Part shown: one piece after another, positions 1 through 64,000 of the stretch
Layout of the letters: the number at the start of each line of letters is the position of its first letter
How positions within the stretch are numbered: the stretch's first letter is position 1
From: Thermoplasmata archaeon
Lineage (GTDB): Archaea; Thermoplasmatota; Thermoplasmata; Lutacidiplasmatales; UBA184
Reading direction: 5' to 3'
NCBI GenBank assembly: GCA_021802125.1
Contig: JAKAAX010000003.1
Location: forward strand, 81,788-145,787
Length of the DNA stretch: 64,000 nucleotides
The notes under the pieces: generated by a model
What the model was told of the DNA's origin: nothing
Seen by the model: the letters and a program-made list of their open reading frames with translations, nothing else
The model's database searches: none
Made by a program: the position numbers and the translations under genes

Positions 1-1
1 C

Positions 2-1453
2 CAGGACGCCGTGGAGATCCTCTGCAACGATGCCGGTCCGACCGTCATCGAGATGGAGCACTTCGGCACCATCTTCAACCGGGCCCCGGACGGTTCGCTC
101 GACCGCCGCGCCTTCGGCGGGGCTTCCTACAACCGCACCATCTTCTCGGCGGACCGGACCGGTCTCGCCCTCCTCCAGGGGCTCTACGAGGAGCTCTCGC
201 GCGAGAAGCGGATCCACGTCTTCGAGGAGTGGACCGCGATCGACATCGTCGCCCGCCAGGGCGTCGTGCAGGGGGTCGTCGCGCTGGACCGGAAGAGCGG
301 GGCCATCGAAGGGTTCTCCGCCCGCGCCGTCGTCGTCGCCACGGGCCCCTTCGGCCGGATGTACCCCAACACCACCAACTCCCACGCCTCCACCGGGGAC
401 GGCACCGCGCTCGCCTACCGGGCCGGGGCGTTCCTCAAGGACATGGAGATGGTCCAGTTCCACCCCACCTGCCTCCCCGGCTCCTGGATCCTCATCACCG
501 AGGGGGCCCGCGGCGAGGGCGGGATCCTGAAGAACGGGAAGGGGGAGCGCTTCATGACGCGCTACGCCCCGAACAAGCTCGAGCTCGCTTCCCGCGACGT
601 CGTCTCCCGCGCCATCGCGACCGAGGTGAAGGAGGGCCGGGGCTTCCCCGACGGGACCTGCCACCTGGAGCTCATGCATCTCGGCAAGGAGAAGATCACG
701 ACGAAGCTCCAGGAGATCGTGGAGTTCTGCCGGAACTTCGCCGGCATCGACCCCGTGGTCGAGGCCATCCCGGTCTACCCTGGCCAGCACTACATGATGG
801 GCGGGGTGAGCACCAACCCCCGCGCCGAGACCAACATCACCGGGCTCTACGCCGCAGGGGAGGCCGCCTGCGTCTCGGTGCACGGGGCGAACCGGCTCGG
901 AGCGAACTCGCTCCTGGAGACGCTCGTCTACGGGAAGATCGCGGGCGCGAACGCCGCCACGTACGCCGCGAAGGCCCCCGAGAGCGGGCTGACGCAAGCG
1001 GACGTCGACCTCGCGACCAAGAAGCTCCACGTCATCTGGGACCGCAAGCAGGGGGAGTCCCCTGCGAAGATCCGCCAGGACCTCCAGAAGGTCATGAAGG
1101 AGAACGTGGGGATCTACCGCACCCCGGAAGAGCTCCTCACGGCGCAGAAGAAGGTCGCCGAGCTCAAGGGGCGCTACGCGAACGTCTACGTCCAGGACAA
1201 GTCCACCACCTACAACGTGAACCTGACCGACGCGCTGGAGCTGGGCTACCTCCTCGACCTCGCGGAGTGCATCGTCGCGGCCGCGATCCTCCGGACCGAG
1301 TCCAGGGGTGCGCACGTCCGGCTCGACTTCCCGAAGCGCGACGACGCGAACTGGCTCAAACACATCCTCGTCCAGGCCTCTCCGGCGGGCCCGAAGCTCT
1401 CTTTCCTGCCCGTGACCGTCACGAGCTACCAGCCGATGGAGCGCCACTACTGA
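2..1453 (+). CDS. sdhA: Succinate dehydrogenase/fumarate reductase flavoprotein subunit (5' end cut by window edge)
   Basis: Frame is open from nt 2. Typical SdhA/FrdA motifs are present: HPTC...ITEGARGEGG, ASRDVVSRAI, ESRGAHVRLDFP. Confidence 0.92.
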   Translation, partial: QDAVEILCNDAGPTVIEMEHFGTIFNRAPDGSLDRRAFGGASYNRTIFSADRTGLALLQGLYEELSREKRIHVFEEWTAIDIVARQGVVQGVVALDRKSGAIEGFSARAVVVATGPFGRMYPNTTNSHASTGDGTALAYRAGAFLKDMEMVQFHPTCLPGSWILITEGARGEGGILKNGKGERFMTRYAPNKLELASRDVVSRAIATEVKEGRGFPDGTCHLELMHLGKEKITTKLQEIVEFCRNFAGIDPVVEAIPVYPGQHYMMGGVSTNPRAETNITGLYAAGEAACVSVHGANRLGANSLLETLVYGKIAGANAATYAAKAPESGLTQADVDLATKKLHVIWDRKQGESPAKIRQDLQKVMKENVGIYRTPEELLTAQKKVAELKGRYANVYVQDKSTTYNVNLTDALELGYLLDLAECIVAAAILRTESRGAHVRLDFPKRDDANWLKHILVQASPAGPKLSFLPVTVTSYQPMERHY

Positions 1454-1493
1454 GTCGGTGGACCGGGGCGGAAAGGGAAGGGAGGGAAGAACC

Positions 1494-2588
1494 ATGGTGC
1501 GCGTGCCCATCGAGGTGTTCCGGGGAGGGGCAGGGACCCCGAACCGATTCGACAAGTTCGAGCTCGAGCTGGAGGAGCATACCCCCATCCTGACCGCGCT
1601 CCTCAAGATCCGCGACGAGATCGACCCGACGCTCGCCGCCCGCTACTCCTGCCGCCAGGCGATCTGCGGCTCCTGCGCCGTGCGCGTGAACGGGAAGAGC
1701 CGGCTCGCGTGCGTGACGCAGGTCGGCCCCGAGCTCGCGAAGCGCGGAAAGCTCCGGATCGAGCCGATGGGAAACCAGCCGGTCCTCCGCGACCTGGTCG
1801 TCGACCAGAAGCCGTTCTGGGACCGCTACCACCGCATCGAGCCCTACCTCATCCCGGACCCCGCGCACCCGATGCCGGTGGGAAAGGAGAACCCGATGTC
1901 CCCCGAGCAGGTCGCCCAGTTCCAGGAGACCCCTCGGTGCATCGCCTGCGCCTCCTGCTTCTCCGCCTGCCCCGCTCTCGACTCCGACCCGGATTTCCTG
2001 GGCCCGATGGCGCTCGCGAAGCTCTTCCGGTTCGTCGTGGACCCCCGCGACGGGGCGTTCCATCAGCGCCTGGAGACGGTGCAGAACCAGTCGCTCTGGC
2101 TCTGCCTGCGCTGCAACCTCTGCGTCGAGGCCTGCCCGAAGGACGTTCGGCCCGCCGAGCGGATCGTCGACCTCAAGTGGATGGCCAACCAGGAGATCGG
2201 CAAGCGTGAGCCGGGCAGCAAGCACTCCATCGGGTTCGCCGAGAACATCCAGGAGGGCGGCCTCCTCAACGAGCGCCGCCTGGCGATGGACTCGCTCGGG
2301 CTCATCGGGACGCTCGGCCAGCTCCCGAAGGCCATCACCATGATGCGGCACGGCCGGTCGATCAAGAAGCACCCCCCGATCCAGGGCCGCGAACAGCTCG
2401 ATGTCATCTACAACGCCATGAGCGGGCGCGAGGACCTCCAGCACCGCCCGATGTCCGGTGAGGGAGGGGTCCGAGGAAAGGCGCCCACGCCGCCTCCAGC
2501 TGCGGCGTCTCCGCCTCCGGCCACGGCCACGACCACGGCCGCGGCGAAACCCCGCCCCTCCGGCGAGACGAAGGAGGCCCATCCATGA
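1494..2588 (+). CDS. sdhB: Succinate dehydrogenase/fumarate reductase iron-sulfur subunit with long C-terminal extension
   Basis: ATG at 1494 is preceded by GGAGGG. Cluster motifs are CRQAICGSCAV (2Fe-2S), CIACASCFSACP and CLRCNLCVEACP (four Cys in the third motif). About 110 extra C-terminal residues end in a P/A/T-rich tail. Confidence 0.88.
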   Translation: MVRVPIEVFRGGAGTPNRFDKFELELEEHTPILTALLKIRDEIDPTLAARYSCRQAICGSCAVRVNGKSRLACVTQVGPELAKRGKLRIEPMGNQPVLRDLVVDQKPFWDRYHRIEPYLIPDPAHPMPVGKENPMSPEQVAQFQETPRCIACASCFSACPALDSDPDFLGPMALAKLFRFVVDPRDGAFHQRLETVQNQSLWLCLRCNLCVEACPKDVRPAERIVDLKWMANQEIGKREPGSKHSIGFAENIQEGGLLNERRLAMDSLGLIGTLGQLPKAITMMRHGRSIKKHPPIQGREQLDVIYNAMSGREDLQHRPMSGEGGVRGKAPTPPPAAASPPPATATTTAAAKPRPSGETKEAHP

Positions 2589-3481
2589 AGGTCGCCTACT
2601 ACCCTGGCTGCGTCGCACAGGAGTCGGGCAAGGAGCTCGACCTGGCCACGCGCGCCGTCGCGCCCCGCCTCGGGATCGAGCTCCAGGACTTCCCCAGCTT
2701 CTCGTGCTGCGGCAGCGGGTTCATCGACGAGTCGAACTACGCGCTGAACACCGCGCTGAACGCGAGGAACCTGGCGATCGCGGAGAAGGCCGGGCTCGCG
2801 ACGGTGATGACCGTCTGCTCGACCTGCCAGGGGATGCTGAAGCTCGCCAAGCGGAACCTTGCGGAGAACAAGGTCCTCCGGGCCCGCGCGGACAAGGTCC
2901 TCGCCCAGATCGGCATGGAGTACCGCGGCACCGTCGAGCCCAAGCACATGCTCCAGCTCATTGTCGAGGACCTCGGGGGAGCGGAGAAGCTCCGGCCGCT
3001 CGTCAAGCGGCCGCTGAAGGGACTGAAGGTGGGCGCCTTCTACGGCTGCCACATCCTCCGCCCTCACGACACGATGAACTTCGAGGACCCGGAGGACCCG
3101 CACAGCTTCGAGGACGTGATCCGGGCGCTCGGGGCGGAGCCGGTCGACTACCGTGGCCGGGTCATGTGCTGCGGCTTCCCGATCCAGTTCGTCCGGCCCA
3201 AGACCGGTCAGAAGCTCGCAGGTAAGCAGATCCTGGACGCGAAGCGGAACGGCGCGAACGCCATGGCCACCCCGTGTCCTCTCTGCCACATCTCGCTCGA
3301 CACCTACCAGAAGGAAGCCGGACGCGAGGTCGGCGACGACCTGCAGATGCCCGTCTTCCACTTCCCGCAGCTGGTGGGGCTCGCCCTGGGCATGGACCCC
3401 ATCGCGCTGGGCGTCAAGCGCCACCTGGTCGACACCTCGAGCGCTCTCGAGAAGCTCGGGACCGTGGGCGTCCCGGCGTAG
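2585..3481 (+). CDS. HdrB-like CCG-domain subunit (type-E SdhC / thiol:fumarate reductase-like)
   Basis: Two Cys-rich CCG-type motifs (FSCCGSG...CSTCQ and MCCGFP...CPLCH). ATGA start/stop overlap with sdhB. Confidence 0.8.
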   Translation: MKVAYYPGCVAQESGKELDLATRAVAPRLGIELQDFPSFSCCGSGFIDESNYALNTALNARNLAIAEKAGLATVMTVCSTCQGMLKLAKRNLAENKVLRARADKVLAQIGMEYRGTVEPKHMLQLIVEDLGGAEKLRPLVKRPLKGLKVGAFYGCHILRPHDTMNFEDPEDPHSFEDVIRALGAEPVDYRGRVMCCGFPIQFVRPKTGQKLAGKQILDAKRNGANAMATPCPLCHISLDTYQKEAGREVGDDLQMPVFHFPQLVGLALGMDPIALGVKRHLVDTSSALEKLGTVGVPA

Positions 3482-3495
3482 GGCGAGGGCGCCCC

Positions 3496-4908
3496 GTGGC
3501 GGATCCTCGGCGGGCGCCCGCCCCCGAGAGCCCCCGGCTCCGTCGGCTCCAGCGTGACCTGGGTCGGGCACCCCAGCGGGCCCTCGATCGCTTCTGGCAG
3601 GAGATCGAGCGGAGAGGGACCCCGCTCGTCGAGCCGGTGGCCCGGAACGACCCGAGGGCGGTAGGGGACTCCACCGACCCGGATAGGACGGTCACGGACC
3701 ACGACCACCTCGTGACGCTCCTGTTCCGGGGAAAGAGCGACGTCCGTTCCGTGGAGGTGCAGTGCTCCTTCGGAAGCAAGTTTCCCACGCGGCTCGAACT
3801 CCTGCCCGGCACCGACGTGTGGTACCGCACCTGGCGACTGAGCGACCGGTTCCGTGGCTCGTACCGGTTCGTCGTGAACCTCCCCGCGCGCGGCCCGCTC
3901 TCGAACCTGTCCTGGATCGAGCGAACGCGCCGGTCGATCACGGACCCGTTGAACCCACGGCGGTTCCTCGACCCCACGGACCCCGGCGACCCCGGGGGCC
4001 CGCACGGCTTCGCCTCCTCCGAGGTCGTCATGCCCCGGGCCCCGGACCGCGCCTGGCTCCGCGAGGCGTTCACCGGCCGGGTCCAGGGCCGGCTGGTGGA
4101 GGAGCGCATCGAGAGCCGCGCCCTCCGGCGTCAGCTTCCCCGACCGTGGTGGGAGAAGCGCCAGATCCCCGGTCGGCACGACCGACGACGGGTCTGGGTC
4201 TATCTTCCGGGCGGAGCAGGAACGGGAGCAGGACCTCGGTCCGTGGACCCCAGGAACCTGGTGGTCTTCCTCGACGGTTTCGACTACGCGCACGTTCTCG
4301 CCGCCCCGTCGACCCTGGAGGCGCTCGCCCGGCGCGGGTCGATCGGACCCACCGCGGCCCTCTTCGTCGAGCACGGACCGAAGAACTACCGGGGGGTGGA
4401 CCTCTGGTGGAACGAGCCTTTCGGGGAGTTCCTGGCCGACGAGCTCCTCCCCTGGGCCCGCGGCCGCTTCGGGTGGTCCAAGCTCTCCGCTACCCGGACG
4501 GTTCTGGCCGGTGCGAGCCTGGGGGGTCAGACCGCCCTGCTCTGGGCGCTTCGCCGCCCCGAGGTCTTCGGCGCGGTGCTCTCCCAATCCGGATCGTTCC
4601 AGAACGCGCCCGACCCTTTCCGGGAGGAGCCGAACTGGACCGCCCGCTGGGTCGCGGACCACCCTCGGGTGCCCATCCGGGTCCACCTCGAGGTCGGGCT
4701 ACGCGAAACGGTGCTGCCCTTCGGAGCGACGCGGTACCCGACGATCCTGTCCTCGAACCGTCACCTGCGGGACGTGCTGCGCGCCAAGGGGTACCCGCTC
4801 AGTTACTCCGAGTTCGATGGGGGCCACGACGACGGGTGCTGGAGGCAGACGCTGGCGGACGGGCTGGTCGCCCTCCTGGGGCGACCTTCGGCGCGTCCGA
4901 AGCGCTGA
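3496..4908 (+). CDS. Enterochelin-esterase-like alpha/beta hydrolase (putative esterase family)
   Basis: N-terminal Fes-like domain, then a hydrolase core with the nucleophile motif GASLGG. The GTG start at 3496 was chosen because the 3274 start overlaps the previous gene, so the start is uncertain. Confidence 0.65.
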   Translation: MADPRRAPAPESPRLRRLQRDLGRAPQRALDRFWQEIERRGTPLVEPVARNDPRAVGDSTDPDRTVTDHDHLVTLLFRGKSDVRSVEVQCSFGSKFPTRLELLPGTDVWYRTWRLSDRFRGSYRFVVNLPARGPLSNLSWIERTRRSITDPLNPRRFLDPTDPGDPGGPHGFASSEVVMPRAPDRAWLREAFTGRVQGRLVEERIESRALRRQLPRPWWEKRQIPGRHDRRRVWVYLPGGAGTGAGPRSVDPRNLVVFLDGFDYAHVLAAPSTLEALARRGSIGPTAALFVEHGPKNYRGVDLWWNEPFGEFLADELLPWARGRFGWSKLSATRTVLAGASLGGQTALLWALRRPEVFGAVLSQSGSFQNAPDPFREEPNWTARWVADHPRVPIRVHLEVGLRETVLPFGATRYPTILSSNRHLRDVLRAKGYPLSYSEFDGGHDDGCWRQTLADGLVALLGRPSARPKR

Positions 4909-4918
4909 GGTCGAACGC

Positions 4919-5188
4919 CTACGGACCCGCTTCCCGCGTCTCCGCGGGTGCGGGGAGCACCGCGGTGGCCCCTTTCGTGACGAAGTAGTGCAGACGGTCG
5001 CACTGCTTCTGGAAGTACCCGCTCCCCTCCTTCGCGAACTCCGATAGGAGCGCAGGGAGCTCCTCCTCCTTCGCCGAGGCTTCGAGGACGGGAGAGAACA
5101 TGCAGGGGAAGACGACCACGAGCCGCTCGTCCATGACGAGGCGCTCGGTCTCGGGGGCGCCGCAGAAGGGACAGTTCAGCTTCGGCAT
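4919..5188 (-). CDS. Small hypothetical protein with N-terminal CPFCG zinc-ribbon-like motif
   Basis: 89-aa ORF with normal amino-acid composition, unlike the R/P/G-rich overlapping frames. Confidence 0.45.
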   Translation of the reverse strand: MPKLNCPFCGAPETERLVMDERLVVVFPCMFSPVLEASAKEEELPALLSEFAKEGSGYFQKQCDRLHYFVTKGATAVLPAPAETREAGP

Positions 5189-5289
5189 GGGGACTCCGAC
5201 CCGGAAGAGGACCGGGCTCCGACACGGCTCACGCGCCGGAGCTCAAAGGGTTCGCGCCCTCGCGGGCCTCGTCGGACGAAGAGGATCGT

Positions 5290-5529
5290 TCAGACGAGGC
5301 TGCCCATCTCCCAGGCCCAGCCGGGGGCCGGGTCGTCGGGGCGGATGTCCACTCGCGGAGGGGCGTGGCCGGACCCGCCGCAGTAGGTGCAGGAGCGGGT
5401 GACCTCCTCCAGTACGCTCGCGCGCTCATCGTACCGCCACCGCCGCTCCACGCCCTCTCCCCGACAGATCGGGCAGGGTGAGGTCTCCTGCGTGGGGTTC
5501 GATGCGGGCGAGCGCCCCTTGCTCTCCAT
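5290..5529 (-). CDS. Small Cys-rich protein with two DnaJ-type CxxCxGxG motifs
   Basis: Motifs CPICRGEG and CTYCGGSG. An AT-rich TATA-like box lies about 36 nt upstream. Confidence 0.5.
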   Translation of the reverse strand: MESKGRSPASNPTQETSPCPICRGEGVERRWRYDERASVLEEVTRSCTYCGGSGHAPPRVDIRPDDPAPGWAWEMGSLV

Positions 5530-5560
5530 ACGTACTCCTACATACTACTTCCACGCGGGG

Positions 5561-5568
5561 GTATTTAA
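5561..5568 (-). promoter_or_regulatory. TATA-like box TTAAATAC (minus strand) upstream of the 5290..5529 gene
   Basis: AT-rich octamer in a GC-rich background. The same TAAATAC core recurs upstream of the 16S gene and of 51491. Confidence 0.4.
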
Positions 5569-5670
5569 CCGCAATTCTACAGTGGAACGTTATACGCGGT
5601 GAGGAGGGGGCTCCTCGACGACCCCGGCCCCACGTGGACCGGCCAATGCGCAGGCGGAGAGGATCGCTCC

Positions 5671-7230
5671 TCAGATCCCTTCCCAACGGAAGCTGCCGGG
5701 ACGCAGAGAGAAGAGGACCCCTTGTTCGGAGAGCTGGAGCAAGTGCTCCTCGAGCTCCTCGCGGTCCGACCAGAGCCCTTTCGAGCGCAGCCGCGACCAC
5801 AGGTCCGCGAGCGACATGTCCCCGCGCTCCATCAGCACCGCGCGAAGGACGAAGTAGCGCGCCTGGGACCTCTTCGACCGCAGGCGCCCGCCCCTGGAGA
5901 GCAGTTCGCGCGTCGCGCGGGAGCTCCCGAGCGCCGGGTCGGACACCGCGGCCACCAACCGGTCCGCGATCGCGAGGAGGTCCTCCGGGAGGACCGCCGC
6001 GCGACCGACGAGCTTCGCCCGTCCGGTCCCGGCTTGGACGAGATGGTCGCGGAGCCCCCGGGCGTGGAGCAGGACGCCATCGAAGTCGGATCGCGGGAGC
6101 CCCAGTTGGGTCGGCAGGTCGGTGAGCGCCTCGCGCACCTTCCCCAGGGCGAGGTCGAGGCACCGGTGGAGCTCCTCCGTCTCGGGCAGCTGCGGTTCGT
6201 GGAAGTGCGCCCGGACGAGATGGTCCGCCCACTCCCCCGCCGCCTCCTCGGGGACCCGGGTCATGGCGAGCTCCTGCCATCGGTCCGCCGGCTCCATGAG
6301 CGGGACGTGCGGGTCGAACAGCACCCGGTAGAGGTCGTCGCCGTCGGCCCCTCCGTAGAGCAGGTGCGAGGACTCGAAGCCGCTCCCCTTGCTCTGGACC
6401 CGGTCCCACGCGCGGGAGCCGAGGGTGTCGATCACCACGGAGTAGGGAGCCGAGTAGGAGGGGCCGAGCGACCCTCGCGATCCTCGTGACCCTCGCGCTC
6501 CACGGCCCTTCCCCCGGGCCAGTCGGACCTGCCACGGGGGAAGCAGCGCACGCAGAGGAGCCACCGCCGGCGAGAGCACCCCGGTGGGAACCCCCCAGCT
6601 GCCCATCACGACGTCCAGCCCTGGGGGACGGCCGTGGAACGGAGGCGCCCCGACGAACGGCAGCAGCAGGAGCGGCGCGAGTCCCGGGTCCAGGCCCGTC
6701 GCGTCGGAGAAGCCCCGCACCGCCTCTTCCGCTTCGCGCGCGGAGAGGGTGGGCGGGGGGAAGAACTCGGACTCCGCGACCCGCTCGGGGCTCTCCGCCC
6801 AGAGGACGTCCTCGGAGAGCAGGCCGCGCTTCTCGTCCTTCCAGACCACCACCCGCCGGCGGGGCCGGGGGATCCGGTAGCACCGGCCCTCGTGGGGCCG
6901 TTCCTCCGGGTCCTCGAGGACGATCCAGGGGCCTTCGACCGGTCGGGCCGGGAGGGGGTAGGCCCGGAACGTCGCTCGGCGGCCGACCGCGCGGAAGAGC
7001 CCGGGGGGCGCGGGGGCCTCCCGCAAGACGGCGACGAGGTCGGAGGGGACCCTCTGACCCAACGGGGTCTGCCGGTAGCTGTGGAGCCAGGAGGTCCACC
7101 TCTCCCGCAGCTCGCGCTCGTACGGGAGGTAGGTCGACCCCAGCTCCAGGAGGCTCGGGGGGTCTCCCGGGAGGACCGGGGCCCAGCCTTGCAGTCGGGG
7201 CCTCGTGAGCCCGCTCGGAAGCGCCGCCAC
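5671..7230 (-). CDS. Hypothetical protein: possible degenerate MCM/AAA+-like core plus C-terminal winged-helix
   Basis: This is the only frame with protein-like composition. The GTG start lies 2 nt after the sat stop. Remote, memory-based resemblance to MCM: VGAPPFHGR in place of Walker A, VVIDTLG in place of Walker B, an LYRVLFD...MEP segment, and a wHTH-like tail. Confidence 0.5.
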   Translation of the reverse strand: MAALPSGLTRPRLQGWAPVLPGDPPSLLELGSTYLPYERELRERWTSWLHSYRQTPLGQRVPSDLVAVLREAPAPPGLFRAVGRRATFRAYPLPARPVEGPWIVLEDPEERPHEGRCYRIPRPRRRVVVWKDEKRGLLSEDVLWAESPERVAESEFFPPPTLSAREAEEAVRGFSDATGLDPGLAPLLLLPFVGAPPFHGRPPGLDVVMGSWGVPTGVLSPAVAPLRALLPPWQVRLARGKGRGARGSRGSRGSLGPSYSAPYSVVIDTLGSRAWDRVQSKGSGFESSHLLYGGADGDDLYRVLFDPHVPLMEPADRWQELAMTRVPEEAAGEWADHLVRAHFHEPQLPETEELHRCLDLALGKVREALTDLPTQLGLPRSDFDGVLLHARGLRDHLVQAGTGRAKLVGRAAVLPEDLLAIADRLVAAVSDPALGSSRATRELLSRGGRLRSKRSQARYFVLRAVLMERGDMSLADLWSRLRSKGLWSDREELEEHLLQLSEQGVLFSLRPGSFRWEGI

Positions 7231-7232
7231 GG

Positions 7233-8378
7233 TCAGGCTACGAACGGGGCGGGGAACCGGAGGATCGCGTCCGCGACCTCCGGACGCATCACCTCGGGCC
7301 GGGGACGCTCCCCTCTCAGGATCTGCTCCCGGACCTCGGTGCCCTTGAACGTGACCCGCGCGGAGGCGGGGTGCGGGCAGGTCTTCTCGGTGGAGATCCC
7401 CATGCACTTCGTGCACCAGAAGGTGTTGGTGTAGAAGAGCGGGGTCACTCCGAGGTCGTCGTACTCCCCGAAGATCGCCCAGGAGTCGTAGGGCCCGTAG
7501 AAGTTCCCGACCCCCGCCGCGTCGCGTCCGACGATGAAGTGGGTGCAGCCGTAGTTCCTTCGAACGAGGGCGTGGTAGAGCGCCTCCCGGGGCCCGGCGT
7601 AGCGCATGAAGGTCCGGAAGTAGGAGAAGAAGACCCGCTCGGGCGGGAAGTAGTTCTCCACCAGCGCGTCGTACGCGGAGGCGATGACCTCGTCCTTGAA
7701 GTCGCCGCTCTTCTTCTCGCCGATGAGCGGGTGGACGAACAGCCCGTCCGTGAGCTCGAGCGCGTGCCGCTGCAGGTACTCGTGCCCGACGTGCGGCGCG
7801 TTCCGGGTCTGGAACCCGACGACCTTCTTCCACTTCCTCCGGGCGAACTCGGCCCGGACGGCTTCCGGGGAGAGGGAGCGCGAGGCGTACGGGTCGGCCG
7901 GAGCCTTCTCGAGCCGGAAGCTCCCCCCGACCATCTCCGTTCCCAGCGTGTCGAGCCGCCGGACCCCCGGGTGCTCCCTCGAGGTGGTGCGGTAGACGCC
8001 GCTGGCGCAGGCCTCCTTGTCCCACGAGAAGATCTCCTCGACCTTCAGCACGGCCGAGGCCTCGGTCCCCGCGACCCCCAGGAGGACCTCGTCGCCCTCC
8101 TTCCATCCGGCTTCCCGGCCTCCCAGGTCCTGGAGCGGGAAGTTCACCGGCAGTGGCCACGGCTTGTCGTTCTGCAGCCGTCCTTCCTTGACCACGCGGT
8201 CGTGGTCGTTGCGGACCAGGAACCCATGGAGCGGGGCGTACACCCCTGTGGCCAGGTTGACGCCTTCCTGGAAGAGGAGAGGGCTCACCGCGGTGACGCC
8301 GCGGGTGGCCGGAGCTTTGGGGTGGGTCGCAGCTTGGCGGTGGCTGGGGTTGTGGCTCATGGAGTACCGGGCCACCAT
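7233..8378 (-). CDS. sat: Sulfate adenylyltransferase (ATP sulfurylase)
   Basis: Motifs FQTRNAPHVGHEYL and GCTHFIVGRDAAGVG. An alternative ATG lies at 8360. Confidence 0.9.
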   Translation of the reverse strand: MVARYSMSHNPSHRQAATHPKAPATRGVTAVSPLLFQEGVNLATGVYAPLHGFLVRNDHDRVVKEGRLQNDKPWPLPVNFPLQDLGGREAGWKEGDEVLLGVAGTEASAVLKVEEIFSWDKEACASGVYRTTSREHPGVRRLDTLGTEMVGGSFRLEKAPADPYASRSLSPEAVRAEFARRKWKKVVGFQTRNAPHVGHEYLQRHALELTDGLFVHPLIGEKKSGDFKDEVIASAYDALVENYFPPERVFFSYFRTFMRYAGPREALYHALVRRNYGCTHFIVGRDAAGVGNFYGPYDSWAIFGEYDDLGVTPLFYTNTFWCTKCMGISTEKTCPHPASARVTFKGTEVREQILRGERPRPEVMRPEVADAILRFPAPFVA

Positions 8379-8463
8379 CCCGAAGGGGATATTCGGCCTT
8401 TTCGCACGGCGGAGCCCTCTGCCAGGTGAGGGTCTCGCCGCCTGCCAAGGGCCGGGGCGCGGG

Positions 8464-8682
8464 TCAGTCGATGTAGCCCAGCGCCTTCAGGCGGTCCTTC
8501 ACCCGGGCCTCGTCGCGCGCCGAGAGCGGCTCGCCGTCCTGGGCCGCGACCTCGGTCAGGCGGGCGAGCACGAAGGCCACGAAGTCGTCGACGGAGGCGA
8601 ACCCCGTGCCCTTGATCCGCTCCTGGATGCGGTCCCGGAGCTCCCTCGGGATCTGGACCGGGACGGTGGTGGGCTCCGGCAT
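8464..8682 (-). CDS. Ribbon-helix-helix (CopG-like) small DNA-binding protein
   Basis: 72 aa. N-terminal beta-strand-like PVQIPRELRDRIQ followed by helices; typical archaeal RHH layout. Confidence 0.55.
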   Translation of the reverse strand: MPEPTTVPVQIPRELRDRIQERIKGTGFASVDDFVAFVLARLTEVAAQDGEPLSARDEARVKDRLKALGYID

Positions 8683-8701
8683 GGGGACCCTTTCGAGGGC
8701 C

Positions 8702-9628
8702 CTATTCCTTGCTGCCTATAATGCGTCCCAGACGCCGGAACGCGTGGCGGAGCGTGACGTCGGTCACCTGCGCCACCCGGGCCACGTCGCTCTGGCGGCG
8801 CGGTTCGCCGCACTCGACGGACGCGAGGTACAACGCTGCCCCCGCGAGCCCGTTCGGAGAGACCCCGCAGGCGTCCGGATGGTCGCCGATCCCGTCCAGG
8901 ATGTTGAGGGCCTTGCCCAGGGTCTGGGAAGAGAGCTTCAGCTCGGTGGAGAACCGCCGGACGTAGGTCGCGAGCCCGACCGGGGGAAGGTCGAGGTTGA
9001 GACCGCGTCTCAGCGCCATGTAAGCCCGTCCGAACTCGGCCCGGGTGATGCTCGACGCCTCGGAGATCTCGCTCCAGGTGCGAGGCAGGGAATAGCGACG
9101 GCACGCGGCATAGACCGAGGCGGCGGCCGCGGCGGCGGCAGAGCGTCCGCGGAAGAGCCGGGCCTCGCCTCCCTTCGCGAGGACCAGCAGCGCGGCGTCC
9201 TGCACCAGCGGGGGCAGGCTCAGGCTCATCGACAGGCGACGGACGATCTCCTCGCCCTTCAGGCTCATCCCCGGACGGGCGTGGACCCGGGCGGAGCCTT
9301 CCCGCGCGCGGCGGCGCAGCAGACGGAACTCCCGCTGGGCGGCGGCGGGGAGACGGTTCCCCTGGGCGTCGCGGTTACCTGGGAAGACGGTGTCCGCGCG
9401 CTTCTTGGGGGAGAAGGGCGCCTGCGAGGGCCCGTGCCCCTGCGGCGTGTTGGCGAGGGTCCCGTCGCGGGTGAAGCTGGGGCCCATGTCGAGGACCGTC
9501 GCTTCGAGCACGAGTCCGCAGTGGGGGCAGACGAGCTCCCCCGTGCGTCCTTCGCGAACGGCGCGCGGATGTCCGCATCCCGGGCAGGTCCCCCCATTAG
9601 GGCCTGCAGAAGCGGTAGGGGCCGACAT
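8702..9628 (-). CDS. tfb: Transcription initiation factor IIB (TFB)
   Basis: N-terminal Zn ribbon CPGCG...CPHCG followed by two cyclin-like repeats. ATG at 9628. Confidence 0.88.
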   Translation of the reverse strand: MSAPTASAGPNGGTCPGCGHPRAVREGRTGELVCPHCGLVLEATVLDMGPSFTRDGTLANTPQGHGPSQAPFSPKKRADTVFPGNRDAQGNRLPAAAQREFRLLRRRAREGSARVHARPGMSLKGEEIVRRLSMSLSLPPLVQDAALLVLAKGGEARLFRGRSAAAAAAASVYAACRRYSLPRTWSEISEASSITRAEFGRAYMALRRGLNLDLPPVGLATYVRRFSTELKLSSQTLGKALNILDGIGDHPDACGVSPNGLAGAALYLASVECGEPRRQSDVARVAQVTDVTLRHAFRRLGRIIGSKE

Positions 9629-10086
9629 GGGGGATCGGGGCGCGAGCTCCTCGTTCGCCCTACCTCTGAACCGGCGATTCAGGTAGTTAGCTTTTGTTCC
9701 AGTATCGAAGGTGACGCATGCCACGGTGGGTCCGGGGGTTCCGAGGCCCCTGGAGCGGGGAAACCGTTCCCCTGGCAAGCACCGCAGACCGTGCCCTGGG
9801 GCGGTCCGGAGGAGAGGTTTCACCCCTGAGAAGGGGAGGGAAAGGGAGGGGAGCGGAGGGGCGGGGGGGGGCGGGCACTCCCTGGCTAGGGTCCAGTCGG
9901 CCCCCGTCGCCCGCTTGGGGATAGGATTTGGGAAGGGTTGGATCTCGTTGCAGGGGTACGAACGCGATCCCTTGGTGCCTTGCCAGGGTGGTGGCCGGCT
10001 CCCAGGGCGCTCTTGAGCGCGGCGATACGCACGGGGCCCGCTTTCCACCCGGGCGCGCGGGCAGGTAGTCCGCGCTCCTGGGGAGG

Positions 10087-11040
10087 CTACTCCCACTCGA
10101 TGGTGGCGGGGGGCTTGTCCGTCACGTCGTAGAGCACGCGCGTGACCTTGCCCGAGAGCTCCCGCGTGATCCGCTCGGAGATGCGGCGGAGGACCTCGGT
10201 GGGCACCGCGAGCGAGGTCGCCGTCATCGCATCGATGGACTCCACGATCCGGACCGAGACCGCGTCGCCGTACGTCCGCGCATCGCCGATCACCCCGACC
10301 GTGCGGACGGGGAGCAGGCTCGCGAAGTACTGCCACGGGCGCGGGATCTTCCCCTCGCTCACGGCACGCTCGACCTCCTCCTCGACGACGGCACACGCGA
10401 CGCGCGTGGTCTCCGTGCGCTCGGGAGTGACCTCTCCCACGACCCGGACGGCGAGGCCGGGGCCCGGGAAGGGCTGCCGCTCGGGCTGGGGCACGTTGAG
10501 GTGCCTGGCCAGCGCCCGAACCTCATCCTTGTAGAGGTCGCGCAGAGGCTCGACGACCTTCAGGTGCATGTCCGCGGGAAGGCCACCCACGTTGTGGTGC
10601 GTCTTGATCGTGTCCCTCAAGCTCCCGCCGCTCTCGATCCAGTCGGGCGCGATGGTCCCCTGCACGAGGTAGTCGGCCTGGAGCGCCTTCGCTTCCTCCT
10701 CGAAGACCCGGACGAAGGTCTCCCCGACGATTTTGCGCTTCCGTTCGGGGTCGGCGACCCCCTTGAGCGCGGAGAAGAACCGCGGGGCCGCCGGGACCAC
10801 CCGGTGCTTCACGCCGGCTCCGGAGAGGACCTCTTCGGTCCGCTCGATCTCCCCCTTGCGGAGCAACCCGTTGTCGACGAAGAGCGCGGTGGCCCGGTCG
10901 CCGATCGCCCGCGCCACGACGACCGCGGCGACGGTGCTGTCGATCCCGCCGGAGGCGGCCACGATGGCCCGCTTCGGCTCGGGGACCTGGGACCGGACCT
11001 TCGGGACGGCCTCCTCGAGGAATCTCTTCGGGTCCTTCAC
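10087..11040 (-). CDS. guaA: GMP synthase (glutamine-hydrolysing) subunit B, ATP-pyrophosphatase
   Basis: PP-loop SGGIDST and C-terminal KPPATIEWE. The GTG start at 11040 gives the canonical N-terminus VKDPKRFLEEAV. Confidence 0.9.
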   Translation of the reverse strand: MKDPKRFLEEAVPKVRSQVPEPKRAIVAASGGIDSTVAAVVVARAIGDRATALFVDNGLLRKGEIERTEEVLSGAGVKHRVVPAAPRFFSALKGVADPERKRKIVGETFVRVFEEEAKALQADYLVQGTIAPDWIESGGSLRDTIKTHHNVGGLPADMHLKVVEPLRDLYKDEVRALARHLNVPQPERQPFPGPGLAVRVVGEVTPERTETTRVACAVVEEEVERAVSEGKIPRPWQYFASLLPVRTVGVIGDARTYGDAVSVRIVESIDAMTATSLAVPTEVLRRISERITRELSGKVTRVLYDVTDKPPATIEWE

Positions 11041-11127
11041 GCGTCGCCCCAGGGGCGTAGACCCATAAACGTGCGGGAGCGGCGCCCTCGCCTTTTTGGG
11101 GTCGGGGCCCCGTGCGCCCCGCAGTAG

Positions 11128-11505
11128 GTGTTCATGGCGCCCAAGCTGAGGCCGACGAGCGTGGCCGTGGTGGTGAAGGACCGGAAGAAGGCGTTGAAAT
11201 GGTACACGCGCGCGCTCGAGCTCAAGGTGCTCGAGGACCACGGGCACTGGGTGGTGGTGGGGTCGAAGCGCTCGGGGATGGCGCTCCACCTCTGCCAGCC
11301 GTCGGACTACGATCCGAACGCCAAGCTCGAGAAGGGCAACACGGGGATCATGTTCCGGACCGGTCGGGGCATGACGCGGACCTACGAGCGGATGAAGAAG
11401 AACGGCGTGAAGTTCACCCACCCCCCCGAGAAGGTCGAGTGGGGCTGGTACTGCACCTTCCAGGACCCCGACGGCAACGAGTTCTGGCTCACCCCTGAGG
11501 AGTGA
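11128..11505 (+). CDS. VOC / glyoxalase-bleomycin-resistance family protein
   Basis: 125 aa with a typical ending of ...FQDPDGNEFWL. An alternative ATG lies at 11134. Confidence 0.7.
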   Translation: MFMAPKLRPTSVAVVVKDRKKALKWYTRALELKVLEDHGHWVVVGSKRSGMALHLCQPSDYDPNAKLEKGNTGIMFRTGRGMTRTYERMKKNGVKFTHPPEKVEWGWYCTFQDPDGNEFWLTPEE

Positions 11506-12257
11506 GGTCCCGCCGACCGGGCTCGAACGTGGGAGAGGAGACGGAGACGACCCCGGGGCCGCCTCCCGGGCCAGGCGAGGGGGCCTCCCCCTCCTCGCAC
11601 CCTCACTCCCCCCCGCACCCCCACCCGAACCCCCACGCCCGTCGCGACGCGTTCCTTCGCCGGGGACTGAAGTTCGCGGGGCTGCTCATCCTCGTCTACT
11701 ACCTCCTGCCGAAGAAGGTCTTCGGGGTCCCGGTCTACTGGGCCATCCCCCTGGGGGCGGCGATCGTCCTGGTGGTGGAGGTCGCGCGCGTCACGGGGGT
11801 GCTCCCCATCCCCGCCCTCCGGGCCTACGAGCACCACAGACCGGCCGGGTACGTGTACTGGGGCGCCGCGCTCGCGCTGCTCGTCGCGTTCTTCCCGGAA
11901 TCGTTCGCGGTGAGCGCCCTCATCGCGGCCTCCGTGGCGGACGTCATCGCGGGGGAGCTCCGTCGCGGGTGGAAGATGTCGGGGGGAAGGAGCCGGGCGA
12001 TCGGCGCCTTCGTCCCGTTCACCGCCGTCGCCGGCGCGCTCCTCTTCTGGCTCTCCCCGGAGGGAGCGGTCCTCAGCCTGCTGCTGGGCGCGACGGGCGC
12101 GGTCCTCGCCTCCGCCGTGGAAGGGAGGGTCATGGGATGGCTCGACGACGACCTCTTGATGCCCATCCTCCCGGCCCTGCTCTGGATCGGGCTCGTCGCG
12201 GTCCTCCCGGGGGCCACGCCTCTCGGTTTCCACCTGCCCTGGATGAGCCGGGGCTGA
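11502..12257 (+). CDS. Polytopic membrane protein (dolichol/phytol-kinase-like, tentative)
   Basis: Multiple hydrophobic helices. GTGA overlap with the previous gene. The first 45 or so codons fall in a C-rich low-complexity tract, so the true start may be later. Confidence 0.45.
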   Translation: MRSRRPGSNVGEETETTPGPPPGPGEGASPSSHPHSPPHPHPNPHARRDAFLRRGLKFAGLLILVYYLLPKKVFGVPVYWAIPLGAAIVLVVEVARVTGVLPIPALRAYEHHRPAGYVYWGAALALLVAFFPESFAVSALIAASVADVIAGELRRGWKMSGGRSRAIGAFVPFTAVAGALLFWLSPEGAVLSLLLGATGAVLASAVEGRVMGWLDDDLLMPILPALLWIGLVAVLPGATPLGFHLPWMSRG

Positions 12258-12382
12258 CCCACGGCGACCGCGAGCTACGCTACCAAGGGCCGGTCCCGTC
12301 GTGGGACCTTCGGGCCCGGGGGGCGGGGAGACCCTTCAGGGGTCCCCCCTCGTTCGGCCTCGGGGGCCCGTCCCCGTGCACT

Positions 12383-13948
12383 TCAGACGATCGGTGTCAG
12401 CCGAGCGTGCGGCGGGCCCTTCTCCGTGTCCACGCTCATGGCGTAGACCATCGTCCTCGGACGGATCCCGTAGACGCACGGGCTGTTGTCGATGTTGACG
12501 ATGCGGAAGTACGTGTCCATCATGTTGATCATCTCGGAGGTGACCAGGAGCCCCGGCTTCAGCAGCCCGATGCCCAGGTCGCCCATGATCTTCGTCCGCT
12601 CGACGCCCATGAACAGGCTCTTGATCGCGAGCTGGTCGCCCTGGAGGTACTCCAGGGTGTCGAACCCGGTGTACTCGATGAAGGGCTTGCCCTCGCCACC
12701 GCGCACGGCGCGCTCGGCGCCCTGCAGGGTCCTCTGGGCCTCCTCGCGGCCGGCCCGGAGCATCGGCAGGATGTAGGGGGCCTTGGCCTCCGTCGCGAAG
12801 TAGTCCGTGATCCGCACCCGGTCGTCGAACGTCTGGGTGGGGATGTGCTGCGTGAGCAGCTCCCGGAGCTTCTCGGGGGACTCTCCTCCAGAGAGGACGC
12901 CCAGGATCCCGCCGCCTCGGGCGAGGAAGTTCATGAACGTCGGGGCGAAGAGCAGGTAGTAGTCGTCGATCGAGACCTGGACGTCGATCTCGAACCCGTT
13001 GTAGGACCCGCGCTTGTACCCTCCTCCGAGGAGAGCGTCGAAGTCGGGGATACCGGTGGAGAAGTGCCGCTCCGTGTCCGGGATCGCCTTCCAGGGCTTG
13101 GGGGCGGCCGGTCCGGTCTCGGGGCGGGGGGCGATGCCCAGCGCCTCGAAGCGGCCTCCGGCGAGGGTGACCGCGTAGCGGGGGCGAGGGATGGCCGTCG
13201 CCCGGAGCTTGTCCAGGCGCATGTGGCGGACGCGCCGCTCGTCGAGCTCCTCCCGGGAGAAGGAGATGAGCCCGTCCACCAGGTACTCGATCCCGCCCGC
13301 TTCGGGCTTCTCGAGGATCATGACCACGTTGGTGTTCGAGTTCTCGACCAGGTCCTTCTGCAGGCACATGACGAGCTCTTCCATCTCGAGCCCGTACTTG
13401 TGCGTCACACCTTCGAGAGAGTCGACGACGAGGAGCGCCTTCTCCGGGAGCACGCGCTCGACACGGTCGTACATGTGCTCGAGCTCGGGCATCCGGGTGC
13501 GCTGGAGCAGCGACTGGAGCTGCCCGCGGTCGACCTTGGTCGGAGCGCCCCGCTCCTCCCCCACGGCGCGGAGGAAGTCGCGGGCCTGCTGGAGCTTCTG
13601 CTTGACCTCGGCGGAGGGCTCGGGAGCGGTCTCCTTGTCCCGGCCGACCAGCGTCTCCAAGAAGATCTTCCCCGCATCGAAGACGCGGGTGCGCATCTCG
13701 GTGGTCTTGAGCCAGGGGAACTGTCGGTAGAGCGCCTCGTCGGAGACGCGCGTGGAGAGGTAGAAGCTCTGGCCAGGACGGCCGGCCTTCTCGAGCAGCT
13801 CGAGCCCGAAGGTGGTCTTACCGGTACCGGCCCCACCTTTGACGATGAGGCTGCGGCCCCCCTTACCACTCAAGAACGTGACAACTTCTGGCGGAATCCC
13901 GGCGCGCTGACGGGTCCCTGCGTCCAAAGTACTCTCCCCCGGAGACAA
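12383..13948 (-). CDS. KaiC/GvpD-like double RecA-fold P-loop ATPase
   Basis: N-terminal Walker A GGAGTGKT and Walker-B-like LLVVDSLE. The second RecA-like half has no P-loop. TTG start. Confidence 0.65.
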   Translation of the reverse strand: MSPGESTLDAGTRQRAGIPPEVVTFLSGKGGRSLIVKGGAGTGKTTFGLELLEKAGRPGQSFYLSTRVSDEALYRQFPWLKTTEMRTRVFDAGKIFLETLVGRDKETAPEPSAEVKQKLQQARDFLRAVGEERGAPTKVDRGQLQSLLQRTRMPELEHMYDRVERVLPEKALLVVDSLEGVTHKYGLEMEELVMCLQKDLVENSNTNVVMILEKPEAGGIEYLVDGLISFSREELDERRVRHMRLDKLRATAIPRPRYAVTLAGGRFEALGIAPRPETGPAAPKPWKAIPDTERHFSTGIPDFDALLGGGYKRGSYNGFEIDVQVSIDDYYLLFAPTFMNFLARGGGILGVLSGGESPEKLRELLTQHIPTQTFDDRVRITDYFATEAKAPYILPMLRAGREEAQRTLQGAERAVRGGEGKPFIEYTGFDTLEYLQGDQLAIKSLFMGVERTKIMGDLGIGLLKPGLLVTSEMINMMDTYFRIVNIDNSPCVYGIRPRTMVYAMSVDTEKGPPHARLTPIV

Positions 13949-13968
13949 AGGTTGGGAGTGAACGCCGC

Positions 13969-13977
13969 ATATATATT
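13969..13977 (-). promoter_or_regulatory. TATA box (ATATATAT) about 25 nt upstream of the KaiC/GvpD-like gene
   Basis: Pure A/T nonamer in a very GC-rich context. The spacing fits a leaderless or short-leader transcript. Confidence 0.45.
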
Positions 13978-14007
13978 CGCTGAGGCGGGGCTCCGGAGAG
14001 CCCGGAC

Positions 14008-16617
14008 TCAGCTACCGGAGCCCTGCGCGAGCTGCCTGGCCGCCGCGAGCGCGGCGTCCAGGGCGCCCTGGACCGCCGGGCCCTTCGGTCCGGAGGCCGT
14101 TGCCGCGGAGGGGTTCCCCCCACCCTTTCCGCCCCAGGCCTTGAGGGCGGGCGCGAGCAGGTCCCGTGCGGAAAGTTCCTTCGGGCTCGCGGAGGCGAAG
14201 AAGAGCACGGCCCCCTTCTCGTCCTCGCCGCAGAGGAGCGCGACCCCACCGGGGTGGGACGTGATCTCTCTCGCGAGCGCCTGCAGACCCTCGCGGTCCA
14301 GGTCGGTGGTGCCCACCACGATCCGATAGCGACCGCCGGAGAGGGGGTGGGCGGCGGTCGGGGAGTTCCAGAGCCCTTCCGCGATCCCGCGGACGTCGGC
14401 CTTCGCGGCCGCGCGCGCCTCCTTGTGCCCTTCCTTCAGGCGCTCCTGGAGATGGTCCACCGCACGCGGGACCTCCTCGAAGGGGACCGCGAGCTTCTGC
14501 GAGGTCTCCGCGAGGATCGCGTCGTGCTGCTGCATGAGCTCCAGCGCGCGCTCTCCGGCGGCGAAGTTCAACCGGACCATGCCGTCCTGGATGCGCTCGG
14601 TGGAGAGGACCTTGACGAACCCGACCTCGGAGGTGTGCGTGCAGTGGGTCCCTCCGCAGGCCTCGACGTCGAAGTCGGGGATCTCGATGATGCGCAGCTC
14701 CTTTCCCGGGACGGCCCCGCCCTGGTAGAGCCCGAAGCCGAACTTCTCCTCCGCCTTCGGCCGGGGCTCGAAGTAGCTCTTGACGGGGCGGTCCTCCCGG
14801 ACGATCTGGTTCACGAGGCGTTCGGCCGCGCGAACCTCCTCCGGACGCAGGGCCTGCCAGTGGGTGATGTCCAGACGGGCCCCTTCGAGGCCCTTGTAGG
14901 CGCCCGCCTGCCAGACGTGGGGCCCGAGGATCTGCCGCAGCGCCCCGTTCAGCAGGTGCGTCGCGGTGTGGTGCTGCATGAGCTGCCGGCGGCGGTCCGA
15001 GTCGATCTTCCCCTCGCTGGCCTGGCCGACCTCGGGGAGGGGGGACTCGGGGGTCGAGAGCCGGTGGAGGACCCAGGGGCCGTGCCGGACGACCTCTTCC
15101 ACGGGGACGCCCGCGAGATGGCCGCGGTCGGTGATCTGCCCGCCGCCCGTGGGATAGAAGTACGTCTGGTCGAGGATGACCCAGGGCCCCGACCGCCAGA
15201 GGACCTTCCCGGTGAACGTGTGCGTGTAGGGGTCGCGGTGGTAGTGGACCACGGTCCCCGGCAGGTTCGAGGGCGGCTCCGGGACCCGGGTCTCGGCCGC
15301 GGCGTCCGCTCCGTACCCTCCCCACCCGGCGGCCGCCGTCGCGTCCCTCGTGTGGAGCTCCGCCACCTTCGCGAAGAAATCGGGGGGCACCTCCACGCGG
15401 TGGGAGAGCTCCTCGACGGCGACGTCGGGGGTGACCCCGAGCGAGTCGTACACCATGACCAGGTCGTCCACGCCGGGGGCCCGCCCCTCCTTCTTCAGCC
15501 GCTCCTCGAGCTTCCGGATCTGGCTGCGCCCTCGGGTGATCGCCTCAGAGAAGCGCTCCTCCTCGATGCGGAGGACCTGTTCCAGCCCCTTCGGGTCTCC
15601 CGCGAGCTCGGGGAAGTCCTTGGAGACGTGGCGCAGGACCACGTCCATGAGCTTCGGGAGCGCGAGGGCTCCCGGGTGCTTCTCGAGCGTCCGGAGCATC
15701 CGCCGCAGGAGGAGACGGGCGAGGTACCCCTCCTTGACGTTGGAGGGGACGATGCCGTCGGTGAACAGGAAGAGGAAGTTCTTCGCGTGGTCCGCGAGGA
15801 CGGCGGCCTCGGGAAGCGAGAAGTCGGAGGGGAGGTCCTTCAGGATCCCGGGGAAGACCGCCTCGTAGATCGTGGGGGTCCCCTGGGACATGTGGGTGAA
15901 CCGCTCGAGCCCGTAGCCGGTGTCGACCACCCGCAGCGGCATGGGCCGCAGCTTGTCGCCGTCGCGGACGTACTGCATGAAGACGAGCGTCGCGATCTCG
16001 AGGCCGCGCAGACCCACGGAGACCGAGGGGCCGAGGTTCCCGCCGCCCTCCCACGCCTCCTCCTTGTAGGAGACCTCGCCGGGCGTGGCCCCGAGCTCGC
16101 TCGTCACGAGCTCGTGGCAGAGCTCGATGCAGCGGTCCTTCCAGTAGACCTCGTGCTCGGAGGAGTTGAACGCGTGGTGGGCCATCATCTCGAACATCGT
16201 GAGGTGGCGCCCGGTGACCCCCACGTTCTCGATGTCGGTGAAGCGCATGCAGGGCTGGGAGATCGTGAGCGGGTTCGCCGGCGGGGGGATGGCCCCCGAG
16301 GTCACCCACGGCTGAAAGTCGTAGATCGAGGCCTGGACGAACATCACGTCGTTCCGCCAGCGGGGGACGACGGGGTACCTCCGAAGGCGGGTGTGCCCGT
16401 GCTTCTCGAAGTAGGAGAGGTAGAGCTCCCGGAAGGAGGAGAGGTCGTAGGAGCGTTTGAACGGGGAGTTGTTCTGGAAGGAGTACGGGGTGCAGGGGGT
16501 CTCCGAGCAGACCTCCTGCTCGCCCTGTGACCAGAACGCCTCCCCGCACTTCTTGCAGGCCCGGCGGCGGAAGCCGGCCTTCGAGAAGTAGGGGTTCTCG
16601 TACTCTCGGGGCTCCAT
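14008..16617 (-). CDS. alaS: Alanine--tRNA ligase (archaeal type)
   Basis: 869 aa. N-terminal Zn motif CKKCGEAFW, an HxxxH editing-domain region, and a DHHA1-like C-terminus. Confidence 0.93.
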   Translation of the reverse strand: MEPREYENPYFSKAGFRRRACKKCGEAFWSQGEQEVCSETPCTPYSFQNNSPFKRSYDLSSFRELYLSYFEKHGHTRLRRYPVVPRWRNDVMFVQASIYDFQPWVTSGAIPPPANPLTISQPCMRFTDIENVGVTGRHLTMFEMMAHHAFNSSEHEVYWKDRCIELCHELVTSELGATPGEVSYKEEAWEGGGNLGPSVSVGLRGLEIATLVFMQYVRDGDKLRPMPLRVVDTGYGLERFTHMSQGTPTIYEAVFPGILKDLPSDFSLPEAAVLADHAKNFLFLFTDGIVPSNVKEGYLARLLLRRMLRTLEKHPGALALPKLMDVVLRHVSKDFPELAGDPKGLEQVLRIEEERFSEAITRGRSQIRKLEERLKKEGRAPGVDDLVMVYDSLGVTPDVAVEELSHRVEVPPDFFAKVAELHTRDATAAAGWGGYGADAAAETRVPEPPSNLPGTVVHYHRDPYTHTFTGKVLWRSGPWVILDQTYFYPTGGGQITDRGHLAGVPVEEVVRHGPWVLHRLSTPESPLPEVGQASEGKIDSDRRRQLMQHHTATHLLNGALRQILGPHVWQAGAYKGLEGARLDITHWQALRPEEVRAAERLVNQIVREDRPVKSYFEPRPKAEEKFGFGLYQGGAVPGKELRIIEIPDFDVEACGGTHCTHTSEVGFVKVLSTERIQDGMVRLNFAAGERALELMQQHDAILAETSQKLAVPFEEVPRAVDHLQERLKEGHKEARAAAKADVRGIAEGLWNSPTAAHPLSGGRYRIVVGTTDLDREGLQALAREITSHPGGVALLCGEDEKGAVLFFASASPKELSARDLLAPALKAWGGKGGGNPSAATASGPKGPAVQGALDAALAAARQLAQGSGS

Positions 16618-16739
16618 GGACGCGGGCGGCTACGTCGGGAGAGAGAAAAGCCCTCGCAGCCCCTGCCTTCGCGCGTCACGCGACCCTCCGAAGGGTTTAA
16701 GGCACCGTTCGCGCGGTCGCCCTTCCGGGGACGACCACC

Positions 16740-16955
16740 ATGAGGACCTACGTCAAGTTCTACTTCAGCAGCGAGGGCGCCGGACCGCTCGACCTTGTCG
16801 ACCAGATGCGCAACATCGGCTTCCGCGCGGAGGTCGGCGACTACGACTTCTCCGTCGAGTGGCACACCCCCGAGCAGTACGGGAACACGGTGCGCAAGAT
16901 GCACAGCCTGCTGGCAGGCTCGCGCGTCCGCTACACCCTGATGACCAAGAACTGA
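16740..16955 (+). CDS. Small hypothetical protein (71 aa)
   Basis: ATG ORF with balanced composition. A GTTTAAGG AT-rich element lies about 43 nt upstream. Confidence 0.5.
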   Translation: MRTYVKFYFSSEGAGPLDLVDQMRNIGFRAEVGDYDFSVEWHTPEQYGNTVRKMHSLLAGSRVRYTLMTKN

Positions 16956-17013
16956 GGGTCCCCGCGGCCTCCAGCCCCCCGCCGCCCCGCCCCTCCCTCG
17001 GCGCGCCTTCGGG

Positions 17014-17811
17014 CTACGGCAGGGGCGCTCCCTTCGGTCGTGTCCGGGGCCGCCCGCTCGGGGCGCTTCCGCGCTTCTTCTCTCCCCGGCCCGGCCCTTC
17101 CCCCCCGCTCCGCCCGGTCTCGCAGAGATCGACGATGGGGCAGCGGGAGCACTGGGGGCCTATGGGCCGGCAGACGTTCTGCCCATGCTGGACGAGGAGC
17201 GGGTTCACCGGGACCCAGAGGTCCATCGGGATGACCCGCATGAGCGCCTCCTCCGTCTCCTCGGGCGTCCGGGTCCTCACGGCGCCCAGCCGGTTCGCGA
17301 TCCGGTGCACGTGGGTGTCCACCGGCACGGCCGGGATCCCGTACCCGAAGACGAGGGTGCAGTTCGCGGTCTTCCGTCCGACCATCGGCAGCGAGAGGAG
17401 CTCCTCCATCGAGGTCGGGACCTTCCCCCCGAAGCGGTCGCGGACCTCGCGGGCGCAGTCCCGGACGCCCTTCGCCTTGGTGGCGTAGAACCCCACGGGC
17501 CGGATGAGGCGGAGGACCTTCGGGACGGGCGCTTGGGCCAGCGCCTCGGGGGTCGGGAACTCCCGGAAGAGCCGCTCGGAGGCCACGTCCGTGGTCTCGT
17601 CGCGGGTGCGCTGGGAGAGGATGGTCCCGATCAGGACCTGGAAGGGGGTCTCGGCATGCGCTCGGAGGTAGGGGACGCGCCAGTCCCCTCCATCCTTGTA
17701 GAAGTGGCGCAGCGTCGTGAGGAGCTGCTCCCAGGGGACCTCGATGGGCGCGGGCTTGCGGCGCCCTCGCCGCGTCGCGGAGGTCTGCGGTCGGCGCTTC
17801 CCCGCGCTCAA
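17014..17811 (-). CDS. nth: Endonuclease III (HhH-GPD DNA glycosylase, FeS cluster)
   Basis: HhH-GPD core LPMVGRKTANC...VDTHVHR and FeS loop C..PQCSRCP...C. The proposed TTG start overlaps the folC stop (TTGA), so the start is uncertain. Confidence 0.8.
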   Translation of the reverse strand: MSAGKRRPQTSATRRGRRKPAPIEVPWEQLLTTLRHFYKDGGDWRVPYLRAHAETPFQVLIGTILSQRTRDETTDVASERLFREFPTPEALAQAPVPKVLRLIRPVGFYATKAKGVRDCAREVRDRFGGKVPTSMEELLSLPMVGRKTANCTLVFGYGIPAVPVDTHVHRIANRLGAVRTRTPEETEEALMRVIPMDLWVPVNPLLVQHGQNVCRPIGPQCSRCPIVDLCETGRSGGEGPGRGEKKRGSAPSGRPRTRPKGAPLP

Positions 17812-19319
17812 CCCGGGCTCCCGCGGGCCGAGGCCGACGAGCGGCGGCGGTCGACCGCCCGCGATCGTCCTGCGGGCGGGGCTCGGGGAGAGGCGGCACG
17901 CGTGGGGGAGGCGGCCCGGGGGGAAGGCTTCCGGCTCGGAGCCGCTCGCGGCTCCTCCCAGAGGGAACGCCCAACGGGGTCGGAGAGGTCCGGGCCCTCC
18001 GGCGGGATGCCGCGCATGTCGGAGAGGACCGCTCCGGCGAGGTAGACGCCCCCGACCGCGAGGAGGAGCCCCCGGTCCCCCACCGTCGCCCTTGCCATCG
18101 CGAGCGCTTCCTTCGCGTCCGGCGCCACGATGACCTTCGAGAACGCGGCCCGCGCGGCGATGTTCAGGTCCTTGATCGGAAGGGCCCGCTCGGTGGAGAG
18201 CGGGAAGACCACCGCCTGATGGGCCAGGACGGAGAGCTCGGCCAGCATCTCCCGGACGTGCTTGTCCGCGAGACAGGAGAAGAGGACCGTGCTCTCCTCC
18301 GGCAGGGCCTGGGGATGGAGGGCGCGCAGGGCGGCCACCACCTCGCTCGTGCTCTCCGGGGTGTGGGCCGCGTCGACGTAGGTCGGCGGGCGCCCGCCCA
18401 CGCGCTCGAGCCGGCCCGGCCAACGGGTCCGGGCGAGCCCGCGGCGAACGGCCTCGGGGGGGACGGAGAGGCCCGTCCCACGCGAGAAGAGCTGCAGGGC
18501 CGCGACGGCGAGCGCGGCGTTCCGGGCCTGGAAGGCGCCCAGGAGCGGCAGCCGGAGGTCTTCGAACCGGCCTCCCGGGGTCTCGATGCTCACGATCTGC
18601 CCCCGGTCGTCGCCCGCGCCGCTCGGCAGGAGCCGGACCTCCCGTCCGAGCTCCCAGAGGGGCACGCCCTGGCGGAACGCCTGGTGGCGCAGCTCCTCGA
18701 GCCCCGGGCCCTGGGAGGCGCCGGTCACACCCCAGGCCTTCGGGTGGAAGATCCCGGACTTCTCCCGCGCCACGTCCTGCAGGGTCGGGCCCAGGAGCTC
18801 CGTGTGCTCCAGCTCGAGGGTGGTGACCACCGCGACGGGAGCCTGCAGCACGTTCGTGGAGTCGAGCCGCCCTCCGAGCCCCACCTCGATCGCGGCGACC
18901 TCCACCCCCCGGCGGTGGAAAAGGTCGAACGCCCAGGCGGTGGTGACCTCGAAGAAGGTGGGGTCGCGGTCGAGCAGCCCCTTGCGCCGCACCTTCGCGA
19001 CGGCGTCGCGCACCCGCTGGAGCCCCACGACCAGGTCCTCGGGGGTGGCCATCTCCCCGTCGACCCGCGCGCGCTCCCTGAAGGAGAGCAGGTGGGGGGA
19101 GGTGTAGAGCCCCGTACGGTAGCCGGCCTCCTGGAGGACCGCGGCGCACATGGCCGCCGTCGAGCCCTTCCCCTTGCTTCCCGTGATGTGGATGGCCCGG
19201 AAGGAGCGGTGGGGGTCCCCGAGAGCCTTCAGCACCGCCGCCGTGGTCTCCGGCCCGGGCCTCGTTCCGAGGCGTTTCAGTCCCCAGAGGTACGAGAGGG
19301 CCTCCTGGAACTCCTTCAC
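17808..19319 (-). CDS. folC: Folylpolyglutamate synthase / dihydrofolate synthase (Mur-ligase family)
   Basis: P-loop ITGSKGKGST and EVGLGGRLDSTN. Low-complexity P/R/S-rich C-terminal tail. Confidence 0.85.
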   Translation of the reverse strand: MKEFQEALSYLWGLKRLGTRPGPETTAAVLKALGDPHRSFRAIHITGSKGKGSTAAMCAAVLQEAGYRTGLYTSPHLLSFRERARVDGEMATPEDLVVGLQRVRDAVAKVRRKGLLDRDPTFFEVTTAWAFDLFHRRGVEVAAIEVGLGGRLDSTNVLQAPVAVVTTLELEHTELLGPTLQDVAREKSGIFHPKAWGVTGASQGPGLEELRHQAFRQGVPLWELGREVRLLPSGAGDDRGQIVSIETPGGRFEDLRLPLLGAFQARNAALAVAALQLFSRGTGLSVPPEAVRRGLARTRWPGRLERVGGRPPTYVDAAHTPESTSEVVAALRALHPQALPEESTVLFSCLADKHVREMLAELSVLAHQAVVFPLSTERALPIKDLNIAARAAFSKVIVAPDAKEALAMARATVGDRGLLLAVGGVYLAGAVLSDMRGIPPEGPDLSDPVGRSLWEEPRAAPSRKPSPRAASPTRAASPRAPPAGRSRAVDRRRSSASARGSPG

Positions 19320-19362
19320 GGGCGGGCTCGACCTCGACGGTCGTTTGAGGCTTGCCGGAGGC

Positions 19363-22300
19363 TCAGCCGGTGGGGGGAGGGGCCGGAGGACCGCCTCCGG
19401 GACCGTACGGGCCGCTCGCAGGCGGGGCGCCCCAGTTGACCGCCGTCGGGGGAGCGCCGTAGCCGGGGTAGGGGGTCATCGCGGCGGGGGGAGGCGAGCC
19501 CTTCGACCGGCGACGGAGCAGGAGCGCCGCGACGACCGCGGCGACCACCGCGACGGCAATGATCGCGAGGAGCACGAGCGACAGGCCCTGGGACCCCTGC
19601 TGCTGGACCATCACGGCGGCCGTCACGTCCACCGGGAAGGGAGGGGCGCTCGTGGCGATCGACCCGGCCGAGTCGGTCACGGTGACCGTGACCTCGCAGG
19701 TGCACGCCGAGGCGTAGGTGTGGGTCGTGGTGTTCACGGAGGCCGTCGAAAGGGTCTGGCCGTCCCCGAAGGACCAGAAGTAGCTGTAGCTCCCGGTTCC
19801 CCCGGTCGCCTTGGCCCACAGGCTCGCGGGCGAACCGACGTGGACGCTCCCGGTCCCGCCCATCGTCACGACCAGCGGGGCGACGGAGGTGACCTTCACG
19901 CTGAGCGTCGCGGAGGTGGAGGAGACTCCCGCACTGTCCGTCGCCACCACCGTCACCGGGAACGTGCCGACGCTGGCGTAGCTGTGCGAGGGGTACTGCA
20001 GGGAGGAGGTCGCTCCATCCCCGAAGGTCCAGGCGAAGGTGTAGGGGGCCACTCCCCCCGAGCCGTTCACCGCGAAGTGCCCGGGGGCCCCCACCGTGAG
20101 AGCGGTCGGCCCCGTCGGGGAGGCGGTCACCGTGTACGGGTTCACCGTGATCGTGAGCGACGTGCCGGTGGCGACCGTCCCCTTCGAATCGGTCACCGTG
20201 AGGGTGGCCGAGTAGGTGCCGGTCGTCGCGTAGACGTGCGACGGGTTCTGCAGGAGCGACGGAGCGGACCCGTCGCCGAAGTTCCAGCTCCAGGTGTACG
20301 GGGCGACCCCGCCGTACCCCGTCCCGTTGAAGGTCACGGCGAGCGGGGCGGTCCCGGCCTGGGGTAGCGCGGAGGCGTTGACCAGGAGCGGGGCGGGCGT
20401 GACGGTCACGTTGAGGTAGGCGTAGGCCTTCACCGGCTGCTGGTCCGTGACCGCGACGACCACCGGGAAGGTCCCGGTCCGCAGGTAGGTGTGCGTGGGG
20501 GACTGGAGGGTGGAGGTGCCCCCGTCGCCGAACGTCCACGCCCAGGTGTAGGTGCCGAACCCTCCGGTCGCACCGCCCGTGAAGGTCACCGCGAGGGGCA
20601 CAGGTCCCGTGCCGACGGACGCGGTGGCGGTCGCGACGAGGAGCGGATAGTTCAGCACCGTGATGTTCGTGTAGGCGTAGGCGAGGTTCGACAGGCTGTC
20701 GGATATCCGCAGGACCACCGGGTACGTCCCCGAGACGTTGTAGATGTGGCTGGGGTCCTGCGCCTGGGACCCGAGAGAGCCGTCGCCGAAGCTCCAGAGG
20801 TAGGTGTAGGCGGGAGTGCCGCCGGTGTGGGCCGACGTGAAGCTCACCGTGAGGGGCTTCTGCCCCGTGGCCGGGGTCGCGACCAGGCTTGCGGTGAGCG
20901 GCGGCGAGGTGACAGTGATGTTCCAGGGCGTGGCCCCGACCGTCGCCGCGGCGCTGTCGGAGACGGTGAGGTTCACCTGGAACGTGCCCGTGCGGGTGTA
21001 CACGTGGGACGGGGAGGCGAGGACCGACGGGGTCGAGCCGTCGCCGAAGGTCCAGGTGTAGGTGTACGGGCCCGTTCCGCCGCTCACGGTGGAGGTGAAG
21101 TTCACGTGCAGCCAGGCGGTCCCGCTGGAGGAGGAAGGGACGAAGGAGGCCGACAGGGCCCCGGGGGTCCCTCGCGTCACGGTGACGCAGGGCGCCTTGG
21201 CCCAGCCCCCGTCGGTCGTCGCGGCGCTGTCCACGACCTCGACCGTCGCGCAGTAGGTCCCGGTGGCGTAGTAGGTGTGGATCCCCGTGGCGGTCTCGTT
21301 GTACCCGTAGCTGCCGTCGCCCCACTGGTAGGTGTACAGGTAGGGTGACGTCCCTCCGCTCACCGTCGTGCTGTACGTAACGGGGCTCCCGAGGGTGACC
21401 GTCGTGCTCGAGACGGCGAGCGTGGGCGCCAGCACGGTCCCTCCGATCTCCACCTGCTGCGGGAAGGACTGGGTCCAGTTCCCGTGGGCGTCCCAGACCT
21501 CGACGACCGGGAAGAACGTCCCGGTCCCGGTGTAGGTGTAGTTGAGCACCGACTGTGTGCTCCACTGCCCGGCGTAGAGGGTGGGAACGTAGTCGTAGCG
21601 GTACGGCGGGGTCCCGCCGACGACGGTGGTCGTGAACCGCTCCATCGCGGTGTTGCCGGGGGAAACGGTGAGGCTCGCGGTGAACGCACCCGGCTGCGGA
21701 GGCTGGCTCTGGTTCCGGAACAGGTCCGGGATGAGGTTGGCGATGTTCGGGCTGCCCATCCCGGAGTCCTGGTCCCAGGCTCGCCCCGCGGCGTAGCCGT
21801 TGTTCCCGACCAGGATGTCGTGGAAGTCCTTGGTGTAGTGCGAGGAGCGGAGGATCGAGTAGAGGGAGGGCCCCAGGAGCCCCAACCCCGTGCCGCCGTG
21901 CGCTTCGTCCGCGACGGCGGTGAGCCCGGCCCAGATCGGGGTCGCCTCGCTCGTCCCGTCGGAGGAGGAGGCCGCGACGTCCGGGGTCATCCGTTGGGTG
22001 CTCCCGGTGGGGATCCCCGGACCGTACTGCCAGAAGGGCTTGCCCCAGAGGGCGGGTCCGCCCCCGCCGTCGTCCCCGGCGTTCCCTCCGCAGTTCTTCC
22101 CGTTCCCGTTCGAGCCGACCTCTCCCCCGTAGGTGGTCCCGGAGGTGTTGAAGGCCGTTCCGCCGATGTCGGTCACGTACGCGTCGCTGGCGGGGTAGTC
22201 GGTGGTCAGGATGCCCGTCCCGTCGTACGCGCCGCAGTCCCCCGAGGCCGCGAACGGGCTGATGCCCTCCGCGACGGCCTCCGCGAAGACGGGGTGGAGG

Positions 22301-23457
22301 AACTCGTAGGAACCGTCCCAGGAGGCGTTGCAGGAGTAGAACGCAAGGCAGGGCGGTGGGAAGGCCGCCATCGTGCCGGAGTCGGGCTCGCCCCAGGACA
22401 TCGAGATCGTCTGGGTCACGTTGTGGGCCACCAGGAAGTCCACGGACTCGTAGACCGCGAGGGAGCTGTCGGAAGCGAAGGTGAGGTCGATCGTGGCCCC
22501 GGGGGCCATGGTGTCGACGACCTCGATGTCGAGCTGGGTCTCCCCGCCCCATCCGCTCGAGGAGGAGCTGTTGAGGTTCGCGGTGGTGCGCTCCGGGTAG
22601 AGGAAGTTGATCTTGGGGGTCGGAAGCCCGCATCCGGAGGCGAAGCCCGTGATGTCGCTCTGGGCCTGGGCCTGGGTGAAGCCGCTGTCGTAGGCGTCCA
22701 CGATCCCCACCGTGACCCCGGCGCCGTTGTCCGTGGCGAGCACGGGGGTCTCGTTGTACTGGCCCTCGAGCTGGGAGACGGTGTTCCCTCCTGGGAGGGA
22801 GCTGCAGGCGGCCGGGACCCCGGGGGGCGAAGGCGCGCGCAGGATCGGCGGGGCGGTGTCGAGCGGTTGGATCCCCATGTGGTTGGTGAACCCGGTGAGC
22901 CCCGAGATCCCCAGCCCGCGCGGAACGACGACGCTCGCGGCCGGCCCGTAGGCCTCCGACCCATCGGCGAGGCGATACCGGTCGAAGTGGGTGTGGAACG
23001 CGGCCCCGACGGAGGTCGACGGGCCCGAGATCGAGAACATCAGGTGGTCGGCGCTGGGGGTCGCCTGGAGCCCGTAGGAGGCGTAGTACTGCTGGACGGC
23101 CGAGACCTGGGCCGGGGTGGGGGAGAAGAGCGCGCGGTATTCGCTTGGGGTGAGGAAGTGGTGGTAGGAGGGGGAGCCCGGCGTGTAGAGGGTCTGGATG
23201 AGCTGGTCGACGGCGCCCGGGTCCTGCGGGGGCAACGAGACCCCCACGGTGATGGGGGTGGTGCCGGGCAGCACTCCCTGGTCGACCGAGCCGGGGAAGG
23301 ATTGCACGAAGGAGGGAAGCATCGCCTCCATGGCCCCCTGCAGCGGCTCCTCGACGGGCGCGAGGAAGTTCGGAGCTCCCGGGAAGACGACGGGGAGTGC
23401 GGCCAGGACGACGAGGCACACGGTGAAGCCGGTCAGGGCCGAGCGGAGGGGGCGCAT
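19363..23457 (-). CDS. Secreted S53 (sedolisin/kumamolisin-type) peptidase with about 8 PKD-like domains and a C-terminal TM anchor
   Basis: Signal peptide, then a pro-kumamolisin-like propeptide. Catalytic motifs are SGWGGETQLDIE, AASGDCGA and GTSEATPIWAG. WxFGDG repeats follow, then a TM helix and a P/G-rich cytoplasmic tail. Confidence 0.85.
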   Translation of the reverse strand: MRPLRSALTGFTVCLVVLAALPVVFPGAPNFLAPVEEPLQGAMEAMLPSFVQSFPGSVDQGVLPGTTPITVGVSLPPQDPGAVDQLIQTLYTPGSPSYHHFLTPSEYRALFSPTPAQVSAVQQYYASYGLQATPSADHLMFSISGPSTSVGAAFHTHFDRYRLADGSEAYGPAASVVVPRGLGISGLTGFTNHMGIQPLDTAPPILRAPSPPGVPAACSSLPGGNTVSQLEGQYNETPVLATDNGAGVTVGIVDAYDSGFTQAQAQSDITGFASGCGLPTPKINFLYPERTTANLNSSSSSGWGGETQLDIEVVDTMAPGATIDLTFASDSSLAVYESVDFLVAHNVTQTISMSWGEPDSGTMAAFPPPCLAFYSCNASWDGSYEFLHPVFAEAVAEGISPFAASGDCGAYDGTGILTTDYPASDAYVTDIGGTAFNTSGTTYGGEVGSNGNGKNCGGNAGDDGGGGPALWGKPFWQYGPGIPTGSTQRMTPDVAASSSDGTSEATPIWAGLTAVADEAHGGTGLGLLGPSLYSILRSSHYTKDFHDILVGNNGYAAGRAWDQDSGMGSPNIANLIPDLFRNQSQPPQPGAFTASLTVSPGNTAMERFTTTVVGGTPPYRYDYVPTLYAGQWSTQSVLNYTYTGTGTFFPVVEVWDAHGNWTQSFPQQVEIGGTVLAPTLAVSSTTVTLGSPVTYSTTVSGGTSPYLYTYQWGDGSYGYNETATGIHTYYATGTYCATVEVVDSAATTDGGWAKAPCVTVTRGTPGALSASFVPSSSSGTAWLHVNFTSTVSGGTGPYTYTWTFGDGSTPSVLASPSHVYTRTGTFQVNLTVSDSAAATVGATPWNITVTSPPLTASLVATPATGQKPLTVSFTSAHTGGTPAYTYLWSFGDGSLGSQAQDPSHIYNVSGTYPVVLRISDSLSNLAYAYTNITVLNYPLLVATATASVGTGPVPLAVTFTGGATGGFGTYTWAWTFGDGGTSTLQSPTHTYLRTGTFPVVVAVTDQQPVKAYAYLNVTVTPAPLLVNASALPQAGTAPLAVTFNGTGYGGVAPYTWSWNFGDGSAPSLLQNPSHVYATTGTYSATLTVTDSKGTVATGTSLTITVNPYTVTASPTGPTALTVGAPGHFAVNGSGGVAPYTFAWTFGDGATSSLQYPSHSYASVGTFPVTVVATDSAGVSSTSATLSVKVTSVAPLVVTMGGTGSVHVGSPASLWAKATGGTGSYSYFWSFGDGQTLSTASVNTTTHTYASACTCEVTVTVTDSAGSIATSAPPFPVDVTAAVMVQQQGSQGLSLVLLAIIAVAVVAAVVAALLLRRRSKGSPPPAAMTPYPGYGAPPTAVNWGAPPASGPYGPGGGPPAPPPTG
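19618..21690 (-). repeat. Array of about 8 diverged tandem PKD-domain coding repeats (about 85 aa each)
   Basis: Recurrent motif PYTYxWxFGDGS...HxYxxxGTFxVxxxVTDSxG. Confidence 0.8.
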
Positions 23458-23550
23458 CGCTCCGTCTGACCGACGCGTGCTATTTTAGCGCATGGTCGGG
23501 CGGCGCGGCCCCGTCCCCCGGAGCGTAGGGGGGTTGCGAACCGCGGAGTC

Positions 23551-23612
23551 GGGGGCGGAAGCGAGAGCGAGAGAGAGCGAGGGAGAGAGGGAGAGAGAGG
23601 GAGAGCGCGAGG
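23551..23612. repeat. GA-rich (minus strand CT-rich) low-complexity tract
   Basis: GAGAG/GGGAGAG runs between the mcm stop and the peptidase start. Confidence 0.8.
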
Positions 23613-23618
23613 CGCGGG

Positions 23619-25346
23619 TCAGTACATCGCGCGCTCGCGGTACGGTCCGAAGACCTCCTGCAGCGCGACGACGATCTCCCCGAGCGTCGCCTTGGCCTTC
23701 ACCGCGTCCAGGATGGGGGGCATGGTGTTGCCGGTCTCGGTCGCGGCGACCTTCTTCAGCCGGTCCAGCGAGGCCTCCCACTTCTTCTTGTCGCGCGAGG
23801 CGCGCAGCCGCGCCAGCCGCCGGGACTGCGCTTCACGCGCCTCCTCGGTGATGCGGAGCGGGGGCACCGAGACGGAGCCCTCGACCTTGTAGGCGTTCAC
23901 GCCCACGATCTTCCGCTCGCCCTGCTCCACCTGGCGCTGGAACTTGAAGGACGCCTCCTGGATCTCGCGCTGGAAGAACCCGCGCTCGATCCCCGCCACG
24001 ACGCCGCCCATCGCGTCCACCTGGTCGAAGTAGCGGTTCGCCTCCTCCTCCATGCGGTCGGTGAGCCACTCGACGTAGTACGAGCCTCCGAACGGGTCCA
24101 CCCAGTCGGTGACCCCGCTCTCCTCCGCGATGATCTGCTGGGTCCGGAGCGCGATGCGGACCGCGTCCTCCGTGGGGAGCTGCAGGGCCTCGTCGTAGGA
24201 GTTCGTGTGCAGCGACTGCGTGCCGCCCAGGACCCCGGCGAGCGCCTGGAGCGCCGTCCGCACGATGTTGAGCTCCGGCTGCTGCGCCGTGCACGAGCAG
24301 CCGGCGGTCTGGGTGTGGAAGCGCATCCACCAGGAGCGCTCCTTCTTCGCCCCGTACCGCCCGCGCATCCGTTCGGCCCAGATGCGGCGCGCCGCCCGGA
24401 ACTTCGCGATCTCCTCGAAGAAGTCGGTGTGGGAGTTGAAGAAGAAGGAGATGCGGGGAGCGAACTCGTCGATGTCGAGCCCGCGCTTGACCGCCTCCTC
24501 GACGTAGGCGAAGCCGTCGGCCAGCGTGAAGGCGAGCTCCTGGACCGCGGTCGAGCCCGCCTCCCGGATGTGGTAGCCCGAGACCGAGATCGGGTTCCAG
24601 CGCGGCATGTTCTCGGTCGCGAACTCCACCGTGTCCGTGACCAGGCGCAAGGCCGGGCGCGGGGGGAAGAGGAACTCCTTCTGCGCGATGTACTCCTTCA
24701 GGATGTCGTTCTGCGTCGTGCCGCCCAGGGCGCCCATCGGCGTCCCGTGGGACTCCGCCGTCGCGATGTACATCGCCCAGACGATCGACGCGGGGGCGTT
24801 GATGGTCATCGAGGTCGTGACCTGCTCGAGCGGGATGCCCTTCAGCAGGCGGACCATGTCCTCGAGCGAGGAGACGTTCACCCCGCACTTCCCCACCTCC
24901 CCCAGGGCCTCCTTGTGGTCGGCGTCGATGCCGTAGAGGGTGGGGTCGTCGAACGCGATGGAGAGCCCGCTCTCTCCGTGCTTCAGCAGGTAGTGGAACC
25001 GGCGGTTCGTGTCCTCCGGGGTGCCGAACCCCGCGAACATCCGCATGGACCAGACGCGGCCCTTGTACATCGTGGAGTGCACCCCGCGAAGGTACGGGTA
25101 CTGCCCGGGGAACCCGATCCGCTCGAAGGGGCGGCGGGAGTTGACCGGGGTGTAGAGCCGCTCGATCGGCACCCAGGAGAGGTTCTCGAAGCGGTCGCGG
25201 CGCTCCGGGCCCTTCTGGAGGGCGGGTCGCAGGGTCTCCTCCTCCCAGTTCCGCTCCGCCTGCGCGAGCGGGGCGAGCTCGGGGGGGACCTTCGCGGAGC
25301 GCTCCGCGGGGGGCGTCGTCGGAACCGAGGCCTTCGTCCCCGCCAT
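23619..25346 (-). CDS. Methylmalonyl-CoA mutase, large catalytic (N-terminal) subunit
   Basis: Motifs GQYPYLRGVHSTMY, MRMFAGFGTPEDTN and GLSIAFDDPTLYG. No B12-binding domain is fused, as is usual in archaea. Confidence 0.9.
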   Translation of the reverse strand: MAGTKASVPTTPPAERSAKVPPELAPLAQAERNWEEETLRPALQKGPERRDRFENLSWVPIERLYTPVNSRRPFERIGFPGQYPYLRGVHSTMYKGRVWSMRMFAGFGTPEDTNRRFHYLLKHGESGLSIAFDDPTLYGIDADHKEALGEVGKCGVNVSSLEDMVRLLKGIPLEQVTTSMTINAPASIVWAMYIATAESHGTPMGALGGTTQNDILKEYIAQKEFLFPPRPALRLVTDTVEFATENMPRWNPISVSGYHIREAGSTAVQELAFTLADGFAYVEEAVKRGLDIDEFAPRISFFFNSHTDFFEEIAKFRAARRIWAERMRGRYGAKKERSWWMRFHTQTAGCSCTAQQPELNIVRTALQALAGVLGGTQSLHTNSYDEALQLPTEDAVRIALRTQQIIAEESGVTDWVDPFGGSYYVEWLTDRMEEEANRYFDQVDAMGGVVAGIERGFFQREIQEASFKFQRQVEQGERKIVGVNAYKVEGSVSVPPLRITEEAREAQSRRLARLRASRDKKKWEASLDRLKKVAATETGNTMPPILDAVKAKATLGEIVVALQEVFGPYRERAMY

Positions 25347-25412
25347 CGGGAGAGGGACCGTCCCGAGGGCAAAAAAAGGTGGCGTCAGGGGGTCGTCGGA
25401 CCCTTCAGAGCC

Positions 25413-26096
25413 TCAGCGCGTCCAGCGGGCCCCGTCGATCACCCAGGTCGAGGCGCTCCCGCGGGTCTCCACGTGGCTCGACAGGACCGAGATCCTTCCG
25501 CGGAAGAAGGGGGCCCCGATGACGAAGGTCTCGTACTCCCCTCCCTCTCCAGCGAGGTTGAACTCCCGGATCGACCTCGAGCGCTCCCGGAGGGTTCCCA
25601 GGACCTTCTCGTCCAGTCGCTGGCCCAGGAGCTCCGGGCCGAGCGCCTCCGTCGCCACGTGGGCGATGCGGATGTCGAGGCCGCTCGAGATCTCCTCCTC
25701 CACGACCCGGGCGGGGTCCACCCTCCAGAGCGGAGCGAACACGGAGAGCCCGAGGTCGTGGGCGACGCGGTGGAGCCGTGCCCACTGGTAGGAGGACCCG
25801 ACGGCCCCCGCGCAGACCCCCTTGAGCCCGGCCTTCTTCAACGGTTCGAGCGCGATCTCGAGCGCCTCGAGCTCGGCCTCCTCGCCGGTCCCCTCGACCG
25901 GCACCCTTCGGAGCCGTTTCTTCCAGGCCTGCGCGAGGAGCGGCACCCACCGGAGGTTCGGGGTGTGGAACATCCAGGCGTCCGGCTCCGAGGGCTCGAG
26001 CGTGATGAGCTCCTCGACGGTCCAGCCCCAGTTCTCCAGGAGGGACGCGGCGTGGAGGGAGTCCTTGCCTCCGGAGAGCAGGGCCGCGACCTTCAC
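25413..26096 (-). CDS. PP-loop ATPase of the diphthine-ammonia ligase (MJ0570/Dph6-like) family
   Basis: N-terminus VKVAALLSGGKDS and EGGEYETFV near the C-terminus. GTGA overlap with the purL stop. Confidence 0.75.
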   Translation of the reverse strand: MKVAALLSGGKDSLHAASLLENWGWTVEELITLEPSEPDAWMFHTPNLRWVPLLAQAWKKRLRRVPVEGTGEEAELEALEIALEPLKKAGLKGVCAGAVGSSYQWARLHRVAHDLGLSVFAPLWRVDPARVVEEEISSGLDIRIAHVATEALGPELLGQRLDEKVLGTLRERSRSIREFNLAGEGGEYETFVIGAPFFRGRISVLSSHVETRGSASTWVIDGARWTR

Positions 26097-28492
26097 GCCC
26101 GACCCCTTGGCCTCGGGCGCCGGTGGGCCCGCTTCTCGCGGGACCCCAGCCCTCCCCGCCACCGGTCGTAGAGCACCTTGAGGTCGACGGAGGCGAACAC
26201 CCGCTCTCCCCGGCGGAAGACCCCCCGGCCCCGGGTGACGGACCCCAGCCGGATCCAGGGCATCCCGGTCAGGCCCCGCTCGAAGGCCTCCTGGTCCTCG
26301 GGCCGGACCTCGACCACGAAACGCGAACCTCCCTCGGCGATGAGCATCTGCCACGCTTCGATGCCCTGCTCCAGCGCGAGGTCGACATCGAATCCCAGCG
26401 CCCCCCCGAACGCCATCTCCGGCAGCGCGACGGCGAGCCCGCCCTCGGAGATGTCGTGGCACGAGCGAAGCTGGTCGCGGGCCCCGAGCGAGAGGAGCCG
26501 CTCGCCGACCTCCCGCGTGAGGGAGCCCTGGTACGGGGACGAGCGCGTGGCGTGCCCCCCGAAGACCCGGACGTAGAGGGAGCCCCCGAGGCCCGGGTCG
26601 GTCGGCCCCACCAGGTAGAGCGAGTTCCCGGCCTCCTTCAGGTCGGAGCTCACGCGACGCCGTACGTCGGGCACGATCCCCGTGGCCATGACCACGGGCG
26701 TGGGCGGGATCGCCGCTCCAAGTCCTCCGTTGTAGAAGCTGACGTTCCCGGAGGGGACGGCCATGCCGAGGTCCCGGGCCGCTTCGGCCATGCCGGCGAC
26801 GACGGCGTTGAAGTCGCCCAGGACCCGAGGGTCCTCCGGGTTGCCGAAGTTGAGGCAGTTGGTGAAGGCGTCCGGGCGCGCTCCGACCGCGTAGAGGTTC
26901 CGGGCCGCCTCCTCCACCACCCCCTGGCCCCCGCGCCGGGGGTCCGTCGCGCAGAGGAAGGGCTGGCTCCCCACGGCGACCGCGAGCCCCAGGTACCCGG
27001 GAGGGTCGACCTGGAGGACCGCCGCGTCGGCGTGGGAGGGCGTGGAGAGCGTGCCCACGAGCGGCTTGCCCACGGTGCGTCCCTGCACCTCGTGGTCGTA
27101 GACCCGGATCACGGGCTCACGGCTGACCACGTCCGAGTGCAGGAGGAGCCGCTCGACGACCTCGGTGCCGTCGCGGCCGAAGGGGGGGGAGGGCTCGTGG
27201 CGGGGCGGAGGCGGGGCGGCCAGCGAGCGAGAGGCCGGCGGAGGGTCCACACGGAAGGCGAGCTCCAGGTCCGCCACGAGCTCCCCGTGGAAGTAGAGCC
27301 TCTCCCGTTCGCCCCGCACGGAGCGACCCACGACGGTCGCCGGAACGTCGTGCTTCGCGAAGATGGCCAGGAGCTCCTTCACGTTGGAGCTCTCCACCGC
27401 CATGAGCATCCGCTCCTGGCTCTCCGAGATCCAGATCTCCCAGGGCGACATCCCGGTCTCTCGCAGCGGCACGCGGTCCAGGTGGACCTCGGAGCCCAGC
27501 CCTCCCGCGTGGGCGAGCTCTCCCGAGGCGCTCGCGAGGCCCCCGCCGCCCAGGTCCTTCATCCCCGCGACGAGGCCCGCCTCCACCGCCTCGAGGACGG
27601 CGTGGATGAGCGGCTCCTTCATGATCGCGTTGCCGAGCTGGACCGCTCCGCGGTCCTCCTTCTCGCTCTTCGAGGAAAGCTCCCGGGAGGCGAAGGCCAC
27701 GCCCCCGAGCCCGTCCTTCCCGGTGAGACCGCCCGCGAGGACGAGCTCCTGGCCGGCGGCGGTGGCGCGGTTCGGGCGCAGGTTCCGGCGGGGAAGCACC
27801 CCGACGCACCCCACGTTCACGAGCGGGTTCACCGTGTAGGCCGGGTCGAAGGTGATCGACCCCGCGACGGTGGGCACCCCCACGCGGTTGCCGTAGTCGC
27901 GGATGCCCGCGATGACGTTCGCGAAGAGGTACTGGGGATGCTTCACGCCCCCGGGAAGTCGGGAGAGCGGCAGGTCCAGGGGCCCGAAGAAGAGCGGGTC
28001 CGCGAGCGCGACGGGCTTCGCTCCCATCGCGAGCACGTCACGGAGGATGCCCCCGATCCCGGTGGCGGCCCCTCCGTAGGGTTCGACCGCGCTCGGGTGG
28101 TTGTGCGACTCGATCCTCAGGGCGTAGGCGAGCTCGTCGTTGAGGACCATCACGCCGGCGTCGCCGCGCGCGAGCACGCGAGGGTCGGGGGGCAGCGAAC
28201 CGAAGTGCTTCACCAGGAACGGTCGGGAAGATTTGTACGAGCAGTGCTCGCTCCACGACTGGGCGATGCCCGCGAGCTCGACCTGCGTCGGGTCGCGCCC
28301 CTCCTTCTGGAAGTACCCCTGGAGTCGGGAGAGCTCCGAGGGGGAGAACCCCAGGGAGAGGGACCTGCTCGTGCGCAGGAGCTCCTGGGCGGAAGCGCCG
28401 CGGAAATGCACGAAGGGGCCGACGACCGGGCCGGGCGCGGCCCGTCCCCGGCCTCGCGCCCTGCTCTCAACGACCGGTCGCGCCGCCCGCAT
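26093..28492 (-). CDS. purL: Phosphoribosylformylglycinamidine synthase subunit PurL
   Basis: Motifs WSEHCSYKSS and ESHNHPSAVEPYGGAATG. The start is uncertain because the 28492 start overlaps purS by 26 nt. Confidence 0.9.
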   Translation of the reverse strand: MRAARPVVESRARGRGRAAPGPVVGPFVHFRGASAQELLRTSRSLSLGFSPSELSRLQGYFQKEGRDPTQVELAGIAQSWSEHCSYKSSRPFLVKHFGSLPPDPRVLARGDAGVMVLNDELAYALRIESHNHPSAVEPYGGAATGIGGILRDVLAMGAKPVALADPLFFGPLDLPLSRLPGGVKHPQYLFANVIAGIRDYGNRVGVPTVAGSITFDPAYTVNPLVNVGCVGVLPRRNLRPNRATAAGQELVLAGGLTGKDGLGGVAFASRELSSKSEKEDRGAVQLGNAIMKEPLIHAVLEAVEAGLVAGMKDLGGGGLASASGELAHAGGLGSEVHLDRVPLRETGMSPWEIWISESQERMLMAVESSNVKELLAIFAKHDVPATVVGRSVRGERERLYFHGELVADLELAFRVDPPPASRSLAAPPPPRHEPSPPFGRDGTEVVERLLLHSDVVSREPVIRVYDHEVQGRTVGKPLVGTLSTPSHADAAVLQVDPPGYLGLAVAVGSQPFLCATDPRRGGQGVVEEAARNLYAVGARPDAFTNCLNFGNPEDPRVLGDFNAVVAGMAEAARDLGMAVPSGNVSFYNGGLGAAIPPTPVVMATGIVPDVRRRVSSDLKEAGNSLYLVGPTDPGLGGSLYVRVFGGHATRSSPYQGSLTREVGERLLSLGARDQLRSCHDISEGGLAVALPEMAFGGALGFDVDLALEQGIEAWQMLIAEGGSRFVVEVRPEDQEAFERGLTGMPWIRLGSVTRGRGVFRRGERVFASVDLKVLYDRWRGGLGSREKRAHRRPRPRGRA

Positions 28493-28760
28493 GGATCTCG
28501 ACCCGATGGATGACGGGGTTCGCCAGGAGGCGTTCCACCGCGACCTCGGCCCGGTGCCGCGCCTCGGTGGCGTCCACGTTGGAGAACTCTAGAGTGTAAG
28601 ACCGTGCGACCCCGACCCGCTGGAGTCCCTTCAAGCCCAGGAGGTCCAGGGCCTTCTTGACGGCCTCCGCCTCGGCGTCCATGACCCCGGGCTTGAGCTC
28701 GACGCGCACCTCGACACGGTGGATCTTCCTCGGCGCCGCCTTCGGGGCCGCCCTCGCCAC
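28467..28760 (-). CDS. purS: Phosphoribosylformylglycinamidine synthase subunit PurS
   Basis: About 85-aa PurS core VEVRVELKPGVMDAEAEAVKKAL...VIHRVEI, located directly upstream of purL. Confidence 0.8.
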   Translation of the reverse strand: MARAAPKAAPRKIHRVEVRVELKPGVMDAEAEAVKKALDLLGLKGLQRVGVARSYTLEFSNVDATEARHRAEVAVERLLANPVIHRVEIHAGGATGR

Positions 28761-28799
28761 CTGCTTCCGCCTCCGAGGTGGCTCGGCACTGCCGGAATG

Positions 28800-28807
28800 T
28801 TTATAAG
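28800..28807. promoter_or_regulatory. TTTATAAG TATA box in the divergent purS / 28839 intergenic region
   Basis: Located in the only AT-rich stretch of the spacer, 36-43 nt from both divergent start codons. Confidence 0.45.
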
Positions 28808-28838
28808 TGCGAGGCAGAGAATTGCGCGAAAGGCTTAA

Positions 28839-29057
28839 TTGGATGTTTTTGTCCCCACCTCGCCTTCGGGAGGTCTCTCGTCAGTGGAGGAACTCATTCT
28901 CTCCGTGGAGTTTCTGCGGTCCAAGCAGAAGGTCGTCGCCCGGGTGGCCAGCGAGGCGGGAGGGGTCCGGGAGTACAGCGGACCTTCCCCCGGCGAGGTC
29001 ATCGATCTGGTGGTTGACGATCTCCGCGAAGAGTTCGAGTCCGCTCCACCGAGCTAG
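28839..29057 (+). CDS. Small hypothetical protein
   Basis: 72-aa ORF with a TTG start (alternative GTG at 28884). Acidic C-terminus and plausible composition. Confidence 0.35.
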   Translation: MDVFVPTSPSGGLSSVEELILSVEFLRSKQKVVARVASEAGGVREYSGPSPGEVIDLVVDDLREEFESAPPS

Positions 29058-29069
29058 GTCGTCCGAAGG

Positions 29070-29441
29070 ATGTCGCGGGCCCGGAGTACGGGAGGCATGC
29101 CGAAGTCAGGCGGGGGGAACCCGCCCGTAAGCGCTGCGGTCGAGGGAGCCTTCACGAAAGTTTGGGGCGAGGACTCGGTCGTCGCCCTGGTCGCCTTGAA
29201 GGTCGAGACCAGCGAGGCCGACCACGTCGCGAGCGAAGCTTCGAAGTTCCCCGAGGTGGAGGACGTCTTCCTCGTGACCGGCGACACCGACATCATGCTG
29301 AAGGTCCGCTTCGTCAACTACCACGAGCTCAAGGAGTTCGTGATCCGCCGGCTCCCCGACGTGAAGGGGATCCGCGAGTCGAAGACGCTCCTCGTGGTCA
29401 CCGCCTACAAGGAAGCCGGCGAGCGCAAGGGGCAACCATGA
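29070..29441 (+). CDS. Stand-alone Lrp/AsnC-type ligand-binding (RAM) domain protein
   Basis: Core VVALVALKVE...VEDVFLVTGDTDIMLKVRF...LKEFV with no HTH. The start may be the ATG at 29097. Confidence 0.65.
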   Translation: MSRARSTGGMPKSGGGNPPVSAAVEGAFTKVWGEDSVVALVALKVETSEADHVASEASKFPEVEDVFLVTGDTDIMLKVRFVNYHELKEFVIRRLPDVKGIRESKTLLVVTAYKEAGERKGQP

Positions 29442-29845
29442 GCGTCTCCTCCTCTTCCTCCTCGTCCTCCTCGTCCTCCTCTCCCAGCTCTCCGAACGCG
29501 GGCTCTCCCCGGCCGGGCTCCACCCCGGGCACGCCGAAGGTCCCCGTGAACGCCGTCGCGACGAGCCCCGCCGCCCCTGTCGCTCCAGCGTTCCCCGCGA
29601 ACCCCAACCTGGAGAAGGTGCTGGTCTCTCTCGGTCAGATGGCCGAGGACGGCTCCCTCCCCCGGAACATCCGGCGCGGCGCCCAGGGCGCACGCGAGGC
29701 CCTCACGAAGGGGAACTCCGCCATCGATGTCCGCGTCGCGGGGGCCGTCAGCCTCCTCGACGATCTCGCCAACGACTCGAACATCCCGGTGCATGGACGA
29801 ACGGCGATCTGGGCCTTGATCAGCCAACTGGAGAGCCTCCAGTGA
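29438..29845 (+). CDS. UPF0147-family protein with poly-Ser/Pro N-terminal extension
   Basis: Family-like core LPRNIRRGAQGAREAL...IPVHGRTAIWALISQLE. ATGA overlap with the previous gene. The N-terminus reads [19 protein letters not shown]. Confidence 0.65.
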   Translation: MSVSSSSSSSSSSSSPSSPNAGSPRPGSTPGTPKVPVNAVATSPAAPVAPAFPANPNLEKVLVSLGQMAEDGSLPRNIRRGAQGAREALTKGNSAIDVRVAGAVSLLDDLANDSNIPVHGRTAIWALISQLESLQ

Positions 29846-29929
29846 GCCCCAAGCCATCGGGAAGAGTTATGCCCCGGGCGCTGCTGCCCGCTCTTCGGGC
29901 TGAAGGTGGGCCCGTAGCTCAGGTCGGTA

Positions 29930-29960
29930 GGACGGGAGTAACCTCTCCCGCCCCGATGAA
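29930..29960 (+). other. tRNA-Lys intron 1 (D-loop, position about 21/22)
   Basis: A 4-bp helix (29924-27/29953-56), bulge TA|G and an inner hairpin (29933-38/29945-50) give a relaxed BHB. The 3' junction is ambiguous by 2 nt. Confidence 0.65.
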
Positions 29961-29998
29961 GAGCACCCGGCTTTTAACCGGGTGGTCCGGGGTTCGAA

Positions 29999-30039
29999 AG
30001 GTCTCCAGGTCCCCTCGTCCGGGGAACGAGGCCCGAAGC
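29999..30039 (+). other. tRNA-Lys intron 2 (T-loop, position 59/60)
   Basis: Canonical hBHBh'. The T stem is the outer helix and the 3-nt bulge is GC|T. The central 4-bp helix is TTCG/CGAA (29993-96/30034-37), the second 3-nt bulge is AA|A, and the inner 6-bp helix is 30000-05/30028-33. Confidence 0.8.
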
Positions 30040-30053
30040 TCCCCGCGGGCCCG

Positions 30054-30242
30054 TCCCGCCCACTCTCCCACTCCCACCCTCACCCTCATCCCCACCCCCG
30101 CCGCCGCTCCCTCTCCCGCTCCCTCACCCTCCCCGTCCGACCCGCCCTCCACGCTCTCCCCCGCTCCCCCGACCCCAAGCCCGCGCCGCCACCCCAGCCA
30201 CCCTGCCCTCCCGCTCCGACAAACCCCCCTCCGAGGTCCAGC
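30054..30242 (+). repeat. C-rich, G-poor low-complexity tract (CCCACCCTCACCC-type) between tRNA-Lys and rpoH
   Basis: By my count about 20 G in 180 nt against a large excess of C. No AT-rich promoter-like element is present. Confidence 0.85.
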
Positions 30243-30623
30243 ATGAGCCCAAGCAAATCCAGCGCACGACCCCCGAAGCGATCGAAGGGCGCCGCCAAGG
30301 GCGCCGCCGGCGAGACGGCCCCCGAGGCGCCGAAGCTCCCCCCGGTCCAGCACGCGCTGGTCCCGACGCACGAGGTCCTCTCCGCCGAGGAGACCCAGAA
30401 AATGCTCCACAAGCTCGACACCGCCCCCGAGCGCCTCCCGAAGATCCTCTACGATGACCCTGGCCTGCAGACCGACCCGGCCTACCGAACGGTGGCCGAG
30501 TCTGCCGAGGGCGCGCGCTCCCTCGTCGGACGGCTGGTCCGGGTCCGACGTCCCTCTCCAACGGCGGGCGAGGCCGCCGTCTATCGCGTCGTGGTGGGTG
30601 GGGCCGCCGCGCGCGAGGATTGA
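30243..30623 (+). CDS. rpoH: DNA-directed RNA polymerase subunit H (Rpb5-like)
   Basis: Core [22 protein letters not shown]...[10 protein letters not shown]...[22 protein letters not shown]. Basic N-terminal extension. Confidence 0.85.
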
Positions 30624-30652
30624 GCCAAAGCACCCCAGGAGAGAGGAGATCA

Positions 30653-33600
30653 ATGTCCATGCGCGAGATCATCGACGGGTTCTTCCGAGAGCGCTCGATC
30701 GTCAACCACCACCTGGCCAGTTTCAACGACTTCCTGCCAACCCCGGACAATCCGGATTCCCGGATGCAGCGGATCGTCGACGAGGCCCGGGTCACCGAGG
30801 ACGCGACGGACCGGGGGATCATCCGGCTCGACGTCCAGAAGACGAAGAGCTCGATCTACGTCCGTGTCGGCCGCCGGCGCGACGCCCGCGGCTACGTCGA
30901 CCCCAACGCCGAGCCGACGATCTTCGTCGGAAGCCCGTTCGTGAAGGAGCCCGTCGGGTCGAAGCCCACCCTCACCCCGATGGAGGCCCGTCTGCGGAAC
31001 CTGACCTACATGGCCCCGATCTTCCTCGACGTGACCGTCGTGGAGAACGGCGTCGAGCGCGCGCCCGAGCACGTCCACATCGGGGACCTCCCCGTGATGG
31101 TCAAGAGCCGCCCGTGCAACCTGCACCGGGCGAACATCGAGCGCGACACCGGCTTCTCCCTGTACCCGGAAGAGTACCGCGCGAAGCTCGTCGAGTACCA
31201 GGAGGACCCACTCGACCCCGGCGGGTACTTCATCATCGCCGGGACCGAGCGCGCGATCATCTCGCTCGAGGACCTGGCCCCTAACCGGATCTTCGCGGAG
31301 TTCAACGAGCGCTACGGCACCCCCGTGGAGAGCGCGAAGGTCTTCTCCCAGCGCGGAGGCTACCGCTCCCTCACCGTCGTCGAGAAGAAGAAGGACGGGA
31401 TCCTCCAGGTCTCCGTCCCGTCGGCCAGCGGCCAGATCCCTCTGGTCGTGCTGATGAAGGCCCTCGGGATGAAGAACGACGAGGAGATCTACCAGGCGGT
31501 CCTGGGAGAGCTGCTCCCGCTGGACGAACCCTTCGTCCAGACGATGAAGCACCTCCTCAACGTCAACCTCGAGGAGTGCACGTCCAAGAAGACCTACCCC
31601 CCCGAGGGGATCATGACGGTCGAGGACGCGCTCCTCTTCCTCGAGAAGAAGTTCGCGACCGGGCAGGCCAAGGAGTACCGTCAGAGGAAGGTCGACGCGA
31701 TCCTCGACCGGGCGCTCCTCCCGCACCTGGGTGACACCCGCACGGACCGGCTGAAGAAGGCCCTCTACCTGGGACGCATCGCCCGTACGGTCCTGGAACT
31801 GTACCTGAAGCAGCGCGGCGAGGACGACAAGGACCACTACGCGAACAAGCGCCTGAAGCTCGCCGGGGACCTCATGGAGGACCTCTTCCGGGTGGCGTTC
31901 ACGCTGCTCCTGAAGGACCTCAAGTACCAGCTCGAGCGCTCCTTCGCCCGAAAGAAGGACCTGCGCATCGCCTCGGCGATCCGGCCCGACCTCCTGACGC
32001 AGCGCCTCATCCACGCCCTCGCGACGGGCAACTGGGTGGGCGGACGCGCGGGGGTCTCCCAGCTGCTGGACCGGACGAGCCACATGTCCACCATCTCGCA
32101 CCTTCGACGGGTCACGAGCCCGCTCACGCGGAGCCAGCCCCACTTCGAGGCGCGCGACCTGCACCCGACGCAGTTCTCCCGGCTGTGCCCGAACGAGACG
32201 CCCGAAGGCCAGAACTGCGGTCTCGTGAAGAACTACGCGCTCGCGGTCGACGTCTCGGAGGGGTGCGACGAGGACGAGGTCACCCTCATCCTGCGCGACC
32301 TCAACACCCGCGAGATCGGTCCCGAGGTCTTCACCGAGGGGACCCCCGCGCGCGGCCGACGCGCCGCCCGGGTCTTCGTCAACGGGAACCTGGTGGGCCT
32401 CCACTCGAACCCTGAGGAGCTCGTCCGGGAGATCCGCGAGCGCCGCCGGGGCGGGACGCTCTCGCCGACGCTCGGCGACCGCGCCTACGAGATCAACGTC
32501 CGCTACGACTCGGAGATGAACGAGGTCATCGTCAACTCCGACAGCGGCCGTCTCCGACGCCCGCTCCTGGTCGTGCGGAACGGGGTCACCCGGCTCGCCC
32601 GGCAGGACCTGGACGACCTCGCCCGCGGCTCGCTCTCCTTCACCGACCTCATCCGGGGCGGGAAGGTGGAGTGGCTCGACGCCGAGGAGGAAGAGGACAC
32701 GCTCATCGCGGTCGAGCCCTACCAGCTCACCGAGCGCTGCCCGCACTGCGAGCGCGCCCTCTCCCGCGGCGACATCAAGTGGCTCAACATCGGGGAGAAG
32801 GCGACGGAGGCGAAGCTCCTGTGCAACCGCTGCCAGAAGGAGTTCCCCACCGAGCTCAAGCTCACGAAGGACCACACCCACCTGGAGATCGACGCGAACC
32901 TGATGCTCGGGGTCTGCACGGGGCTCATCCCGTACGCCGAGCACAACTCCACGCCCCGCAACACGATGGGCGCGGGGCAGGCGAAGCAGTCGCTCGGGGT
33001 CGAATCGGTCAACTACCGCCGCCGCCCGGACACCCGCGGGCACATCCTCCACTACCCGGAGGCGCCGCTCCTGCGCACCCAGACGATGCGCTACGTCCAC
33101 TTCACGGAGCGCCCCGCCGGGCAGAACTTCGTCGTGGCCGTCCTCTCCTACGAGGGGTACAACATGCAGGACGCCCTCGTGCTCAACCGGAGCGCGGTGG
33201 ACCGCGGCCTCGGCCGCTCCTCCTTCTTCCGGACGTACCGGAGCGAGGAGCGCAAGTACCCCGGAGGCCAGGAGGACCGCTTCGAGATCCCCCGGCCGGA
33301 CGTCGCCGGCGCCCGCGTCGACACGGCGTACCGCAGCCTGGGCGAGGATGGGCTCATCTTCCCCGAGCTCCAGGTGTCCGAGGGCGACGTGCTCATCGGC
33401 AAGACCTCCCCTCCCCGGTTCCTGGAGGAGAAGACCGACCTGCTCACCCCGCAGAAGCGGCGAGAGACCTCCGTCACGGTCCGCGCCGGCGAGGCGGGCT
33501 GGGTCGACTCCGTCGTCCTGACCGAGGGGGAGAACATCTCCAAGCTCGTCAAGGTCAAGGTGCGCAACGAGCGCATCCCCGAGCTCGGCGACAAGTTCTC

Positions 33601-34330
33601 CTCACGCCACGGGCAGAAGGGCGTCGTCGGCCTCATCGTTCCGCAGGAGGACATGCCGTTCACGAAGGACGGGGTCGTCCCGGACCTGATCATCAACCCG
33701 CACGCCATCCCATCCCGTATGACCGTGGCCCACGTGCTCGAGATGCTCGGGGGCAAGGTCGGGGCGCTCGAGGGTCGGTACATCGACGGCACCGCCTTCA
33801 GCGGCGAGAGGGAGGAGGCGCTACGCGAGTCCCTGGTCGAGCTGGGCTACGCGCCCACCGGGCGGGAGGTCCTCTACGAGGGACTCACGGGCCGGAAGAT
33901 GGACGCCCAGATCTACATGGGGTGCATCTACTACCAGAAGCTCCACCACATGGTCGCCGGGAAGCTCCACATGCGTTCCCGTGGCCCGGTGCAGATCCTG
34001 ACGCGCCAGCCCACCGAGGGTCGGAGCCGCCAGGGGGGTCTCCGGTTCGGAGAGATGGAGCGCGACACGCTCATCGGTCACGGCGTCGCGATGGTCATCA
34101 AGGACCGCCTGCTGGACGAGTCGGACGGCACCGTCCAGTACGTCTGCGGCAACCCCTCGTGCGGACACATCGCGATCCCCGACCACAAGGCGGGGTCCCT
34201 GCGGTGCGCCACCTGCGGGAACACCTCGTCGATCTACCCCGTCGAGATGAGCTACTCGTTCAAGCTGCTCTTGGACGAGCTGGTGAGCCTCGGCGTGATC
34301 ATGCGGCTGCAGCTCGAGGACATGAAGTGA
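30653..34330 (+). CDS. rpoB: DNA-directed RNA polymerase subunit B (unsplit B'' + B')
   Basis: ATG at 30653 is preceded by GGAGA. Single ORF of about 1225 aa with [29 protein letters not shown] and a C-terminal Zn motif CGNPSCGH...CATCG. Confidence 0.95.
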
Positions 34331-34347
34331 GGGTCGGAGGTTAGGAA

Positions 34348-37149
34348 ATGCCAGCTACAGGACTTGCCAAGCGCATCCGCGCCCTCCAGTTCGCCTTCCT
34401 CTCGCCCGACGAGATCCGCCGGATGGCGGCCGTGAAGATCATCACGGCCGACACCTACGACGACGACGGGTACCCCATCGAGATGGGACTGATGGACCTC
34501 CACCTGGGGGTCATCGAGCCCAACCTCCGCTGCCGCACGTGCGGCGGACGCGTGAACGAGTGCCCCGGGCACTTCGGGTTGATCGAGCTCGCGATGCCCG
34601 TCATCCACGTCGGGTACGCGAAGGAGATCAAGCGTCTGCTCCAGAGCACCTGCCGCGCCTGCGGGCGCATCATCCCCGAGGCCCTGACGGGCCGCGGGGT
34701 CTCCTTCAGCGGCATCGAGGACTCCGGCGGAGGCTTCTCCCGCCCCGTGAAGGAGGACATCGCCTGCCCGCACTGCCACGAGGTCCAGCAGAAGATCGTC
34801 CTGGACAAGCCGACGACCTTCCGCGAGAGCGGCCACAAGATCACCCCGAAGGAGGTCCGCGCGCGCCTGGAGCGGATCACCGACGACGACTGCCGGCAGC
34901 TCGGGCTCAACCCGAAGTTCGGACGGCCCGAGTGGATGGTCCTGACGGTCCTCCCGGTGCCTCCGGTCGCCGTCCGTCCCTCGATCACCCTCGAGAGCGG
35001 GGAGCGGAGCGAGGACGACCTCACCCACAAGCTCGTGGACGTCCTGCGGATCAACCAGCGGCTTCGTGAGAACCGCGACATGGGGGCCCCCCAGCTCGTG
35101 GTCGAGGACCTCTGGGAGCTCCTGCAGTACCACGTCACCACCTACTTCGACAACCAGACCTCGGGCATCCCACCCGCCCGCCACCGGTCCGGCCGCCCGC
35201 TGAAGACGCTCGTCCAGCGCCTGAAGGGGAAGGACGGACGGTTCCGGTCGAACCTGTCAGGCAAGCGCGTGAACTTCTCCGCGCGTACCGTGATCAGTCC
35301 GGACCCGCTCCTCTCGATCAACGAGGTGGGGATCCCCGTCGAGGTCGCCCGTGCGCTCACGGTGCCGCTCGACGTGACGCCCCAGAACATGGAGGCCGCC
35401 CAGACGCTCGTGAAGCGCGGCCCCGCGCCCCCGATGACCGACGGCGTCTACCTGCCGGGCGTCAACTACCTCGTCCGGCCCGACGGCCAGAGGATCAAGG
35501 TCATGGACAAGAACGCCGAGGCCTGCTCGGCCATGGTCACCCCCGGGTGCCGGGTCGAACGGCAGCTCATCAACGGGGACATCGTCCTGTTCAACCGGCA
35601 GCCCTCGCTGCACCGGATGAGCATGATGGCGCACTTCGTGCGGATCCTGCCCTACAAGACGTTCCGGTTCAACCTGTGCGACTGCACGCCCTACAACGCG
35701 GACTTCGATGGCGACGAGATGAACCTGCACGTCCTGCAGGGGCACGAGGCCCGGGCCGAGGCGAAGGTCATCATGCAGGTGCAGGAGCACATCCTGTCCC
35801 CCCGCTACGGCGGCCCGATCATCGGGATGATCCACGACCACATCACCGCGTCGTTCCTGCTGACGCACCACGACCCGCACTTCAACGAGGCGGAGACCTG
35901 CTACGTCCTGTCGAAGAGCCGGATGCCGATGCCTCCGCCGAAGGGCCACGAGAAGAACGGGCAGCCGTTCTGGACCGGCAAGCAGCTCTTCTCCCTCACC
36001 CTGCCGGAGGACCTGACGCTCGAGTTCCGCTCCTCCATCTGCAGCCACAAGAGCGGCGCGGACCCGAAGGAGCACGCCCAGGACGACTGCCTGGTCGTGG
36101 TCGACAACGGCCAGCTCCTGTCCGGGACGATCGACGCGAAGGCGATCGCCGCCGGCAAGGGGGTCATCCTGGACGCCATCGCGCGGAACAGCGGACCGGC
36201 CCGTGCCAGGAAGTTCCTGGACGAGATGAGCCGCCTGTGCATCACCGCGATCTCGCTCAAGGGCCTCTCCACCGGCATCGACGACGAGGACGTCCCTCCC
36301 GACGCGCGCAAGCACATCGCGAAGGTCATGTCCGACGCCCGAGAGACGGTCGAGAAGCTGGTCGACCAGTACCACGACGGCAAGCTCGACCAGATGCCCG
36401 GACGCTCCCTGGAGGAGACGCTGGAGGTGCAGATCCGCAGCACGCTGTCGAAGGCGCGCGACCAGGCGGGAGACATCGCCGGTCGCTTCCTGGGTCTGGA
36501 CAACCCCGCCGTCATTCTGGCGAAGTCCGGGGCCCGTGGCACGATGCTCAACCTGACCCAGATGACCGGCGCCGTGGGCCAGCAGTCGGTCCGAGGCGAG
36601 CGCCTGCTCCGCGGGTACTACAGCCGGACCCTCCCGCACTTTGCCCGGGGCGACCTGGGCGCGGAGTCGCGCGGGTTCGTCTCGTCCTCGTACAAGACGG
36701 GGCTCTCGCCCACCGAGTACTTCTTCCACAGCATGGGAGGCCGTGAGGGTCTCGTCGATACGGCCGTGCGGACGAGCCGGTCCGGGTACATGCAGCGTCG
36801 GCTGATCAACGCGCTCGAGGACCTGCGCGTCGAGGCCGACGGGACCGTGCGGAACACCGCCGGGACCATCATCCAGTACAAGTACGGAGAGGACGGGGTC
36901 GACCCCTCGCGCAGCGTCCAGGGGAAGCCTCTCGTCATCGAGGAAGTGCTCCGGGAAGCCCTGGGCAAGAAGTACCGCACGGAGCTCGAGCTCCGGGGCG
37001 AGGGCATCACCGGCACCACCGTCGTCGGAGAAGAGGAGCAGGACCTGCTCGCCGAGGCCCAGCAAGAGGAAGAGGTCGAGGAAGAGGAAGGCGAGGAGGG
37101 CGGCGGCTTCGAGGGCGGCGAAGGTGGCGGCGAAGGCGGAGGGGAGTGA
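34348..37149 (+). CDS. rpoA1: DNA-directed RNA polymerase subunit A'
   Basis: GGAGGT SD. Zn motif [16 protein letters not shown] and catalytic [10 protein letters not shown]. Acidic E/G-rich C-terminal tail. Confidence 0.95.
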
Positions 37150-38498
37150 ACATCATGACGGAGTCAAAGGCCGAGAAGCTGTCCCAGGAGATCGACCGGC
37201 TCGCGCGGGGAGAGGGCGTCGCCCTCCCCACCGTGATCCTCACCGACACGAGCGAGAAGCTCGCCCAGCACCGGGGGATCGAGAACGAGGACGTCCGCAA
37301 GGTCGCGAAGGAGCTCGTCCGACGCTTCCGCAAGGTCGAGGTCGATGCCCACGAGTCCGTGGGGATCGTCGCGGCCCAGAGCATCGGCGAGCCAGGGACC
37401 CAGATGACCCTGCGAACGTTCCACTACGCCGGTGTCGCGGAGATGAACGTCACGCTCGGACTGCCACGGCTCATCGAGCTCGTGGACGCCCGGCGCGTCC
37501 CGTCCACGCCGATGATGACGGTCTACCTGGACCGCGGGATCCGGGCCGAGGAGAAGAAGGTCCACGAGATCGCGCTCAAGATCGAGGTCACGAACGTCCC
37601 GGACGTGGCCGCCATCGGCACGGTCGTCGAGGAGCTCAAGGTCGTCGTGACCCCGCGCCCCGCGCTCCTGGCCGCGCGTGGCCTCGCCCGGTCCGACCTG
37701 GACCGCGTGCTGAGCGAATCGCTCGACAAGCGCTACTGGACCGTGTCCAACGGCTCCGGTGGAGGCGAAGGGCGCACCTTCGAGATCCACCTCGCCGAGA
37801 CCCCTCCCCCCAGGAGCGGGAAGGAGCCGGACGAGGAGATGCCGTTCAAGAAGCTCCTCGCAGCGGCGGAGGAGGTCCGGGGGATCCGGATCAAGGGGCT
37901 CTCCTCGATCAAGCGAGCGCTCATCAAGAAGGAAGGGGCCGAGTGGGTCATCTACACCGAAGGGTCGAACCTCGCTGGGGTCCTGGAGATCGCCGGCGTC
38001 GACCGGGCGCGGACGACCACCAACTCCGTCTTCGAGATCTACCGCGTCCTGGGCGTCGAGGCGGCGAGGACCGCGCTCATCCAGGAGGCGAACCGGACGC
38101 TCGCGGAGCAGGGGTTGACCGTGGACATCCGCCACATCATGCTGGTCTCCGACCTCATGACCAACGAGGGGGACATCCGCGCCATCGGCCGGCACGGGAT
38201 CAGCGGGAAGAAGACGAGCGTGCTCGCGCGCGCCGCCTTCGAGATCACCGCGAACCACCTGCTGCGCGCCGCCATCACGGGCGAGGTGGACGAGCTCAAG
38301 GGCGTCGCCGAGAACATCATCGTCGGGCAGCCCATCGCCCTGGGGACCGGCGCCGTCGACCTCATCTACCGCCCCGCGGGAGGGAGCAGCGGCAACCACA
38401 CGCGGTCGAAGGCGAAGCCGGCCCCCGGCGCGCCCGAGACCCACGAGGCTCCCAAGACCCCGGAGCCCCCCGCGGCCCCCGTCCCCCCGGCTCCGTGA
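37146..38498 (+). CDS. rpoA2: DNA-directed RNA polymerase subunit A''
   Basis: GTGA overlap with rpoA1 (alternative ATG at 37155). Trigger-loop region [21 protein letters not shown]-rich tail. Confidence 0.93.
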
Positions 38499-38548
38499 GG
38501 ACCCTCAAGCCTCAAGAACCCGGGAGCTAGGAGAAGGGAGGCACGAAC

Positions 38549-38839
38549 ATGGACATCGCCCACGCTCTCAAGCTCGCCCTCAGCACGGGAAAGGTCAAGA
38601 TGGGTCTCGAGGAGGCCCTCGTCACGGTGAAGCAGAAGCAGGCGAAGCTCCTGGTCGTCTCCTCCACCTGCCCCGACGAGAAGCTGCTCGCCGAGAAGAA
38701 GCTCAACGGGGTCCCGGTCTACCATTACGAGGGGACCGCCGCCGAGCTGGGCGCGGCCTGCGGGAAGCCGTTCCCGATCTCGACCCTGGCGATCCTGGAC
38801 GCCGGTTCCTCGGCGATCCTCTCGCTCGAGACGAACTAG
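38549..38839 (+). CDS. rpl30e: 50S ribosomal protein L30e
   Basis: 96 aa with GGAGAAGGGAGG SD. Typical ...GKVKMGLEEA...LLVVSS.CP... pattern and conserved position after rpoA2. Confidence 0.88.
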   Translation: MDIAHALKLALSTGKVKMGLEEALVTVKQKQAKLLVVSSTCPDEKLLAEKKLNGVPVYHYEGTAAELGAACGKPFPISTLAILDAGSSAILSLETN

Positions 38840-38924
38840 GGCCGGACGCTCCTCCCCGGGACCCGGAAGCCTCGAAGGGGTCTTCGAACGGGTGCCCCTG
38901 GCCCACTGGTCCTGAGCCTCTCCC

Positions 38925-39350
38925 ATGCCCGAGATCACCTTCGACACGGCCCAGTTGGGCTACATGCGGGCCTTCGAGGACCTGACGCAGGCGAAGGTGA
39001 TGGACGTCCTGGAGGCCGAGGACAAGCTGGTCTACGTGATCCACCCGGAGGACCTGAAGAAGGCCGTCGGGCCCCACGGCCAGATCGTGGAGCGCCTGAA
39101 GCAGCTCTTCAAGCGGGAGATCCAGGTCGTCGTCTGGGACGAGGACCCGGCGAAGTTCGTCCGGAACCTCTTCTACCCCTTCTCCCCGCAGCGCGTGGAG
39201 TTCTCCGACAAGCCGCAGGGGCGCCACGCGACGGTGGTCGTCGACCCCAAGTTCAAGGCGCGCGCCATCGGCAAGCAAGGGAAGAACCTGAAGATCGCCC
39301 GCGCGGTGCTCATGAGGCACAGCGACGTGATCTCGGTCAACGTGGCGTGA
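38925..39350 (+). CDS. nusA: Archaeal NusA-like KH-domain transcription factor
   Basis: 141 aa with two KH-like segments (GPHGQIVERLK and AIGKQGKNLKIAR). Conserved position after rpl30e. Confidence 0.85.
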   Translation: MPEITFDTAQLGYMRAFEDLTQAKVMDVLEAEDKLVYVIHPEDLKKAVGPHGQIVERLKQLFKREIQVVVWDEDPAKFVRNLFYPFSPQRVEFSDKPQGRHATVVVDPKFKARAIGKQGKNLKIARAVLMRHSDVISVNVA

Positions 39351-39547
39351 CGCGAGGACGCCGGCCTCCCCCCCTCCTTTCCGGTCCGGTCCGCTTGTCC
39401 CTGGCCTGGAGGCGCCCCCCGGGTGCGCCCATAGTCCCTTATGCAGGCCTGGGCCTAGTGCCACAGCGAGGTCTCCCTTTGTCCCGGACCGAGCTAGCTC
39501 GCGAGGTCGCCCTCCCGTCCCGAGGGCTCCGACACGACCCGCACGCC

Positions 39548-42500
39548 GTGACGCGTCTCGGTCGACTGCTGCCGGTCGCGGTCGTCTGCCTGCTGCTTCT
39601 TGTGCCCGTCCTCGGATCGACCACGGGCTCGGTTCCCGGCCGCGCTCCCCCACCGGAGGCGGCGACCGCTGTCCCGCGAGCGCTCCACGCGCGTCCTGCC
39701 AGTGAGAACACGGGGGACGGCATGGCGGAGCGGGCATCGCTGCGGGCCACGACCCCGTCTCTCTCCCAGGAGCTTCCGGCGCGGGATGCACCCAGCCCCC
39801 CGACCCCCCGAGCGTCCCTGCCCCTCGAAAGCACGCTCGTCCTTTCGAACAACTCGGTCGTCGCGGGGAACTTCCTCCCCGAGAACGGCGCCGCCCCGAT
39901 CGCTGCGGTCGTGGACACCGTCGACGGGAAGATCTTCGTGGCGGGGTACTGGTCCAACAACATCCTCGTCCTCTCCCAGGCGACGCACCAGCTGGAGGGT
40001 TACATCCCGGGGTTCGTGAACCCCAGTGGGCTCGCCTTCGACCCGGGCCATGACGCCCTCTTCGTCGCCTCCAGCTGGAACTCCACCTTCTACCGCCTCA
40101 CCTCGGTGCAGGCCTCGACCGGGCTCACCCTCGCGAGCGTCCTCGTCTCGGGCGGGTTCCAGTCTCTGACCGTCGACCCCGTTCACGGCCATGTGTTCGT
40201 CACGAGCTACTCCCCGATCCCGGTCTACCAGGTGATCGAGTACACCTCTCCGGGGCTCGTGCTCAGCGGAGTGTACGGTCTGTCGGGCAGCCCCTCGCTC
40301 CTGGTGATGGGGCCGGGCGATCAGGAGCTGTACGTGATCCACTCCCCGTCGGACCTCTCCCTGATCAACGCCACGACGGGAGCCTTCGGGCCCACCTACC
40401 TTCTCTCGGACTATCCGATCGACATGGTCCTCGACCCGATGGACGAAGACCTCTACCTCGTCGGATGGACGGGCTCCGGATCCCAGGAGATGGTCGTGTT
40501 GTCCACGATCACCTTCGCCCAGGTCGACTCGATCGGCCTACCCCAGCTCGCCTGGATGCTGACCGTCGATCCCAGCAGCGGGGACGTCTTTGTCGGTACG
40601 ATGAACGGATCCGGGCTTGTCCCCGCCGGCAACGGGAACGTGAGCGTCTTCGCTCCGACCTCGCTCAGCCGGCTCGCCTCGGTGCCGGTCGGGATAAGCC
40701 CGTGGGGGCTCGCGTACGACCCTCAGGGATCCATCGTCGTCACCGACGAGAGGTCGGACGGGGTGACCTTCGTCAACGCGACCACCTTCGGGGTAGAGGG
40801 GGTGACCGTGCCGGGGCCCGGCCCGTCGGCCCTCGCGGTCGACCCCAGCTCTGGTGTCGCGTACATCACGTCCGATGGGACCGACCAGGTGAATGCGCTC
40901 TCCATGTCGGGGGGCAGGATCTCCGCCAACATCACCGTGGGGGAGGACCCGAGGGGGATCTGCGTCGACCCGACAACGGGCGAGGTCTACGTGACGAACC
41001 AGGGGTCGGGGAACGTCTCGGTGATCGACGGGGCGACCGAGAAGGTCGTCGCGACGGTCCCCGTGGGGCCCTCTCCGTACGGGATCGCCTTCGACGCGAA
41101 GGACGACCTGGTCTGGGTCGCGGTGGCCGGCGCCGGGATGGTCAGCGCCATCAGCGCGCTCACGAACAAGGTGGTCGAGAACGTGACCATCTGGGAGACC
41201 CCCATGGCCTTGCTCTACGATCCGGTCGATGACAGCGTCGACGTCACCGCCCCGCTGTCCGACAATGTCCTCGCTCTCCGGGGCGTAGGCCACACCTCGG
41301 TCTCCACCTATCCCGTGTACGGGAACGCTCCGTACGCGATCGCCCTGGATGGGGTCGGGAACCGGCTCGTCGTGGCCAACTACTATTCCGGGAACCTCTC
41401 TGTCCTCAACGCCGCGACGGGGGCCTACGAGCCCTCCGTCCAGCTTGCTCTGGGGAGCGAACCGTCGGCGGTCAGCTACCTTCCGACCGTGGGCGAGGTG
41501 GCCGTCGCCAACGCCGAGGGGAACAACGTGACCGTCCTCTCCGGGTCCTCGCTGGCGCCGGTCGAAACGTTCCAGGTGGGCCTGCACCCTGAGGCGCTCG
41601 GCCCGGGCAACGGCCGTCAGCTCTACGTGGCCAACTACGGTTCGGGCTCGATCACGACCGCGACCCTGCCCGCCATCGGGTGGTTGAACATCTCCGTCGT
41701 TCCGGGCGGCTGGGGCTGCCGGAGCTTCTCCCTCGACGGGGCCCCGGTCTGGAACGGTTCGTCCCTCGCGCTACCGCTCGGGAACTACTCCCTCTCCGCC
41801 CCCGCCTTTTGCAGCGGGGGGCGAAGTTTCCAGGGATGGGGGTCGAGCGGACGGATCATCATGTACGGGACCTCGGCGGTGGCCAGCATGCAGTTGTTCG
41901 GGAACGGCAACCTCACCGCGATCTTCCAGCTACCGATCAGTCGCGTCAACATCTCGGTGGACATCTCTCCGTACTTCTGCGGCCCGGTGCTCTGGGGGAT
42001 GTCGACCCAGCTCAACGGGTCGTCCTTCCAGGGCTACATCGGGGTTACGACCATCCAAGCCTACAGCTGCAGCGGCTACTCCTTCCGAGCGTGGAACACC
42101 TCCGGGGCCATAGGCGTCTTCTCTCCGGGGCAGCCCGTCACGACCGCGGACGTCGTGGCCTCTGGGCTCAACGGCTCCCTCACGACTTGGTACGTCTCGA
42201 ACTCCACGCCTCCGTCGCTCCTGGTCTCGCTGCAAGCCTACCCCATCAACGGCGTGGCCCCGTTGACGGTCGGGTTCCAGGTGCAAGTGAGCGGGGGTCG
42301 GCCGCCCTACAGCGTCTCCTGGAGCTTCGGGGACGGTGGAACGGGCACTGGCCAGACGACCAGTCACATCTACGTCCAGCCGGGGGTCTGGATGGCGGTC
42401 GCCGAGGTCTTCGACTCTGGAGGCAACGTCACGGAGAAGACGGTGAACATCTCCGTCACCGGCTCCCCCCCGGTGCTGGGCATCTCGGCCTACGCCCAGC

Positions 42501-42970
42501 CCCAGACCCTTTCCCTCGGTCAGAGCGTGCAGTTCACCGCTGTCGTTACTGGAGCGCCACAGCCCTACTCGCTCTCTTGGTCGTCCCTTCCTCCGGGTTG
42601 CGGGCCCTTCTACACCGCGCAGTTCGTCTGCACGCCGACGCAGTCCGGCGTGTTCGACGTGCAGGTCACCGTGACGGATTCCTTCGGCCAGTCGGCCTCG
42701 ACCCTGGTCGAGGTGACGGTCACTCCCACCTCGAGCTCCTTCACCGGACCGCTGCTGCAAGGCCCCTGGGTCGCCGGTGAACTCCTCACCAGCCTCGTCC
42801 TCGCGATCGTGGCCTGGCTCATCCTCCTCCGAAAGGGGAGGCTCGGATCCATCGCTGGGCGCGAGAGGCGACCGCCGGGCACGTCCCTGGGAGCCTCTCC
42901 CGGTGAAGGCCAGGTGGGCCCCAACTCGGGAACGGAAGGGACCGAGCTCCAGATCCGCACCTTCCAGTAG
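39548..42970 (+). CDS. Large cell-surface protein: signal peptide, YVTN-type beta-propeller repeats, PKD domains, C-terminal TM anchor
   Basis: GTG at 39548 gives the signal peptide VTRLGRLLPVAVVCLLLLVPVLG. Repeats such as PRGICVDPTTGEVYVTNQGSGNVSVIDGAT are present, with PKD motif WSFGDGGTG and TM segment LVLAIVAWLILL. The ORF is open upstream to 39347, so the start is uncertain. Confidence 0.8.
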   Translation: MTRLGRLLPVAVVCLLLLVPVLGSTTGSVPGRAPPPEAATAVPRALHARPASENTGDGMAERASLRATTPSLSQELPARDAPSPPTPRASLPLESTLVLSNNSVVAGNFLPENGAAPIAAVVDTVDGKIFVAGYWSNNILVLSQATHQLEGYIPGFVNPSGLAFDPGHDALFVASSWNSTFYRLTSVQASTGLTLASVLVSGGFQSLTVDPVHGHVFVTSYSPIPVYQVIEYTSPGLVLSGVYGLSGSPSLLVMGPGDQELYVIHSPSDLSLINATTGAFGPTYLLSDYPIDMVLDPMDEDLYLVGWTGSGSQEMVVLSTITFAQVDSIGLPQLAWMLTVDPSSGDVFVGTMNGSGLVPAGNGNVSVFAPTSLSRLASVPVGISPWGLAYDPQGSIVVTDERSDGVTFVNATTFGVEGVTVPGPGPSALAVDPSSGVAYITSDGTDQVNALSMSGGRISANITVGEDPRGICVDPTTGEVYVTNQGSGNVSVIDGATEKVVATVPVGPSPYGIAFDAKDDLVWVAVAGAGMVSAISALTNKVVENVTIWETPMALLYDPVDDSVDVTAPLSDNVLALRGVGHTSVSTYPVYGNAPYAIALDGVGNRLVVANYYSGNLSVLNAATGAYEPSVQLALGSEPSAVSYLPTVGEVAVANAEGNNVTVLSGSSLAPVETFQVGLHPEALGPGNGRQLYVANYGSGSITTATLPAIGWLNISVVPGGWGCRSFSLDGAPVWNGSSLALPLGNYSLSAPAFCSGGRSFQGWGSSGRIIMYGTSAVASMQLFGNGNLTAIFQLPISRVNISVDISPYFCGPVLWGMSTQLNGSSFQGYIGVTTIQAYSCSGYSFRAWNTSGAIGVFSPGQPVTTADVVASGLNGSLTTWYVSNSTPPSLLVSLQAYPINGVAPLTVGFQVQVSGGRPPYSVSWSFGDGGTGTGQTTSHIYVQPGVWMAVAEVFDSGGNVTEKTVNISVTGSPPVLGISAYAQPQTLSLGQSVQFTAVVTGAPQPYSLSWSSLPPGCGPFYTAQFVCTPTQSGVFDVQVTVTDSFGQSASTLVEVTVTPTSSSFTGPLLQGPWVAGELLTSLVLAIVAWLILLRKGRLGSIAGRERRPPGTSLGASPGEGQVGPNSGTEGTELQIRTFQ

Positions 42971-43150
42971 CTCGGAAGGGTCGACATGCAACCGCGCGCA
43001 AGCGCTCGACACCGAGGAGAACCGGAGTTCGTTCGCATCATTTCCCGAGGGGGAGGCGTAGGATGCGCGGGCCTCGGGGAGGAGGGGGGCCCCCGAGGTG
43101 AGAGGTGGGCGGTGTCGTGGGTGCCGGATGAGCCGGCGTTGATGGTATCG

Positions 43151-43158
43151 TTAAATAC
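43151..43158 (+). promoter_or_regulatory. Candidate 16S rRNA promoter TATA box TTAAATAC
   Basis: AT-rich octamer about 290 nt upstream of the mature 16S 5' end. The intervening leader is hairpin-rich, for example the GAAA-loop hairpin at 43365-43382. Confidence 0.35.
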
Positions 43159-43446
43159 GAAGCCTGTTCTGATTCCGCTTACCGAACGAGGGGCCTTCGG
43201 GTCCAGCTCGTTCGGGGCGCCCGTACGTTGCGCCGGGGATCGGTGAACCGGCGAATCCATGAGGCGCCACAGATGGCCCGAAAGGGGCGTGGAGCCCCGA
43301 GAAACCCCCCGCAGGGATGCGGGGTGCCCTCTCGGGACCGACAGGGGAAGGCGAAATGACGCGACCGGACCGAAAGGTCCGGATGACAGTCAGAGGCTGT
43401 ACAAACCCTTCCGACCGATCGTGGTCGGAAGAAACTCAATTCAGAA

Positions 43447-44912
<1,466 letters not shown>

Positions 44913-45020
44913 AACGAACGCTTTAGGGCGTTCGGTGTGTTTCAGAAAGATAGACTCTGAACGTGTCACGCGCATGGCGCCTTCCCCGACCCTTTCGGGC
45001 CATCGAAAACCCCAAAATCC

Positions 45021-45043
45021 TACCAGAATTTTGGTAATTACCA
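45021..45043 (+). promoter_or_regulatory. Overlapping palindromes TACCA-N6-TGGTA-AT-TACCA abutting the ribB TATA box (candidate operator)
   Basis: TACCAGAATTTTGGTA overlaps the perfect 12-mer TGGTAATTACCA. The site ends 5 nt before the TATA box. Confidence 0.4.
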
Positions 45044-45048
45044 GGTCA

Positions 45049-45056
45049 TTATATAT
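45049..45056 (+). promoter_or_regulatory. TATA box TTATATAT of the riboflavin operon
   Basis: Pure A/T octamer centred about 25 nt upstream of the ribB ATG (45077), implying a leaderless mRNA. Confidence 0.55.
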
Positions 45057-45076
45057 TGTGCTGGTCTCGTGCCCCC

Positions 45077-46760
<1,684 letters not shown>

Positions 46761-46812
46761 AGGGGGCGCACTTTCCCCTCGCGCCAGCCCCTTCGGATGA
46801 TGAGGTGGTGAG

Positions 46813-47277
46813 TTGGCGAAGGACCGGTCCCGGACCGCATTCCGTGAGACCCCCCTCAACGGACGGGGGATCCGCCTCGGGATCGTGGTGAGCGAGTACC
46901 ATGCTGACGTCACAGGGGCGATGCTGGCGGGCTCGAGAAAGGAAGCCCAGCGCCACCGCGCCACCGTGGGGAAGGTCGTCCGCGTCCCCGGGGTCTTCGA
47001 CGTGCCTCTCGCGGTCGAGCGGCTGCTGGAACGGGAGGACGTCGACGCGGTCGTGGCCCTCGGCGCGGTGGTCCAGGGAGAGACGGACCACGACCAGGTC
47101 ATCGTTCACGCCGTCGCTCGGAAGCTCCTCGACCTGGAGATCGACATCGGGAAGCCGGTCGCGCTTGGCATCACGGGCCCGGGTCAGACCCTGGAGCAGG
47201 CCGTGGCGAGGATCGATCGAGGGCCGCATGCCGTGATGGCCGCGGTCAAGATGGTCCTCGCGCTCAGAAAGGTCTGA
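46813..47277 (+). CDS. ribH: 6,7-dimethyl-8-ribityllumazine synthase
   Basis: Motifs RLGIVVSEYH, VPGVFDVPLA and GAVVQGETDHDQ. TTG start. Confidence 0.85.
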   Translation: MAKDRSRTAFRETPLNGRGIRLGIVVSEYHADVTGAMLAGSRKEAQRHRATVGKVVRVPGVFDVPLAVERLLEREDVDAVVALGAVVQGETDHDQVIVHAVARKLLDLEIDIGKPVALGITGPGQTLEQAVARIDRGPHAVMAAVKMVLALRKV

Positions 47278-47352
47278 GCCGGGTCCTCAGGCGCACCGGG
47301 ACCAGTGGGCCCTGGGAGAAGGGCGAGAGCAGGTGCCCAGGGACGGGGCCGA

Positions 47353-47425
47353 TGCCGCGGGCCGGACTTGAACCAGCGGCCTACAGATCTTCAGTCTGTC
47401 GCTCTCCCAACTGAGCTACCGCGGC
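47353..47425 (-). tRNA. tRNA-Phe (anticodon GAA)
   Basis: 73-nt cloverleaf: GCCGCGG/CCGCGGC acceptor, GCTC/GAGC D stem, ACAGA-CTGAAGA-TCTGT anticodon arm and TTCAAGT T-loop. A CTTTATCA box lies about 32 nt upstream (47453-47460). Confidence 0.93.
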
Positions 47426-47587
47426 GTTCGCGGCCGCCGACAACGGAGACGGTGATAAAGTCGTCTGTTCGGGCGCAGGCGCCCGGCGGACCGCTTGGGC
47501 AGCGTGGACCCTGCGGTACCGCATCTCCTCTTTTTGCTTTCAAGCGAGTGAACACAAACAAATACCCGTATCTTGCTCATTATCCGT

Positions 47588-48034
47588 ATGGCCAGCGGTC
47601 CTTCGACGGCGTATCCAGAGCCTGCACCTTCCCAAGGGGGACCGGGCCCGCATCCCTACTACGGGGGCGGGGCAGGTCCCGGCCCGTACGGCCCAGGGCC
47701 GGCGGGGCCTTCGCCCTCCTACCCGATGCCCAGGTACGGTCGCCGCCGGAAGGAGAAGATCGGCATCCCGCTCTTCATGGCCGGGTTCGTCGTCGCGGGT
47801 GTGGGCATCCTTCTGGTCGGGCTGGGCGTCGGGGGGATCTTCAACACCCTCCTCAACCCCTACGGCCTGGGCGGAGGGAGAGCCGCGGCCCAGGTCGAGA
47901 ACGGCTACATCAACGAGACCTTCTACGGCATCGACCTCGTCGGGGTCGGCGTCATGATCATCGGCGTGGGAGCGGGGATCAACGCCGCCGCTCGGTTCGA
48001 CCAGAACCAGGAGCTGGGCCAGGGCGCCCACTGA
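47588..48034 (+). CDS. Small membrane protein: Pro/Gly-rich N-terminus plus two TM helices (paralog A)
   Basis: PGPYGPGP-type N-terminus, RRRKEKIGIPLFMAGFVVAGVGILLVGLG, a second TM, and an AARFDQNQELG tail. A CAAATAC box lies about 26 nt upstream. Confidence 0.65.
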   Translation: MASGPSTAYPEPAPSQGGPGPHPYYGGGAGPGPYGPGPAGPSPSYPMPRYGRRRKEKIGIPLFMAGFVVAGVGILLVGLGVGGIFNTLLNPYGLGGGRAAAQVENGYINETFYGIDLVGVGVMIIGVGAGINAAARFDQNQELGQGAH

Positions 48035-48151
48035 GGCTTGAGGATCGAAGTTCGAGGATCGGAGGCAGGATCAAGATGAGCAGCGAAGGAAGCGCACCCT
48101 GGATCGAGACGAACACCGCCGCCACCAGCACCCTCGGAGGTGCGTGAGCCC

Positions 48152-48553
48152 ATGAGTTCCGGTCAGTACCAGAACTGGGGCCCCCAAGGCGGGGGACCTC
48201 AGGGCGGACAGCCCGGCGCCTGGGCCGGCCCCGGGCCCGGGGGTCCTCCCCCGGCGTACTACGGACGCGCCCGACGCCGGAGAGAGAAGGTCGGCGTCCC
48301 GCTCTTCATCGTGGGCGTTGCGTTGGTCGGAGTGGGCATCCTCCTGGTGGGGCTGGGGATCGGTCTCGCGGGCAACGCGGGGTACACCCTCAGCGGCCAG
48401 GCGCTGCGTCAGGCCCAGAACTCCTACTACAACATGACCATCACCGGCATCGACGTCGCCGGAGCTGGCGTGGTGCTCCTGGGGATCGGGGCGGGGTTGA
48501 ACGTCGCGGCCCGCTTCGAACAGAACGAGGAGATCGGTCGGCGCACTCCCTAG
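48152..48553 (+). CDS. Small membrane protein, paralog B of 47588..48034
   Basis: Same architecture and collinear motifs: RRRREKVGVPLFIVGVALVGVGILLVGLG ... AARFEQNEEIG. Confidence 0.65.
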   Translation: MSSGQYQNWGPQGGGPQGGQPGAWAGPGPGGPPPAYYGRARRRREKVGVPLFIVGVALVGVGILLVGLGIGLAGNAGYTLSGQALRQAQNSYYNMTITGIDVAGAGVVLLGIGAGLNVAARFEQNEEIGRRTP

Positions 48554-48708
48554 GTCCCCCTGGACCGGTCGACCGCACCCTCCCGAGTGACCGGGCGCGG
48601 TCCCCCGTCGGGGTCCCGGACCTCGCGCGCGCCCACGCGCGCCCACGCGCGCCCGCCCGCGCGTTCAGGGCCTCGAGAGCGGGCCCGCTCACGGCGGAGG
48701 CGGGCTCC

Positions 48709-48716
48709 CTTTATTT
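48709..48716 (+). promoter_or_regulatory. TATA-like box CTTTATTT upstream of topA
   Basis: AT-rich element centred about 28 nt upstream of the GTG start at 48741. Confidence 0.4.
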
Positions 48717-48740
48717 CCCCCACGGAACCTGCTAGGGGCC

Positions 48741-51440
48741 GTGCGGACGCTCGTTACCACTGAGAAGTTCAACACCGCCCTTCGGATCGCGGTGGTGCTC
48801 TCCGACGGCAAGATGGAGAGGGAGCGACGTGGCCCGGTCGCCATCTTCCGGTTCAAGCGGGGAGAGGACCCGTGGGCCGTCGTGGGGCTCCGGGGCCACA
48901 TCGTCGAGCTCGACTACCCCAAGGAGCTCAGCGCGTGGGACTTCGCGACGCTTCCGAAGCTCCTGGAGACGACCCCCCATCGGAGCGTGACCGAGCCCGC
49001 GATCGTGGAAGCCCTGAAGCAGCTCGCCCCCAGCTACGACCGGGTCATCCTCGCCACAGACTGGGACCGGGAAGGGGAGGTCATCGCGGCCGAGTGCCTC
49101 GAGATCCTTCACGGGGTGAACCCCCAACTGTCCGTCCAGAGGGCCCACTACAGCGCCCTCACTCGCTCGGAGATCGAGGAGTCTTTCAAGAACCTGAAGG
49201 AGCTCGACCGGAACCTCGCGGACGCCGGTCTCTCCCGCCAGCATGTGGACCTGATGTGGGGGGCCCTGCTCACCCGCTACCTCACGCTCACCTCCCAGAT
49301 GGGCGGGGGCCGGACCTCCGGGTCCCAGGGCGGAGGCTTCCTGTCGGTCGGGCGCGTGCAGACCCCGACGCTGGCCCTCCTGGTCGGACGGGACCAGGAG
49401 ATCAAGAACTTCGTCCCCAAACCCTACTGGAACCTGCGCGCGGACGCGACGAAGGATGGCACGCCCTTCCGGCTGGAGCACACCCACGGCCCGTTCTTCG
49501 AGCACCCCGAGGTCGAGAAGCTGCTCCAGAAGCTGGAGCCGCACAAGCAGGCGGAGGTCACCTCCTTCAAGGAGGAGGAGCGGGGGCTGAGACCCCCGGT
49601 CCCGTTCAACACCACCCTCTTCGTCGCCGAGGCGACGAAGATCGGCTTCGGGGCCTCGCAGGCGATGAGGATCGCCGAGGACCTGTACACCTCCGGACTG
49701 ATCAGCTACCCCCGTACGGACAACACGGTGTACCCGCACTCGCTCGGGATACGCGGGTTGGTCGAGAAGCTCCAGGCGGGAGCCTTCCAGAAGGAGGCGA
49801 CCCTCGTCCTATCCCAGGAGAAGATGCGCCCGACGCGAGGTCGCACCGAGACGACCGACCATCCTCCGATCTATCCCACCGCGGCCACCGACCCGAAGAA
49901 GCTGCGCGGGGACAAGGCCCAGATCTACGAACTGGTCTGCCGTCGTTTCCTGGCCACCGTCGGGCCCGAGGCCAAGGGACGCTACCGCAACGGGGAGCTC
50001 AAGATCGCGGACGAGCCGTTCAAGACCGACGGCTTCCACATGCTGGACCCGGGCTGGTACCAGATCTACCCCTACATGCGCCAGCCCGACGAGGTCGACC
50101 TGCCCGTCCTCACCCAGGGGGAGAAGGTCGCGGTGGAGCGCATCTACACCGTGGAGGAGAAGACGCAGCCCCCGCGCCGCTTCGGACAAGGCAGCCTCGT
50201 TCAGGAGATGGAGAAGCTCGGGCTGGGGACCAAGTCCACCCGCCACGAGGTCATCCAGAAGCTCCTCGACCGCCACTACATCCAGGTCCGCGGGCTCGAG
50301 CCGACGAACAGCGGGGTCGCGGTGACCGAGGCCCTGCAGGCGCACGCCTCGTTCGTGACCAAGCCCGACATGACCGCCCAGCTCGAGAAGGACATGGACC
50401 AGATCGCGCAGGGGCAGAAGGGGCTGAACGACGTCGTGGAGGAGTCGCGGGGCATGCTCCGCGAGGTCTACGACGTCCTCCAGAAGAACTCCCGGGGGAT
50501 CCAGGCGACCCTCCAGACCGCCCTGGACGCCCAGCACTTCGTCGGTCCGTGCCCGAAGTGCGGAAGCGCGCTCAGGATGCTCCGCTCCCAGAAGGGGACG
50601 CGGTGGGTCCAGTGTGCGAACAACCCGGCCACCTGCACCGCGAGCTACGCGCTCCCGGCCGCGGGGTTCATCGAACCCTCCCCGGAGCTCTGCGCGACCT
50701 GCAAGACCCCGAAGGTCCGCATCACCTTCCGCGGCCAGCGCCCAGCCCTCTACTGCATCGAGCCGCTCTGCGAGGAGCACAAGAAGGCCTACCAGATCGG
50801 CATCTGCAGTTCCTGCGGGTCCCCGCTCCACATCCGCTACTCGTTCAAGGGGAACCGGTTCGTCGGCTGCACCGGCTGGCCCAAGTGCAAGGTGAGCTAC
50901 CCGCTCCCGCAACGCGGCCACCTCGACAAGGAGCACGCTCCCTGCGAGGTCTGCCGGGCCCCCATCGTGACGGCCATCGAGCGGGGCCGTCCTCCCTGGA
51001 CGCTCTGCATCAACCCCGAGTGCCCGACGCGGAAGGGGGCCTCCCCCTACGCGCCGCACCCGGCGGCGAAGCCGACCCCGGGATCGGCCCAGCCCGAGGT
51101 CCCCGGAGCGACGCCGACGACCGCCACGGCCGCCGTCGCGCTCGCGGCCCCTGCGGGTGGCGTGGGTGGGGCTTCTGCTTCCCCATCCCCCTCCTCCTCG
51201 ACCCGACCCGCCGGGACGGCGCCCAGAAGGGGGCGGACCACGAAGCCGTCGGCGGCCTCAGCCGAGCCTCGGGCACCCGCGACCGCCCGGACGAAGACGC
51301 CCCGCAGCCGCAGCGCCCCGCGCAGCCGCACTCCCGCGGGCGCGGAGGTCGCGACAGGCGAAGAGGCGGGACCTGCGATCGTCCGCGGGAAGGGCCGGCC
51401 GAAGCGGACGCCCGAAGAGGCCCCCGCTTCGGGCGCCTGA
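48741..51440 (+). CDS. topA: DNA topoisomerase I (type IA) with four C-terminal Zn ribbons and a basic low-complexity tail
   Basis: Toprim LVTTEK...ATDWDREGE and active-site region ISYPRTDN. Four CxxC...C..C modules, then a tail with a KGRPKR AT-hook-like motif. Confidence 0.9.
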   Translation: MRTLVTTEKFNTALRIAVVLSDGKMERERRGPVAIFRFKRGEDPWAVVGLRGHIVELDYPKELSAWDFATLPKLLETTPHRSVTEPAIVEALKQLAPSYDRVILATDWDREGEVIAAECLEILHGVNPQLSVQRAHYSALTRSEIEESFKNLKELDRNLADAGLSRQHVDLMWGALLTRYLTLTSQMGGGRTSGSQGGGFLSVGRVQTPTLALLVGRDQEIKNFVPKPYWNLRADATKDGTPFRLEHTHGPFFEHPEVEKLLQKLEPHKQAEVTSFKEEERGLRPPVPFNTTLFVAEATKIGFGASQAMRIAEDLYTSGLISYPRTDNTVYPHSLGIRGLVEKLQAGAFQKEATLVLSQEKMRPTRGRTETTDHPPIYPTAATDPKKLRGDKAQIYELVCRRFLATVGPEAKGRYRNGELKIADEPFKTDGFHMLDPGWYQIYPYMRQPDEVDLPVLTQGEKVAVERIYTVEEKTQPPRRFGQGSLVQEMEKLGLGTKSTRHEVIQKLLDRHYIQVRGLEPTNSGVAVTEALQAHASFVTKPDMTAQLEKDMDQIAQGQKGLNDVVEESRGMLREVYDVLQKNSRGIQATLQTALDAQHFVGPCPKCGSALRMLRSQKGTRWVQCANNPATCTASYALPAAGFIEPSPELCATCKTPKVRITFRGQRPALYCIEPLCEEHKKAYQIGICSSCGSPLHIRYSFKGNRFVGCTGWPKCKVSYPLPQRGHLDKEHAPCEVCRAPIVTAIERGRPPWTLCINPECPTRKGASPYAPHPAAKPTPGSAQPEVPGATPTTATAAVALAAPAGGVGGASASPSPSSSTRPAGTAPRRGRTTKPSAASAEPRAPATARTKTPRSRSAPRSRTPAGAEVATGEEAGPAIVRGKGRPKRTPEEAPASGA

Positions 51441-51462
51441 CCGTTTCAGGCCCCCCGACTGC

Positions 51463-51470
51463 GTAAATAC
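51463..51470 (+). promoter_or_regulatory. TATA-like box GTAAATAC upstream of 51491
   Basis: Same TAAATAC core as at 43151 and 5561. Centred about 24 nt before the GTG at 51491. Confidence 0.4.
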
Positions 51471-51490
51471 CGCCCCTCCCTCGATAGCCC

Positions 51491-52219
51491 GTGTCTCAGA
51501 GGCGGCGTCGCATCGACGAGATGGACTCCCGGACCCTGGAGAAGGAGGCCCGGAAGGGCCACATCCTGATCCTGCCGGTGGGCGCGCTGGAGGCGCACGG
51601 CCCGCACCTCCCCCTCGCCTCCGACGTGATCCAGGCCGAGCAGACGGCCCTCGCTCTCGCGGACCGACTGGACGCCCTGGTCGCACCCGCCCTTCCCTAC
51701 GGGGTCTGCCCGGGCACCCACCGGTTCCCCGGGACGGTCTCTCACTCCGTCGAGACCCTCACCCAGACCGTCCACGAGCTCCTCGAGGACTTCTACGGGT
51801 TCGGGTTCCGCCGGGTGCTGATCCTCTCCGGCCACGGGGCCGGCAGCCACATGACCGCGCTTCGGGAGGGGGCCGCCCGGACCCTGAAGGCGCACCCCAA
51901 GGACCTGAAGGTCGCCGCGCTCTGCGACTACGAGTTCGTCTACGAGCTTCGCGGGAAGGAGTCCCCGCCCGACGACGGGCACGGGGGGCTTCTCGAGACC
52001 TCCCGGGTGATGGCCCTTGCACCGGATCTGGTCGGAACCGTGCGCCCGACGGCGCGCTACGATGTTCCGCCCTCTCTCGTGGGCCCCATCACGGACGAGC
52101 ACTGGGGAGAGAGCGTGATCGGGGACACCACGAGGGCCTCCGCCGAGCTTGGGAAGCGCATCCAGGTCCACGTCCTCGACCGCCTGGTCGAGACGGTAGA
52201 GCGCGCCCTCCCGCCGTGA
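51491..52219 (+). CDS. Creatininase-family amidohydrolase (ArfB-like possible)
   Basis: Motifs ILILPVGALEAHGPHLPLASD and LSGHGAG. An alternative ATG start lies at 51521. Confidence 0.75.
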   Translation: MSQRRRRIDEMDSRTLEKEARKGHILILPVGALEAHGPHLPLASDVIQAEQTALALADRLDALVAPALPYGVCPGTHRFPGTVSHSVETLTQTVHELLEDFYGFGFRRVLILSGHGAGSHMTALREGAARTLKAHPKDLKVAALCDYEFVYELRGKESPPDDGHGGLLETSRVMALAPDLVGTVRPTARYDVPPSLVGPITDEHWGESVIGDTTRASAELGKRIQVHVLDRLVETVERALPP

Positions 52220-52238
52220 CCCCGTGGAAGTGACGAAC

Positions 52239-55094
52239 ATGAGCGAGGGGAACATCATCGTACGCGGCGCGCGTCAGCACAACCTGAAGAACGTCTCGCT
52301 CGAGATCCCGCGCAACAAGTTCGTCGTGATCACCGGCGTGAGCGGCTCCGGGAAGAGCTCGCTCGCCTTCGACACGCTCTACGCCGAGGGTCAGCGGAGG
52401 TACATCGAGAGCCTGTCGGCCTACGCCCGGCAGTTCCTGGGCCAGATGGACAAGCCCGACGTCGACTCGATCGACGGGCTCTCCCCTGCCATCGCGATCC
52501 AGCAGCGCGCGGGGAGCCGGAACCCCCGGTCCACCGTCGGGACGGTCACCGAGGTGCACGACTACCTGAGGCTCCTCTACGCCCGGGTCGGCGTTCCGCA
52601 CTGCCCGAAGCACGGGGTCGAGATCACCCCGCAGAGCGTCGACCGCATCGTCTCCGCGGTCCAGACCACGCTCCAGGGGATGCGCATCCAGATCATCGCC
52701 CCCGTGCTTCGAGGGAAGAAGGGGGAGCATCGCGACCTGCTCGAGGACCTCCGTCACCAGGGCTTCCGGCGGGTGCTGGTGGACGGGGTCGAGGTCCGGC
52801 TGGGCACGAGCGCCGTCCGGCTGGAGAAGAACAAGAAGCACACGATCGAGGCCGTCGTGGATGCCTTCGTCGTCTCCGAGGAGGCGCCCAGCCGTCTCGC
52901 CGAGGCCATCGAGCTCGGCCAGAAGCTCGGAGGCGGAGTGATCTACATTGCCCGCCCGGACGGGAGCCGTCTGACCTACTCCCTCGCGCGGGCGTGCCCC
53001 ACCTGCGGGTTCTCCCTGGAGGAGCTCGAACCCCGCCTCTTCTCCTTCAACGCCCCCTTCGGAGCCTGCCCCTCATGCTCCGGGATCGGGGCCACGCTCC
53101 ACGCGGACCCCGGGCTCATCCTCCGGCACCCGGACCGTCCCCTGACGGGCGGCGCCTTCTCCGTCGCGGGGATCCCGATCTGCGAGGAGTGCCTGCGACG
53201 GCTCGGCAAGCACTTCCACTTCGACGCGGGCAAGCCGGTCGCCGACATGCCCGAGCGGGCGAAGGAGGCCCTCCTTTGGGGGGCGCCGGACGGCATCGCT
53301 CTTCACTGGCACTGCCGCCACCTCCTGCGGCAAGGGATCGCGAACGTGATCGAGCGGCGCTTCAAGGAGACGAAGAGCGCCGGGATGCGCGATTACTACA
53401 TGGAATTCATGACCTTCACCCCCTGCCGCGTCTGCGAGGGGAAGCGCCTCAAGCCGGAGGTCCTCGCGGTCACCGTCCGGGACCGCTCGATCGCCGAGAT
53501 CTCGGCGATGAGCGTCGAGGAGTCGCTGCGCTTCTTCCGCTCGATGCAGCTCTCCGAACGCGAGGGGAGCATCGTCGGACAGGTGGTCAAGGAGATCCTC
53601 TCCCGCCTGGGGTTCCTGGAGAACGTCGGTCTCACCTACCTCACGCTCGACCGGGCCGCGGGGACCCTCTCCGGGGGCGAGGCCGAGCGGATCTCGCTCG
53701 CGACCCAGATCGGCAGCGGGCTCGTGGGGGTGCTCTACATCCTGGACGAGCCCTCCATCGGTCTCCACCCGCGGGACCACGACCGGCTCCTCCACACCCT
53801 GGAGTCCCTCCGGGACCTCGGGAACACCGTCGTCGTCGTCGAGCACGACGAGGCCACGATGCGGCACTCCGACTGGCTCGTCGACCTCGGACCTGGCGCG
53901 GGGATCCACGGAGGCGAGGTCCTCTTCTCCGGCCCCCCCGCCGAGGTGGGGACGGCGAGCCGGTCGCTCACGGCGGACTACCTGCTCGGGCGGAGGTCCA
54001 TCCCGCTCCCCCCGAGGCGGGTGGGAGGTCGCTCGGCCTACCTGGAGATCCACGGCGCCCGCGAGAACAATCTGAAGGCGATCGACGTCAAGATCCCGCT
54101 GGGCACGTTCTGCGGCGTGAGCGGCGTTTCCGGCAGCGGGAAGAGCACGCTCATCCAGGAGATCCTCTACAAGGCCCTACGGCGGACGCTCGGCCAGGGG
54201 GGGCCGCCTCCGGGCAAGCACGACTATCTCAAGGGCGTCGAACAGCTCGACCGGGTCCTGCTCATCGACCAGTCCCCGATCGGCCGCACGCCGAGGAGCA
54301 ACCCCGCCACCTACTCGGGGCTCTTCACGCCCATCCGTGAGCTCTTCTCCGAGCTTCCCGAGGCCAAGTCGAGAGGGTTCGCTCCCGGACGGTTCTCCTT
54401 CAACGTCGCCGGTGGCCGCTGCGAGGCCTGCGAGGGGGACGGCATCATCCGTCACGAGATGCACTTCCTCCCCGACGTCTACGTCGTCTGCGAGGTCTGC
54501 CACGGGAAGCGCTTCAACCAGGAGACGCTCGCCGTCACGTACAAGGGCAAGAACATCGCCGAGGTCCTCAAGATGACCGTGGACGAGGCCCTGGCGTTCT
54601 TCTCCGCCCACCCCCGGATCCATACGCGCCTCCAGCTCCTCTCCGACGTCGGGCTCGGCTACGTCGAGCTCGGGCAGAGCGCGACGACCCTCTCCGGCGG
54701 CGAGGCCCAGAGGATCAAGATCGCCTTCGAGCTCTCGAAGGTCCCGACCGGTCGGACGCTCTACCTCCTCGACGAACCCACCACGGGGCTGCACTTCGAC
54801 GACGTCCGCCGGCTCCTGGACGTGCTCTTCCGCCTCCGCGAGGGCGGGAACACCGTCGTCGTCATCGAGCACAACCTCGACGTGCTGAAGTCCGCCGACT
54901 GGCTCATCGACCTGGGGCCCGAGGGCGGGGACAAAGGGGGCGAGATCACCGCCGAGGGGACTCCGGAGCAGGTGGCCAGGGTGGCCGCCTCGCACACCGG
55001 GCGGTTCCTCCGTCCCCTCCTCGCGGAGAAGGGGAGAGGGGCCTCCGCCTCCGGCGGAACGCGCCCCTCCGGCGTGGCCGCCCTTCCGCGCTGA
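52239..55094 (+). CDS. uvrA: Excinuclease ABC subunit A
   Basis: Two ABC modules ([23 protein letters not shown] and [10 protein letters not shown]) and Zn modules CPTCG...CPSC and CEACEGDG...CEVCHG. Confidence 0.95.
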
Positions 55095-55126
55095 GGTCGA
55101 GCCGGGACACGGCGCCGGAGCGGAGG

Positions 55127-56812
55127 ATGCCCTCGATCCAACCGGGTGCCGACGGGGTCGAGCTCCCCCGCGGCCCGTCGCATCCCGGGGTCTACCTCTT
55201 CAAGGCGAAGGACGGCTCGGTCCTCTACATCGGGAAGGCCAGGAACCTCCGCAAGCGGGTGACCGACCACCTTCGGCTGCAGACGGAAAAGGACGGCCAC
55301 ATCACCTCGCACTCGACGGACGTCGAGTTCCTTCCCACGCGGAACGAGCGGGAGGCGCTCCTCCTGGAGGCCCACCTCATCCGGCAGTACCACCCGAGGT
55401 ACAACGTCATCTTCCGCGACGACAAGAGCTACCCCTACCTCGCTCTCACGGAAGGGGAGGAGGTCCCCCGGGTCTTCTTCGTCCGTCGCCCGAAGCGCGA
55501 GGAGGGGATGACCCTCTTCGGGCCCTACCTGTCGGCGCGGGAGGCGCGCAGCCTCGTCCGTCTCATCGCCGAGAGCTTCCAGGTCCGAAGGTGCCGGACC
55601 CTGCCGAAGCGCGCCTGCCTCTACTACCACCTGAAGACCTGCTCCGCTCCCTGCATCGGGGCCATCTCCCCGGAGGAGTACCGGCGCCAGGTCGACCGGG
55701 CGCGCCTCCTCCTCAAGGGGAAGGTCAAGGAGGTCCTCCCGGGGCTCGAGCAGGAGATGCTCGCGGCCTCCAAAGAGGAGGAGTTCGAGCGGGCGGCCGT
55801 GCTCCGCGACGCGATACGCGGGATCGGCGACCTGGAGGCTCGCCAGCACGTGGTCGACCTGGGACGCGAGCGGACCGACGCGGTGGACATCGCGCTGCCC
55901 ACCGACGCCACTTCGCTGAGCGCCGCGGTCGGGGTCCTTCGCGTTCGGGAAGGGAGCATCTCGGGAGGAGACCCGCACCTGCTGGAGGTCCCCGCGGACC
56001 TCGGGTCCCCCACCACCGAGCTCCTCGCGACGTTCCTCCTGCAGTACTACGGGGACGTGCCCGACCCGCCGAAGCAGGTCCTCCTGCCCGACCGCATCGA
56101 GGGTCTGGAGGAGGCGCTCGAGGCTCTGGGAGAGGAACGGGGGATCGGGTTCGTGCGGGCGAAGGCGGGACGACCCAAGGAGCTGGTCACGATGGCCGGC
56201 CGCATGGCGAGGGCGCACCTCGACGCCCACGCCCGGCCGGCGGCCCCCGATCCGGTGCTCCGTTCGCTGATGGGGCTCTTGGAGCTCCCGCGAGTCCCAC
56301 GGCACATCGAGGGCGTGGACATCTCGCTCATCCAGGGGACGAACGCGGTGGGTTCCCTCGTGGTCTTCCGCAACGGGGCCCCGTCCAAGGACGACTACCG
56401 CCGCTTCCGCATCCGGACCGTGGAGGGGACCGACGACTTCGCCATGGTCCACGAGGTGGTGCTCCGGCGGTTCCGCCGCCTCCTGGCCGAGGAGGAGAAG
56501 CTGCCGGACCTGCTCTTGATCGACGGGGGGAAGGGTCAGCTGGACGCCGCGCTGTCGGCCCTGAAGGAGCTGGGGATCGAGGTGGAGGTCCCGCTCGCCT
56601 CGCTCGCCAAGCAGCGGGAGGAGGTCTTCCTGCCGGGCCGTTCCAGGCCCGTGGCTGCGGACCCGAACTCGCCCCCGCTCCTGCTCCTCCGTCACGTGCG
56701 CGACGAGTCCCACCGCTTCGCGATCACCTACCACCGACGTCGCAGGAAGATCGCGCTGCGCGAGGAGGTCGCCCGGGCCGAGGCCGCGACCTCCCCGGGC
56801 GGCGACCGCTGA
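55127..56812 (+). CDS. uvrC: Excinuclease ABC subunit C (apparently lacking the C-terminal (HhH)2 domain)
   Basis: GIY-YIG region GVYLFK...VLYIGKARNLRKRV, a UVR domain, and RDESHRFAITYHRRRRK. Only about 20 residues follow. Confidence 0.85.
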   Translation: MPSIQPGADGVELPRGPSHPGVYLFKAKDGSVLYIGKARNLRKRVTDHLRLQTEKDGHITSHSTDVEFLPTRNEREALLLEAHLIRQYHPRYNVIFRDDKSYPYLALTEGEEVPRVFFVRRPKREEGMTLFGPYLSAREARSLVRLIAESFQVRRCRTLPKRACLYYHLKTCSAPCIGAISPEEYRRQVDRARLLLKGKVKEVLPGLEQEMLAASKEEEFERAAVLRDAIRGIGDLEARQHVVDLGRERTDAVDIALPTDATSLSAAVGVLRVREGSISGGDPHLLEVPADLGSPTTELLATFLLQYYGDVPDPPKQVLLPDRIEGLEEALEALGEERGIGFVRAKAGRPKELVTMAGRMARAHLDAHARPAAPDPVLRSLMGLLELPRVPRHIEGVDISLIQGTNAVGSLVVFRNGAPSKDDYRRFRIRTVEGTDDFAMVHEVVLRRFRRLLAEEEKLPDLLLIDGGKGQLDAALSALKELGIEVEVPLASLAKQREEVFLPGRSRPVAADPNSPPLLLLRHVRDESHRFAITYHRRRRKIALREEVARAEAATSPGGDR

Positions 56813-56884
56813 ACGGGGCCGCGCCCGGGCCGGGAGCGACGGGGTCCCGCGCAGTCGAGATATGCGCGGGGCCCTCGGGGGCCC

Positions 56885-57322
56885 ATGGAGACCCTAGCGA
56901 CCTCGGGCGGAGGACGACTGTGCGCGGTCCGGCTGGACCCCGGCGAGGACGTCCTTGGACGTCTCGCCGAGGTCGTGGAGCAGCAGGATATTCGCGGGGG
57001 TTTCGTGACCGTGGGAATCGGGTCCCTTCGGGACACGACGCTCGGGTTCTTCGACGGAGAGCGCTACGTCCAGCGGACGTTCCGGGAACCTCACGAGCTC
57101 CTCTCGATGACCGGGAGCATCGCGTGGTACGAAGGCCAACCCCACATCCACCTGCATGCCCTCCTGGGGGACCCCGAGTACCGCGTCGTCGGAGGACACT
57201 TTCACGGCGGGACCGTGGAGATCCTCGTCGAGCTCATGGTGCAGGCCTTCCCGGAAGGTTTCGCACGGGTCCCGAGCGGCAAGGTGCTGAAGGTCCTCTC
57301 GCTTCACCCGGGGAAAAGCTGA
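56885..57322 (+). CDS. PPC (DUF296) domain DNA-binding-like protein
   Basis: 145 aa with a pattern typical of the family: GGFVTVGIGSL...PHIHLHALLGD...GGHFHGGTV. Confidence 0.7.
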   Translation: METLATSGGGRLCAVRLDPGEDVLGRLAEVVEQQDIRGGFVTVGIGSLRDTTLGFFDGERYVQRTFREPHELLSMTGSIAWYEGQPHIHLHALLGDPEYRVVGGHFHGGTVEILVELMVQAFPEGFARVPSGKVLKVLSLHPGKS

Positions 57323-57486
57323 GCCGGCCCCGCGCCGACAAGTGTCGCCTCGGGGCGGGGTCGGTCGTTCGTGGCCGCTCGGAAGCAGGTGGACGTGCAC
57401 CTCAGGGCGCTGAGGACCCCTCTGCTCCTACGTCTAGCGGATAGGGTTATTTGCCGGTCCCCTCCCCGAATCCGGGGAGAGGTAAC

Positions 57487-57668
57487 GGGGACATAGGCTA
57501 ACTTGGCAGACCAGCGGGCTCCAGTCAGGGGCGTACTCTTCACCGGGTCCCCCTGAGCAGCACCAACCCTAACGGGTCAGCGGAGACCTTCCACGAAGGT
57601 CTATGACGAGTGACTGGAGCGCGCCAAGGAGAGACCCGCATATCGGGGTTCAAATCCCCGTGTCCCCA
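57487..57668 (+). tRNA. tRNA-Trp (anticodon CCA) with a 109-nt intron at the canonical 37/38 site
   Basis: Acceptor GGGGACA/TGTCCCC, anticodon stem GCGGG/CCCGC with loop CTCCAG|...|A, and T arm CGGGG-TTCAAAT-CCCCG. The D stem has one C.A mismatch. Confidence 0.82.
57525..57633 (+). ncRNA. tRNA-Trp intron with BHB core, K-turn (D'/C'-like) and antisense element to the anticodon loop
   Basis: Central helix CTCC/GGAG (57519-22/57628-31) flanked by bulges AG|T and AG|A. A hairpin at 57585-57601 is flanked by CGGA and ATGACGA, which allows tandem sheared G.A pairs. TGACTGGAGC (57611-20) is the perfect complement of 57518-27. Confidence 0.6.
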
Positions 57669-57740
57669 TCCCCTCCCCCACCCTCTGCCTCATTGTTACC
57701 CGGGAAAGGCGTTCCAGATCCTGGTAAGAGGAGAATCGCA

Positions 57741-58205
57741 TTGGATTCCCGAGTAATCCGCTGCCTTCACCAGTTGCTCCTTTCGGTGCTTCCGCTGACT
57801 GCGCTTGGAGTCGCTCTCGTAGGAGTTCTGATCTGGCGTCAACATCAATGGGGTCTCGGTGCGCTCGTATTCCTGGTCGCTGGCTATGGTGCACTAACTG
57901 GGGCTCAGATTCCCGGCCACTGGGTGTGGTCGCCGATCGACATTCGCTTCGATCAACGGAGACTGGTCGTCCATGTCTGCGGCCTGGCGGCCAAGCAGTT
58001 GGGCGCAACTACGCTCACGATCCCTTACTCCCGCATCGAGTCAGTCTGCGTCCTCTCTGCTCAGAGCGTCGAGCTCCGAAATGAGACCGGCAGGTGTAGG
58101 TTCTATCTTACCCTCGGCGAAGCACGTCGTCTGAAGCGGGATTGGGTCGAGTGGAAAGCGGGCCGATCCTCCACCATCGATTCTCTACCGGTCCCGCGCC
58201 CCTGA
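57741..58205 (+). CDS. Hypothetical two-TM membrane protein in a lower-GC islet
   Basis: TTG start preceded by GGAG. The upstream part of the 57603 ORF overlaps tRNA-Trp and was rejected. Two hydrophobic helices, then a soluble domain. Confidence 0.45.
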   Translation: MDSRVIRCLHQLLLSVLPLTALGVALVGVLIWRQHQWGLGALVFLVAGYGALTGAQIPGHWVWSPIDIRFDQRRLVVHVCGLAAKQLGATTLTIPYSRIESVCVLSAQSVELRNETGRCRFYLTLGEARRLKRDWVEWKAGRSSTIDSLPVPRP

Positions 58206-58409
58206 TTTCCCCAGTCCGATTATCAAGAGGCTCACCAACGGCGGGGAACTGGACGGGTCGGTCTCCAGTTCTCTGACCAGCTACCTCAGGGCGGGCCCGT
58301 GGGACCTCCTGCCTCCAGGTGGGCCTGAGGGCGCTTCTCGACAGGTAGATATCCTCCGCCATCACAGGCGGGAGAGCCGCCGGAGACCCAGGGACTCACT
58401 CCACGACTG

Positions 58410-59897
58410 GTGGCTACCCCTGCGGTGCTTCGTGGGGGTGACCCCTTGACGTTCCTAGACCTCTCCGGGCCCACGCTGATCGTCGCCCTCCTTGGGGCGA
58501 CCTTGCTGGTCGGGTTCGGGGCGGATTGGCTCGCGGTCCGCTTCCGCGTACCGGACGCTCTGTGGCTCATCGCCCTGGGTCTCCTCGCGGGACCGACCTT
58601 GGGGCTGATCTCCCCCTCGTCCCTGCTCCTGGTCGCGCCGATCCTCGGGACCACCGCCCTCCTGCTGATCCTCTTCGATGCCGGCATCGACCTGCGCATC
58701 TCGCTCATCCGGCCTCTCGCGGGCTCGGCCCTGCTTTTCGCGATCGCGAGCTACGCGATCGGGGCGGTCGCACTCTTCGGGATCAGCGACCTCCTGCTCT
58801 TCCCGGGCCGTCCGACGCTGTCGCTGATCCTTGCGACCTCGTTGGGATGCGTCTCGGGAGCGGTCATCATCCCCCTGTCGCACCGCCTGGGTCTGACCCG
58901 AGGGCTGGGCAGCTTCCTGCAGCTGGATGGCGCGGTGGAGGACGCTCTCGCCATCATCGCGGTCACGACCATCCTCCTCTGGGTCACCCCCTCGTCCCCC
59001 GATCTCGCGCTCCGGCTGACGCTCTCCCTCGTGCTCCCGCTTCCGGTGGGGATCCTCACGGGGATCGCCGCCGGGCTGGGCTGGCTGCTGTTCCTCTACG
59101 AGTGGCAGACGCGGCGCTTCGCCGCCTTGGCCACGCTCGGTTTCGTGTTCCTCGTCTACGCCGCGACCGAGGCGCTGGGAGGCTCGGGCATCCTCGCCGC
59201 GATCGTCTTCGGAGGGGTCCTCGGGAACGAGCCCATCGTGCGTCGGCTCCTTCGCCGGACTCGGCCGTTCAAGATCTCGAAGGACCTTCGAAGGATCGAG
59301 CAGGAGATGGGCTTCGTTCTCCGGGCCTTCTTCCTGTTCCTGATCGGCATGCTGGTCGTCCCCCTTCTTCCCAGCCTCACGGAGGGCCTCATCCTCATCG
59401 CCGTGCCGATCGTCCTCTATGCCCTCCGACGTGCGATCTTCCTGGGAGTGAGCCATCCCAAGAAAGCCCCACGCGGCTGGGTCAATCCCGCCTCCAGTCT
59501 CCTGGGCAGAGGATTGACCTCGGCGGTCCTCCTCATCCTGGCATTCCAGACCCTTCCGAGGACCTCGGTCCTGCTCTTTCCAGCGCTGATGGTGATCATC
59601 GGGACCAACGTCGTCATGACCGTGGGGCTCGTCATGGGAATGCCCTCGGTCCCGCGGGAGACCGATGCGGAGCGCAGTTGGGCGTTGGCCCGTGCAGACC
59701 TGCTGTCGCTGGAGGAAGAGGGGGATTCCACGAACGGGGGGGACACTCCGTCCGCGAGCTCCCCAGCCTCGGCGGGCGAACGACTCCCCTCGGGCGGCGC
59801 ACCGCCAGCGAAGGAGAGCCCCGCCCCCATTTCCGGAGATCAGGACCCCAAGCCCGAGCGCTCCTCTCAGAAGGATCGCCCCAAGCGGCAGCGGTGA
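58410..59897 (+). CDS. Cation:proton (Na+/H+) antiporter, CPA family
   Basis: About 11-12 TM helices, motif LLLILFDAGIDL, and a hydrophilic S/P-rich C-terminal tail. Confidence 0.8.
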   Translation: MATPAVLRGGDPLTFLDLSGPTLIVALLGATLLVGFGADWLAVRFRVPDALWLIALGLLAGPTLGLISPSSLLLVAPILGTTALLLILFDAGIDLRISLIRPLAGSALLFAIASYAIGAVALFGISDLLLFPGRPTLSLILATSLGCVSGAVIIPLSHRLGLTRGLGSFLQLDGAVEDALAIIAVTTILLWVTPSSPDLALRLTLSLVLPLPVGILTGIAAGLGWLLFLYEWQTRRFAALATLGFVFLVYAATEALGGSGILAAIVFGGVLGNEPIVRRLLRRTRPFKISKDLRRIEQEMGFVLRAFFLFLIGMLVVPLLPSLTEGLILIAVPIVLYALRRAIFLGVSHPKKAPRGWVNPASSLLGRGLTSAVLLILAFQTLPRTSVLLFPALMVIIGTNVVMTVGLVMGMPSVPRETDAERSWALARADLLSLEEEGDSTNGGDTPSASSPASAGERLPSGGAPPAKESPAPISGDQDPKPERSSQKDRPKRQR

Positions 59898-59992
59898 GGT
59901 CGGCCCCGCACTCTAGAGCTCGAGGGCGTTCGTCGCCCGCAGGCTTGCCGGCGAAGAGCCGCGATCGTGGGGACGCAGAGGGGCCCGCTCCG

Positions 59993-60226
59993 TCAGAGAA
60001 CGAGGTAGAGCACCGCGTCTCCGCGAATGACCCGGGTCTGGGCTCGAGGGTGCGCGGACGCGGAGCCGGCTCCGCTCGGCTTACCCTCGGCCGGGCTCGA
60101 GAGGATGAGGTTGAAGTGAGGGTCGACGTCCACCAGGGTCCCCCGGAACTCGTCGCCCCGGACGGTCTCCACGCGTACTTCGCGCCCGAGGTGTTCGCGC
60201 AGGGCTCGAAGCAGGTCGCTCGGCAC
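59993..60226 (-). CDS. Sm-like (LSm) archaeal protein
   Basis: Sm1 segment VRVETVRGDEFRGTLVDVDPHFNLIL and Sm2 segment RVIRGDAVLYLVL, with an inserted G/S/A-rich loop. GTG start. Confidence 0.7.
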   Translation of the reverse strand: MPSDLLRALREHLGREVRVETVRGDEFRGTLVDVDPHFNLILSSPAEGKPSGAGSASAHPRAQTRVIRGDAVLYLVL

Positions 60227-60483
60227 GAGGTGGGACGTACGCTTACATGTCTAAACCTTTCTCATCGCCCTCTGGGGCCTATCGGGAGGGCCCTGGACAC
60301 GGGGTCGCCCCGCTCGACGATGCGAGCCCTCTTTCAGAGGAGTGTCGGGGAAGTGTCTCGCTCCGCCCTCCATGCGCCGTGCTCGCCGAAGTGGGCACGG
60401 GAGCGATGTCCCCCAGGGATGGATCGAAGCTTCCGTGATCTCCTCGCGCCCCTGGAGGGGACGGCTCTTGCTCCGAATGCTTC

Positions 60484-61221
60484 ATGCCCCAGCCCCTCTC
60501 TCTCCCCTCCGTGTCAGCAGAGGAGTCCCATCCAAAGATCCTGATCGTGGACGATGATCCCGACATTCTCCAGCTGCTCGGGGAGACACTTCGGAACGCC
60601 ACCGACTTCCCGAACGAGCTGGTCCTGGAAACCGACCCGAAGTCCGCCCTGGAGCGTCTCGAGCGAAACCCCGCCGACCTGGTCATCTCCGACTACAAGA
60701 TGCCCGGGATGGACGGTGTCGACCTCCTCCTTCAGGTCAAGGCCCACCACCCGCACACGCTCCGCATGCTCATGACCGCCCACTCGACCCAGCAGGCCGC
60801 CCTGGCCGCGGTGCTGACGGCCGAGGTCCACAGCTACATCGAGAAGCCGTTCCAACCCGGGGAGGTCCTCCGCACGATCCGCGACGCCTTCACGCGTCGG
60901 GGCGGCTCGACCCAGGGGCTCGGAGGCTTTGTTGACCCCGCCGACCGGGCGCTCGAGCTCGTCGGAGATCTTCGTCGGCGGATGCAGGACGCTCCACCGG
61001 AGGCGTCCGAGCTCGACCTCACGCTGGCGTTCCCTTCCACCTCGGACTTCAACCACTTCGCCGCCCGGGCGTTCGAGCTCCACCAGGGCGAGGTCAAGGA
61101 CATCCACTGGGAAGAGGGGAAGTTTGTGGTCACGGTCTCCTGCCGGCCCGAGGCCGCTCCCACCGTGGTCCACGACGCGGGCGAGGTCCCACGCGCGGGG
61201 CACCGGCGCGCGCGCGGTTGA
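60484..61221 (+). CDS. Response regulator: CheY-like receiver plus uncharacterised C-terminal domain
   Basis: KILIVDDDPD..., phospho-acceptor context LVISDYKMPGMDG, and YIEKPF. No recognisable output domain and no adjacent kinase. Confidence 0.8.
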   Translation: MPQPLSLPSVSAEESHPKILIVDDDPDILQLLGETLRNATDFPNELVLETDPKSALERLERNPADLVISDYKMPGMDGVDLLLQVKAHHPHTLRMLMTAHSTQQAALAAVLTAEVHSYIEKPFQPGEVLRTIRDAFTRRGGSTQGLGGFVDPADRALELVGDLRRRMQDAPPEASELDLTLAFPSTSDFNHFAARAFELHQGEVKDIHWEEGKFVVTVSCRPEAAPTVVHDAGEVPRAGHRRARG

Positions 61222-61411
61222 CGGACATCGGAGGGCCCACCCGATACTGGCGACGAGGGGCGATGCGGGAACCCGTCCCCCTTGGACGCGTTTCCGCCAC
61301 CCCGAAGTCGGCGGGCAGCTCGCCTCGGACGGAGATGCCTGAGGGCGGACGGGCCCTCCGTTTCACCACCTCCGGGGGGTTCAAACGCGTCCCCGGCCTC
61401 GGAGGAAGGCC

Positions 61412-61585
61412 ATGATGTGCGAGAAGTGCATGGGCAAGGGCAGGGTCCCCTGCCCGCCTTGCGCCGGGAAGGGCCGTTCCCCCCGGAGCCAGGGCCCGTG
61501 CCCGCCGTGCGCGGGCACCGGCTTCGTCGATTGCGTGGACTGCTGGGGGATGGGGATCCTCGACTGCAGCGACGGCGGCTGCTGA
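61412..61585 (+). CDS. 57-aa Cys-rich protein with repeated CxxCxGxG (DnaJ zinc-finger-like) motifs; absent from the ORF track
   Basis: My own translation is MMCEKCMGKGRVPCPPCAGKGRSPRSQGPCPPCAGTGFVDCVDCWGMGILDCSDGGC*. Confidence 0.5.
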   Translation: MMCEKCMGKGRVPCPPCAGKGRSPRSQGPCPPCAGTGFVDCVDCWGMGILDCSDGGC

Positions 61586-61607
61586 GGGCCCCCCCGGGCC
61601 GGTCCGC

Positions 61608-62216
61608 CTACCTCTTGACCGCCCCCGGCGCCGGCTCGAACCAGACGTCGGTGATGAGGTACTTCGGCTCGGCGGCGAACTTCGCCACCAGCGGCATGCC
61701 CACGTAGATGTCCTGCTCCGTGCAGCCCTTCAGCCGGGAGAGGAGCACGCTGTTCGCGCCCTCGAACTCCACGATGACCAGGTTGTACGGGGTCTCCTTG
61801 AGGAAGGCCTCGCTCCCGTAGTGGCAGGTGGTCCACGAGTGGACCTTCCCCACGAGCGGCAGGTCGACCCACTTCGCCTCCTCTCCGCAGAACTGGCAGT
61901 ACGTCCGCGGGGTCGCGTAGGTGTACTTGCAGCCCTCGCACCGCGTCCCCCTCAGACGGCCCTCGGCGAGCCCGAGGAAGAACGGCGAGTCCTGCGCGTA
62001 GCTGTGGATGTAGTTCACGTGGTAGGGGTAGTCGATGTAGAGGTTCTGGGTCCCCTTCTTGTCCACGAAGATCGCGGCGCCGTCCTTTCCCAGCGCCTCC
62101 TGGACCTCGGTGAACTTCGACGTGCGCTTCAGTTCCTTCTTCCCGCCCATCTTGCCCTTCCCTCCTTCGTTGTTCTTGGTGCCCGACGCGCCCTTGGCCG
62201 ACCCCGGCGTGCTCAT
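61608..62216 (-). CDS. Zn-ribbon/OB-fold (DUF35) protein, thiolase partner
   Basis: Rubredoxin-like CEGCKYTY...CQFCG followed by an OB fold. K/G-rich N-terminal extension. ATGA overlap with the thiolase gene. Confidence 0.8.
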   Translation of the reverse strand: MSTPGSAKGASGTKNNEGGKGKMGGKKELKRTSKFTEVQEALGKDGAAIFVDKKGTQNLYIDYPYHVNYIHSYAQDSPFFLGLAEGRLRGTRCEGCKYTYATPRTYCQFCGEEAKWVDLPLVGKVHSWTTCHYGSEAFLKETPYNLVIVEFEGANSVLLSRLKGCTEQDIYVGMPLVAKFAAEPKYLITDVWFEPAPGAVKR

Positions 62217-63652
62217 GGCCGGACCCTCTCAAGGATGCTGACGGTGACGGAGGAACCGGTGCCCGCGTGGCTGTGGATGGCCCCGCGCTTGGCGTTCGGG
62301 ATCTGCAGCTTCTCGGAGCCGAAGTTCTTCCCGATGGTGTGCTGGAGCTGCCAGTAGGCGATGACCGCCTGCATGAGCCCCGTCGCCCCGACCGGGTGGC
62401 CGCAGGCGATGAGCCCGCCCGAGGGGTTCACCGGAGTGGTGCCCGCCTTGGGGACGGGGAAGCCGTAGTCGACCCCCTTGAGGAATGGGTCCCCCCGCTC
62501 GACGAAGGAGTACCCCTCGCCGTACCGGCAGAGTCCCATGTCCTCGTACGTTTGGATCTCGCTGGACGCGTAGGCGTCGTGGAGCTCGACGAAGCTGAGC
62601 TCCTTGTTCGGGTTCTCGATCCCCGCGTGGCGGTACGCCTCGATCGAGGCGGCGCGTCCCGCACGGAAGGAGTGGACCCCCGGATACTGCAGGTCGGCGT
62701 AGTCCGAGGCCTTCTCGTGGGGCATCAGCAGGACCTTGCCGAACGGGCGGTCGGCGAGACGCATCGTGTCGGTCCCGCACCCCACGCCCTTCACGAGGAT
62801 CGGGTTGTCGGTGAGCTCCTTGGCCTTCTCCTCGGTGCAGAGGATCGTGGCGGCGGCTCCGTCCGACATCGTGCAGATGTCCTCGCGCGTGATGGGATAG
62901 CTCACCATCTCGCTGTTGAGCACGGCGTCCAGGGTGAGGTTCTTCGGATACTGGGCGTACGGGTTGTTGAGCGCGTTGCGGTGGTTCTTGACCGAGACCA
63001 TCGCCATGACGCGGCTCGCGTACTCGGTGGCCTTCCTCTGGGCCTCCCGCTCGTCCTTGATGTTCGCGAACTTCGTCTTCCGGACGTATTCGTAGATGTG
63101 GCGCGTGACCATCAGCGCGTAGTAGCCGGTGTAGAACCCTCCCAGAGGGAAGTCGTAGTTCACGTCCGAGGCGAGGGCGATGAACTCGTTCCCTTTCCAG
63201 GTCTGGACGCGGCTCATGGTCTCGTAGCCGACCGCGAGACAGGTGTCCATCCGACCGGAGGCGACAGCCTCCCAGGCCGCCTGGAAGCACTCTCCCCCCG
63301 TCGCGCCTCCCCACTCGATGCGAACGGAGCCGCGAGGGTTCAGGCCCAGGAAGTCCTGGACCATGCTCGCCGCCTTGAGCTGGCGGCTGAAGTGGTCCGA
63401 GAAGTAGGAGATCCGGGTCCCATCGATGTCGTCCATCCGGAGGTTCGGGACCTCCGAGCGGGCCTTGTCGAAGGCCTTCTTGCACATCAGGCGGAAGTCC
63501 ATGTCGGGGTGGGCCTTCGCGAACTTCGTCACTCCGCCGGCCACCATGTAGACCCGTCGCCCGGACCGCTTGGTGGACGAGGGGGTCGGTGTGCCGGAGA
63601 AGACGTCGCGTTCTCTGCTCTTGGCGCCGGCCTTAGAACTGCCTTGGGCCAT
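62213..63652 (-). CDS. Thiolase-fold protein (SCP-x / acetyl-CoA acetyltransferase-like)
   Basis: GGVTKFAK..., GGATGGECF, and C-terminal GGLIACGHPVGATG...HSHAGTG. Confidence 0.82.
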   Translation of the reverse strand: MAQGSSKAGAKSRERDVFSGTPTPSSTKRSGRRVYMVAGGVTKFAKAHPDMDFRLMCKKAFDKARSEVPNLRMDDIDGTRISYFSDHFSRQLKAASMVQDFLGLNPRGSVRIEWGGATGGECFQAAWEAVASGRMDTCLAVGYETMSRVQTWKGNEFIALASDVNYDFPLGGFYTGYYALMVTRHIYEYVRKTKFANIKDEREAQRKATEYASRVMAMVSVKNHRNALNNPYAQYPKNLTLDAVLNSEMVSYPITREDICTMSDGAAATILCTEEKAKELTDNPILVKGVGCGTDTMRLADRPFGKVLLMPHEKASDYADLQYPGVHSFRAGRAASIEAYRHAGIENPNKELSFVELHDAYASSEIQTYEDMGLCRYGEGYSFVERGDPFLKGVDYGFPVPKAGTTPVNPSGGLIACGHPVGATGLMQAVIAYWQLQHTIGKNFGSEKLQIPNAKRGAIHSHAGTGSSVTVSILERVRP

Positions 63653-63681
63653 GCTTCAACACCTGTGCCGGCGGCACAAGC

Positions 63682-64000
63682 CTAGGCGCTCTTAGCCTTT
63701 CTACGTCCCGCGTGGGCCGGAGGCGCGCTCGTCTCCTCGGAGAGGTCGGTGGAGCTCCCTCCTCCCTTCCCCGGGAGGCTGATGAAGAACCGTCGGTACG
63801 CCCGCCAGCACCTCTCGAGCGAGATCAGGTCCACCCACTCGTCGTCCCCGTGAGCGCCCTCTCCGGAGGGGCCGAGCACGATCGTCGGGAACTGGGAGCC
63901 GAACACGTTGAAGTCGCCCACCGCTTCCTCGTGGAAGACCTCCACCCGCTTCCCCTCGCGATGCGTCGCAGAAAGGAAGAGCCGCGTCCAGACCTCCTTC
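63682..64000 (-). CDS. M20-family metallopeptidase/deacylase (ArgE/DapE-like), C-terminal part; 5' end beyond window
   Basis: Frame is open to the window edge. C-terminal signature GPSGEGAHGDDEWVDLISLE. Confidence 0.6.
   Translation of the reverse strand, partial: KEVWTRLFLSATHREGKRVEVFHEEAVGDFNVFGSQFPTIVLGPSGEGAHGDDEWVDLISLERCWRAYRRFFISLPGKGGGSSTDLSEETSAPPAHAGRRKAKSA

Follow-up and report, generated by a model that had tools for sequence, protein, structure and literature searches.

A twice-interrupted tRNA-Lys(UUU) gene upstream of the RNA polymerase operon in Thermoplasmata, and the loop-less two-unit splicing endonuclease of its clade

Anatomy of the locus

The window, the whole 64,000-nt stretch of DNA that was analysed, belongs to a Thermoplasmata MAG related to Ca. 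Lutacidiplasmatales. It carries a tRNA-Lys(UUU) gene that becomes legible once two inserts are removed, and the gene lies 5′ of an RNA polymerase gene cluster. The features are as follows; arrows mark the predicted splice sites, and the end of exon 1 at 29928 corresponds to the register that places intron 1 at 20/21.

29860-29873, forward strand: AT-rich promoter-like box, GGAAGAGTTATGCC
29908-30053, forward strand: tRNA-Lys(UUU) gene, a 146-nt precursor body of three exons and two introns, supported by syntenic orthologues
29908-29928, forward strand: exon 1, with the acceptor 5′ strand, U8 and A9, the D-stem 5′ strand and the D-loop from A14 to U20
29929-29959, forward strand: intron 1, 31 nt, D-loop position 20/21
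29923-29926 with 29954-29957, forward strand: central 4-bp helix H of intron 1 (N16 N17 N17a G18, GTCG, with CGAT), supported by covariation
29930-29953, forward strand: inner hairpin h′ of intron 1, GGACGGGAG / CTCCCGCCC, loop TAACCT, one A.C mismatch
29960-29998, forward strand: exon 2, with A21, the D-stem 3′ strand, the anticodon arm, the variable loop, the T-stem 5′ strand and the T-loop from T54 to A59
29972-29974, forward strand: anticodon TTT, inside exon 2
29999-30039, forward strand: intron 2, 41 nt, T-loop position 59/60, strict hBHBh′
29988-29992 with 30041-30045, forward strand: outer helix h of intron 2, the T stem
29993-29996 with 30034-30037, forward strand: central helix H of intron 2, TTCG with CGAA
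29997-29999 and 30038-30040, forward strand: bulges of intron 2, AA↓A and GC↓T
30000-30005 with 30028-30033, forward strand: inner helix h′ of intron 2, 6 bp, GGTCTC with GAGGCC
30006-30027, forward strand: apical hairpin of intron 2
30040-30053, forward strand: exon 3, with T60, the T-stem 3′ strand, the acceptor 3′ strand and the discriminator G
30054-30243, forward strand: C-rich spacer between the tRNA gene and rpoH, confined to the window's species and its closest relatives
30244-30623, forward strand: rpoH (RNA_pol_Rpb5_C), heading the cluster rpoH-rpoB-rpoA′-rpoA″-L30e-NusA 3′ of the tRNA gene

Removal of both inserts restores a canonical cloverleaf together with the conserved tRNA nucleotides. 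In particular, ARAGORN calls the spliced 74-mer tRNA-Lys(ttt); its four stems contain only Watson-Crick pairs, and the product retains U8, A14, G18G19, A21, the T-loop UUCGAAU and the discriminator G; CCA is not encoded at its 3′ end. The first-pass annotation of this locus, whose description of 29908-30053 agrees with the sequence, had reached the same fully paired 74-nt cloverleaf by excising 29930-29960 and 29999-30039; placing intron 1 at 29929-29959 yields an identical product, since A29929 and A29960 are the same base. It had also judged the genome to be Thermoplasmatota-like, and the unsplit rpoB, the 16S gene with no adjacent 23S and the Thermoplasmata taxonomy all agree.

In most species, the spacer between the tRNA gene and rpoH is just 20-27 nt. 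The position equivalent to the promoter-like box (-45 to -32) reads RATAGGYTGAAATAC in about 65 other species, and by its sequence the box is probably a BRE/TATA element.

The unspliced locus is not called by ARAGORN, and the Rfam tRNA model gives it 25.5 bits where the gathering score is 29, and does so only when the search is restricted to 351 nt; the earlier remark had been that standard finders may miss the gene. When introns are permitted, ARAGORN returns only false calls with introns hundreds of nucleotides long, and the "tRNA-Lys" that it reports at one related locus (L071) begins within intron 1. A scan that allows for bulge-helix-bulge (BHB) motifs, covering both strands of the full 64,000-nt window with approximately 346,000 trial splices, recovered the locus at 29908-30053 and no further credible hidden tRNA, so that its recovery is more than chance. 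Its other calls (Pro, Leu, Asp and others) were rejected for their abnormal lengths and positions inside coding regions, and the only other tRNA in the window is an uninterrupted tRNA-Phe. The locus was found by a relaxed version of the scan; a stricter one, demanding three perfect inner-helix pairs, missed it because intron 1 of the window has an A.C mismatch in that helix.

Conservation, covariation and the intron registers

Every one of the 71 species-level genomes with the rpoH-rpoB region available has the interrupted gene 5′ of these two genes, with intron 1 present in 71 of 71 and intron 2 in 70 of 71. For the window's own species, 8 independent assemblies contain it, and it recurs on at least 120 metagenome contigs; contigs whose RpoB is just 48-69% identical share the two-intron design, and some of the distant ones have an additional third, canonical intron (37/38). 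The introns had been called unexpected in such a genome: they are real, but they are a feature of the whole Lutacidiplasmatales-like clade and its far relatives rather than of this genome alone. The archaea that share the arrangement form a large group of uncultured Thermoplasmata from soil and sediment. The one clade member that lacks intron 2 (L071) has an uninterrupted T-loop, TTCGAAT, which is exactly the predicted splice junction.

Across 65 species, identity is 0.951 for the exons and 0.636 and 0.567 for the two introns, and 9 of the 14 variable exon columns lie in covarying pairs. Between species, compensatory substitutions preserve the helices. In a test on 65 distinct sequences with 500 shuffles, 93% of cells are paired (87% in shuffles) and double-change cells number 176 where 72 are expected, and none of the 500 shuffles attains the observed covariation; 15 pairs show double changes, and sliding the registers lowers pairing to 37-56%. 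Further, the de novo RNAalifold consensus is the same structure, with compensatory changes in 10 of its 37 pairs. Conservation, covariation and consensus fold therefore all back the initial reading of a tRNA-Lys(UUU) gene with introns in the D-loop and at T-loop position 59/60.

Intron 2 has a strict hBHBh′ motif, which also emerges when the 146-mer is folded by MFE without constraints. Its 5-bp T stem is 100% paired and its helix H 98.5% paired, the first three h′ pairs are 94-100% paired, and the bulges are always 3 nt, with two 3-nt bulges 4 bp apart in every copy. The textbook motif that had been described for it (T stem, TTCG/CGAA, AA↓A, GC↓T and a 6-bp inner helix) is exactly what is found.

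Intron 1 falls short of the strict hBHBh′ motif. Its length is constant (31 nt in 73 of 73 clade copies), and two of its pairs, 17:49 and 18:48, form in 100% of sequences and vary by compensatory changes (UA/UG/CG and AU/CG). In the 16-19:47-50 register it has two 3-nt bulges and a 4-bp helix, with a defective outer helix: opposite the 3′ bulge, A14 and G15 have no partner (nor, in the other register, does N16). The 3′ site therefore sits within an internal loop that ends at the D stem, and the motif is a relaxed HBh′. This is the relaxed BHB, with a 3′ site ambiguous by 2 nt, that had been recognised at the outset.

The 2-nt ambiguity gives rise to the alternative that survives best, one that would leave both the gene and the mechanism unchanged. 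It consists of a 29-nt intron (29930-29958) and a 76-nt tRNA with an 11-nt D-loop, where N17-G19 pairs with the intron to form helix H, with bulges U20-N↓G and N-N↓N. In the 65 clade sequences, the corresponding helix (17-20:46-49) has 100% of its cells paired and is the one chosen by RNAalifold, N16 pairs with column 50 in just 31, and ARAGORN accepts the products of both registers. However, the 76-nt register would make columns 22 and 52, both highly variable, part of the mature D-loop, and the invariant G23 would remain in the intron. The 74-nt register, by comparison, gives conserved exon bases, variable intron bases and an invariant G:C pair closing h′, the same pattern as in the unambiguous intron 2; A21 is invariant and U20 is present in 62 of 65 clade sequences. 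All 16 non-C bases in column 50 of those sequences pair with N16, and outside the clade pair 16:50, between N16 and the base after the helix, forms in 44 of 48 copies, which yields the 4-bp helix of the 74-nt register. Finally, a 9-nt D-loop is also what L222 and L202 imply, two distant tRNA-Lys loci whose D-loop intron is a different one. The comparative data thus favour the 74-nt product originally proposed, and we consider the 76-nt register unlikely, though it deserves to be kept in mind.

The possibility of a C/D-box guide RNA within the introns was also considered and rejected: intron 1 of the window ends in ...CGATGAA but there is no C box (RUGAUGA), and the motif is not conserved across other species.

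The splicing endonuclease of the clade and a proposed route

No gene for the tRNA splicing endonuclease (EndA) was found in the window or in any of the retrieved loci, using M. jannaschii EndA and then 269 EndA homologues as queries. An adjacency purL-purQ-endA at another locus (L092) was discarded as a lead, as its MAG belongs to Halobacteriales and its PurL is 44% identical to the window's; no endA lies beside purL in the window. A first EndA profile search returned mainly Archaeoglobus and low-GC Thermoplasmatota proteins, and the clade enzyme (P0465) was reached through a search of a representative library, a filter for GC-type amino-acid composition and two further searches. P0465 is a two-unit protein of 354 aa, encoded in a MAG (JBARNH01) that also carries a locus with both introns (L053), a pairing of enzyme and tRNA gene that depends on MAG binning; a second EndA paralogue may lie elsewhere in the genome.

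P0465 contains PF02778+PF01974 twice, in tandem units of which the N-terminal one is structural and the C-terminal one catalytic. Its motifs HFRAY, SHARY and VRKE align with those of 1A79, so that the catalytic Tyr, His and Lys are kept. The best fold matches are 5X89 (TM 0.87/0.91; E = 1e-32, colinear over residues 17-341) and 2GJW (TM 0.79/0.90), with 1RLV also matching. From its sequence and predicted model, the enzyme is probably an α′2-like homodimer.

None of the loops of broadened-specificity endonucleases (L1/CSL, L2/ASL or L3) is present in P0465, where a loop was taken to be an insertion with a conserved Lys, either near the catalytic His in the N-terminal part of the catalytic unit (L1/L2) or in the C-terminal region (L3). 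The catalytic repeat (residues 187-354) is colinear with the loop-less 1A79 save for one 2-residue gap, there is a gap at the site of the CSL insertion of 3P1Y, and the AF2 model shows two repeats with a pLDDT of 92 and no extra or low-confidence segment. The first-pass annotation had linked such introns to an endonuclease of broadened specificity and had named EndA architecture as a point to check; the two-unit, loop-less enzyme found in the clade MAG runs against that expectation.

An α′2-like, loop-less EndA is not the type expected to handle intron 1, because in vitro both the α′2 enzyme of A. fulgidus and the loop-less EndA of M. kandleri cut a D-loop HBh′ intron inefficiently (PMC5829648). 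The lack, in P0465, of the loops associated with relaxed motifs lends something to the idea that the inserts are kept in the mature RNA, or are removed by self-splicing or by other RNases, with their BHB likeness incidental. The inserts, at 31-46 nt, are however much too small for group I or II introns, and the covarying features are those that EndA reads, namely 3-nt bulges 4 bp apart and flanking helices. Every elongator tRNA needs G18/G19 and T54-G57 for its elbow, and retained inserts would sequester precisely these nucleotides. The clade also encodes an EndA with an intact catalytic triad. Retention or removal without EndA is very improbable.

Still less credible is a decaying pseudogene, in which two insertions struck a former tRNA-Lys gene while an intact copy elsewhere supplies the tRNA: standard finders do make no call at the locus and intron 1 of the window carries a mismatched pair in its inner helix, but a pseudogene is expected to decay uniformly in exons and inserts and to lose its pairing, and what is found is exons 95% identical over 65 species against 57-64% for the inserts, covarying exon columns, exact insert positions, an exact intron 1 length, a conserved promoter-like box, and a BHB geometry kept through compensatory changes in 71 species and relatives down to approximately 48% RpoB identity. 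The excess of exon over intron conservation, together with the covariation of the BHB helices, argues against it.

Given the observed anatomy, conservation and covariation of the gene, and the identity and architecture of the clade's EndA, it is highly probable that 29908-30053 is a functional tRNA-Lys(UUU) gene with two BHB introns whose precursor is spliced by that enzyme. Transcription, cleavage positions, ligation and the order of events are proposed from the sequence as follows. A precursor of approximately 146 nt would be transcribed, its start probably set by the conserved promoter box about 40 nt upstream; in most relatives, the same transcript probably includes the rpoH-rpoB operon. 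In the precursor, N16-G18(G19) of the D-loop would pair with intron 1 and T54-G57 of the T-loop with intron 2, creating two bulge-helix-bulge modules. EndA, here the 354-aa enzyme of the α′2 kind with its structural and catalytic units, would cleave behind the second nucleotide of each 3-nt bulge, with predicted cuts at G19-U20↓N and A-N↓A21 for intron 1 and at A58-A59↓N and N-N↓U60 for intron 2. The strict hBHBh′ of intron 2 should be cut by any type of EndA; the relaxed HBh′ of intron 1 would present its 3′ site in a 2x3 internal loop, with the D stem as the closing helix. An RtcB-type ligase would then join the exons into a tRNA of 74 nt whose D-loop has 9 nt (AGGUCGGUA) and whose T-loop is normal (UUCGAAU), and the elbow (G18/G19 with U55/C56) could form only once both introns are gone.

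Comparison with known systems and implications

The closest known case is pre-tRNA-Glu(UUC) of Methanopyrus kandleri, which has a relaxed HBh′ intron at 20b/21 and a second, canonical intron and is processed by an (αβ)2 EndA with no specific loop (PMC5829648). Both hosts are euryarchaeal with several introns in one tRNA, both D-loop introns are HBh′, lie immediately 5′ of A21 and use the D stem as a distant outer helix, and both enzymes lack L1, L2 and L3; the best match to P0465 is the M. kandleri β-α fusion structure 5X89. They differ in that the clade's EndA units are naturally fused in one 354-aa polypeptide, the tRNA is Lys instead of Glu, and the second intron is at T-loop 59/60 instead of 37/38. 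Further, the M. kandleri case is that of one organism, whereas the present arrangement, read from sequence, is shared by hundreds of species.

Multiple non-canonical BHB introns in archaeal tRNAs were reportedly described by Marck & Grosjean in 2003 and Sugahara et al. in 2008. Later accounts place them in Thermoproteales, other TACK, Thaumarchaeota and some DPANN (PMC4033280, PMC4090602, PMC8450103). As in the gene analysed here, the introns of these lineages are small BHB introns away from 37/38, with up to three per tRNA gene, and the genes are invisible to ordinary finders. The EndA of those lineages is however (αβ)2, ε2 or α4 with an L3 loop, and their introns, which occur in many different tRNAs, appear to transpose; here, a Thermoplasmata host with a loop-less two-unit EndA has two ancient, position-fixed introns in one orthologous gene.

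Reviews assign to Euryarchaeota with an α4 or α′2 EndA a single BHB intron, located canonically (PMC4090602). Intron 2 resembles the introns of A. fulgidus, T. acidophilum and Haloferax in being a strict hBHBh′, which their α′2 EndA recognises independently of the mature domain, and the clade's EndA shares the two-unit architecture of these enzymes; unlike theirs, its predicted substrates are at 59/60 and 20/21, two in one gene, and not at 37/38. Lokiarchaeota tRNA-Sec also has a small intron within the T arm, of 31 nt (PMC9499178), but it is a single intron in another tRNA and another phylum, Asgard, whose EndA has an L1 loop (PMC5829648). The type of intron is thus already known, and its occurrence in a Thermoplasmata lineage is new; searches of the literature, key subscription papers (Sugahara 2007) aside, turned up no non-canonical tRNA introns reported for Thermoplasmatota or Methanomassiliicoccales.

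The finding bears on genome annotation. With ordinary finders, tRNA-Lys(UUU) will seem absent from Lutacidiplasmatales and related Thermoplasmata MAGs, which affects inferences of completeness and codon usage. For example, no tRNA-Lys was detected in the published analysis of Methanomassiliicoccus luminyensis (PMC4153887), and its missing tRNA may stem from the same kind of hidden interrupted gene; the signature to look for upstream of rpoH is GGGCCCGTAGCTCAG...CTTTTAA.

The order of intron gain can be resolved: the D-loop intron is the oldest, the T-loop intron came later and the anticodon intron was added in one branch. Such a history in one orthologous, syntenic gene is a rare fixed-locus record for the debate on tRNA intron gain.

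In the current model, introns that are non-canonical, multiple or relaxed go together with loop insertions in EndA (PMC5829648), a rule that is challenged by one relaxed and one ectopic intron long kept beside a loop-less enzyme. A broader hypothesis, which we put forward tentatively and hold to be somewhat less probable than its converse, is that across a class-level Thermoplasmatota radiation a fused, loop-less, two-unit EndA routinely excises both the relaxed HBh′ intron of the D-loop and the T-loop intron, as well as a 37/38 intron in sister lineages, all from a single tRNA-Lys(UUU) gene, and that this tRNA is also the 5′ element of the RNA polymerase operon transcript. If so, the rule that relaxed or multiple introns need a loop-bearing EndA would be incomplete, and there could be coupling between expression of rpoH-rpoB and the excision and splicing of the tRNA. 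Overall, the clade offers a natural and abundant test case for the co-evolution of EndA and its introns, with a 146-nt substrate and a single 354-aa protein that are easy to make.

The interrupted tRNA-Lys(UUU) gene and its setting

The sequence at 29908-30053 (plus strand) agrees with its description in the first-pass annotation; excising 29930-29960 and 29999-30039 leaves 74 nt that ARAGORN calls as tRNA-Lys(ttt), with all stems Watson-Crick paired. The two-intron tRNA-Lys(UUU) is real, and the original interpretation was essentially right. As had been anticipated, ordinary finders miss the gene. In particular, across the whole window, ARAGORN reports only a tRNA-Phe (47353-47425, minus strand) and Rfam at its gathering threshold only the tRNA-Phe and the 16S rRNA; in a 351-nt search, the unspliced locus scores 25.5 bits with the Rfam tRNA model against a gathering score of 29, and its 3′ end is mis-placed. 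A scan aware of bulge-helix-bulge (BHB) motifs, in which some 346,000 in-silico excisions of one or two introns, from both strands of the whole window, were each tested by ARAGORN, finds the tRNA-Lys locus in two alternative registers of intron 1, and no other credible hidden tRNA. Such genes may also be mis-called instead of missed; for example, in the related locus L071, ARAGORN calls an 'intact' 71-nt tRNA-Lys (9576-9646) that starts inside intron 1 and has a spurious D arm.

Features of the window
12383-13948, minus strand: GvpD/KaiC-like P-loop protein, 521 aa (no further gas-vesicle genes among the window ORFs scanned)
19363-23457, minus strand: very large secreted-type protein, 1364 aa, with a pro-kumamolisin activation domain and six PKD domains
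Ending at 29845: UPF0147 gene, upstream neighbour of the tRNA-Lys
30244-30623: rpoH, downstream neighbour of the tRNA-Lys
39347-42970, plus strand: very large secreted-type protein, 1207 aa, with an NHL/beta-propeller region and PKD domains; its length is strain-dependent (1082-1164 aa in other strains)
43446-44912: 16S gene, with no adjoining 23S

Downstream of rpoH, the gene order is rpoB (1223-1236 aa), rpoA′, rpoA″, L30e and NusA, in a window with a GC content of about 69%; rpoB is unsplit and the 16S gene unlinked, both as first read. The host's Thermoplasmatota-like character is likewise upheld: all 80 loci from an RpoB scan (one genome per GTDB species) are titled Thermoplasmata archaeon; among them are Candidatus Lutacidiplasma silvani and one Ca. 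Lutacidiplasmatales archaeon, whose RpoB is about 86% identical. Lutacidiplasmatales are Thermoplasmatota of acid soils, with about 69% GC, and the sister group of Methanomassiliicoccales (PMC9287336). By exact-protein look-up, the locus also occurs in seven NCBI MAG and three ENA assemblies; the tRNA region is identical in the eight assemblies that reach it, save one substitution in the intron-2 apical loop, which rules out an assembly artefact.

Upstream of the tRNA, in a genome of 70% GC, lies an AT-rich box at 29860-29873 with the sequence GGAAGAGTTATGCC. The box is conserved: among the rpoB loci L013-L090, about 65 species have RATAGGYTGAAATAC at the equivalent place (-45 to -32). An archaeal promoter (BRE/TATA) is a plausible reading of it. 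In most species of the same loci, the rpoH start codon, preceded by GGAG, lies 20-27 nt past the tRNA 3′ end, which suggests that the tRNA is probably the 5′ element of the rpoH-rpoB (RNA-polymerase) operon transcript there. The window's species and its nearest relatives have instead a C-rich spacer of about 190 nt (30054-30243), whose sequence varies even among strains. Further, in L013-L090 a leader segment, CGGAGCG (-11 to -5), is complementary to a trailer segment, CGCTCCG (+3 to +9), with seven consecutive pairs in one register only that are formed in 64-94% of 67 distinct loci, and partly in the window (29897-29903 with 30056-30062). This may be a processing helix, and the trailer's CTCC strand could alternatively pair with the Shine-Dalgarno-like GGAG of rpoH.

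Architecture and covariation of the introns

Folded without constraints, the 146-nt precursor has a minimum-free-energy structure in which the intron-2 module is exactly as first described: the T stem is followed by the TTCG/CGAA helix between the 3-nt bulges AA|A and GC|T, and then by a 6-bp inner helix that carries an apical hairpin. D-loop nucleotides 16-20 are paired with intron 1 in this structure. Nine of the 80 loci start inside or just before rpoB and hence have no upstream region; the tRNA-Lys(UUU) is at the same place in all 71 others. Across 73 distinct copies, intron 1 is always present at a fixed length, with an inner segment of 22 nt, and intron 2 (33-46 nt) is missing only from L071 (RpoB 77%), whose uninterrupted T-loop, TTCGAAT, matches the predicted splice product.

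In an alignment of 65 distinct sequences (128 gap-free columns, intron-2 apical part removed), 93.3% of cells are paired, compared with 87.0% in shuffles, and both sides change in 176 cells where 72 are expected; none of 500 shuffles reaches the observed covariation, and sliding the partners by 1-3 columns lowers pairing to 37-56%. The helix that joins D-loop nucleotides 17/17a to intron 1 shows 100% pairing: one pair is UA, UG or CG and the other AU or CG. The inner helices of both introns covary. RNAalifold recovers the same architecture de novo, with compensatory changes in 10 of 37 pairs.

The first-pass annotation described intron 1 as a relaxed BHB with an ambiguous 3′ site, and both points are borne out. 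Since G18, G19 and the G that opens the intron never vary within the clade of Lutacidiplasmatales-like Thermoplasmata, the 5′ bulge of 3 nt can migrate, which leaves two possible excision registers.

Table. Excision registers of intron 1
Register A: helix H, nucleotides 17-G19 with the intron; intron, 29930-29958; product, 76 nt with an 11-nt D-loop
Register B: helix H, nucleotides 16-G18 with the intron; intron, 29929-29959; product, 74 nt with a 9-nt D-loop

Register B, whose bulges are G19-U20|N and A-N|A21, yields a product identical to that from the first-pass excision of 29930-29960. Register A has in its favour a helix that is always paired within the clade; the pair that N16 would make in register B is formed in just 31 of 65 clade copies. 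Against this, all 16 non-C bases at the position of the register-B partner are complementary to N16, with none of 5000 shuffles reaching the observed pairing, and beyond the clade 44 of the 48 distinct copies form the N16 pair, nearly always as C16:G. Under register B, moreover, the exons hold the conserved bases (U20, and A21, which never varies) and the intron the variable ones, and the inner helix is closed by an invariant G:C pair, exactly like that of the unambiguous intron 2. Because of this N16 pairing, exon/intron division and closing pair, intron 1 probably lies at position 20/21, and register A is unlikely. Whichever register applies, A14 and G15 face the 3′ bulge without a pairing partner, which makes intron 1 a relaxed HBh′ motif instead of a strict hBHBh′.

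The reading of the locus as a pseudogene is rejected, because highly conserved exons (mean pairwise identity 0.951, where intron 1 reaches 0.636 and the intron-2 flanks 0.567; 9 of 14 variable exon columns in covarying pairs) and inserts constrained in shape only are, together with the covariation, the signature of a functional gene.

Occurrence beyond the clade

In metagenomes, at least 120 contigs matched a scan for tRNA-Lys(UUU) exons in which G18G19 is followed by an insert of 20-45 nt. Among the matches listed, GC ranges from 0.34 to 0.72 and inserts from 23 to 45 nt, and nearly all contigs of sufficient length have an unsplit rpoB some 0.5 kb downstream. Their RpoB matches that of the window at 83-91% identity in the Lutacidiplasmatales type and at 59-69% in a second large group, to which contigs from anaerobic digesters belong; in others, identity falls as low as 38-53%.

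Table. Introns in the 113 complete copies among the matches listed, with RpoB identity to the window
D-loop and T-loop: 92 of 113; 48-89%
D-loop, canonical 37/38 and T-loop: 13 of 113; 61-69%
D-loop and 37/38: 2 of 113; 58%
D-loop only: 6 of 113; 38-60%

Three of the six D-loop-only copies form a distant type, in which the intron is designed differently. The three-intron genes (metagenome contigs L137, L141, L150, L155, L161, L167, L184, L186, L191, L192, L200, L229 and L238; GC 65-71%) are interrupted at D-loop 20/21, at 37/38 (20-44 nt; this intron pairs with the anticodon) and at T-loop 59/60. Judging from RpoB identity and synteny, the contigs at 48-69% would represent other Thermoplasmatota orders or classes. 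Overall, the two-intron trait is much older and wider than the Lutacidiplasmatales-like clade.

Borrel et al. detected no tRNA-Lys in Methanomassiliicoccus luminyensis using tRNAscan, TFAM, ARAGORN and BLASTN, and attributed its absence to about 17 kb of unsequenced DNA (PMC4153887). By analogy, a multiply interrupted tRNA-Lys is a plausible alternative account.

The splicing endonuclease and a proposed route

Non-canonical and multiple BHB introns occur in Thermoproteales, as the first-pass annotation held, and in Thaumarchaeota and some DPANN and Asgard archaea, where they are tied to loop insertions in the splicing endonuclease EndA (PMC4033280, PMC4090602, PMC5829648, PMC8450103); in reviews, Euryarchaeota with alpha4 or alpha′2 enzymes have single BHB introns at 37/38 (PMC4090602).

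No EndA gene is present in the window or in any rpoB-surrounding locus. A representative-library search with the catalytic domains of solved EndA structures, followed by a composition filter and two more searches, yielded a very uniform family of at least 120 clusters, nearly all exactly 354 aa and 77-87% identical to the query, whose named members are titled 'Thermoplasmata archaeon'. Its neighbourhood is conserved (loci L093-L125: DUF2070, peptidase M28/M20, CarS-like, PRTase, endA); the endA start overlaps the PRTase gene by 4 nt, and trpA/B/F/C/D converge on endA from the opposite strand. The family member P0465 (contig JBARNH010000024.1) and the two-intron tRNA-Lys locus L053 (JBARNH010000047.1) belong to the same MAG, a pairing within one genome that depends on binning; other members share ENA assemblies with the window's species.

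The PF02778+PF01974 unit occurs twice in the protein. The C-terminal copy preserves the catalytic Tyr, His and Lys and aligns colinearly with 1A79, the loop-less enzyme of M. jannaschii; it has a gap exactly at the crenarchaeal-loop graft site of the A. fulgidus chimera 3P1Y. The AlphaFold2 model (mean pLDDT 92.3, pTM 0.87) has two repeats and no extra segment; in structural comparison it best matches the M. kandleri beta-alpha fusion 5X89 (TM 0.87/0.91) and the A. fulgidus alpha′2 enzyme 2GJW (0.79/0.90). By sequence and predicted fold, the EndA architecture, which the first-pass annotation had singled out as a check, is thus of a two-unit, alpha′2-like type without loops L1, L2 or L3, contrary to the link it had drawn to an endonuclease of broadened specificity. 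A second EndA gene may exist elsewhere in these genomes.

In archaeal tRNA splicing, EndA acts on two 3-nt bulges separated by 4 bp and cleaves each behind its second nucleotide; RtcB ligates the exons. From the observed anatomy, conservation and enzyme, a route can be proposed in which transcription, cleavage sites, ligation and event order are predictions. The precursor would be transcribed from the conserved AT-rich box about 40 nt upstream, on a transcript that, given the closeness of rpoH, probably also carries rpoH-rpoB in most species. EndA would excise intron 2 through its strict motif and intron 1 through its relaxed motif, and the exons would then be ligated; only after ligation would G18/G19 and U54-G57, sequestered by the introns, be freed for the elbow. 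The introns pair with both elbow-forming sets, N16-G19 (29923-29927) and T54-G57 (29993-29996), and therefore no L-shape would form before both are removed. This overlap may be a coincidence, or it may serve as a folding or quality checkpoint.

The closest precedent is the M. kandleri pre-tRNA-Glu, which has an HBh′ intron at D-loop 20b/21 and a canonical intron; the loop-less (alpha-beta)2 EndA of M. kandleri cuts the relaxed intron inefficiently in vitro, as does the A. fulgidus alpha′2 EndA (PMC5829648). The present case is similar in substrate and enzyme, but its EndA units are naturally fused, its tRNA-Lys has a T-loop intron, and the arrangement is conserved across a very large radiation. 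A literature search that covered few subscription journals found no paper tying Thermoplasmatota or Methanomassiliicoccales to non-canonical tRNA introns. The tRNA-Lys belongs to a kind of element already known, and what is new is its occurrence at the level of this lineage; its interest lies in its conflict with the loop-specificity rule, its deep and regular conservation at a single syntenic locus, and its practical consequences for annotation.
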